A stretch of 33,471 nucleotides of DNA from an uncultured Dehalococcoidia bacterium (GCA_964624525.1 CAZUZX010000002.1:1-33471), one strand, 5' to 3'. Positions 1-33,471 are shown, counted from the first letter of the stretch. A program made the numbers and translations. Notes: a model not told the origin generated them from the letters alone.

Positions 1-72
1 GTGGACGTCTCTGTCCACCCTATTGTAAAGGGACGACACAGAGTTCGTCCCCTACAATTATTAAACGGTCTC
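1..72. repeat. Composite GC-hairpin intergenic repeat, copy 1 (hairpin gtggac-N6-gtccac, 7-nt spacer, hairpin gggacga-N-tcgtccc, AT-rich tail ctacaattattaaacggtctc)
   Basis: nt 1-21 are identical to 33303-33323. nt 29-72 match 33416-33459 with one mismatch (a40 vs g33427). Both modules form short perfect stems. Confidence 0.85.
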
Positions 73-94
73 TTAAATATCCATAGTTATAACA

Positions 95-766
95 ATGGTT
101 GAAAAACTCCTTTTTACCTGGAGCGGCGGCAAAGATAGCACCATGGCTCTTTACGAACTACAGATGACCCACGGTTATGAGATATTAGCACTGTTAACCA
201 CCGTAACAGAAGACTATGATAGAATCAGCATTCATGGTATACGGCAGATTTTGCTCGAGCAACAAGCAGCCTCTTTGGGTTTTCCTCTGGAGAAAGTCTT
301 TATTTCCAAGAACGCCTCTAATGAAGAATATGAATATAAAATGCGAGACATTCTTGAAAAATATCTGTCGGCTGGTGTCTCATCGGTAGCTTTTGGAGAT
401 ATCTTTTTAGAAGAGGTGAGAAAATATCGCCAGGACAACCTATCAAAGATAGGGATGACAGCAATCTTCCCTCTATGGAGAAGGAATACCACTGAACTTG
501 CTCATAGATTCATAGATTTGGGTTTCAAGGCAGTTATTACCTGCGTTGACTCAAATGTTCTCGATAGAACATTTGTTGGCAGGGTCTTCGATGAGCAATT
601 CTTATCTGAACTTCCTTCTAGCATTGACCCTTGCGGTGAGAATGGAGAATTTCATTCATTTGTATATGACGGACCGATATTTCGGAAGAGGATATTACAC
701 ACCATTGGGGAAGTTATTTTGAGAGATAATCGTTTTTACTATTGTGATTTGATACCTACCCTATAG
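95..766 (+). CDS. PP-loop ATP pyrophosphatase, MJ0570/Dph6-like (ATP_bind_4 type adenine-nucleotide alpha-hydrolase)
   Basis: N-terminal SGGKDS PP-loop (FTWSGGKDS). Downstream family-typical motifs are GDIFLEEVRKYR, IFPLWRR and PCGENGEFHSFVYDGPIF. Its stop overlaps the convergent nrpR-like stop in the palindrome ctatag. Confidence 0.75.
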   Translation: MVEKLLFTWSGGKDSTMALYELQMTHGYEILALLTTVTEDYDRISIHGIRQILLEQQAASLGFPLEKVFISKNASNEEYEYKMRDILEKYLSAGVSSVAFGDIFLEEVRKYRQDNLSKIGMTAIFPLWRRNTTELAHRFIDLGFKAVITCVDSNVLDRTFVGRVFDEQFLSELPSSIDPCGENGEFHSFVYDGPIFRKRILHTIGEVILRDNRFYYCDLIPTL

Positions 767-1759
767 CTTCCAGATGCTTCTTAGTTGTTTGTAGTCAATG
801 ACAGAGCTCATGGCGATATTTTCCGCCTCTATACCCGCCTCCTCAGCAGCAGCTACTGGGTTCAACCCGCCAATAAGGATCATCCCCACTCTATTTAGTT
901 CTACCGGAACCTCGCAAACTGGCTCGCTAGTATTTCCCATGATTAGCAAACCTCCCAGACCGGCTTCTTTTAATCGGGAAATCACTGTCTCAGCTATAGG
1001 ACGACATTGAACCGGGATCTCCCTAAAGTTAGCCAATATCTTTCCTTCCCCTTTTCTAGCTACCTCGCCAACGCTAGTCATTTTGCCTCTAATGAATATC
1101 TCTGAGGGATCCAGAGAGGAGCCGGCATAATGTATAAGTTCCACAAAACGGAGCGGCTTACGGTTTCTAATTTGAAGTATACCTCCAAATCTGGAGTCTA
1201 TTGGAATGCCGGCTTTAAGTAGGGCACCGTTGATAATAATGCTGCATACTGTAGCAAAGCCAACTTTTCCTTCCGGGATAATTATCTCCCCTAGTTTCTT
1301 TCCCTCTTCAGCTACGGCTACTAGATCACCCACGCAGAGGTCAGCCTTGAAAGCACTCTTCATTGTCTCTAAAGCTTGGGGGAATTTCTCCCCGGGGAAA
1401 AAGGAGATATTAATGGGAACCTGCCCACTGCGCCTCTCCCAATCAAAGGTAGTGCGAAAAGCAAGTAGCTCAATTCGGTTGATAACAAAGCCGACCTTGT
1501 CACTGACTAAGGCATTTTTCAACTCTTCCACCCCAGCTTGAGTGATAAGCCGTCCATCTCTCCCCATAGCCTGGGTAAACCCTCGCTCATCCATTAGCTT
1601 TAGATGGTATCTCACCGCCCTTTCAGTAAGGTCAATACCGTAGTCTTTTAGCTGGCGGGCAATAACTCTTGCCCCTAGTGGCTCTACTGACTCATGCAGC
1701 ACCCTGAGGATAGCAATTACTTTTCTTTCCACACCAATACTATCAGAACCAATCATCAC
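761..1759 (-). CDS. nrpR: NrpR-like nitrogen regulatory repressor (winged helix + one DUF128/NrpR domain)
   Basis: The N-terminus (KVIAILRVLHES..PLGARVIARQLKDYGIDLTERAVRYHLKLMDERGF) has the HTH pattern of NrpR. The rest resembles the DUF128 regulatory domain. The gene lies in a GS/GOGAT-like neighbourhood. Confidence 0.7.
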   Translation of the reverse strand: MMIGSDSIGVERKVIAILRVLHESVEPLGARVIARQLKDYGIDLTERAVRYHLKLMDERGFTQAMGRDGRLITQAGVEELKNALVSDKVGFVINRIELLAFRTTFDWERRSGQVPINISFFPGEKFPQALETMKSAFKADLCVGDLVAVAEEGKKLGEIIIPEGKVGFATVCSIIINGALLKAGIPIDSRFGGILQIRNRKPLRFVELIHYAGSSLDPSEIFIRGKMTSVGEVARKGEGKILANFREIPVQCRPIAETVISRLKEAGLGGLLIMGNTSEPVCEVPVELNRVGMILIGGLNPVAAAEEAGIEAENIAMSSVIDYKQLRSIWKL

Positions 1760-1809
1760 TTCCTCCTAACATATTTTGCGGTAGCAGCGAGGCAACAAGG
1801 TTGTTTTCT

Positions 1810-2934
1810 TTAGTTCAGAAATTCCTTCACTATCTCCCCCACATGTCCTGCTATAGCCGGGGAGGCAGTAAGACCAGGCGATTCTATTCCTATCAGATTT
1901 ATTAAGCCCGGCAAGCCTCTTTTGTCCTCATGGGCAATGACAAAATCTCGGAAGCCTTCCCCCGGTCCCTGGAGCTTGGGTCTTATCCCGGCAAAGTCAG
2001 GCTCCAGGTCTTCAAGTTCAAGAAAGGGAAGAAATCCTTTGACGAACTGGTAGAAAACCCCTTTTTGGCTTTCATCCACCCCATAATCTAACTCCTTAGT
2101 ATACCGAATATTAGGGCCGAGTCTCATCTTCCCTTCAAGATCCAAATTGGCATGAATCCCCAAACCAGCCTGCTCTGGGGTAGGGTAGATGAGCCTTCTG
2201 ATAAGGTTTCTTTTCTTCGAATTCACGCCAAAGTATTCGCCTTTACAAAAATGAAGCTGGTAACCTGCCTGAGCTATATCTATTCCAGCCAGCCCGGCTA
2301 CCTTATCTGAATTTAGACCAGCGGAGTTTATTAAAATACGGGTGATAAAAGAAGAAATACCCTGGCGTTCTCTTATCTTTACCTTATATTTTACCCCTGT
2401 CCTTTTTATCCCTGTCACTTCTGAATCAAAGACAAACTTTACCCCCTTCTCCTTTGCTTTCTCATAGAAAAACTTCATCAGAGCATGGGAGTCAAGAATT
2501 CCTGAGGAGGGAGAAAAAAGCCCCGCGATTCCTTCCACATTCGGTTCAAGCTTTTTGAGTTCATTTCTCGAGAGGAGCTTTAGGTCTTCCACCCCATTCC
2601 TTTTTCCTTGTTCATAAAGTTTTTCCATCACTCCAATTTCATCTTCCCTGACTGCGATGATGACCTTTCCCAGCTTTTGGTAGGCTAAATTGTGTTTCTC
2701 ACAAAGTTCATAGAGCAAAACTCTACCTTTAACACAAAGCTTTGCTTTGAGGGAATTTGCGGGGTAGTGGATTCCAGCATGAATGACCTGGCTATTTCTA
2801 CTGCTGGTCTCGAGTCCAAAAGTGCGGTTCCTCTCAAAGACAAAAACATCTTTCCCCTCCAGCGCCACTGCGGAAGCTATCGCTAAACCGACAACACCCG
2901 CGCCTACAATAGCAATATCAATTTCTGAAGGCAT
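1810..2934 (-). CDS. FAD-dependent oxidoreductase, L-2-hydroxyglutarate oxidase/dehydrogenase (LhgO)-like
   Basis: N-terminal Rossmann motif IVGAGVVGLA. The SSRNSQVIHAGIHYPANSLKAKLCVKG block is typical of LhgO-type DAO-family enzymes. Confidence 0.65.
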   Translation of the reverse strand: MPSEIDIAIVGAGVVGLAIASAVALEGKDVFVFERNRTFGLETSSRNSQVIHAGIHYPANSLKAKLCVKGRVLLYELCEKHNLAYQKLGKVIIAVREDEIGVMEKLYEQGKRNGVEDLKLLSRNELKKLEPNVEGIAGLFSPSSGILDSHALMKFFYEKAKEKGVKFVFDSEVTGIKRTGVKYKVKIRERQGISSFITRILINSAGLNSDKVAGLAGIDIAQAGYQLHFCKGEYFGVNSKKRNLIRRLIYPTPEQAGLGIHANLDLEGKMRLGPNIRYTKELDYGVDESQKGVFYQFVKGFLPFLELEDLEPDFAGIRPKLQGPGEGFRDFVIAHEDKRGLPGLINLIGIESPGLTASPAIAGHVGEIVKEFLN

Positions 2935-3041
2935 TCCAAATATTTACTTTTCCTATCCTATGGGCTGAATTTTTCCTCCATACCCAACCCAGGGTCTAAC
3001 CCCTTCTAGAGGAACCCCAAGGTAATTTTCTTTCAATGATT

Positions 3042-4619
3042 CTATCCCAGGATTTTTTCAACCTCTTCTGCATCCGTGTCTGAGACAAGAGGAATGCCAC
3101 TTATCTGAGCCGCTTCTGGAGTCAGTGCAGCGATATCATTGCGAGTTATGTGCTCAAGGGCAAACTTTCGAGCGCCACACATCAATTGGCGCAGGCCTTG
3201 CGCCAGCCGCTCGTAATAAGTGTAAAGCCCAATAGCTGCCGTTGGTATCTCCTCGTAGTCTTTGCCATACTCTCTTTTCAGTCCTTCGGCTGTAACAAAA
3301 ACAGCTTCCCTCGTTTTACCGAACCGCTGCAGGTAAACAGGAGGCTGTCCGCTATCTATCGCTTGACCGATAGTCTTACCAACCATAGCCGCAGCAAGGG
3401 GTGCTCTTGCCATGCCTATTGCTTTCGTGTAGGGAGCACACAGTGCCAAGCCCTTAACTATTTGGTCTTCCAAAACAAATCCGCCGCCAAGTACAATGTC
3501 AGGTACATATTCGCCTCTCTCGGCCACACGATTGCAGTATTTGTAGGCTAGCGACCACAGTTCGATACCGGGCACGCCCCACTCGTTCATCATACGCCAC
3601 GGGCTCATGCCAGTACCGCCGCCGGCAGCATCAATAGTGAGGTAATCAATTTTTGCTAAAGAGGAAAACTTGATGGCACGAGCAAGGTCCGCGGGCCTGT
3701 AGGCGCCGGTCTTCAGCGAAACATGTTTGGCACCAGCATTCCGCAACTGGCTGACACTCTTAAGGAAACCCTCTTCTGTAACCATGCCAACGCGAGAGTG
3801 CCTCTCAAACTCAGTAAAAACACCCTTCTTGAACTCGTCTATTCGAGCAGGGTCAAGTGGGTCGGGAAGAACAATATAGCCTCGTTTCTTAAGGAGTTGT
3901 GCCTTCTCAAGACTCTTGATTTTGACCTCACCGCCTATATCCTTCGCTCCTTGCCCCCATTTCAGCTCCACTACCCTAACGCCTAGCTTCTCTAGGGCAT
4001 ACTCCAGCACACCAAGTCGGCTATCCTCAACATTTGCCTGCACGACAATAGCACCATAGCCATCACGTTGCCATCCTTGGTAGAGTTTCACCCGCCACTC
4101 AAGTTCGGGTGAATGAACTACTCTTCCCCTCTCTATCTTTGAGTCGGTATCCATTCCGCATACATTCTCACCAATGGTAAGTAGTATACCTGTTATTGCG
4201 GCACCGATGGCTAAACCTTCCCAGTTCTGCTTAGCGACATTGGTAGAGCCAAGGCCAGAAATGACCATTGGTAGACGCAACTTGATTCCCTTATCGTAAC
4301 CTAGCCTTGTCTCAAGATTCACATTTGTGAAGATAGCCTTGTCAGAGTCTTCCTCTATACCGACCGCACCAACAGCAGTTCCCATTATGTTGAAATGGGA
4401 TAGGTCGACAGGATAGGCCTTCTGCGATGCGGTGGTAATGATGCCGAATGGCTGTGGATAGATAACCTCGTGCCCGCGGTAGGCGCTCTTACCAATTTCG
4501 CACATACCGATACAGCCTTCGACACAAGTGACGCACATTCCACTTATGGGGCACCAGTCGCCACCTGTCCTGTTCTTAGTCAACGTCGCGGCTGTTGCAT
4601 TATACCTTGTCAATGTCAT
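3042..4619 (-). CDS. Glutamate synthase-related FMN/FeS protein (GltB central FMN domain only, no amidotransferase domain)
   Basis: Cys-rich N-terminus (CPISGMCVTCVEGCIGMCEIG). Also has the GltB FMN-domain hallmarks DAAGGGTGMSPWRMMNEWGVPG and GGGF..ED. Confidence 0.75.
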   Translation of the reverse strand: MTLTRYNATAATLTKNRTGGDWCPISGMCVTCVEGCIGMCEIGKSAYRGHEVIYPQPFGIITTASQKAYPVDLSHFNIMGTAVGAVGIEEDSDKAIFTNVNLETRLGYDKGIKLRLPMVISGLGSTNVAKQNWEGLAIGAAITGILLTIGENVCGMDTDSKIERGRVVHSPELEWRVKLYQGWQRDGYGAIVVQANVEDSRLGVLEYALEKLGVRVVELKWGQGAKDIGGEVKIKSLEKAQLLKKRGYIVLPDPLDPARIDEFKKGVFTEFERHSRVGMVTEEGFLKSVSQLRNAGAKHVSLKTGAYRPADLARAIKFSSLAKIDYLTIDAAGGGTGMSPWRMMNEWGVPGIELWSLAYKYCNRVAERGEYVPDIVLGGGFVLEDQIVKGLALCAPYTKAIGMARAPLAAAMVGKTIGQAIDSGQPPVYLQRFGKTREAVFVTAEGLKREYGKDYEEIPTAAIGLYTYYERLAQGLRQLMCGARKFALEHITRNDIAALTPEAAQISGIPLVSDTDAEEVEKILG

Positions 4620-4677
4620 CTCTATTCTCCTTCTAGCGTTTTACAGGTTGCCTTATTCCTTGATTGGCTCTTCATTA

Positions 4678-5343
4678 CTAGTAAACCTTATGGCCATGCG
4701 GGCCGACACTTTCTGAGCATGCTGTACACACAAGGCAGGTCTCCACAGGTACGAAGTTCTGGCATCCCCCACAAAGACCATCTATGAGGTTGCTTGCTGT
4801 ACAGGCTCGTTCGCAGACCGGGCATATCCATTCACAACCACCGCAGTTGCGACATTCCTCTGGGGTGACTCCAAAAGCTGTTGCCACCCGGCGCGACGTA
4901 CCGCGGCCAACAAACCCGATACCGCCGGACTTCATCTGCTCTTTGCAATAGCGCACGCAGCGTCCGCAGAGAATGCAACACCTGTCCTTTATCTTGAAGC
5001 GTATCTTATTAACGCCCATACTGGACGCCATATCCTGAAGTGTCTTTGAGTTCGGGCAGGAAGCGAGCAACAGTTCGACAATCAGCTTACGAGCCTTCTT
5101 CACCTTCTCTGAATTCGTAAGGACCACTTGTCCTTGCTCCACTGGCAAGGTGCAGGATGCTTCCAGGGATGACCGGGTGTTGTTAACTACTTCAACTAAA
5201 CAAAGACGACACTCGCCGTAGGAAGTGAGGCCAGGATAATAGCAAAGAGTTGGGATAATGATGCCCATTTCTCTTGCCGCTTCAAGAACTGTTGCCCCTT
5301 CTGACGCTCTGGTTTTTATTCCATCAATAGTTAGTTCAGGCAT
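4678..5343 (-). CDS. Multi-cluster ferredoxin resembling the N-terminal FeS part of NuoG/HydA/FdhA (2Fe-2S plus 4Fe-4S sites), without a catalytic domain
   Basis: The start (MPELTIDGIK..EGATVLEAA...IPTLCY......CRLCLVEV) is the classic NuoG-type 2Fe-2S fold. Further CxxCxxC-type cysteine clusters follow. Confidence 0.7.
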   Translation of the reverse strand: MPELTIDGIKTRASEGATVLEAAREMGIIIPTLCYYPGLTSYGECRLCLVEVVNNTRSSLEASCTLPVEQGQVVLTNSEKVKKARKLIVELLLASCPNSKTLQDMASSMGVNKIRFKIKDRCCILCGRCVRYCKEQMKSGGIGFVGRGTSRRVATAFGVTPEECRNCGGCEWICPVCERACTASNLIDGLCGGCQNFVPVETCLVCTACSESVGPHGHKVY

Positions 5344-5355
5344 GCTTCTCTCTCC

Positions 5356-7227
5356 TTATGATACTGTGATTGCCTCAAACTTACAGTTGTCGCGGCAAAG
5401 CCCACACTTGATACACTTTTGTGGATCGATCTTATGCACCTTTTTCTTTTCTCCTGATATTGCCTCCTGGGGACACTCTCTAGCACAAACTCTGCAGCCG
5501 GTGCATTTCTCCTCGTTGATAGTAAAGGTAATAAGCGCTTTGCACACGCCTGCGGGGCAAAGTTTCTCTTTTATATGAGTCTCATATTCGTCACGAAAAT
5601 ATCTAATAGTTGAGAGAACAGGGTTGGGAGCAGTGCCACCTAAAGCACAAAGAGAGGCCTCCTTGATGACACCACCCAATTCCTCTAGAAGTTCGACATC
5701 TTCCTCCTCACCTCTCCCCTCCGTTATATCGGTGAGAATATCGAGCATTCTGTCCAATCCTTCGCGGCAGGGCACGCATTTGCCGCAGGATTCTTCCGTG
5801 AGGAATTTAAGGAAATATCTTGCCACATCCACCATACAGGTGCCCTCATCCATGACTATCATGCCACCTGAGCCCATCATTGAACCTGCTTCGGTAAGCC
5901 TATCAAAATCAACGGGTAGGTCAATCAAGCTCTCAGGAATGCAGCCGCCTGATGGTCCTCCTGTCTGCACAGCTTTGAATCTCTTGTCATTAGGGATGCC
6001 ACCACCGATGCCGTAGATTATTTCTCTGAGCGTAATGCCCATTGGCACCTCAACTAACCCGGTGTTGTTTATCTTGCCTACCAGAGAGAATATCTTGGTG
6101 CCCTTGCTACCGGCGGTGCCGATTTGTGAATACTGGTCGGAGCCATAGTTAATGATGAAGGGTACATTGGCCCATGTCTCGACATTGTTAAGGTTGGTGG
6201 GTCGATCGTAGAGTCCCTTCATAGCGGTGTGAATATGCTTGGGACGTGGCTCACCAACTTTCCCCTCCAAGGAGGCCATGAGGGCAGTCGATTCACCGCA
6301 GATAAAGGCACCCCCACCTCGCGAAATCCTGATATCAAAGTCAAAACCGGAACTGAGGATGTTCTCGCCAAGCAGGCCATAGTTCCTCGCTTGTTCCAAT
6401 GCTATCGTAAGGTTGGTCACCGCCAAGGGGTATTCATGCCGGACATAGACATATCCATGGTGTGAGCCTATCGCATATGCGCCAATTATCATCCCTTCAA
6501 TGATGCTGTGAGGGTTACCTTCAAGCAGGCTCCTGTCCATATAAGCGCCAGGATCGCCCTCGTCAGCGTTACAAATAACATAGCGGATGCCATCTAGGGA
6601 TGGGGCATTACGGCAGGACTCCCATTTTCTGGCTGTGGGAAATCCGGCACCACCGCGGCCGCGTAGTCCAGATTTTTTGATTTCCGCAATTATTTCTTCG
6701 GGTTGCATATCGAAGAGCACTCTAGATAAAGCGGTGTAACCACCTATAGCGAGGTAGTCCTCGATGTTCGTGGGGTCGATGACACCATTATTGCCAAAGA
6801 TAAGCCTTTGCTGCCCCTTATAAAAGGGAACTTCACTTTCGAGATGTGCCTCCTTTCCACTCACCGGGTCAACATAAAGAAGCCTATCTATAATGTTGCC
6901 CTTCATGACCGTCTCGGCGATTATTTCAGGAGCATCGTTTGAAGTAACCCGCTGGTAGAATACTCTTTCAGGATAAATTACAACCAGCGGACCACGCTCG
7001 CAGAAACCGTGGCAGCCTGTCATTTTCAATTCAACCTGCTTGCCTAGTCCTTGTTGCCTAATTGCTTTCTTGAGGGCGTTGGCTACATCCTCGCACCTAT
7101 ACGCGTGGCAGCCGGTGCCGCCACAGATTGAGATATGGGGTTTTTCTGGCTTGCGCTTCTCCAGTATCCTGGCTCGCGATTGTTCCAGTTCAACCACCGT
7201 CCTCAGCTTCTTCATACTTCTTATCAT
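5356..7227 (-). CDS. NuoF/HydB/HndC-like NADH-binding flavoprotein (thioredoxin-like 2Fe-2S N-domain, FMN/NADH core, C-terminal 2x[4Fe-4S] ferredoxin domain)
   Basis: Motifs seen: [21 protein letters not shown], and C-terminal [12 protein letters not shown] plus [11 protein letters not shown]. The ORF has a 4-nt ATGA overlap with the upstream NuoE-like ORF. Confidence 0.85.
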
Positions 7228-7694
7228 TCCGGGTTCCTTCTTCTATTTTCTAAGACCTTCTTGACTTTCCCAGGACTCATTTGTCCATGGTACTTGCCAT
7301 CTACAACCACGATAGGTCCCAGGGCACACGCTCCGAGGCAATTTACCGTCTCGAATGTGAAACGCATGTTTTCAGTTGTCTCACCGGGCTCGATGCCAAG
7401 TTGTCTTTTCACTTCATCGCGCACCGCAGGGGCACCTCTCACATGGCAGGCAGTGCCAAGACAAACGGTGACTATGTGCTCACCGTGTGGCTTCAGACTG
7501 AATGCCTTGAAAAAGGTCGCCACACCATAGACCTGTATCAACGGAAGACCTAACTGACTCGCTACTGCTCTGAGAGTGTCTTCCCGTAGATAACGATATT
7601 CAGCTTGTATGTCCTGGAGTATAGATACGAGACTGTCACGACTACAGCCGTATTTGTTGACAATCGCCTCTACTTTTTCAAGATCGTCTTTCAT
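7224..7694 (-). CDS. NuoE/HydC/HndA-like 2Fe-2S thioredoxin-fold subunit
   Basis: Has the four-Cys pattern CLGTACH....CLGAC and the length typical of 24-kDa subunit homologues. It is translationally coupled to the NuoF-like gene. Confidence 0.85.
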
Positions 7695-7734
7695 CCGTTA
7701 GTCACCCCTCTAATAAAGCTCCTATTTTTTATTC

Positions 7735-8505
7735 TCAAATTCTTACTGGTATTCCCTTATCTGCCAAATACTTCTTTGCCTGGGGAATAGAGATTTCCCC
7801 AAAATGGAAGATAGAAGCCGCTAGTACTGCCGATGCTTTGCCCAAAATTACCGCCTCGTATAAGTGTTCCAGTTTTCCTGCCCCCCCGGAGGCGGTAATC
7901 GGAATACTCACCGCCTCTGACACTGCTCTGGTCATTTCCAAATCATAGCCCTCTTTGGTGCCATCGGCGTCTTTGCTGGTAAGGAGAATCTCTCCGGCGC
8001 CCAACTTTTCCACCTTTTTCGCCCATTCCACAATATCAAGCCCTGTCCCCTCAGTACCACTTTTAATCACCACTTCCAATCGAGGAAGCCCACTCCCCTT
8101 GGGGTTCTTCTTCCCATCAATGGCAACAACGAGTTTTTTCTTTCCAAACTTCTTCGCCGCTTCCTTTATGAGGTCGGGGTTCTTGACCGCAGCAGTATTG
8201 ATTGAAGCCTTATCCACTCCAATGTCAAATAGGTCCTTCATATCCGCAATGCTTCCTATGCCGCCACCTACGGCGAAGGGAACAGTGACCACATCACAGA
8301 CTTTTTTGACCCATTCCAGCCTTGTCTTCCTATTCTGCACGGTAGCGAAGATGTCGAGGAAGACGAGTTCATCTGCTCCCTCCTTGCAATAAGCTTTCGC
8401 TGCCTCTACCGGATCACGGGCGTCTCTTAGGCTAACGAACTTCACCCCTTTGACCACCCGCCCATCCTTTACATCCAGGCAAGGTATAATCCTTACCCCT
8501 TCCAT
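7735..8505 (-). CDS. hisF: Imidazole glycerol phosphate synthase, cyclase subunit HisF
   Basis: Motifs RIIPCLDVKDGRVVKG, DELVFLDI, GGGI and SGGAG. The length of 256 aa is typical. Confidence 0.9.
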   Translation of the reverse strand: MEGVRIIPCLDVKDGRVVKGVKFVSLRDARDPVEAAKAYCKEGADELVFLDIFATVQNRKTRLEWVKKVCDVVTVPFAVGGGIGSIADMKDLFDIGVDKASINTAAVKNPDLIKEAAKKFGKKKLVVAIDGKKNPKGSGLPRLEVVIKSGTEGTGLDIVEWAKKVEKLGAGEILLTSKDADGTKEGYDLEMTRAVSEAVSIPITASGGAGKLEHLYEAVILGKASAVLAASIFHFGEISIPQAKKYLADKGIPVRI

Positions 8506-8570
8506 ACTCGTTTCCCCTTCTGGTGAGATTTAATGTAATACCCCACCAAGTATAAATTATATTTAATACA

Positions 8571-8617
8571 TAGGTAACCGTTTACCTAAGATAACGTAGA
8601 AAAGGGGGGCTTGTCAA
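8571..8617 (-). promoter_or_regulatory. Candidate hisF promoter with an adjacent perfect palindrome (possible operator)
   Basis: On the minus strand: TTGACA (8612-8617), an 18-nt spacer, then TATCTT (8588-8593). Directly downstream is taggtaa-ccgt-ttaccta (8571-8588), with 7-bp perfect arms. Confidence 0.3.
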
Positions 8618-8623
8618 GTATGA

Positions 8624-8644
8624 GATTGCTCCGCTCGCAATGAC
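8624..8644. repeat. Solo half-site of the gtcattgcgag/ctcgcaatgac hairpin repeat family
   Basis: gattgctccgctcgcaatgac resembles the 3' arm of the element at 17940-18047 (gattgcttcgtcactgcgctcctcgcaatgac). Confidence 0.5.
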
Positions 8645-8698
8645 AGGCAGGAATTGCTAAACATTTTCTTTAGGCAAGAAGCAAAAATAGGGCTTTGT

Positions 8699-9031
8699 CT
8701 AGGCTAGTCTCATGGTTAGCAGAGACGCTCCCACATAGACGAGGATACCAATAGCCAGAGAGGGAACTAGTCCAAGCCGCGGCATGAGGAAGAACAAGGC
8801 AGCAACATAGGCTAACCAGGCAGGAGTCATAATGAGCATGCTTTTGACATAGGAAATGGTGTGTTCTTTACCTCCCGAGGCATAAATGGTGCATAGAGTG
8901 ATGACACTAATGGAAGGGAAGAAAGCGATGAAGGCAGCGCGTAAACTTTCAGCACGGCTGCCAAAGTAGGTTACCAAGGTGATAATTGTCCCACCAAGGA
9001 GAAAATAAAGTGCCGTAATTTTAAAGCCCAT
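8699..9031 (-). CDS. Small integral membrane protein (about 4 TM segments, GlpM/DUF3147-like?)
   Basis: 110 aa, almost entirely hydrophobic segments separated by short polar loops. The family name is a guess. Confidence 0.55.
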   Translation of the reverse strand: MGFKITALYFLLGGTIITLVTYFGSRAESLRAAFIAFFPSISVITLCTIYASGGKEHTISYVKSMLIMTPAWLAYVAALFFLMPRLGLVPSLAIGILVYVGASLLTMRLA

Positions 9032-9054
9032 ATGTTTTCCTTCCTTCTGCCTCG

Positions 9055-9393
9055 CTAGAGAATGGGCAAATACTTCTTCAGTTCATAATCTGTCACCCGG
9101 GTTCGATAATTATCCCATTCAATCTTCTTGCTTTGGATAAAAGTGTAGAAGACATGGTCACCCAAGGCTTTTCTCACTATTTCACTCTTTTCCGCGAGTT
9201 GAATTGCCTCTGCCAAGCTTCCTGGCAGTATCCCTATACCTCTTCTTTCTCTCTCCTGGGGGCTCATTTCATAGACATTCTCCTCTATTGGCTCCGGCAG
9301 GTCATATTCTTTCTCTATCCCCTCCAGTCCTGCTGCCAGCATCACACTGAAGGCAAGGTAAGGGTTGGTGTTAGATGTCATAGTATAGAGCAA
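9055..9393 (-). pseudogene. 3'-terminal remnant (about the last 110 codons) of a second, GSI-alpha-like glutamine synthetase gene
   Basis: The translation (NPYLAFSVMLAAGLEGIEKEYDLPEPIEENVYEMSPQERERRGIGILPGSLAEAI...) aligns by eye with residues about 365-475 of the intact GlnA upstream ([24 protein letters not shown]...). The match is strongly diverged. The remnant overlaps the glnA 3' end by 23 nt. Confidence 0.8.
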
Positions 9394-10798
9394 ACTCGTA
9401 AGGATGCGGCATATTTCGCACTGGTTCCACCTCCTTGGCGAGTTTGAATTTGATCCAAGCTTGGATCAAATCTTCGGTGAATACCCCTCCTTTTAGTAGA
9501 AACTCGTGATCTTCACTCAATGCATGTAGAGCTTCCTCTAAAGAGGTCGGTAGTGCTTTGATCTTTGCTCTTTCCTTCTCGCTCATCTGAAGAATGTCAG
9601 CATCAAAAGGACCAAATCCTTCCGCAGTGGGGTCTATCCGGTTCTCTATGCCATCAAGCCCGGCCATTAACATAGCCGATAGGGCGAGGTAGATGTTGCA
9701 TGTGGCATCTGGTGGTCGAAATTCTATCCGCTCGTTTTCTTTATTTATGTCGTAGGCTGGAATGCGAATAGCTGCAGTCCGGTTAGCCGCAGCAAAGAAC
9801 AGGTTTACCGGCGCCTCATAGCCGGGGACTAGCCTTTTGTAAGAATTGGTGCTTGGGCTAGTGAATGCTAGAAGCGCTGCGCCATGTTTCAGCAGGCCAC
9901 CAGCATAGTTTAGTCCCAATTGACTTAATCCAGCGTAGCCTCTCTTATCATAGAATAGAGAGGCTTTGCCATCAGACAGATACTGATGGACGTGCATGCC
10001 ACTGCCAGCTTCTCTATACAGAGGTTTTGGCATGAAGGTAACGGTCTTTTGGTGCTGTCGAGCAATGTTCCTAATGATGTATTTCATTAGCATTACAGCA
10101 TCTGCTGCCTCGAGCAGTGTACTATGTAGGACCTCTACCTCTACCTGCCCAGGGCCACCAACCTCGTGATGATGATACTTTACAGGTATTCCAGCATCGA
10201 GCATTATTCTGACCATGCTATCTCTAATATTGGAAGTAGTATCCGCAGGAGGGAGGCCTTGATATCCCCCCCTCATGGCAAACTTATATCCTAAACTCGG
10301 TTTTTCCTCCCTCTCGGTTTTCCAGAACGCCTCCTCAGAGTCGATAAAGTAGAAGGACTCATTGACCTCAGAGCCATATCTGATGTCATCAAAGATGTAA
10401 AACTCCAGCTCTGGGCTAAATAGAGCTATGCCTTTGTCAATAGACTTCAGATACTCTACAGCTTTCTTTGCAACACTGCGTGGAAATCGGGAGTAGACAG
10501 ATTTATCTGGTTCAAAGATGTCGCAGATTATGCTCAGCGTTTTCATGGCATAGAATGGATCGACAATTCCTGTTTTAGGGTCTGGGATTATCCTCGCGTC
10601 GCCTGCTTCAACCTTCTTGTAGCCGGGGTAACTCGAAGCATCTATGCCAATACCTTTGGTAAATGTTGTCTCGTCAAATCGGTTGACCGGCACAGATAGG
10701 TGATGCCATCGCCCAGGCAGGTCGATGACTTTAAAGTCTATCATTTCCACATTTTGACCCCTGGCAAATCTGAGCAACTCCTCCTTTGTTGAAAACAT
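9371..10798 (-). CDS. glnA: Glutamine synthetase type I (C-terminus PHPYEFALYYDI resembles the E. coli-type ...PHPVEFELYYSV end)
   Basis: 475 aa with GS catalytic-domain motifs (KPLYREAGSGMHVHQ, NSYKRLVPGYEAP, R.PDA.CN.YLA). SD GGAGGA lies 5 nt before the ATG. Confidence 0.9.
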   Translation of the reverse strand: MFSTKEELLRFARGQNVEMIDFKVIDLPGRWHHLSVPVNRFDETTFTKGIGIDASSYPGYKKVEAGDARIIPDPKTGIVDPFYAMKTLSIICDIFEPDKSVYSRFPRSVAKKAVEYLKSIDKGIALFSPELEFYIFDDIRYGSEVNESFYFIDSEEAFWKTEREEKPSLGYKFAMRGGYQGLPPADTTSNIRDSMVRIMLDAGIPVKYHHHEVGGPGQVEVEVLHSTLLEAADAVMLMKYIIRNIARQHQKTVTFMPKPLYREAGSGMHVHQYLSDGKASLFYDKRGYAGLSQLGLNYAGGLLKHGAALLAFTSPSTNSYKRLVPGYEAPVNLFFAAANRTAAIRIPAYDINKENERIEFRPPDATCNIYLALSAMLMAGLDGIENRIDPTAEGFGPFDADILQMSEKERAKIKALPTSLEEALHALSEDHEFLLKGGVFTEDLIQAWIKFKLAKEVEPVRNMPHPYEFALYYDI

Positions 10799-10872
10799 GT
10801 ATATCCTCCTTGCTAAAAGACTGTATTCATTAGAAGAAGACTAGAGTTTTTTGGTCCCTTTTAGATTTCCTA

Positions 10873-12600
10873 TTAATCCTTGGCTTCTATGGCAGACTTA
10901 GCCATAGCTTTAAACTGTGGCAGTGATTGCCTACCGAGATTGTCGCCATTGCGCAGGCGAACTGAGACAGTCAAGGTAGCCACCTCCTTATCGCCGACGA
11001 CCAACATATAAGGAATCTTCTCTAGCTGTGCCTCACGAATCTTAAAATTCATCCTTTCCGAGCGGGCATCCACACAGGTGCGCCAACCTTCGGCTTTTAG
11101 CTCCGCTTCTATTTTATAAGCATAATCCAGGTGGCGGTCGGCTATGGGAATGACTACGGCCTGAATTGGTGCGAGCCATAATGGAAAGGCGCCGGCATAG
11201 TGCTCGATGAGCAAGGCTAAAAAGCGCTCCATGCTTCCCAGAATAGCGCGATGAATCATGACTACCAGATGGGGTTGACCATCCTCGCCCACATAGGTAA
11301 CTTGGAAGCGTTCTGGCAGGTTGAAGTCTACCTGAACGGTAGGCCCTTGCCACGCTCGCCCTAGAGCATCCTGGAGCTTGATATCAATTTTTGGTCCATA
11401 AAATACCCCGGCTCCGGGGTCTATTTCATAAGGCAACTGGAGGCGATGGAGGGCTTTCTCTAGTGTTTGAGTAGCCTCATCCCAGATCTGGATGGTGCCG
11501 GCATACTTTTCCGGGCGGGTGGAGAGGAACACCTGATATTGCTGAAATCCAAAGGCTTCCATCATGAAGCGAGTGAGTTCCAATACTTCTATTATTTCAT
11601 TCTCTAGCTGGTCAGGGCGGCAGAAAATATGAGCATCATCTTGGGTAAATCCTCTCACTCTAGCTAGCCCATGCAGTACCCCAGAGCGCTCATAACGATA
11701 AACTGTGCCTAGTTCTGCCCAGCGTAGGGGCAACTCCCGATAACTACGAACCCTGGTCTTATACATTAAGATATGCCCCGGACAGTTCATCGGCTTGATA
11801 ATATACTCCTGCCCCTCAACATCCATCGGAGAGTAGAGGTAATCTCGATACATCTCCCAGTGTCCGCTAGTCTTCCAGAGTCCGGCTTTAAAGATATGGG
11901 GGGTATATACCAGGTCATACCCTCGCTTAAGATGTTCCTGCCTCCAGAAATCCTCAATAAGGTGGCGAACTAAAGCCCCCTTAGGATGCCAGTGGACTAA
12001 TCCTGGTCCAGCTTCCTCATGAAGACTAAAAAGATCGAGTTCCTTACCCAGCTTTCTATGGTCACGCCTTTCTGCTTCCTCAAGCTTATGAAGGTATTCC
12101 TCTAGGGACTGCTGGCTTTCGAAGGCTGTGCCATAAATCCGCTGTAGCATAGGTCTGCACTCATCCCCACGCCAGTAAGCTCCAGCGATGCTTAACAGCT
12201 TGAAAGGACCAATCTCACCAGTAGCGCTTAAGTGTGGTCCACGACAGAGGTCAACAAAAGAACCCTGACGATAGACGGAAAGTGACTCATCACCAAGGTC
12301 ATCAATTAATTCCAGCTTATAGGGTTGGGAGGCGAAGATTTGTCTTGCTGCCTCTTTATTTACCTCTTCCCTCATGAAAGGTAGGTTAGCTGCGATAATC
12401 TCCCTCATTTTCTCCTCGATTCGGGGAAGATCCTCAAGGGAAAGCGAGCGAGGTAGGTCAAAGTCATAATAGAAACCATCCTCAATAGATGGACCGATGC
12501 CCAGTTTCGCCTCAGGGAGAAGCGATAGCACCGCCTGAGCCATCACATGGGCTGCCGAGTGACGCATTGTCTCTAGCTTTTTCGTCTCTTGCTCAGCCAT
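10873..12600 (-). CDS. thrS: Threonyl-tRNA synthetase, short form lacking the N-terminal TGS domain
   Basis: Starts in the editing/SAD domain (HSAAHVMAQAV). Class II core and anticodon-binding domain follow. Only 98 nt separate the ATG from the upstream tRNA, so there is no room for a TGS domain. Confidence 0.9.
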   Translation of the reverse strand: MAEQETKKLETMRHSAAHVMAQAVLSLLPEAKLGIGPSIEDGFYYDFDLPRSLSLEDLPRIEEKMREIIAANLPFMREEVNKEAARQIFASQPYKLELIDDLGDESLSVYRQGSFVDLCRGPHLSATGEIGPFKLLSIAGAYWRGDECRPMLQRIYGTAFESQQSLEEYLHKLEEAERRDHRKLGKELDLFSLHEEAGPGLVHWHPKGALVRHLIEDFWRQEHLKRGYDLVYTPHIFKAGLWKTSGHWEMYRDYLYSPMDVEGQEYIIKPMNCPGHILMYKTRVRSYRELPLRWAELGTVYRYERSGVLHGLARVRGFTQDDAHIFCRPDQLENEIIEVLELTRFMMEAFGFQQYQVFLSTRPEKYAGTIQIWDEATQTLEKALHRLQLPYEIDPGAGVFYGPKIDIKLQDALGRAWQGPTVQVDFNLPERFQVTYVGEDGQPHLVVMIHRAILGSMERFLALLIEHYAGAFPLWLAPIQAVVIPIADRHLDYAYKIEAELKAEGWRTCVDARSERMNFKIREAQLEKIPYMLVVGDKEVATLTVSVRLRNGDNLGRQSLPQFKAMAKSAIEAKD

Positions 12601-12609
12601 TATTGGGCT

Positions 12610-12638
12610 ATATTATCAGGATATGGTAACTAGGGCAA
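12610..12638 (-). promoter_or_regulatory. Candidate thrS promoter placed for a (near-)leaderless transcript
   Basis: On the minus strand: TTGCCC (12633-12638), a 17-nt spacer, then TAATAT (12610-12615). The thrS ATG (12598-12600) starts 10 nt after the -10 box, and no SD sequence lies between them. Confidence 0.35.
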
Positions 12639-12653
12639 GAATCCCCCGAAACT

Positions 12654-12680
12654 AAAAGCTGAGAACCAAAAGCTCTCAGC
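12654..12680 (-). terminator. Rho-independent terminator downstream of tRNA-Val
   Basis: On the minus strand, a 7-bp stem gctgaga/tctcagc with a 9-nt loop is followed by TTTT (aaaa at 12654-12657 on plus). Confidence 0.5.
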
Positions 12681-12698
12681 CCCAAGAATACTAACTTA

Positions 12699-12774
12699 TG
12701 GTGGGCGGTAGTGGATTTGAACCACTGACCCCTGCGATGTCAACGCAGTACTCTAACCACTGAGCTAACCGCCC
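12699..12774 (-). tRNA. tRNA-Val (anticodon GAC), CCA encoded
   Basis: Reverse complement: GGGCGGT-TA-GCTC-AGTGGTTA-GAGT-A-CTGCG-TTGACAT-CGCAG-GGGTC-AGTGG-TTCAAAT-CCACT-ACCGCCC-A-CCA. This is a complete 76-nt cloverleaf folded by hand. Confidence 0.9.
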
Positions 12775-12850
12775 AACTGGGAAAAACTTATCAAATATAT
12801 TGAGCCAAGTCAAGCGCATTTTGAGAGAGTGTTTAGCAATTCTAACTGTT

Positions 12851-13050
12851 ATTGCTATGAAAATAGGCTTTCATCCGTTCGCCCTGAGCCTGTCGAAGGG
12901 CTGTTCATGGTTCGACAAGCTCACCACGAACGGCATCTAGTACATCAAATTTTATCCTTTGTGATGCCGATGATAATTGGCATGAATGATTCCGAGCGAA
13001 GCGAAGAATCTAGACCCTTCCCCTTCACTTCGTTCAGGGTCGGGGTGACA
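12851..13050 (+). repeat. Modular palindromic intergenic element (the type that yields SLSKG..FDKLTTNG pseudo-ORFs), copy 1
   Basis: 12851-12932 (82 nt) is the exact reverse complement of 16100-16181. 12963-12992 matches the reverse complement of 16042-16071 at 28/30. 13003-13020 (gaagaatctagacccttc) is identical to 19329-19346. The core is an imperfect hairpin (cgttcgccctgagcctgtcgaa / ttcgacaagctcaccacgaacg). Confidence 0.9.
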
Positions 13051-13075
13051 AAATAAACATCCTCTCTTGAGAAAC

Positions 13076-13084
13076 TGATATAAT
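13076..13084 (+). promoter_or_regulatory. Candidate extended -10 box TGATATAAT upstream of the 196-aa ORF
   Basis: An exact TGnTATAAT lies 59 nt upstream of the ATG at 13143. The same 9-mer occurs upstream of ftsH (26288-26296). Confidence 0.3.
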
Positions 13085-13142
13085 TATAAAACAGGAAAAT
13101 TTGAGAGACTAAAAAATACCCTGGCTAATTGAGGGGGATTAG

Positions 13143-13733
13143 ATGGATGAGATGAAAAGTGCTTTTGAAAAGGCAATGGAAAGAGTGGGAAAGATTGAGA
13201 AGGCTTCGGAAGAGGAACTCCTAAGATGGAAGTATGTGCCAGAAGGGCAAAGATTAGCTGTCAAATATCTTAAGGATGAATGTAATCTCACCGTTGAGCT
13301 GGGTAAGTATGGAGACGAGGCAAAACACTTTATAGTTGAGGGGGCGGAAGAGGTACTTCTGAGGAATATCAATCTACCCGCAAACGACTTTGCCCGGAAG
13401 AGCAATAAAAAGGCAATGGAAGCGATTAAGGCACTAAAAAGGGATAAGGCTGGGGTGGAAAATGTCTACAGTAAAATCAGGCGTATTTTTGCCCACTATG
13501 AACAGGAGGGTGAGCAACAGAGAAGACAAGCCTATGAGATGCTGAAGCAAGATTTCCAAGCCAAAATCCAGCAAGCAATTCAGCAACAAGGTGGTTTACC
13601 CGTGGGGGCTAAGATCAATGTAGAGAATCAGCCACAATTCCAACAAGAGTGGCGCATGGTTTTAACTCAACTGGATTCTCAATACCAGAAGCTACTTGAG
13701 GAATACAAGCAGGAGATAACTAGCATACGCTAA
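13143..13733 (+). CDS. Hypothetical protein, charged and Q-rich, probably coiled-coil
   Basis: 196-aa ORF with SD GAGGGGG 5 nt upstream. No motif recognised. Confidence 0.55.
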   Translation: MDEMKSAFEKAMERVGKIEKASEEELLRWKYVPEGQRLAVKYLKDECNLTVELGKYGDEAKHFIVEGAEEVLLRNINLPANDFARKSNKKAMEAIKALKRDKAGVENVYSKIRRIFAHYEQEGEQQRRQAYEMLKQDFQAKIQQAIQQQGGLPVGAKINVENQPQFQQEWRMVLTQLDSQYQKLLEEYKQEITSIR

Positions 13734-14215
13734 GAGATAAATTCCTTTTCAAAAGCTTGGTAAGCTTTAGCATCGAAGAGACAAAAAACTACCCTTTCTA
13801 AACCAGTTTCCCCCTGTAGATAGCTAATAGTATTAGAGAGCATGATTTTAGCACATCTATCGATGGGAAAACCGAAAATGCCGGCACTTATCGCCGGGAA
13901 GGCGATACTCTTAAGTTTGTGCTCATCCGCAAGCTTAAGGCTATTTAAGGTAGCGTTTTTTAGTTTTTCATCTTCGTTTCCCTCGCCGTAGCGAGGTCCC
14001 ACCGCATGGATGACGTATTTAGCCTTAAGATTACCTCCGGTAGTAATCACGGCACCCCCAACGAAGGTTCCGCCAATTCTATCGCATTCCTCTTGAATCT
14101 TTGGTCCTCCCTTTCGAGCGATAGCCCCAGCAACCCCTCCTCCTAACTTTAGAGCTGAGTTAGCGGCATTAACAATGGCGTCAGTTTCAAGCTCGGTAAT
14201 ATCACCTTGAACCAA
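13730..14215 (-). CDS. Macro-domain protein (O-acetyl-ADP-ribose deacetylase / ADP-ribose-binding, MacroD/YmdB-like)
   Basis: Motifs VQGDIT..E.DAIVNAAN..L..GGGVAGAI and ISAGIFGFP. There is no upstream in-frame ATG, so the TTG start stands. Confidence 0.85.
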   Translation of the reverse strand: MVQGDITELETDAIVNAANSALKLGGGVAGAIARKGGPKIQEECDRIGGTFVGGAVITTGGNLKAKYVIHAVGPRYGEGNEDEKLKNATLNSLKLADEHKLKSIAFPAISAGIFGFPIDRCAKIMLSNTISYLQGETGLERVVFCLFDAKAYQAFEKEFIS

Positions 14216-14278
14216 CTCAATGGTGGAGTTGTTAATCTTTTTCCTCGTAAACCATCCCCTTCCAAGGCTTTTAACACG

Positions 14279-14833
14279 TTACCGCATCAAGCCTTGTTTC
14301 TTATATTCTTGCGCCCATTGGGAATAAAATGAAGGACCATCCACCACCCACATCAGATGCTTCTCTGAAATCTTCCCCACAATTTTGGCGGGCACACCAG
14401 TAACAAAGGAGCCACTGGGAATTTGCATTCCCCTAGTAACCACAGCACCCGCAGCAATAATACAGTCATCGCCAGTCTCAACTTCATGAAGAACAGCAGC
14501 ATTTATGCCAACTAACACTTTATTCCCAATCCTTCGCGCATTGACTACCGCACCATGTCCAATGACCACATTATCACCAATATCTAAGGATGGAGGAGCA
14601 CCATGAACTACAGCGTTATCCTCAATATGGCTGTTATTGCCAATCCTTATGCTACCAAAATCACCTCTGACTACTGCCCCTGGCCAGACAGTGCAGTTTT
14701 CACCAATCTCCACATCTCCTACTATATAAGCACTCTCGCTAACCAGAGCTGAATCAGCTATCTTGGGCTTCTTATCACCGAGACTTCTTATCAACCCGCT
14801 ACCTCCTTGATTTACGTCTTTTAGGAATGGCAT
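14279..14833 (-). CDS. Gamma-carbonic-anhydrase-like / hexapeptide-repeat (LbH) protein, PaaY/YrdA/CaiE family
   Basis: Left-handed beta-helix hexapeptide repeats throughout (IGENCTVWPGAVVRGD..IRIGNNSHIEDNAVVHG...). Confidence 0.8.
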   Translation of the reverse strand: MPFLKDVNQGGSGLIRSLGDKKPKIADSALVSESAYIVGDVEIGENCTVWPGAVVRGDFGSIRIGNNSHIEDNAVVHGAPPSLDIGDNVVIGHGAVVNARRIGNKVLVGINAAVLHEVETGDDCIIAAGAVVTRGMQIPSGSFVTGVPAKIVGKISEKHLMWVVDGPSFYSQWAQEYKKQGLMR

Positions 14834-14926
14834 AATAAGATAACTTATATCTTCGCGTCAATAGCAGCTTCGACCTCAAAGAGAGGCGAACCTTTATAGT
14901 TCAATAGAAAAGGAGAAAAGACAGCA

Positions 14927-15109
14927 ATGAAGAAGGAACTGATGGAAATCCTTGCCTGTCCATTATGCAAGGGAGATCTTCAGCTTAATATCGAAGCAGA
15001 AAGTGAGAAGGAAGTGGTCACTGGTTCTCTCTATTGCGCTAAATGTAATCAGCGCTACCCCATTGTGGACTCTATCCCTAACCTTCTTCCCCCAGAGTTG
15101 AGGGATTAA
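14927..15109 (+). CDS. Trm112-family small zinc-ribbon protein
   Basis: 60 aa with the family pattern ILACPLCKG.L....CAKC...YPIVD.IPNLLP. SD AAAGGAG lies upstream. Confidence 0.8.
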   Translation: MKKELMEILACPLCKGDLQLNIEAESEKEVVTGSLYCAKCNQRYPIVDSIPNLLPPELRD

Positions 15110-15113
15110 AAGT

Positions 15114-15491
15114 TTAATCTCCCTCAGGGAAATAGGTCACGCAGCACTGCGGCGATTCCCATACTTGGATACTCGAGATAGAAATGCTCGTCCCTCGAAG
15201 CTGAGCTTGAAGTCTACTATAAATAGTAGAAGCGATATTCTCTGAGGAGGGATTAATCTTATCAAAGGGTGGTATCTCATTCAAGCAAGTGTGATCGAAT
15301 TTACTCAATATTTCCTCCAATTGTCGTCTCAGTTGAACGAAATCATAGGCTAAACCAACATCATCTATCTGCTCTGCTCTGATAGTAGCTACTACTTGGA
15401 AACGATGCCCGTGGAGGTTCTCACACTTACCCTGATAGCCTCTTAAATAATGAGCCGCATCAAAGTGCTGTTGAACAGAAACCTCATACAT
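15114..15491 (-). CDS. 6-carboxy-/6-pyruvoyl-tetrahydropterin synthase family protein (QueD/PTPS), possibly a FolB-replacing PTPS-III-type enzyme
   Basis: FDAAHYL...GKCENLHGHRF carries the C-x3-HGH zinc/catalytic motif. The start overlaps the folK stop by 8 nt. Confidence 0.8.
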   Translation of the reverse strand: MYEVSVQQHFDAAHYLRGYQGKCENLHGHRFQVVATIRAEQIDDVGLAYDFVQLRRQLEEILSKFDHTCLNEIPPFDKINPSSENIASTIYSRLQAQLRGTSISISSIQVWESPQCCVTYFPEGD

Positions 15492-15981
15492 CTTTAGCCC
15501 CCCGGTTCCACTTTTTAACTCCCTCTAATCCTTCTACCCTCCTCACCAGCTCTCTCACTGTCCTCCGGCTCACTGGGTGGATCAGCTCGGGAGCAATCTC
15601 CACCAAAGGGACAAGCACAAAGGCTCGCTCCTCTAAGCGGGGGTGGGGAATGGTTAATTGCGGTGAGTGAATAACTTGGTTAGCATAGAATAGAATATCA
15701 ATATCAATGGGGCGGGGGGCATTAGGAAAGCTAGGCACCCTGCCCAAAGCTGCCTCAATCTCCTTGACCAGAGAAAGTAATTCCTCCGGGGTAAGAGAGG
15801 TAGTTACTTGGCAGACTGCATTAAGAAACCGAGCCTGCTCACTATAACCCACCGGTTCAGTCTCATAAAGGGAGGACATCTGCTCTACGCGCATCTGTTG
15901 GGCTAAGAGTTCAATCGCTTTTATTAGGTTATGTTGGCGGTCACCCAAATTCGACCCTAGACCAAGGTATACAGTTACCAA
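15484..15981 (-). CDS. folK: 2-amino-4-hydroxy-6-hydroxymethyldihydropteridine pyrophosphokinase (HPPK)
   Basis: Motifs LGLGSNLGD, YETEPVGY..Q..FLNAV, RPIDIDILFY and IPHPRLEERAFVLVPL. Confidence 0.9.
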   Translation of the reverse strand: MVTVYLGLGSNLGDRQHNLIKAIELLAQQMRVEQMSSLYETEPVGYSEQARFLNAVCQVTTSLTPEELLSLVKEIEAALGRVPSFPNAPRPIDIDILFYANQVIHSPQLTIPHPRLEERAFVLVPLVEIAPELIHPVSRRTVRELVRRVEGLEGVKKWNRGAKDV

Positions 15982-15989
15982 GTCCAGCC

Positions 15990-16181
15990 TCTAAGCGAGA
16001 GGGTGTTTATCAACCCTACATGCCATTCTGAGCGAAGCGAAGAATCATTCATGCCAATTACCATCGGCACCACGATGAATGAAAATAAGTATGCTGGGGC
16101 GTTCGTGGTGAGCTTGTCGAACCATGAACAGCCCTTCGACAGGCTCAGGGCGAACGGATGAAAGCCTATTTTCATAGCAAT
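15990..16181 (-). repeat. Modular palindromic intergenic element, copy 2 (inverted relative to copy 1), inserted between folP and folK
   Basis: 16100-16181 is the exact reverse complement of 12851-12932. 16042-16071 matches module 2 at 28/30. The cattctgagcgaagcgaagaatc module lies at about 16024-16046. The left boundary is approximate. Confidence 0.9.
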
Positions 16182-16199
16182 GACATTACTGAACGCTCT

Positions 16200-17048
16200 C
16201 TAAGTTGCCGTCTTAGGGCATCTTCCCCTCACGATAGCATCGCTCATCTGACACACTCGCACCATTTGATAGACATCATGCACTCGCACCATGTCAGCCC
16301 CTTTGGCAATACTAATAGCTACCGTGGCTGCTGTTCCTTCCAGGCGCTGGTCTGCGGGCAAGCTAAGGACTAAGCCAATCATTGACTTACGGGAGGTGCC
16401 TACTAGGATAGGTCTATCTAAAGACCGAAGCTCATCCAAGCGGCAGACAATCTCCAAGTTCTGTTCTAGCGTTTTGCCGAAGCCTATGCCCGGATCAATA
16501 ATGATATTTTCCCAAGCTACCCCCGTCTCTAGTGCCAACTTGATGCTTCTTTTCAAACTAGAGATAACTTCAGGGATAATCTCCTGGCAAGGGGTATGGC
16601 GCTGGTTACTGGTGAGGATAATAGGCACTTTCCATTCTGCTGCCAGCTCAGCTAACCGGGGGTCATGTTTTAAGCCCCAGACGTCATTTATCATCCGAGC
16701 CCCTGAAGAAAGAGCCCGTTGGGCTACCTCCGATTTATAGGTGTCAATGCTCAACGGCAAAGGCACTTCATTAGCCAGCCGCTCTATTACTGGTATCACC
16801 CGGTGCAACTCTTCATCTACAGATATAGGGTTTGCGTTAGGGCGGGTTGACTCCCCCCCAATATCCAAGATATCAGCTCCCTCAGTTACAAAGCGCTGCG
16901 CCTGGGCTACAGCAGCCTCAATATCTCCCAAGCCATCGCCTGAGAAGGAGTCTGGACTAACATTGATAACACCCATAATGTAAGTCCTTTCCCCCCATCT
17001 AAATTCCTTATTTCCGCAACGAGTGATGCCTAGAGTAGAGCTATCCAT
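16200..17048 (-). CDS. folP: Dihydropteroate synthase
   Basis: Motifs IMGVINVSPDSFSGDG, DIGGESTRP, SIDT, INDV and GIGFGK. Confidence 0.9.
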   Translation of the reverse strand: MDSSTLGITRCGNKEFRWGERTYIMGVINVSPDSFSGDGLGDIEAAVAQAQRFVTEGADILDIGGESTRPNANPISVDEELHRVIPVIERLANEVPLPLSIDTYKSEVAQRALSSGARMINDVWGLKHDPRLAELAAEWKVPIILTSNQRHTPCQEIIPEVISSLKRSIKLALETGVAWENIIIDPGIGFGKTLEQNLEIVCRLDELRSLDRPILVGTSRKSMIGLVLSLPADQRLEGTAATVAISIAKGADMVRVHDVYQMVRVCQMSDAIVRGRCPKTAT

Positions 17049-17141
17049 TCCTTAACCTTAGTAGCTTTTTGAGATTGGATGCAGCTATATTCTAACACAG
17101 TAACCTAGACTTGAGAACGGCTTGGAGGAGTTTGGAGCGAA

Positions 17142-17170
17142 TTGACAATAGACCAGTAAGCACATAAAAT
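17142..17170 (+). promoter_or_regulatory. Near-consensus sigma70-type promoter for the two small Cys-rich genes
   Basis: TTGACA (17142-17147), a 17-nt spacer, then TAAAAT (17165-17170). It ends 38 nt upstream of the ATG at 17209. Confidence 0.5.
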
Positions 17171-17208
17171 TGAAATCAGAATTACTAAGATAAACGGGGG
17201 ATGCGAAA

Positions 17209-17328
17209 ATGGCAAATCAAATAGGTAAAAGATATTGCTGTGCCAAGTGTGGCGCGGAGTTTATCGTTACCCGCGGCGGTGAAGGCACCATTCACTGCTG
17301 TGGTCAACCTATGACTTTAAAGAAGTAA
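17209..17328 (+). CDS. Desulforedoxin-like small Fe(Cys)4 protein, 39 aa (not in the supplied ORF track)
   Basis: Hand translation: MANQIGKRYCCAKCGAEFIVTRGGEGTIHCCGQPMTLKK*. The C-x2-C ... CC-G-x-P-M pattern matches desulforedoxin and the N-domain of desulfoferrodoxin. A GGGGGA SD-like run lies 7 nt upstream. Confidence 0.65.
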   Translation: MANQIGKRYCCAKCGAEFIVTRGGEGTIHCCGQPMTLKK

Positions 17329-17350
17329 AGCTACGAGGTTATAGAGTAAA

Positions 17351-17494
17351 ATGGCAAATCAATTAGGTAAAAGGTACCGCTGCGAAGTTTGTAACACTGA
17401 AGTATTATGCACCAAAGCCAGCGAGGGTAGTATTAGTTGCTGTGGTAAGGAAATGGTTGAGCAACAACCCAGACCACTACCCTCATCGGACTAA
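17351..17494 (+). CDS. Desulforedoxin-like small Cys-rich protein, 47 aa, tandem paralogue (not in the supplied ORF track)
   Basis: Hand translation: MANQLGKRYRCEVCNTEVLCTKASEGSISCCGKEMVEQQPRPLPSSD*. It shares the MANQxGKRY start and the CxxC...CCG..M spacing with the first gene. Confidence 0.6.
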   Translation: MANQLGKRYRCEVCNTEVLCTKASEGSISCCGKEMVEQQPRPLPSSD

Positions 17495-17553
17495 ATATTA
17501 GTCACCAAGCTTTGATTCTTCTTAACCAGCTTCGAAGATGGCGTGGAGAATAA

Positions 17554-17844
17554 TTATTTCTTTTTCAAAGTTTTGATAAAATCATCCACGCTCATTGCAG
17601 CCATGGTCATAGTCTGAAGAGTTCCCCTGGAGCCTAATTCCACAGCTACCCTAGCTACAACCTCACTATTTGGTGCCTCAAGGATATTTACGAAATCATA
17701 AGGACCCATAAGAACATACTGTGCCAGTACCTTTACCCCCATAGCCTCAACTTCCTTATTGACCTCCTTTATCCTCTCCGGGTTCCCCTTCACTGTCTTT
17801 CGACCTTCATCTGTCAAGTTGGTGAGCATTATAAAGATAGCCAT
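17554..17844 (-). CDS. GYD-domain protein
   Basis: 96 aa. MAIFIMLTNLTDEG....NPERI......E..G.KV...Y...GPYDFVNI.EAP is the GYD-family pattern. Confidence 0.8.
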   Translation of the reverse strand: MAIFIMLTNLTDEGRKTVKGNPERIKEVNKEVEAMGVKVLAQYVLMGPYDFVNILEAPNSEVVARVAVELGSRGTLQTMTMAAMSVDDFIKTLKKK

Positions 17845-17874
17845 CTTTCCACCTCCTCTAAAATTATGGCGAGC

Positions 17875-17903
17875 ATTATATCTGACTTAGATGCCCAAGT
17901 CAA
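17875..17903 (-). promoter_or_regulatory. Near-consensus promoter for the GYD gene
   Basis: On the minus strand: TTGACT (17898-17903), a 17-nt spacer, then TATAAT (17875-17880). SD GAGGAGG precedes the ATG at 17844. Confidence 0.5.
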
Positions 17904-17939
17904 GTTCCCGCACTAGCGGGTATCTAGTAATCCCGGCAT

Positions 17940-18047
17940 GTCATTGCGAGCGAAGCGAAGCAATCCCATACTGCTCAGGACATGCTCCGCAAAGCAATTT
18001 CCTATAATTCTTGTAGATTGCTTCGTCACTGCGCTCCTCGCAATGAC
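17940..18047. repeat. MITE-like hairpin element with 11-bp terminal inverted repeats gtcattgcgag / ctcgcaatgac
   Basis: The termini are perfect reverse complements. The inner arms gcgaagcaatc / gattgcttcg also pair. The first ~55 nt are about 80% similar to the element at 33185-33295 (shared gctcaggacaNgctccg core). Confidence 0.8.
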
Positions 18048-18114
18048 ATGGACATGGTGACAATGGCAAGTCTGGTTTCAATCGCTATTTTGGGGACTAC
18101 TTCACCGCTCAGAG

Positions 18115-19260
18115 CTATATTCTTAGCTCGGAACGGAGCCGAATAAAGCGGAGCAGGTTTTCCCGCACTACTATTCCAATAACCCTCCCTTCCTTTACTA
18201 TCGGGATTTGACTTATACCATGCTCCTCCATCTGTTCCATTATGCTGAAGGCTTCTTCTTCAGGGTAGGCACTTACTACTTTCTCCGCTGGTATCATTAC
18301 TGCACTTACTGGAGTGGTAGCCCAGTGAGCCTGGGGCGCTGCCTTGATATTATCGGAGGTTATAATTCCTCTAAATCTTCCTTCCTCAACCACGACAAAG
18401 TAATGGCGACCGGTAGGTAACATATAATTTTGCACCAGTCCCATTAGGCTAAGGTTAGGGGGAACAGTAAGATAGTCGGTATTCATCACTGCCTGGGCAG
18501 TAAAACCGTGCAGGACTTCACGTAGCTCCACTTGGCGATAACTGGAGGTGGCAAGCATGTGCAAAAACCAGCCAGTAAAAGCAAATAAAATGCCATTGAA
18601 GATAAGTCCTCCATTTTCAGGGGAAGGATTAAGAAGTATCACAATTATCAGCCCAACTCCACCTCCCATCAACAGATAGGCAAAACCTTTCCCCGCTAGG
18701 GAAGCAATGCGGGTAGCCCTCTTGTAGTTTCCCATCCTCCACCAGAGAAGGGCACGCAGCACCCGCCCCCCGTCCAAAGGAAACCCAGGCACCAAATTGA
18801 ACAAAGCTAGTACCAAATTGATCCAGGCGAGCCAAAAAATCGGGTTCGGGTTATCAAGGTCGAATCCATTATCACCCCATAGCTGGTACCATATTCCGTA
18901 GAAAATGCCTGCCAATACCAAGCTCGAGAGAGGACCAGCTATTGCCATCACTAGTTCAGCAGCAGGATGTGTCGCCTCTCGAGTTATCCGGGCTATCCCA
19001 CCAAGAACGAACAGGGTGATACTTTTTACCGGAATCCCATTCTTGATAGCTACCAAGCTATGGGCTAATTCATGAGCGACTACCGAGGCGAAAAAGAGGA
19101 GGCTGGTGATTACTCCGATGGTTATCCTCATCCAAAGAGGGTTTTCCGCACCAAAGCTAAAAGAAAGGATGAGAGTAATCAGAGCAAAGATGATGAACCA
19201 GGTCCAATGTAGGTTAATAGTAATGCCCAGAACTCTGCCTAAACGAAGAGAGCTGTTCAT
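18115..19260 (-). CDS. Site-2-protease-family (M50) zinc metalloprotease with C-terminal CBS pair
   Basis: HELAHSL (HExxH) sits in a TM segment, with multiple TM helices and NLVPGFPLDGGR. The C-terminal tandem CBS-like region includes VMNTDYLTV... and ISQIPIV.EGRVIGIV. The start is set at ATG 19260 (MNSSLRLGRVLGI). The track's longer start at 19308 lies inside the repeat at 19304-19364. Confidence 0.8.
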   Translation of the reverse strand: MNSSLRLGRVLGITINLHWTWFIIFALITLILSFSFGAENPLWMRITIGVITSLLFFASVVAHELAHSLVAIKNGIPVKSITLFVLGGIARITREATHPAAELVMAIAGPLSSLVLAGIFYGIWYQLWGDNGFDLDNPNPIFWLAWINLVLALFNLVPGFPLDGGRVLRALLWWRMGNYKRATRIASLAGKGFAYLLMGGGVGLIIVILLNPSPENGGLIFNGILFAFTGWFLHMLATSSYRQVELREVLHGFTAQAVMNTDYLTVPPNLSLMGLVQNYMLPTGRHYFVVVEEGRFRGIITSDNIKAAPQAHWATTPVSAVMIPAEKVVSAYPEEEAFSIMEQMEEHGISQIPIVKEGRVIGIVVRENLLRFIRLRSELRI

Positions 19261-19303
19261 CTTTCCTTTCCTACCATAGAGGCTATTTAACCACACCCCT
19301 CTT

Positions 19304-19364
19304 GTCATTCTGACCCCGATTTATCGGGGAAGAATCTAGACCCTTCGCTATCACTCAGGGTGAC
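19304..19364. repeat. Short palindromic repeat (gtcattctgacc...gaagaatctagacccttc...cagggtgac)
   Basis: It shares the 18-nt string gaagaatctagacccttc with 13003-13020. It shares the gtcattctgacc start with 33155-33166. It contains the hairpin ccccgat-ttatcgggg. Confidence 0.7.
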
Positions 19365-19422
19365 AAGATAAGCAACCTAACGCTATATCCATTTTACAAG
19401 TAAGTAGATAGCTGCCTAGCAA

Positions 19423-20259
19423 TTAAAATTCACCTCGCATTAGTTTTTGATAGAGACTCTGCGGCAAAAAAGCATGATGGTGAATATCCTCCGTATAATA
19501 CCTGGTAGATACCTGGCATTTGCGGAGCACTTTTCTCGGATTATGCACCTTTGAGGCAATAGAGAAAGTCCACCAATTGCCGGCATAAGTTGCCAAAGGA
19601 ACGGTATATAAATCCACCAGCTTGAATATTTGTGCCAGCCTATGCTGCACATCACGGGCAAACAGGCGGTGGAAATGAAGTGACTCAGTTTGGGCGACGA
19701 ATATACCCTCTGCTTTCAAAGCTGAAAAAGCATGGGTGAAGAATTGGCTGGTAAACAGGGATTCAGCCGGACCGACAGGGTCTGTCGAGTCAACGATAAT
19801 CAAATCAAATTTCTCCTTTGTTTGAGCCAGGAAGCTTGCCCCATCTATCTCTACAATATCGGTTCTGGAATCAGTGAAACCCGTTGCCAGAGAAGGGAAA
19901 AACTCTTTACAGGCTTCGATAACCTCTCTATCCAGTTCTACTACCAAGGCTTTTTCCACTACTTTATGCTTCAGCACCTCACGCAAGGTACCACCATCCC
20001 CACCCCCGATAATTAGAACATTGGTTGGTGAAGGGTGAGCGTGCAATGCTACCTGAGCAAGCATTTCATGATAGAAATACTCATCCCATTCCGTGAGCTG
20101 AACTACACCATTGAGAGTCAGCACCTTGCCAAAATAGGGGTTCCTAAATATTACCAGATTATAGTGCTTGGTTTGGCGCGAGCAAAGTATTTCCTCTATC
20201 TCATAGCCATAGCTGATCGGTGCAAAGGGATCCTTTTCTTGGAAGAATAAGTGGGACAT
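19423..20259 (-). CDS. speE: Spermidine synthase (polyamine aminopropyltransferase)
   Basis: Motifs LNGVVQLTE.DE..YHEM, VLIIGGGDGG..REVLKH and DLIIVDSTDPVGPA. Confidence 0.9.
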   Translation of the reverse strand: MSHLFFQEKDPFAPISYGYEIEEILCSRQTKHYNLVIFRNPYFGKVLTLNGVVQLTEWDEYFYHEMLAQVALHAHPSPTNVLIIGGGDGGTLREVLKHKVVEKALVVELDREVIEACKEFFPSLATGFTDSRTDIVEIDGASFLAQTKEKFDLIIVDSTDPVGPAESLFTSQFFTHAFSALKAEGIFVAQTESLHFHRLFARDVQHRLAQIFKLVDLYTVPLATYAGNWWTFSIASKVHNPRKVLRKCQVSTRYYTEDIHHHAFLPQSLYQKLMRGEF

Positions 20260-20272
20260 AGATAACCTCTAT

Positions 20273-21442
20273 TTATATAAAGTGTACTTTAGGAATAAGG
20301 AAGCCGTCGAACTGGGAAGCATAGGCAGTGGTATAAGCGCCAGCGGACTTTATATACACCTTATCTCCCACCTCTAACTCCGGGAGTTCTGCTTCAGTTG
20401 AGATGATGTCAAAACTATCGCAGGAAGGTCCGGCTAATACCCATTTGCTGGTTTTACTGCCCTTTTTAGTCACCATTGGGTATTTAATGCCACCCACAGT
20501 TTCCATCAAGCCATTAAATACGCCAACATCTAAATAAAGCCATTTTTCTTCATTTCGAGCTGCCTTGGCGATGACTGTAGCCACCAAGGTGCCCGCTTCC
20601 CCTACCAGAGCCCTTCCTGGTGCGACTACCAGCTCTATATCTTTTGGAAAGTTTTCGGCTAGGGAGTCTCTGATTACCTGGGCAATCTCGGCAATAGAAG
20701 GCACTGATTTTATATATTTAATCGGGAAGCCGCCGCCAATATTTAATAGGTGTAACTCTATACCTTTGCTTCTAGCCAATTCCCAAACCACTCTGCTCTT
20801 CTCAATCGCTTTCGCCCAGGTGGTAGCTTTGGCGCATTGCGAGCCAACATGAAAAGCAATACCATAAGGCTGAAGTCCTTTCTCTTTAGCTTGCACTAAT
20901 AGTTCAGCCGCCTCTTCCGTTTCCACACCGAATTTCTTACTTAGCGGCCATTCACTACCTTCGTTAGATACAGAAAGACGCACATAGACCTTACTACCAG
21001 GGGCAAATCTCGATAGCTTTTCTATCTCTGACTCGGAATCGAAAGCAAACAGGTTTATTCCCTTAGAGTAAGCAGAGTTGATGAAAACCTGGTCTTTGAC
21101 CGGATTGCTGGATATAATCTTCTGCGGTGAGATACCCAATCGGAGCAGGAGTTCCAGCTCCCCTTGGGATGAAATCTCGAAACCACAACCGAGCTCATGC
21201 AGAAGCTCTACAATGCCGGGGTGCGGATTGGCTTTGAGCGCATAGTAGATTTTAGCCCCAGCGAATTGGTGGCAGAACTCCTGGTATTTCTCTTTTATCG
21301 CTCTCTTGTCTATGATAAGAGCTGGTGTCCCCCCAGCCCCTGGGATTTTTCCCATAGCTTTTGGCGAAGGCGAATTCAGGTCATTAATATGCAACCTCAA
21401 TGTTAAACTCCTTGTAAGCCTACTTCTAATAGAGAATCTCAC
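20273..21442 (-). CDS. PLP-dependent Orn/Lys/Arg/DAP decarboxylase family 2 enzyme (probable ornithine or lysine decarboxylase)
   Basis: Motifs YALKANP, HVGSQ, GGGF and SCDS. It is adjacent to speE. The start is uncertain: GTG at 21442 or ATG at 21355 (MGKIPGAGG...). Confidence 0.8.
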   Translation of the reverse strand: MRFSIRSRLTRSLTLRLHINDLNSPSPKAMGKIPGAGGTPALIIDKRAIKEKYQEFCHQFAGAKIYYALKANPHPGIVELLHELGCGFEISSQGELELLLRLGISPQKIISSNPVKDQVFINSAYSKGINLFAFDSESEIEKLSRFAPGSKVYVRLSVSNEGSEWPLSKKFGVETEEAAELLVQAKEKGLQPYGIAFHVGSQCAKATTWAKAIEKSRVVWELARSKGIELHLLNIGGGFPIKYIKSVPSIAEIAQVIRDSLAENFPKDIELVVAPGRALVGEAGTLVATVIAKAARNEEKWLYLDVGVFNGLMETVGGIKYPMVTKKGSKTSKWVLAGPSCDSFDIISTEAELPELEVGDKVYIKSAGAYTTAYASQFDGFLIPKVHFI

Positions 21443-21487
21443 TAAAGGTTAAAGCATTTGGGGCGAAGTCGAACGGCTCAAGCACCT

Positions 21488-21700
21488 TTAGCAATCGTCA
21501 GCCCAAAGAATGTCATCTAACCGAAGGGCTATATCACTTCCTGGATGTGAGAATCTATCTCCAGTATTTGGAATATGTCCAACGCATCCCCAATCTAAAT
21601 CTATCTTTTTACCACCGTCATAGAAGTAGTAGTAATGATTTCCCTCATCATCAACCTCGTGATAAACTGTAACGCTACTATTGTTTCTCAGCTTCCTCAT
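21488..21700 (-). CDS. Hypothetical acidic 70-aa protein, last gene of the four-gene cassette
   Basis: The ATG overlaps the stop of the 343-aa ORF (ATGA). By hand count it has 13 D/E versus 7 K/R. It carries the aromatic run HYYYFYDGG. No motif recognised. Confidence 0.55.
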   Translation of the reverse strand: MRKLRNNSSVTVYHEVDDEGNHYYYFYDGGKKIDLDWGCVGHIPNTGDRFSHPGSDIALRLDDILWADDC

Positions 21701-22728
21701 ATGCTCACCTTCTCGAACAAGATATCGTTATTTTTGACCTCATACTTAATAAATATAATCCCTCTGTCGCTAAAATCGCTGTTTTTTGCTTTAGTTATTG
21801 CTTCCTCATTAAAATCAAAGGCAATCAAAATTGGCTGAACTGTTTCAATTTCACTACCAGCAAGTCTTCCTGCTACCCATTTGGAGTAATTAATGACTTG
21901 AGAAACATTTTCACCATTTGCTGCATCTCTTTTTAATTCCACGATACTGAATTTATATCTTAAAGGTAGATCCGTATACCTCATATTCTTATGATAACAG
22001 AGGATATCTATATTTTTCCTCGTTACATGATAGGGGACATTATTTGCAAACCATTCCAAATCCTCGACAGGGCCAAAAATCTCCCTTAAATCAACCCTTT
22101 TAGGGTTATCAATGTTTTTAATTAACCAAGCTCTCAATATGTCTTCTAAATATGCTTTGCCATCCTGATCCAGTGGCAACATGATTTTAATCTTACTTTT
22201 TGAAGGGTATGGTTTAATTTGAGCGGGCTTGTTAATAGCGCTTCCATTTATTTTGACAAGAAGCTCCATCAATGCCTCGGCAGCTTCGGGGTTTATTGTA
22301 TTAATGCCCCTTGCTCCTTGGATTTTCCTATAAAACCATCCCCAGAATTTTGCTTCATATTCTTTTGTAGAAAACAGATAATCTTCGGGAACTGGCTTGG
22401 CAAAGTAATTTAGACATTCAATCTCTAGTCTTATTGGCCAAGTTTCATCCACACATTCTATTGGCGTGGGGTCAAAAAATGGTTCACTAGAAACCCTGAA
22501 TACACCGTGAAATCCTCTTTGCCTTTCATACAAAAAAGCTATATCTCCCACCCGTGTCCCCCAAATATCTCCAAGCATTGCAAAGTAAGGTTTTCTTGGA
22601 TTTTTCAGGTTTTCCTCAATTAAAGCTTCTAAGGAGTTAGGTATCCCCTTTACCCCCACTCCCCAAAAACTATTATCCCTAACAGTAGGGAAAGTTCTTT
22701 CGTCTGTAATAAAAACGTGGGCTCTCAT
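21697..22728 (-). CDS. Fusion protein: N-terminal PUA-like (EVE/ASCH-like) domain + C-terminal NucS/DUF91-like PD-(D/E)xK nuclease domain (predicted)
   Basis: The N-terminal ~130 aa follows the EVE/ASCH beta-barrel pattern (FWGVGVKG......GDIAFLYERQRGFHGVFRVSSEPFFDPTP...WPIRLEIE). The C-terminus (NIDILCYHK....YKFSIVELKRDAANGENVSQVINYSKWV) follows the D...ExK...Q..Y signature of NucS-like nucleases. Spot GC counts are low. Confidence 0.6.
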   Translation of the reverse strand: MRAHVFITDERTFPTVRDNSFWGVGVKGIPNSLEALIEENLKNPRKPYFAMLGDIWGTRVGDIAFLYERQRGFHGVFRVSSEPFFDPTPIECVDETWPIRLEIECLNYFAKPVPEDYLFSTKEYEAKFWGWFYRKIQGARGINTINPEAAEALMELLVKINGSAINKPAQIKPYPSKSKIKIMLPLDQDGKAYLEDILRAWLIKNIDNPKRVDLREIFGPVEDLEWFANNVPYHVTRKNIDILCYHKNMRYTDLPLRYKFSIVELKRDAANGENVSQVINYSKWVAGRLAGSEIETVQPILIAFDFNEEAITKAKNSDFSDRGIIFIKYEVKNNDILFEKVSI

Positions 22729-22729
22729 T

Positions 22730-22957
22730 TCAATGCCTTGCGGTTTTGAAGGCCTCTTTCGCCTCTACCCACCATTTTTGAGGCAATCCTCTTGATGAAG
22801 CAAAGGGAATCACAAATTCCCCTTCGTTTTTATGATTGTAAACATCTAAATTGAAAATTCCATCTCCAATGAAATCATCAATATCAAACGTAAGCTTTAA
22901 TAGATATTCCTCTCCGTCGACTACGATAGATTTTTCAAGTTTCTTCATAGATTTCAC
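22730..22957 (-). CDS. Hypothetical 72-75-aa protein, second gene of the cassette
   Basis: The track start is GTG at 22957. ATG at 22948 is better, preceded by AAGGAG plus 8 nt (MKKLEKSIVV...). The start lies inside the 3' end of the MTase-like ORF. The stop is 1 nt from the ATG of the 343-aa ORF. Confidence 0.55.
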   Translation of the reverse strand: MKSMKKLEKSIVVDGEEYLLKLTFDIDDFIGDGIFNLDVYNHKNEGEFVIPFASSRGLPQKWWVEAKEAFKTARH

Positions 22958-23444
22958 TCCTTACCTCTGTTTTAACATTCCAAGGATTTGCTGCCTTATC
23001 AATAAGCTCTCGGCTTCTTTCTACCAGGGCTGGCACAAGCTCAACCCCTATGCCATTTCGTCCTAACCTTTTACACTCTATTAGCGTTGTGCCACTCCCC
23101 GAGAAGGTATCAAGCACAGTCTCTCCACGCTTGGTATAGCGCAGCATTGCTTGATGAGGAATCTGGGGGATAAAGTTTCCGTGCAATTCTGCGGTGTGGA
23201 CACTTGTTTTATCTCGGCTTCCCAGAAGCCATAGACTATCGGTCATTATCTCCTGATAATCTTTCCACCGATTAAGGTCAATATCATTAAGGAAGGAAAC
23301 CCGGGGATGTTCAGACTCTGGGATTTCTAAAACCTTCGGTGCTTCTTCTATGTCTAAGTAAATGTTTAGACCTAGCTGCTCGGAGATAAAGCCAGCTTCT
23401 TTGGATTGTGAAGGCTCGTATTCAGGAGTTTTCCTTTTAGCCAT
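22935..23444 (-). CDS. N6/N4 DNA-methyltransferase-like protein containing only the SAM-binding (motif I) half, with no (D/S/N)PP(Y/F/W) catalytic motif
   Basis: SLWLLGSRDKTSVHTAELHGNFIPQIPHQAMLRYTKRGETVLDTFSGSGTTLIECKRLGRNGIGVEL matches the C-terminal part of beta-class (PF01555-type) MTases (S.W......HPA.FP..L.....gd.VLDPF.GSGTT). The whole protein is 169 aa, and its first ~70 aa carry no PPY/PPF. Confidence 0.65.
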   Translation of the reverse strand: MAKRKTPEYEPSQSKEAGFISEQLGLNIYLDIEEAPKVLEIPESEHPRVSFLNDIDLNRWKDYQEIMTDSLWLLGSRDKTSVHTAELHGNFIPQIPHQAMLRYTKRGETVLDTFSGSGTTLIECKRLGRNGIGVELVPALVERSRELIDKAANPWNVKTEVRSEIYEET

Positions 23445-23472
23445 CTTCTAGTCGCCCTCTTTCTACTTTCTC

Positions 23473-25782
23473 TTAGCAAATTATATCACTTCTTACTTTG
23501 AAAATTTCACCTGTTAACCCCCCAAGTATCACCTCAGCAGCCTTCTTATCCAGGGGCTGGTTATTGTTGCCACACTTGGGTGATTGAGTGCAACTGGGAC
23601 AGCCATCCTCGCAGGGGCATTCGACAATCACCTTCAGCGTCTCCTGCCACAAATCCTCGATTAGGTCAAAGCCTTTCTCACTAATCCCTGTTCCTCCGGG
23701 GTGAGCATCATAAATGAAAACCTGCGCCTTCCCGGTATCAGGATGAAAGGCGGTAGATATGCCACCGAGGTCATTACGGTCACATAAAGCAAACAAAGGT
23801 AGTATGGCGATGGAGGCATGCTCAGCAGCGTGTAAACCCCCGACAAAGTCAAGCCTAGCTTCAGCTACCTTCCCTACGGCTTTTTGGGGTATATCAAACC
23901 ATAAGGCTGTGGTGTTAAAGCAGTAGGGAGGTAAGTCGAGGGGCTCTTCGCCGATAACTTCCTCAGTGAACTGCATCTTTTTTTTAAAGCCAACTACGGT
24001 AGTGGTCACCTCAACTTCACCGAGGTAAGTTTTGGCTTGCAGCGTGTCTTTCTCTTTAATTCTCTTTAGTATCCGGAGGTCGGTAAGCTCCTTGGCTTGG
24101 GTGTAGTAAGGGACATCAGTGGGCACCACATAGGCAATATGGGCAATTAAATTAAGCTCGATGACTAAATAGGGCTCGCCTTGATGTAGATAGATAGCCC
24201 CGGGATGAATTTGAGAAAAAGCCACACTAGCTTCTACTGTTTCCAGTGGCTTATTACTCTGAGAGGCATCCAAGATAGTGTAGTAAAAAGAGGAGGTAGA
24301 GCGGATATTAACCTCTTCAGCCGGGTAGGCAACAGTCGGCATAAGATACCATTTCCCACCCCGCGCCTTGAGCATTTTCTCCGCTTCTAGTTCCTCCCTG
24401 GCTTTCATAAAGCTAGTCTCCCAGAATTGTTCATCAGCTTCGCTTAAGGGTAGTTCCCAGGCAGCACATAAGAGGTGGCTATTTAACACATAGGGGTTAT
24501 CCGGAGCAGTGAGGGCATTTTCAAATTTTTTCCGGAAAAGAAACCAAGGATGACGCATAAGGTATTGATCCAGAGGATTATCTAGTCCGATGAGAAAGCT
24601 CAGAGAGCTTCCGGTTCTCCTTCCGCTCCGCCCTGCCTGCTGCCAGGTGCTGGCAATACTTCCCGGGTAGCCGGTGAGGATGGTAGCCTCCAAATCACCG
24701 ATGTCTATCCCCAGCTCAAGCGCAGTGGTAGCTACTATTCCCAGGAGCTGACCTTGAAAGAGCTCTCGCTCTATCTGGCGTCTCTCCTCAGGAAGATAGC
24801 CAGCCCGATATGGCTTAATTTGCCGTGCCAGGTTGGGCTCAGCCAATTGCCGTTTAGAATAGGTATAGATAAGCTCAGTGAGCTTGCGGGTTCGGGCAAA
24901 GGCAAGGGTACGGATGCCCTGGCGCACTAATTCAGCCAGAAGGAAAGAGGCCTCGGTGTTAGCACTACGGCGAGATATTTTGGCTTCGTCAAGGAAGGGC
25001 GGATTCCACAGGATAAAGTCCTTTGCCCCATGGGGAGAGCCATCCTTATCAATTACTGTGAAGGGTAATCCCACCAGCCGCTCAATGTGCTCCTTTGGGT
25101 TAGCAATAGTAGCGGAGCAGCAGATAAACTGGGGGTAGGCATGGTAAAAAGTACAAAGACGCCGTAATCTTCGTAATATATTACCCACGTGAGAGCCAAA
25201 GACGCCGCGGTAAATATGGGCTTCATCAATCACGACATACCTCAAGCGGCGGAAAAACCTTGACCAGGCTTGATGATTAGGGAGAATGCCCAAATGAAGC
25301 ATATCGGGGTTAGTGAGCACAATCTGGGCTTCTCTCTTTATCTGCAAGCGCTCCTCTGAGGGTGTATCACCGTCGAAGGTGGCAAATCTTATCTCGAGAG
25401 GAAGTAGTGAGAGCAACTCCGCTAAACTGCGCCGTTGGTCCTGGGCTAGCGCTTTGGTGGGAAAGAGATAAAGGGCACGGCTTCCTCTGTCATTCAAAAT
25501 AGCTTGCAGTATGGGCAGATTGTAGCATAATGTTTTGCCACTGGCAGCAGGGGTAACTACCATGATATTCTTCCCCAAGTTAGCCATATTTAACGCTGCG
25601 GCTTGGTGGGTATAGAGGGGGAGTAACCCCGCTCTTTGTAGTGCAGACTCCAAGGCGGTGTGGAGAGGTTTGTCCAGTTCTTGGTAGCTTGCCTCCTGAA
25701 GCGGCAAATGTTCGATGTGGACTATCTGATCTTGATAGTTGGCTAAGCGTTTAATATGGTTAACAAAGGCGGCAACATTCAT
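23473..25782 (-). CDS. DEAH-box SF2 helicase with C-terminal DUF1998/MZB zinc domain (MrfA/YprA/Hrq1-like)
   Basis: Motif I is TPAASGKT, motif II is DEAH (VVIDEAHIY) and motif VI is QQAGRSGRR. The C-terminal CPCEDGCPSCTQSPKCGNNNQPLDK four-Cys cluster is typical of DUF1998. 769 aa. Confidence 0.85.
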   Translation of the reverse strand: MNVAAFVNHIKRLANYQDQIVHIEHLPLQEASYQELDKPLHTALESALQRAGLLPLYTHQAAALNMANLGKNIMVVTPAASGKTLCYNLPILQAILNDRGSRALYLFPTKALAQDQRRSLAELLSLLPLEIRFATFDGDTPSEERLQIKREAQIVLTNPDMLHLGILPNHQAWSRFFRRLRYVVIDEAHIYRGVFGSHVGNILRRLRRLCTFYHAYPQFICCSATIANPKEHIERLVGLPFTVIDKDGSPHGAKDFILWNPPFLDEAKISRRSANTEASFLLAELVRQGIRTLAFARTRKLTELIYTYSKRQLAEPNLARQIKPYRAGYLPEERRQIERELFQGQLLGIVATTALELGIDIGDLEATILTGYPGSIASTWQQAGRSGRRTGSSLSFLIGLDNPLDQYLMRHPWFLFRKKFENALTAPDNPYVLNSHLLCAAWELPLSEADEQFWETSFMKAREELEAEKMLKARGGKWYLMPTVAYPAEEVNIRSTSSFYYTILDASQSNKPLETVEASVAFSQIHPGAIYLHQGEPYLVIELNLIAHIAYVVPTDVPYYTQAKELTDLRILKRIKEKDTLQAKTYLGEVEVTTTVVGFKKKMQFTEEVIGEEPLDLPPYCFNTTALWFDIPQKAVGKVAEARLDFVGGLHAAEHASIAILPLFALCDRNDLGGISTAFHPDTGKAQVFIYDAHPGGTGISEKGFDLIEDLWQETLKVIVECPCEDGCPSCTQSPKCGNNNQPLDKKAAEVILGGLTGEIFKVRSDIIC

Positions 25783-25787
25783 CCTTA

Positions 25788-26081
25788 TCAGGGAAAGGGT
25801 ATAATCTCAATCTGGTAATCTAGTATCTCTACTTCGAACTTACTTTGGCTGATGAATTCAACCACCTTCGAAAGCACCTGGTTGACCTGCTGAGCGTTAT
25901 TACTAATACAAGCCACCCCTAGCGTGGCTACTTGCCACAGGTCTTGGTCATCAACCTCAGCGATGACTACATTATAATTATTTCTTACCCGGGTGGTAAT
26001 TGACTTCAGCACCTGCCTTTTGCCTTTGAGAGAGTGGTTCTCAGGTAAATGAAGCTTTATCTTACACACACCGAGATTCAT
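25788..26081 (-). CDS. DUF503 (YlxP-like) protein
   Basis: 97 aa. G.CKIKLHLPENHSLKGKRQVLKSI..R.RN.YNV..AEVD.QD.WQ...LG.A is the DUF503 pattern. It ends 5 nt before the helicase ATG. Confidence 0.75.
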   Translation of the reverse strand: MNLGVCKIKLHLPENHSLKGKRQVLKSITTRVRNNYNVVIAEVDDQDLWQVATLGVACISNNAQQVNQVLSKVVEFISQSKFEVEILDYQIEIIPFP

Positions 26082-26177
26082 CAGAGGGGAAACTCCTAAG
26101 TCTACTAATTTGAATTATTCTACACTACACATGTTGAGGAGGGCAATCCAACATTAGCGATTGTTACTCCTCCATAG

Positions 26178-26223
26178 GCAGGTGCTCTGCCACCCGCTCC
26201 CTTTGGTAGGGGACAGAGCCCCT
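26178..26223. repeat. Pair of GC-hairpin motifs (ggcag-gtgct-ctgcc and agggg-acagag-cccct)
   Basis: Both stems are perfect 5 bp. The ggacagag loop/stem motif is the reverse complement of ctctgtcc in the hairpins at 1-21 and 33303-33323. Confidence 0.6.
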
Positions 26224-26287
26224 GCCCTATACTTGGGAGATTCCGACTACTATTTTCAGGTTGACTTTTTATTTGGGGCACTCTTTC

Positions 26288-26296
26288 TGATATAAT
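26288..26296 (+). promoter_or_regulatory. Candidate extended -10 box TGATATAAT upstream of ftsH
   Basis: An exact TGnTATAAT ends 15-27 nt upstream of the candidate ftsH starts. The TTGACT at 26263 is too far away (24 nt) to serve as a standard -35. Confidence 0.35.
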
Positions 26297-26311
26297 ACTT
26301 TATGTAACTAA

Positions 26312-28144
26312 TTGAGGAGAATGATGAAGCAGCGAAGTCGGCCTACTTTTCTTTACCTGCTAATACTGATAGCTATAGTGGCAGTAGTAATTGCTTTCCT
26401 GCCTAGGGGGGAGAAGGTGGAGAGCAAAGATACCTCCGACTTCATTGCCATGGGACAAGCCGGTGAGATTGACTCGGTGGACGTGAAGGGGAGTGAAATA
26501 ACATTTATCACCAAAACTGGTGAGAAGTTTAAGTCTACCCTACGCCCGGGAGACGAGATCCTGCCTACCTTAGAGGATTGGAAAAACGGTGGGCTAATAA
26601 ATAGCTACAACTTAGGCGAAGCGAAGAGTGGCTTTGACTGGGGCGGGTTGCTCATCAGCTTCTTGCCCGTGCTTCTCCTCATCGGCTTATTCTGGTTTTT
26701 GCTAAGAGGTGCTCAGGGGGCAGGTAGCCAGGCTTTCAATTTCAGTCGCAGTCGAGCTCGAATGTTCACTGGCACTAAACCTACGGTTACTTTTGCTGAT
26801 GTAGCTGGGATTGATGAAGCAAAACAGGAACTTCAGGAGGTAGTAGAGTTTCTCAAATTCCCGGGCAAGTTCCAAGCTTTGGGGGCACGTATTCCTCGGG
26901 GAGTACTCTTAGTGGGTCCACCAGGTACAGGTAAAACACTACTGGCTCGGGCTATTGCTGGGGAAGCAGGAGTGCCCTTCTTCTCTATCAGCGGTAGTGA
27001 ATTTGTCGAAATGTTTGTCGGTGTGGGTGCTTCTCGGGTAAGAGACCTCTTCGATCAAGCCAAACGCAACGCCCCCTGCATTGTCTTTGTGGATGAAATT
27101 GATGCCGTGGGTCGTCACCGCGGGGCAGGGCTGGGAGGAGGACACGATGAACGGGAGCAGACCCTGAACCAGATTCTTTCGGAGATGGATGGTTTTGACA
27201 CCAATACTAATGTGATTGTCCTCTCGGCTACCAATCGACCCGATATATTAGATCCTGCCTTACTCCGTCCCGGACGCTTCGATCGGCAGGTAGTTATAGA
27301 TCGGCCTGATATCAACGGTAGAAAGGCAATACTCAAGGTTCATGCTAAAGGTAAACCACTAGAGGATTCCTTATCTTTGGAAACCATTGCCAAGCAAACC
27401 CCAGGCTTCAGCGGTGCTGACTTGGCTAATCTAGTTAATGAGGCAGCTATTTTAGCCGCCAGGCGTGAAAAGAAGGTTATTGGTTTAGCTGAACTTGAAG
27501 AAGCTATTGACCGTGTATCGTATGGCCCAGAGAGAAAGAGCCGGGTGATAAGTCAAAAGGAGAAGGAGATAACTGCCTACCATGAGGCGGGGCATGCTCT
27601 GGCAGCGAAGAGGCTTCCTAATGCTGACCCGGTGCATAAGATTTCTATCATTGCCCGTGGGATGACGGGTGGCCGTACAACACTACTGCCTACTGAGGAT
27701 CGCCACCTTCATACCCCGAGCCAGCTTAAAGATACACTGGCTACTTTGCTAGGGGGTTACACAGCAGAAAAGATCATTTTCGGCGAGGTAAGCACGGGAG
27801 CCCAAAGTGACTTGGAGCAGGTTACCACCATTGCCCGGAAGATGGTCAAGGAGTTCGCCATGAGTGACAAATTGCCCCCTCGTACCTTCGGTCGACGGGA
27901 GGAACTAGTCTTCTTGGGGCGGATGGTGGATGAGCAGAAGGATTACGGTGACAAGGTGGCTGATGTGATTGATGAGGAGATCGAGGCTCTGGTCAACAGC
28001 AGCCATAATGTAGCCAAGGATATCCTGACCGAGAATAAGGCAAAGCTAGTGCAGATTGCCCAACGCTTGATTGCCGAAGAGACCATTGAGGGTGAAGAGC
28101 TGGAGAAGCTATTTAATGAACCCGTTCCCTCACCTTCTACTTAA
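26312..28144 (+). CDS. ftsH: ATP-dependent zinc metalloprotease FtsH
   Basis: Two TM segments, Walker A GPPGTGKT, Walker B DEID, SRH and zinc site HEAGHAL. The track start is TTG at 26312. ATG at 26321 or 26324, just after GAGGAG (26314-26319), are alternatives. Confidence 0.9.
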
Positions 28145-28191
28145 ACTGAGGCTGTTTAATTTTGATTTCCCGCTCAATTTTAGATTTTAGT

Positions 28192-28215
28192 AGTGCCCCG
28201 ACAGGTTGGGGCACT
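28192..28215 (+). terminator. Stable hairpin after ftsH (agtgcccc-N8-ggggcact) without a U-tract, either a terminator or a repeat hairpin
   Basis: An 8-bp perfect stem lies 48 nt after the ftsH stop. It covers the TTG (28206) that the ORF track uses as the moaE start. Confidence 0.3.
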
Positions 28216-28250
28216 ACAGTCTTAAACCTCAAACTAGGAACAGGGTTAGT

Positions 28251-28643
28251 TTGATTGAGATAACCCAAACCCCTATTCTTCCTGAAGTAGTCATCAATAA
28301 AGTTCGTAGTGACACCTGTGGTTGTGTCGTCACCTTTGTAGGCATGGTTCGGAATTTATCCTCCAACAGCAAAAGGGTCTTCTTCCTAGAATATGAAACC
28401 TCGGCTAAAGAACTAGCCCGGAGGGAACTACAGCAAATAGCTAAAGAGATTCAGGCTAAATGGCAGTTAGCGGATATAGCCATATGGCATAGAATGGGAA
28501 AATTGAAGGTAGGGGAGATTACTTTGGTTATTGCTATCGCCGCTCCTCACCGTAAGGAAGCCTTCGAGGCTTGCCAGTATGCTGTTGACCGCTTTAAACA
28601 GGTAGTACCTCTATGGGAAAAGGAGATTACAGAAAGCGCCTAA
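28251..28643 (+). CDS. moaE: Molybdopterin synthase catalytic subunit MoaE
   Basis: Motifs GCVVTFVGMVRN, LEYE, HRMGKLKVGE, IAIAAPHRKEAFEAC.YAVD and VPLWEKE. The start is set at TTG 28251 (LIEITQ...), giving the usual ~27 residues before VVTFVG. The track start at 28206 is inside a hairpin, so the start remains uncertain. Confidence 0.75.
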   Translation: MIEITQTPILPEVVINKVRSDTCGCVVTFVGMVRNLSSNSKRVFFLEYETSAKELARRELQQIAKEIQAKWQLADIAIWHRMGKLKVGEITLVIAIAAPHRKEAFEACQYAVDRFKQVVPLWEKEITESA

Positions 28644-28663
28644 TGAATAACAAGTCGGTTCAG

Positions 28664-29626
28664 TTAACTCTTCCGCTTTATTACATACTCAGCCAAGTCA
28701 ATTAAAGAATTATAGGCAGTATTACGGGGCAGCGGCTCTAAGGCAAGGCAGGCTTGAGAGCAAAAATCTTGGGCAATGCGGTAGCACTCCCCAGCAATAG
28801 AGGACTTATGAATCATCTCCCTCATCAGCCTGGCACCCTCTTGCTTATCTTGATTAAATACCTCTTTTACCGCGTTACTTTCGGGGCGTTCTAGGAAAAG
28901 TATTGCCGGTAAAGTAAAGATGCCTCGTGATAAGTCACTAGCCACTGGCTTGCCTACTATCTCCTCTTGACCAATAAAGTCAAGGATATCATCAATAATC
29001 TGAAAGCCTATTCCCAAATTATAGCCATAGCTTTTGAGAGATTGCACCACCTCCTCCGGGGCTTTACTTAGCACTGCTCCTGATTCAGTAGCCATAGAAA
29101 AAAGACAAGCTGTCTTATTGCCAATCCTTTGGAAGTAGCGTTGTCTACCTTGCTTTAGATTGAAGGGGCTGAGGGATTCATCAATCTCGCCGCTACATAT
29201 TTTCATCAGGGTTTGAGCAAAGAGCTTCATTACTCTAATATTCCCAGTTTCTGAAGTTATGCAGGCTGAGGTAGCAAAGAGGTAATCCCCCAAAAGGATG
29301 GTAATAGAATTACCCCAGAGACTATTTATTGTTGGTTTGCCATGACGCCGCTGAGAGTGATCAACGGTGTCATCGTGAACCAAGGTGGCGGTATGCAACA
29401 ATTCTACCGCCACTGCCATAGGAAGTAACGACTCAACGTTATAGTGGTAAAATTTGCCCGCCAGCAATGTCAGGGCAGGGCGAATTCGCTTCCCTCCGTC
29501 TTTCAAAATATGGTTTAGTTGCTCTGTTACTCCGAGAGGAGCCGCCGCCTCAGCTATCTGATCTAGGTTTTCCTCTAGACGGGTCATCTCCGGCTCAATG
29601 GGTCTATAAATTGAAGCAATAGTCAA
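28664..29626 (-). CDS. Long-chain trans-polyprenyl diphosphate synthase (hepta/octaprenyl type)
   Basis: The first and second Asp-rich motifs are LVHDDTVD and QIIDDILD. There is a 4-nt overlap with the metG stop. Confidence 0.85.
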   Translation of the reverse strand: MTIASIYRPIEPEMTRLEENLDQIAEAAAPLGVTEQLNHILKDGGKRIRPALTLLAGKFYHYNVESLLPMAVAVELLHTATLVHDDTVDHSQRRHGKPTINSLWGNSITILLGDYLFATSACITSETGNIRVMKLFAQTLMKICSGEIDESLSPFNLKQGRQRYFQRIGNKTACLFSMATESGAVLSKAPEEVVQSLKSYGYNLGIGFQIIDDILDFIGQEEIVGKPVASDLSRGIFTLPAILFLERPESNAVKEVFNQDKQEGARLMREMIHKSSIAGECYRIAQDFCSQACLALEPLPRNTAYNSLIDLAEYVIKRKS

Positions 29627-31308
29627 AAGACCCCTTTCTTTAAGGAAGCATGCTCTAAACGGCTAGCTTCCTCCGCCGCTATTCGCTCATCCAGCTTTAT
29701 AAATAAGGGTTCCGGGGGAGGAAGCTTCTGCCCCGGTGATGGAGCACAGAAACACCATCCCTCTTTCACTACCGTATTTTGAAATCCAAGAAGATAATGC
29801 AGCTTTTGTGAGCTAAAAGGCAAAAAGGGATATAACATTGTCTTGAGATAAGAGAGCACCGAGAGGGAAACAAAGAGGGTGGTAGCACAAGCTTCTCTGT
29901 CTTTCTGGATCACCTTCCAAGGGGACTTTTCTTCCAGATAGCGGTTCGTTTCTTGGGCTAAGGACATAGCTGCCTTTATCCCTTCTCTAAAATGGCAGTG
30001 GTAAAGAAAGTTATCTACGGTGTTAAAAGTAGATTCGGCGCGGTGAAGGAGTGCTTTACTCCCCCCATCAATTTCACCAGGGATAGGCACAGCACTATCG
30101 AAGTGGCGATGGGTAAAAGTAAGGATACGATGCACCAAGTTTCCGTAGGTAGCCACTAACTCATCATTATTGCGGCGAACAAACTCCCGCCAAGAAAAGT
30201 CGGTATCTCCTACTTCTGGCATATTCACTGATAACAGGTAACGTAGAGGGTCGGGGTCATAATGTTCCAGATAATCTGGCAGCCAGATCGCCCAGTTACG
30301 GCTGGTAGAAAGCTGCCTCCCTTCGAGGGTAAGGAACTCATTTGCCGGAACATCATAGGGAAGGTTAAGCCCTCCATACCCCATTAGCATCGCTGGCCAG
30401 ATGATGGTATGGAAAGGAATATTATCCTTACCGATAAAGTAATAACTTTTCGCCCCCTGTTGCCAGAAAGACTTCCATCTCTCCTCTTCACCACAGAGTT
30501 TAGCCCACTCCTTAGTAGCCGATAGATAGCCAATCACCGCCTCAAACCAAACATAGATTCGCTTTTTTTCAAAGCCAGGCTGTGGAATGGCTACCCCCCA
30601 CTCGATATCTCGAGTAATAGCTCTGTCTTTTAATCCCTCCTCAAGAAGGCGGAGGGTAAAATGGAGCACATTTTGCCGCCAGTGGCGCTGCTCCCTCACC
30701 CAGCTAAGAAGCTTATCCCTGAAGGCGCTCAAGCGGAGGAAGAAATGCTCTGAATCTCTAGTCTGAGGGGCACTACCGCATAGCCGACAGCGGGGAGTAA
30801 CTAATTCAGTGGGATGAAGAGGTTTACCGCACTTATCACACTGGTCACCGCGTGCTTCCTTGAAGCCACAATAAGGGCAGCCGCCTTCTATATAGCGGTC
30901 AGGCAAATAGCGCTGGCAGCGGGGACAGTAAGGTAAGGGCATGCTATCTCGATAGATATAGCCTTTTCCCCGTAGCTTAAGGAAAAAATCTTGGACTACT
31001 AGGGCATGATTGGGGGTACCGGTAGTGGTGAATAGGTTAAAGCTGATGCCCAGCCTCTCCCAGGAGTTGAGAAATTCTTGATGATATTTGGCTACCGTCT
31101 CTTGAGGGGTTTTGCCCTCTTGCTCAGCGCGGATGGTTATCGGGGTGCCATGCTGGTCACTACCCGACACCATTAACACTTCATTACCTTTAGCATTGTG
31201 GTAACGGGCAAAAATGTCTGCTGGCAGGTAAGCACCGGCAATATGCCCTAGATGTAAAGAGCCATTGGCGTAAGGCCAAGCTACACCGATAAAGATTCTT
31301 TCTGTCAA
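29623..31308 (-). CDS. metG: Methionyl-tRNA synthetase (no C-terminal EMAPII/tRNA-binding extension)
   Basis: HIGH-type motif HLGH (PYANGSLHLGHIAG). Zinc knuckles are CPRC...CPYCG and CDKCG...CRLCG. The KMSKS-like motif is QLSTSRN. TTG start. Confidence 0.9.
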   Translation of the reverse strand: MTERIFIGVAWPYANGSLHLGHIAGAYLPADIFARYHNAKGNEVLMVSGSDQHGTPITIRAEQEGKTPQETVAKYHQEFLNSWERLGISFNLFTTTGTPNHALVVQDFFLKLRGKGYIYRDSMPLPYCPRCQRYLPDRYIEGGCPYCGFKEARGDQCDKCGKPLHPTELVTPRCRLCGSAPQTRDSEHFFLRLSAFRDKLLSWVREQRHWRQNVLHFTLRLLEEGLKDRAITRDIEWGVAIPQPGFEKKRIYVWFEAVIGYLSATKEWAKLCGEEERWKSFWQQGAKSYYFIGKDNIPFHTIIWPAMLMGYGGLNLPYDVPANEFLTLEGRQLSTSRNWAIWLPDYLEHYDPDPLRYLLSVNMPEVGDTDFSWREFVRRNNDELVATYGNLVHRILTFTHRHFDSAVPIPGEIDGGSKALLHRAESTFNTVDNFLYHCHFREGIKAAMSLAQETNRYLEEKSPWKVIQKDREACATTLFVSLSVLSYLKTMLYPFLPFSSQKLHYLLGFQNTVVKEGWCFCAPSPGQKLPPPEPLFIKLDERIAAEEASRLEHASLKKGVF

Positions 31309-31430
31309 AATTCAGCCCTGCTTCGATATTTTACCATAATCCCTCTTCGAATTACGATTATCATTTGGAGACTGATTAGCAATACCAGCTTGTCATTGTT
31401 ACAAAAATAGAATTGACACCCTCACCCTGA

Positions 31431-31453
31431 CCCTCTCCCATCAAGGGAGAGGG
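31431..31453. repeat. GC hairpin repeat ccctctccc-atcaa-gggagaggg
   Basis: A 9-bp perfect stem between rsmI and metG. It is related to the hairpin cctctccc-tcaaa-gggagaag near 32987-33007. Confidence 0.65.
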
Positions 31454-31466
31454 GAATATATGTCTT

Positions 31467-32279
31467 CTAAAGTTTAAGCCAAGCTTGGTAGAGCTCTTTC
31501 CTTGATAAGCCAGTAACCAAGGATAATTGAGCTATGGCTTCCTTAGCACTCATGCCTTGGCGGTGCAGACGGCGAATCTCCTCTATCACCTCTGGGGTCA
31601 ACTCCGGTTTCTTTACTTCTGCCTTCCCTTCAATCACTAAAGTGAATTCCCCTCTGGGTGTGATGAAATGCTCTATAGCTTCACTTATTGTTCCCCGAAA
31701 GACCTCTTCATGAATCTTGGTTAGCTCCCGGCTGATAGCTATCTTCCTGTCCCCTAAAACTTCAATCAAGTCGCCTAATGTGGTCACTAGACGATGGGGA
31801 GACTCAAAAGCGATGATGGTGCGTGGTTGGTGGGCAATTGATTCCAGAAGACGCTTCCTTTCTCCCTTCTTTCGGGGAAGGAAACCAAGATAGATGAATT
31901 GGTTAGCGGGTAATCCGGAGATTACCAAGGCGGTAACTATCACCGAAGAACCAGGAATAGGCACTACAGAGATACCTTGCTGGATAGCAGCGACAATGAG
32001 TTCATATCCTGGGTCGCTTAACCCGGGCATCCCGGCTTCTGAAACTAAGGCAACGTCTTTTTCTTGAAGTAAATTTAGAAGACGGGTGAGCTTCGCCTTT
32101 TTATTATGCTCATGGTAGCTGGTTAAGGGTGTTTTAATTCCATAGGCAGTCAGTAAACGCCTTGTCTTACGGGTATCTTCAGCAGCAATGATCCCTACCT
32201 CCTTGAGGGTACGTAGAGCTCGCAGAGTAATATCTTCCAAGTTACCAATAGGGGTAGCCACAATGTAAAGAGCAGGCAT
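31467..32279 (-). CDS. rsmI: 16S rRNA (cytidine1402-2'-O)-methyltransferase RsmI
   Basis: LYIVATPIGNLEDIT.RAL..L.....IAAEDTR and the tetrapyrrole-methylase-fold pattern. 270 aa. Confidence 0.88.
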   Translation of the reverse strand: MPALYIVATPIGNLEDITLRALRTLKEVGIIAAEDTRKTRRLLTAYGIKTPLTSYHEHNKKAKLTRLLNLLQEKDVALVSEAGMPGLSDPGYELIVAAIQQGISVVPIPGSSVIVTALVISGLPANQFIYLGFLPRKKGERKRLLESIAHQPRTIIAFESPHRLVTTLGDLIEVLGDRKIAISRELTKIHEEVFRGTISEAIEHFITPRGEFTLVIEGKAEVKKPELTPEVIEEIRRLHRQGMSAKEAIAQLSLVTGLSRKELYQAWLKL

Positions 32280-32291
32280 AACTTTGTTAGA

Positions 32292-32936
32292 TTAGTCCTC
32301 CTCCCATGCCCCTTCACCAATAAGAGGGACAAAACGGCAAGGACCTAGGTCCCAGGTAACAATTTCATGGTTTCGCTTAATAATCTTGAGCAAGTCCTGC
32401 TCATAGCGGAAACCAACCGGAATTACTAAGCGACCACCAGCCACAAGCTGATCTAAAAGTTCCTGAGGGACTTTTGGAGCACCGGCAGTAACTATTATGG
32501 CATCGTAAGGTGCTTCTGCTTCCCAGCCTAACTTTTTCCCCGCCAGATGAACCTTAATGTTAGTATAGCCTAATTTGTTTAACACATCTTTGGCTTTTTC
32601 AGCAAGTGGAATATGCCGCTCCACAGTGACTACCCATCTCGCTAGCTCAGCCAAGATGGCTGCCTGATAGCCACTACCAGTGCCTATCTCCAGTACCTTC
32701 TCTCTGCCAGTTAATTCTAAAGCTTCGGTCATCATAGCTATAATGAGGGGTTGGGAAATTGTCTGCCCCAAATCAATGGGCAGCGGTCTATCCTCATAGG
32801 CTACCTGCTGGTATGCACTCAACACAAAGAGCTCTCGGGGGACACGCCCCATAGCACTGAGTACCCTCTCATCCTTTATCTCATAACGCAGGTGTTTGAT
32901 TAGCTCAGCTCGCAGGGCAGCAAAATCCACCTTCAA
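32292..32936 (-). CDS. pcm: Protein-L-isoaspartate O-methyltransferase
   Basis: Motifs GQTISQP, VLEIGTGSGYQAA, AIIVTAG and L..GGRLVIPVG. Confidence 0.9.
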   Translation of the reverse strand: MKVDFAALRAELIKHLRYEIKDERVLSAMGRVPRELFVLSAYQQVAYEDRPLPIDLGQTISQPLIIAMMTEALELTGREKVLEIGTGSGYQAAILAELARWVVTVERHIPLAEKAKDVLNKLGYTNIKVHLAGKKLGWEAEAPYDAIIVTAGAPKVPQELLDQLVAGGRLVIPVGFRYEQDLLKIIKRNHEIVTWDLGPCRFVPLIGEGAWEED

Positions 32937-32986
32937 ACTAGCCCCCAGAGTTCATGTCCTATCTTACAAGAATCTTTATACGTGCT

Positions 32987-33060
32987 CCTCTCCCTCAAAG
33001 GGAGAAGTTAGGTGAGAGTGAATTTCCTCCTCCCTCTAACTCCCCCCGCCAAGGGAGGGA
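32987..33060. repeat. Two ctccc/gggag-type GC hairpins
   Basis: tctccc-tcaaa-gggaga lies at 32989-33005. An imperfect cctccctct...gggaggga lies at about 33028-33060. Both belong to the same motif class as 31431-31453. Confidence 0.55.
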
Positions 33061-33154
33061 GTATTGCGATCATTCCCGAGGTTAGTTAATTTTAATTCAT
33101 GCTCTAAAGTTAGTCGAGCATCTACTTTGAAAAGGCGTTTGACAACATCCAATT

Positions 33155-33295
33155 GTCATTCTGACCCTGAACCCTTCGCTTATTGTCATTCTGAGCATAG
33201 CGAAGAATCTCATCACGCTCAGGACAAGCTCCGTGAAGGGGAAAAATCTCAGAGATTTTTCGTCGTCCAAATTCATTTGGACTCCTCAGAATGAC
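33155..33295. repeat. Partial gtcattctgacc repeat followed by a complete MITE-like hairpin element (33185-33295) with TIRs gtcattctgag / ctcagaatgac
   Basis: The 11-bp termini are perfect reverse complements. The 5' half resembles 17940-17995. 33155-33166 equals the start of the repeat at 19304. Confidence 0.8.
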
Positions 33296-33302
33296 AGTAG
33301 GG

Positions 33303-33459
33303 GTGGACGTCTCTGTCCACCCTAGGCTACATTAGTTAAACGATCATGGTAATCTGGGTCGTCCCTGACCCAGAGTCGGGGTCGAGACGCCCCCAACTAC
33401 CGCATATGATAGGCGAGGGACGACACGGAGTTCGTCCCCTACAATTATTAAACGGTCTC
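33303..33459. repeat. Composite GC-hairpin repeat, copy 2, with a 92-nt insert between its two modules
   Basis: 33303-33323 is identical to 1-21, and 33416-33459 matches 29-72 (43/44). The spacer is 92 nt here versus 7 nt in copy 1. It carries two more hairpins (gggtc-gtccct-gaccc, and a GC-rich cgggg...cccc motif). Confidence 0.85.
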
Positions 33460-33471
33460 GACAGAGATGTT

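Follow-up and report, generated by a model that had tools for sequence, protein, structure and literature searches.

The window analyzed herein, the whole 33,471-nt stretch of DNA from an uncultured Dehalococcoidia bacterium (GCA_964624525.1, CAZUZX010000002.1:1-33471), harbors four tightly packed minus-strand open reading frames (ORFs), flanked by a helicase gene on one side and a polyamine gene on the other:

22935..23444, minus strand: 169-aa ORF (half-methyltransferase) comprising a leader, the pre-motif-I region, and motifs I-III (FSGSGTT), but no catalytic lobe
22730..22948, minus strand: 72-aa small protein (s75 family), with the ATG at 22948 taken as the start
21697..22728, minus strand: 343-aa EVE plus NucS-like PD-(D/E)xK nuclease, which forms the constant cassette core
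21488..21700, minus strand: 70-aa small protein (s70 family)

This layout is as described in the first-pass annotation, with four same-strand ORFs and no real intergenic space. Specifically, the 169-aa ORF overlaps the next ORF by 14 nt if the latter starts at its ATG and by 23 nt if it starts at its GTG, the ATG of the 343-aa ORF lies 1 nt past the stop of the ORF that precedes it, the 343-aa and 70-aa ORFs overlap in an ATGA, and the first cassette ATG is found 28 nt downstream of the helicase stop. Read from its GTG (22957..22730), the s75 ORF would encode 75 aa, and read from the ATG at 22948, which has an AAGGAG 8 nt upstream, it encodes 72 aa; we set the start at this ATG because homologues begin there. 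One distance required correction, namely the gap to the decarboxylase gene, previously given as ~45 nt. Comparison with a close relative (L102) revealed that the decarboxylase ORF, when started from the GTG at 21442, is over-extended into inserted DNA; its real start is the ATG at 21355, and the downstream gap is therefore 132 nt. Because the identical four-gene order recurs in at least 10 further non-redundant loci, the arrangement is more than a product of chance.

A horizontally acquired insertion

The relative that lacks the cassette delimits both the inserted DNA and a promoter-like element within it:

~21364..23500, minus strand: inserted segment of ~2.14 kb, absent from the 91%-identical relative L102
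23480..23488, minus strand: candidate extended -10 promoter TGATATAAT, a TGnTATAAT box carried by the insert

L102 aligns to window positions 26409-23506 and 21363-19383; in this relative, the two aligned blocks are separated by only 11 nt, and the helicase gene lies 1 nt from the decarboxylase gene with no cassette. Given this empty site in a 91%-identical relative, the cassette is a real insertion of ~2.14 kb. Both junctions bear a CAAA(A)G microhomology of 5-6 nt, beyond which no convincing flanking repeats or terminator marking out a mobile element were found, and Rfam and tRNA scans returned no match inside or adjoining the cassette. The upstream gene, on the same strand as the cassette, encodes a DEAD/MZB helicase (TIGR03817, 870 bits; an exact look-up of this protein found none on record). 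The helicase family model extends only to about residue 756 of 769, and the last ~10 helicase codons therefore come from the insert.

The TGATATAAT box lies ~35 nt upstream of the first cassette ATG. An identical TGnTATAAT box occupies the same place in L025, a locus with another genomic context, and nucleotide similarity to that locus begins at window position 23498, which is the insertion boundary. Judging from its position and conservation, the box, which a consensus promoter scan of the window did not list, may serve as the promoter of the insert.

The suggestion that the core is compositionally foreign, made initially from spot counts, held up in a 1-kb GC scan and a comparison of GC3 between ORFs. 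The contig-wide GC minimum for 1-kb segments falls on the cassette (21501-22600; 0.371 versus a mean of 0.468, sd 0.028, across the whole 33-kb contig), and GC3 drops to 0.33-0.34 in the genes for the 72-, 343-, and 70-aa proteins, compared to 0.473 (sd 0.038) in 22 other ORFs. Deviation is smaller for the methyltransferase-like ORF (GC 0.445, GC3 0.40).

An EVE domain fused to a NucS-like nuclease

Profile searches, Pfam, AF2 modeling, and Foldseek agree with the original reading of the 343-aa protein as an EVE/PUA-like reader fused to a PD-(D/E)xK nuclease, with the following parts:

22291..22728, minus strand: EVE (PUA-like) domain, about aa 1-146
21700..22065, minus strand: NucS-like PD-(D/E)xK nuclease domain, about aa 222-343
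22008-22006 (D241), 21939-21937 (E264), and 21933-21931 (K266), minus strand: predicted catalytic residues

The AF2 model, for which 68 diverse relatives were the input, reached a pLDDT of 94.8 and a pTM of 0.92; it replaced an earlier, poor model from 29 close homologues (pLDDT 59.7, with the nuclease core at ~28). For the EVE part, the family profile matched the PDB sequences of MJECL36 (2p5d; 2.3e-8) and PH1033 (1wmm; 2.9e-8), and Foldseek retrieved 2hd9 (1.1e-7, target TM 0.69), followed by YTHDF2, THYN1 bound to 5mC DNA, and VcaM4I (6yex; 9.3e-4 at ~11% identity). Pfam EVE was matched in 22 of the 68 family members, with the window protein alone giving an E value of 0.015, under the Pfam cut-off. 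Conserved aromatic and charged residues of the EVE part (W129, Y133, R134, K135, D62, and R100) are compatible, as far as the alignment indicates, with a base-binding pocket.

In the nuclease part, the 68 diverse relatives share D241, E264, Y281, and W284 without exception and K266 and Q277 almost without exception, and the window protein, which is the reference row of that alignment, has D241, E264, K266, and all invariant residues. The ELK...Q...Y stretch aligns to NucS 2vld (profile E value of 5.8e-3; Foldseek, 6e-4), and Pfam NucS_C and YhcG_C were matched in 6 and 4 of the 68 nuclease family members, respectively. By these matches, both folds are present and the active-site motif is intact. 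PADLOC returned a weak, partial match to PDC-S02 (E value of 9.6e-5; residues 194-332 versus profile positions 181-302 of 308), and a sister family matches another PDC-S02 model at 0.002; such matches probably reflect merely a shared nuclease core. The dN/dS of the nuclease gene is ~0.08, where this and all other dN/dS values herein are pairwise Nei-Gojobori estimates from few sequences, with dS saturated in many pairs.

A methyltransferase without its catalytic lobe

Profile coverage and alignment to a full-length homologue bear out the earlier description of the 169-aa protein as a SAM-binding methyltransferase piece without a catalytic motif. It matches Pfam N6_N4_Mtase (1.5e-11) only over profile positions 168-217 of 221, and PADLOC MTase_II PDLC03351 (1.9e-44) over positions 87-195 of 348, that is, the SAM-binding middle. 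Further, alignment with the 342-aa L008 enzyme shows 62% identity over aa 122-231 of the latter, and the ORF of the window has nothing equivalent to the HPPY motif at aa 259-262 of that enzyme. The full-length upstream genes of L036, L066, L073, and L008 match the whole PDLC03351 profile (1e-134), which represents type II N6/N4 methyltransferases that are circularly permuted relatives of the beta class, such as TTHA0409 (2zie) and M.MboIIA (1g60). By these matches, the 169-aa ORF derives from a type II-like N6/N4 methyltransferase of ~360 aa. The window copy lacks the N-terminal ~110 aa and the entire catalytic lobe, including xPPY, and because that lobe is missing, it cannot methylate. No C-terminal half of the methyltransferase was detected in the window or in the long related loci, even at E <= 10. 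We rejected a split gene, in which the cassette had inserted into the methyltransferase gene, as no C-terminal methyltransferase piece lies downstream in any locus.

Truncation is widespread. Among the 33 loci with enough upstream sequence, for which the methyltransferase was scored at the locus only, 5 keep the catalytic part, 15 have a fragment, and 13 have none; the 15 fragments end at many different points. In the 28 loci without an intact methyltransferase at the locus, the nuclease gene is still full-length, and nuclease genes without a methyltransferase have a dN/dS of 0.06-0.10 in the same pairwise estimates. The nuclease is thus independent of the locus methyltransferase. In lineages sharing the truncation, the methyltransferase core has a dN/dS of 0.01-0.08 at a dS of 0.3-1.2, and the tail beside the deletion junction has a dN/dS of 0.4-0.8.

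A modular and mobile gene family

The two small ORFs are real, conserved small-protein families. In a 5.8-billion-protein database, s75 comprises 236 proteins of about 76 aa; its gene precedes that of the nuclease in 34 of 64 loci (pairwise dN/dS ~0.15). Downstream, s70 is present in 22 of 63 loci (pairwise dN/dS ~0.19), with most proteins 70-74 aa in length and ending in ...ILWADD(C/P), and its place is taken in 15 of 63 loci by s89, a Cys-rich family of 85-93 aa that is probably related to s70. Neither the 72-aa nor the 70-aa protein has a match in Pfam, PADLOC, PHROG, or PDB. The 70-aa ORF was also considered as a 5' remnant of a 364-aa paralogue, a possibility that we discarded, as the N-terminus of the paralogue resembles the 343-aa protein instead. 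Elsewhere, in Desantisbacteria and Altiarchaeales, s75 also precedes an unrelated 243-aa nuclease of the NmeDI_C type.

Another module is a 195-aa protein, a candidate second nuclease, again with no match in Pfam, PADLOC, PHROG, or PDB. Its gene is intact beside broken methyltransferases in L041, L076, L079, and L052, which argues against the methyltransferase and the 195-aa protein being a classical restriction-modification pair on either side of the nuclease. At one locus, a deletion has fused the N-terminus of the nuclease to the C-terminus of the 195-aa protein.

The 343-aa gene is the sole constant part across 72 non-redundant loci from several phyla (65-100% identity), and the four-gene form in the window is one reduced variant of a modular family. 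The linkage of the four genes recurs in other genomes, and dN/dS values show purifying selection on every part of the cassette. The nuclease family comprises 274 homologues, of which the top 120 are at least 73% identical and come from several phyla; homologues at that level occur in Dehalococcoidia, WOR-3, Omnitrophica, and Sumerlaeota. Such high identity across distant uncultivated phyla shows recent, wide horizontal spread. In most loci, the GC of the nuclease gene is 31-39%, with host GC ranging from 25 to 58%, and it is higher only in long-resident or high-GC hosts. Together, these observations show that the cassette is mobile. Searches of a phage collection and viral contigs found no nuclease homologues, and the window has no defense-island neighbors.

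In 13 Dehalococcoidia-like loci, the nuclease gene resides at one fixed site, apgM-aspartokinase-gyrA, where some copies have no partner genes and show partial GC amelioration; for three such lone genes (L089, L091, and L093), the pairwise dN/dS is 0.07. These features fit a domesticated housekeeping or repair gene just as well as a defense gene.

Discussion

We propose, at a probability of roughly 50%, that the block is a horizontally acquired 2.1-kb cassette whose effector is a type IV-like, modification-dependent nuclease. Specifically, recognition would fall to the N-terminal EVE domain, which would flip a modified base out of incoming DNA to read it, and cleavage to the C-terminal NucS-like PD-(D/E)xK domain, such that the protein would act as a stand-alone effector nuclease needing no protecting methyltransferase. 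The ancestor was plausibly an operon of an N6/N4 methyltransferase of ~360 aa, a ~76-aa protein, the nuclease, and one of several variable downstream modules. From it, different lineages would have lost the methyltransferase catalytic lobe by deletion time and again and kept the 5' end of the gene, with its conserved TGnTATAAT box and its translational coupling to the gene that follows. In the lineage of the window, the SAM-binding lobe and the two small proteins would still have a function, most likely to regulate the nuclease or to act as its partners. Here, we infer the dependence on modified DNA, the anti-phage role, and the roles of the accessory proteins.

This proposal draws on the EVE-HNH relatives, which are proven modification-dependent enzymes (PMC6765204). 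VcaM4I and TspA15I (PMC7897488, PMC6765204) similarly combine an N-terminal EVE sensor of modified bases with a C-terminal nuclease and are stand-alone genes with no need of a methyltransferase. However, their nuclease is HNH where that of the 343-aa protein is NucS-like PD-(D/E)xK, they have no small partner genes, and their 5mC/5hmC specificity is not transferable to the 343-aa protein. Counting against modification dependence, the ancestral operon starts with a methyltransferase, which is intact in 5 loci, and modification-dependent enzymes rarely adjoin methyltransferases (PMC6765204). The END nucleases (PMC12191111), with their inactive EndoIII sensor, were considered and are unrelated.

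More tentatively, and on the unlikely side of our expectations, the half-methyltransferase could be an exapted subunit, not debris, that forms, together with the two small proteins, a multi-component modification-sensing nuclease system. If so, a dead methyltransferase would sense SAM or DNA or would control the EVE-nuclease, and the repeated, independent loss of the catalytic lobe in many lineages would be an adaptive step, not decay, which could end self-methylation readable by the EVE domain.

An alternative that we regard as unlikely is a domesticated repair nuclease, in which the EVE domain would read a damaged or altered base or, by analogy with base flipping by NucS/EndoMS, a mismatch, and the NucS-like domain would nick or cut alongside, for a chromosomal repair or adduct-processing role and not an anti-phage one. 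Like NucS/EndoMS (2vld, 5gke), the 343-aa protein has a RecB-like PD-(D/E)xK C-terminal domain with the ELK...Q...Y stretch, preceded by a beta-rich N-terminal domain. The window cassette sits among housekeeping genes, and the 13 loci at the apgM-aspartokinase-gyrA site, where the lone genes of L089, L091, and L093 are constrained and partly ameliorated to host GC, point in the same direction. However, the N-terminus is EVE and the NucS N-terminal domain is absent, with the NCBIfam NucS model (NF003270) scoring 14.2 bits against a cut-off of 216 and matching residues 260-334 only. Further, the gene is mobile and patchy, and it is dispensable, because the 91%-identical L102 has none. Its 73-87% identity across phyla, in unrelated contexts and at low GC, is typical of mobile defense or restriction genes, and it travels with methyltransferase and nuclease modules.

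Less probable is an addiction (toxin-antitoxin-like) module, with a nuclease toxin restrained by either small protein or by the two together, perhaps along with the half-methyltransferase; such a module would persist since its loss kills the cell, whether or not it protects from phages. EVE domains do occur in predicted toxin-antitoxin systems (PMC7641849). The coupled, overlapping ORFs, with small proteins on either side of the nuclease gene, and the purifying selection on all parts are in keeping with such a module, as is the position of s75 before the NmeDI_C-type nuclease, where an interchangeable antidote would be expected. Yet the nuclease is intact and constrained without s75 (30 of 64 loci), without s70 or s89, or wholly alone, and no single partner is therefore required for viability. 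Moreover, neither sequence nor structure supports the binding of a small protein to the nuclease.

We give little credence to a decaying type II restriction-modification system, in which the 343-aa protein would be an ordinary restriction enzyme with a recently broken methyltransferase and the whole block would be turning into a pseudogene cluster. The full-length upstream gene does fit a type II methyltransferase profile at 1e-134, and remnants occur in many loci, including the deletion fusion of the nuclease and the 195-aa protein. Loss of the methyltransferase would, however, make a restriction enzyme lethal, and 28 of the 33 loci have no intact methyltransferase at the locus but a full-length, constrained nuclease gene (dN/dS 0.06-0.10). 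The truncated methyltransferase has itself been conserved since truncation, and the window copy of the nuclease has all invariant residues. Unlike in classical type II systems, the window has no active methyltransferase, and the nuclease and methyltransferase are not retained together.

MrfAB of Bacillus subtilis is a helicase and exonuclease that repair mitomycin C adducts, and MrfB is DnaQ-like, not EVE/PD-(D/E)xK. Initially put forward for this locus, a helicase-partnered repair nuclease that would substitute for MrfB beside an MrfA-type helicase in bulky-adduct repair takes its appeal from the MrfA Zn-binding (MZB) domain of the adjacent helicase and from the same-strand start of the cassette 28 nt past the helicase stop, but its probability is close to nil and a conserved partnership is already refuted, as tblastn with the helicase of the window found no homologue in any other fetched locus, L102 has the helicase directly adjoining the decarboxylase without a cassette, helicase-nuclease linkage is thus not conserved, and the cassette has its own conserved promoter-like box. 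The polyamine-gene neighborhood likewise results from where the insertion landed; the MrfA-type helicase and polyamine genes are bystanders, and their removal as a lead clarifies the annotation.

As a modification-dependent nuclease, the 343-aa protein would belong to a predicted branch of modification-dependent restriction. The first-pass annotation had recognized no named layout, and indeed no named PADLOC system was found, with only a generic MTase_II and the weak PDC-S02 match; the core itself, however, is catalogued, as Bell, Wolf and Koonin (2020, PMC7641849) list EVE-PD(D/E)XK fusions among predicted type IV restriction endonucleases. The likeness extends to the architecture of an EVE reader plus a PD-(D/E)xK domain, predicted from sequence and context, to the spread across diverse bacteria and archaea, and to divergent EVE domains that need sensitive detection. 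In contrast to that class at large, the present family combines a NucS-like nuclease core with a helical middle region and has a conserved partner of ~76 aa upstream and one of 70-93 aa downstream, as well as an ancestral operon headed by a methyltransferase. We found no characterized member of the class in the literature, and the family is suited to a first biochemical characterization because it is compact, very well conserved, and modeled with high confidence. Beyond the known picture are the repeated loss of the catalytic lobe with the SAM-binding lobe under strong constraint, and the presence of the ~76-aa partner family beside an unrelated nuclease.

The cassette is most likely a horizontally inserted block, reduced from a methyltransferase-headed operon, whose effector would be a type IV-like, modification-sensing EVE-NucS nuclease acting in defence, with the half-methyltransferase and two small proteins as conserved accessories. 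The main rival reading makes the EVE-nuclease a domesticated repair nuclease, and a toxin-antitoxin-like module is also possible. The data show that the block was inserted, what folds the nuclease has, that every part is under selection and that neither methyltransferase nor helicase is required; specificity for modified DNA, a role in defence and the tasks of the accessories are inferred.

Architecture and composition of the cassette

The ORF coordinates bear out the four packed, same-strand genes described by the first-pass annotation:

23444..22935, minus strand: 169-aa methyltransferase-like ORF
22957 (GTG, 75 aa) or 22948 (ATG, 72 aa) to stop side 22730, minus strand: small ORF, s75
22728..21697, minus strand: 343-aa nuclease ORF
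21700..21488, minus strand: 70-aa ORF, s70

The first ATG lies 28 nt downstream of the helicase stop; the methyltransferase-like ORF overlaps s75 by 14 nt, or by 23 nt if s75 starts at the GTG, 1 nt separates s75 from the nuclease gene, and the latter overlaps s70 in an ATGA. For s75, the ATG at 22948 seems the more likely start, as homologues start there and an AAGGAG lies 8 nt upstream. The low GC first noticed in spot counts held in a full composition scan, where 21501-22600 is the contig-wide 1-kb minimum (0.371 vs 0.468, sd 0.028). GC3 is 0.33-0.34 in the three distal cassette genes vs 0.473 (sd 0.038) in 22 other ORFs, with the methyltransferase-like ORF closer to the contig norm (GC 0.445, GC3 0.40). 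The sole RNA family found in the window, a tRNA-Val (GAC) at 12699-12774, is distant from the cassette.

Insertion into the helicase-decarboxylase junction

The site is empty in L102, a 10-kb contig reached through the sequence cluster of the window's spermidine synthase. The two share ~91% nucleotide identity over all common stretches and the gene order FtsH, DUF503, helicase, decarboxylase, spermidine synthase, with 1 nt between helicase stop and decarboxylase start in L102. Their alignment stops at window position 23506 and restarts at 21363; between these points L102 has 11 nt where the window has ~2.14 kb, showing that the cassette is an insertion into this junction. It follows from this break that the last ~10 helicase codons in the window come from the insert (IFKVRSDIIC* at 23473-23505, versus the native ...GK* in L102), in agreement with the TIGR03817 model, which stops near residue 756 of 769. 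It follows as well that the decarboxylase ORF is over-extended: the mechanically called 389-aa ORF from GTG 21442 is an artefact whose ~29 first codons (21356-21442) lie inside the insert, and the real start is ATG 21355, common to both contigs. Short CAAA(A)G microhomology marks both junctions, and a search for longer repeats flanking the insert found none. Nucleotide similarity to L025, a cassette locus in another genomic context, begins at 23498, the insertion boundary, and a TGnTATAAT box ~35 nt upstream of the first cassette ATG is kept between them, so that the cassette probably has its own promoter.

Given the empty site, the adjacency to helicase and decarboxylase is accidental; together with the lack of homologues of either gene in any other fetched locus, this contradicts the helicase-partnered repair nuclease that the first-pass annotation had offered as its alternative. 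The helicase itself (23473-25782) combines DEAD, Helicase_C, HRQ1 winged-helix and MZB domains; at 870.4 bits, it falls narrowly short of the curated cut-off (874.1) for TIGR03817 ('helicase/secretion neighborhood DEAH-box helicase'). Polyamine genes recur near only one other operon, in Omnitrophica, where speD (AdoMet decarboxylase) and speE (spermidine synthase; L008:738-1974) lie ~4-5 kb upstream of an intact methyltransferase-nuclease operon, probably by coincidence.

An EVE-NucS nuclease

Alone, the 343-aa protein gave only weak matches (Pfam EVE, 0.015; NCBIfam NucS, 0.016; PADLOC PDC-S02, 9.6e-5). Of its 274 homologues, the top 120 are all at least 73% identical and come from sources naming Dehalococcoidia, Chloroflexi, WOR-3, Omnitrophica and Sumerlaeota; a sister family, ~364 aa long and with 764 proteins, some of them from archaeal MAGs, aligns with it over its full length at 26% identity, and an exhaustive profile search yielded 542 clusters at 50% identity. 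Against PDB sequences, a profile of 68 diverse members matched the EVE proteins MJECL36 (2.3e-8) and PH1033 (2.9e-8), and NucS (5.8e-3), while Pfam detected EVE in 22/68 members, NucS_C in 6/68 and YhcG_C in 4/68. AlphaFold2, run with the 68-member alignment, returned a model with pLDDT 94.8 and pTM 0.92, whose N-terminal domain matched PH1033 (Foldseek 1.1e-7, target TM 0.69), MJECL36, YTHDF2, THYN1-5mC DNA and the EVE-HNH protein VcaM4I, and whose C-terminal domain matched NucS. The earlier call of a PUA/EVE-like reader fused to a PD-(D/E)xK nuclease was therefore correct. Residues D241, E264, Y281 and W284 never vary across the superfamily, and K266 and Q277 hardly do.

EVE-PD(D/E)XK proteins have been catalogued as predicted type IV restriction endonucleases (PMC7641849), and EVE-HNH enzymes, the genes of which seldom adjoin methyltransferases, are proven modification-dependent endonucleases (PMC6765204). 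The cassette adds a variant of an already predicted kind, and the component that could prove new is its methyltransferase, dead yet conserved. We found no characterised EVE-PD(D/E)xK member in the literature, and relatives in annotated records are labelled 'hypothetical protein'. Among these is the single relative that the plasmid collection yielded, a solitary 390-aa protein with 33% identity on the Halobaculum limi megaplasmid NZ_CP120469.1 (L101:4740-5912); its host is a cultured haloarchaeon, and it could be experimentally tractable.

Variable partners around a constant nuclease

Reference proteins were mapped onto 93 fetched loci, 72 of them non-redundant. The fullest operons (L066, L036, L073, L038, L046, L060 and L072) run from a ~360-aa methyltransferase through the ~76-aa s75 to the nuclease, and what lies downstream of the nuclease varies: a 195-aa protein carrying a DIFF...FDLK motif; the 70-74-aa s70, with or without a 364-type paralogue; or the 85-93-aa, Cys-rich s89, accompanied by a paralogue or by the 195-aa protein. 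The nuclease gene alone is constant. Where at least 1.3 kb of upstream sequence is available (33 loci), the methyltransferase retains its catalytic part in 5, survives as a fragment in 15 and is absent in 13; s75 occurs in 34/64 loci, s70 in 22/63, s89 in 15/63 and the 195-aa protein, whole or partial, in 17/63. The window's arrangement, in which a half-methyltransferase precedes s75, the nuclease and s70 (or s89), repeats in L019/L010, L017, L021, L054, L047, L048, L037, L020, L088 and others; the four genes are linked in these genomes too.

The s75 family (236 proteins, ~76 aa) has no fold recognisable by sequence. In Desantisbacteria and Altiarchaeales MAGs (L094:4001-5251, L097:4001-5711), an s75 homologue is followed by a 243-aa NmeDI_C protein (Pfam), with an N-terminus that looks like a winged-helix domain, and an 85-91-aa ORF. 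The three-part layout is here arranged around a nuclease unrelated to the EVE-nuclease, and s75 therefore looks like an interchangeable nuclease partner. For s70 and s89, which have a common N-terminal pattern, we found no known relatives. The conserved 195-aa protein (C-terminal ...YTAVTKVLIIT) is often 3' of the nuclease gene (L066:3776-4363, L079:7183-7770 and 11 other loci) and had no Pfam, PADLOC or PDB match; intact beside truncated methyltransferases, it is probably a second, methyltransferase-independent nuclease. In L099 (4231-4440), and likewise in L100, a 69-aa ORF joins ~27 first residues of the EVE-nuclease to ~40 last residues of the 195-aa protein, a deletion remnant indicating that the nuclease gene can decay too.

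Repeated truncation of the methyltransferase

Full-length methyltransferases match PADLOC MTase_II PDLC03351 (1e-134) and are circularly permuted relatives of the beta-class N6/N4 enzymes. N6/N4 methyltransferases normally carry D/N/S-PPY; those of L036, L066, L073 and L008 instead have HPPY at the catalytic position, and their motif order is permuted relative to TTHA0409 and M.MboIIA. Fragments end at residues ~48, 99, 104, 156, 176, 191, 198, 204, 208, 216, 220, 229, 236 and 265, and L040 lacks residues 202-334 internally; all have lost HPPY and kept the 5' end. The truncations are many independent deletions. Several are in frame and retain a ...VYE(K/E)T end overlapping the s75 start, consistent with selection for translational coupling into s75. 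No catalytic half was detectable in the window or in long related loci, in keeping with the first-pass view of an MTase-like protein that lacks a catalytic motif.

Nuclease genes without a methyltransferase are under purifying selection (dN/dS 0.06-0.10), which contradicts a classical restriction-modification remnant, since a classical restriction enzyme would not persist in this way. Median pairwise dN/dS is lowest for the nuclease (0.08) and the methyltransferase fragment (0.09) and higher for s75 (0.15) and s70 (0.19); all four parts of the window-type cassette are conserved and functional. L019, L021 and L054 have an identical deletion junction, so their divergence (dS 0.3-1.2 in methyltransferase segments) postdates truncation. 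Within them, dN/dS is 0.01-0.03 before motif I and 0.03-0.08 across motifs I-III, versus 0.13-0.28 in the leader and 0.4-0.8 in the short junction-side tail, a contrast indicating that the SAM-binding lobe is retained as protein while junction-side debris drifts. Shorter remnants (L037, 102 aa; L025, 119 aa; L088, 72 aa; leader only in L051 and L052) show the lobe to be dispensable in those lineages. L021 also has a second methyltransferase-like ORF, 281 aa on the opposite strand and ~3.2 kb upstream of its nuclease; it clusters with the cassette's methyltransferase family and could methylate that genome in trans.

Mobility and chromosomal residence

Searches of viral contigs and of the phage collection turned up no nuclease homologue. 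One chromosomal site, with apgM, the cassette or a lone nuclease gene, aspartokinase and then gyrA, is common to 13 loci (L015, L016, L017, L019, L021, L047, L048, L037, L051, L011, L089, L091 and L093), indicating long vertical residence in one Dehalococcoidia-like clade. Most window-type loci are there, the nuclease gene stands alone in L089, L091 and L093, and accessory genes have been lost step-wise; the window cassette sits elsewhere. Nuclease genes have 31-39% GC in most loci, within host flanks of 25% to 58%. Values above that range are confined to some hosts of higher GC (L031 and L068, 42-43%; L051, L091 and L090, 48-57%), a pattern that agrees with amelioration of copies resident for a long time.
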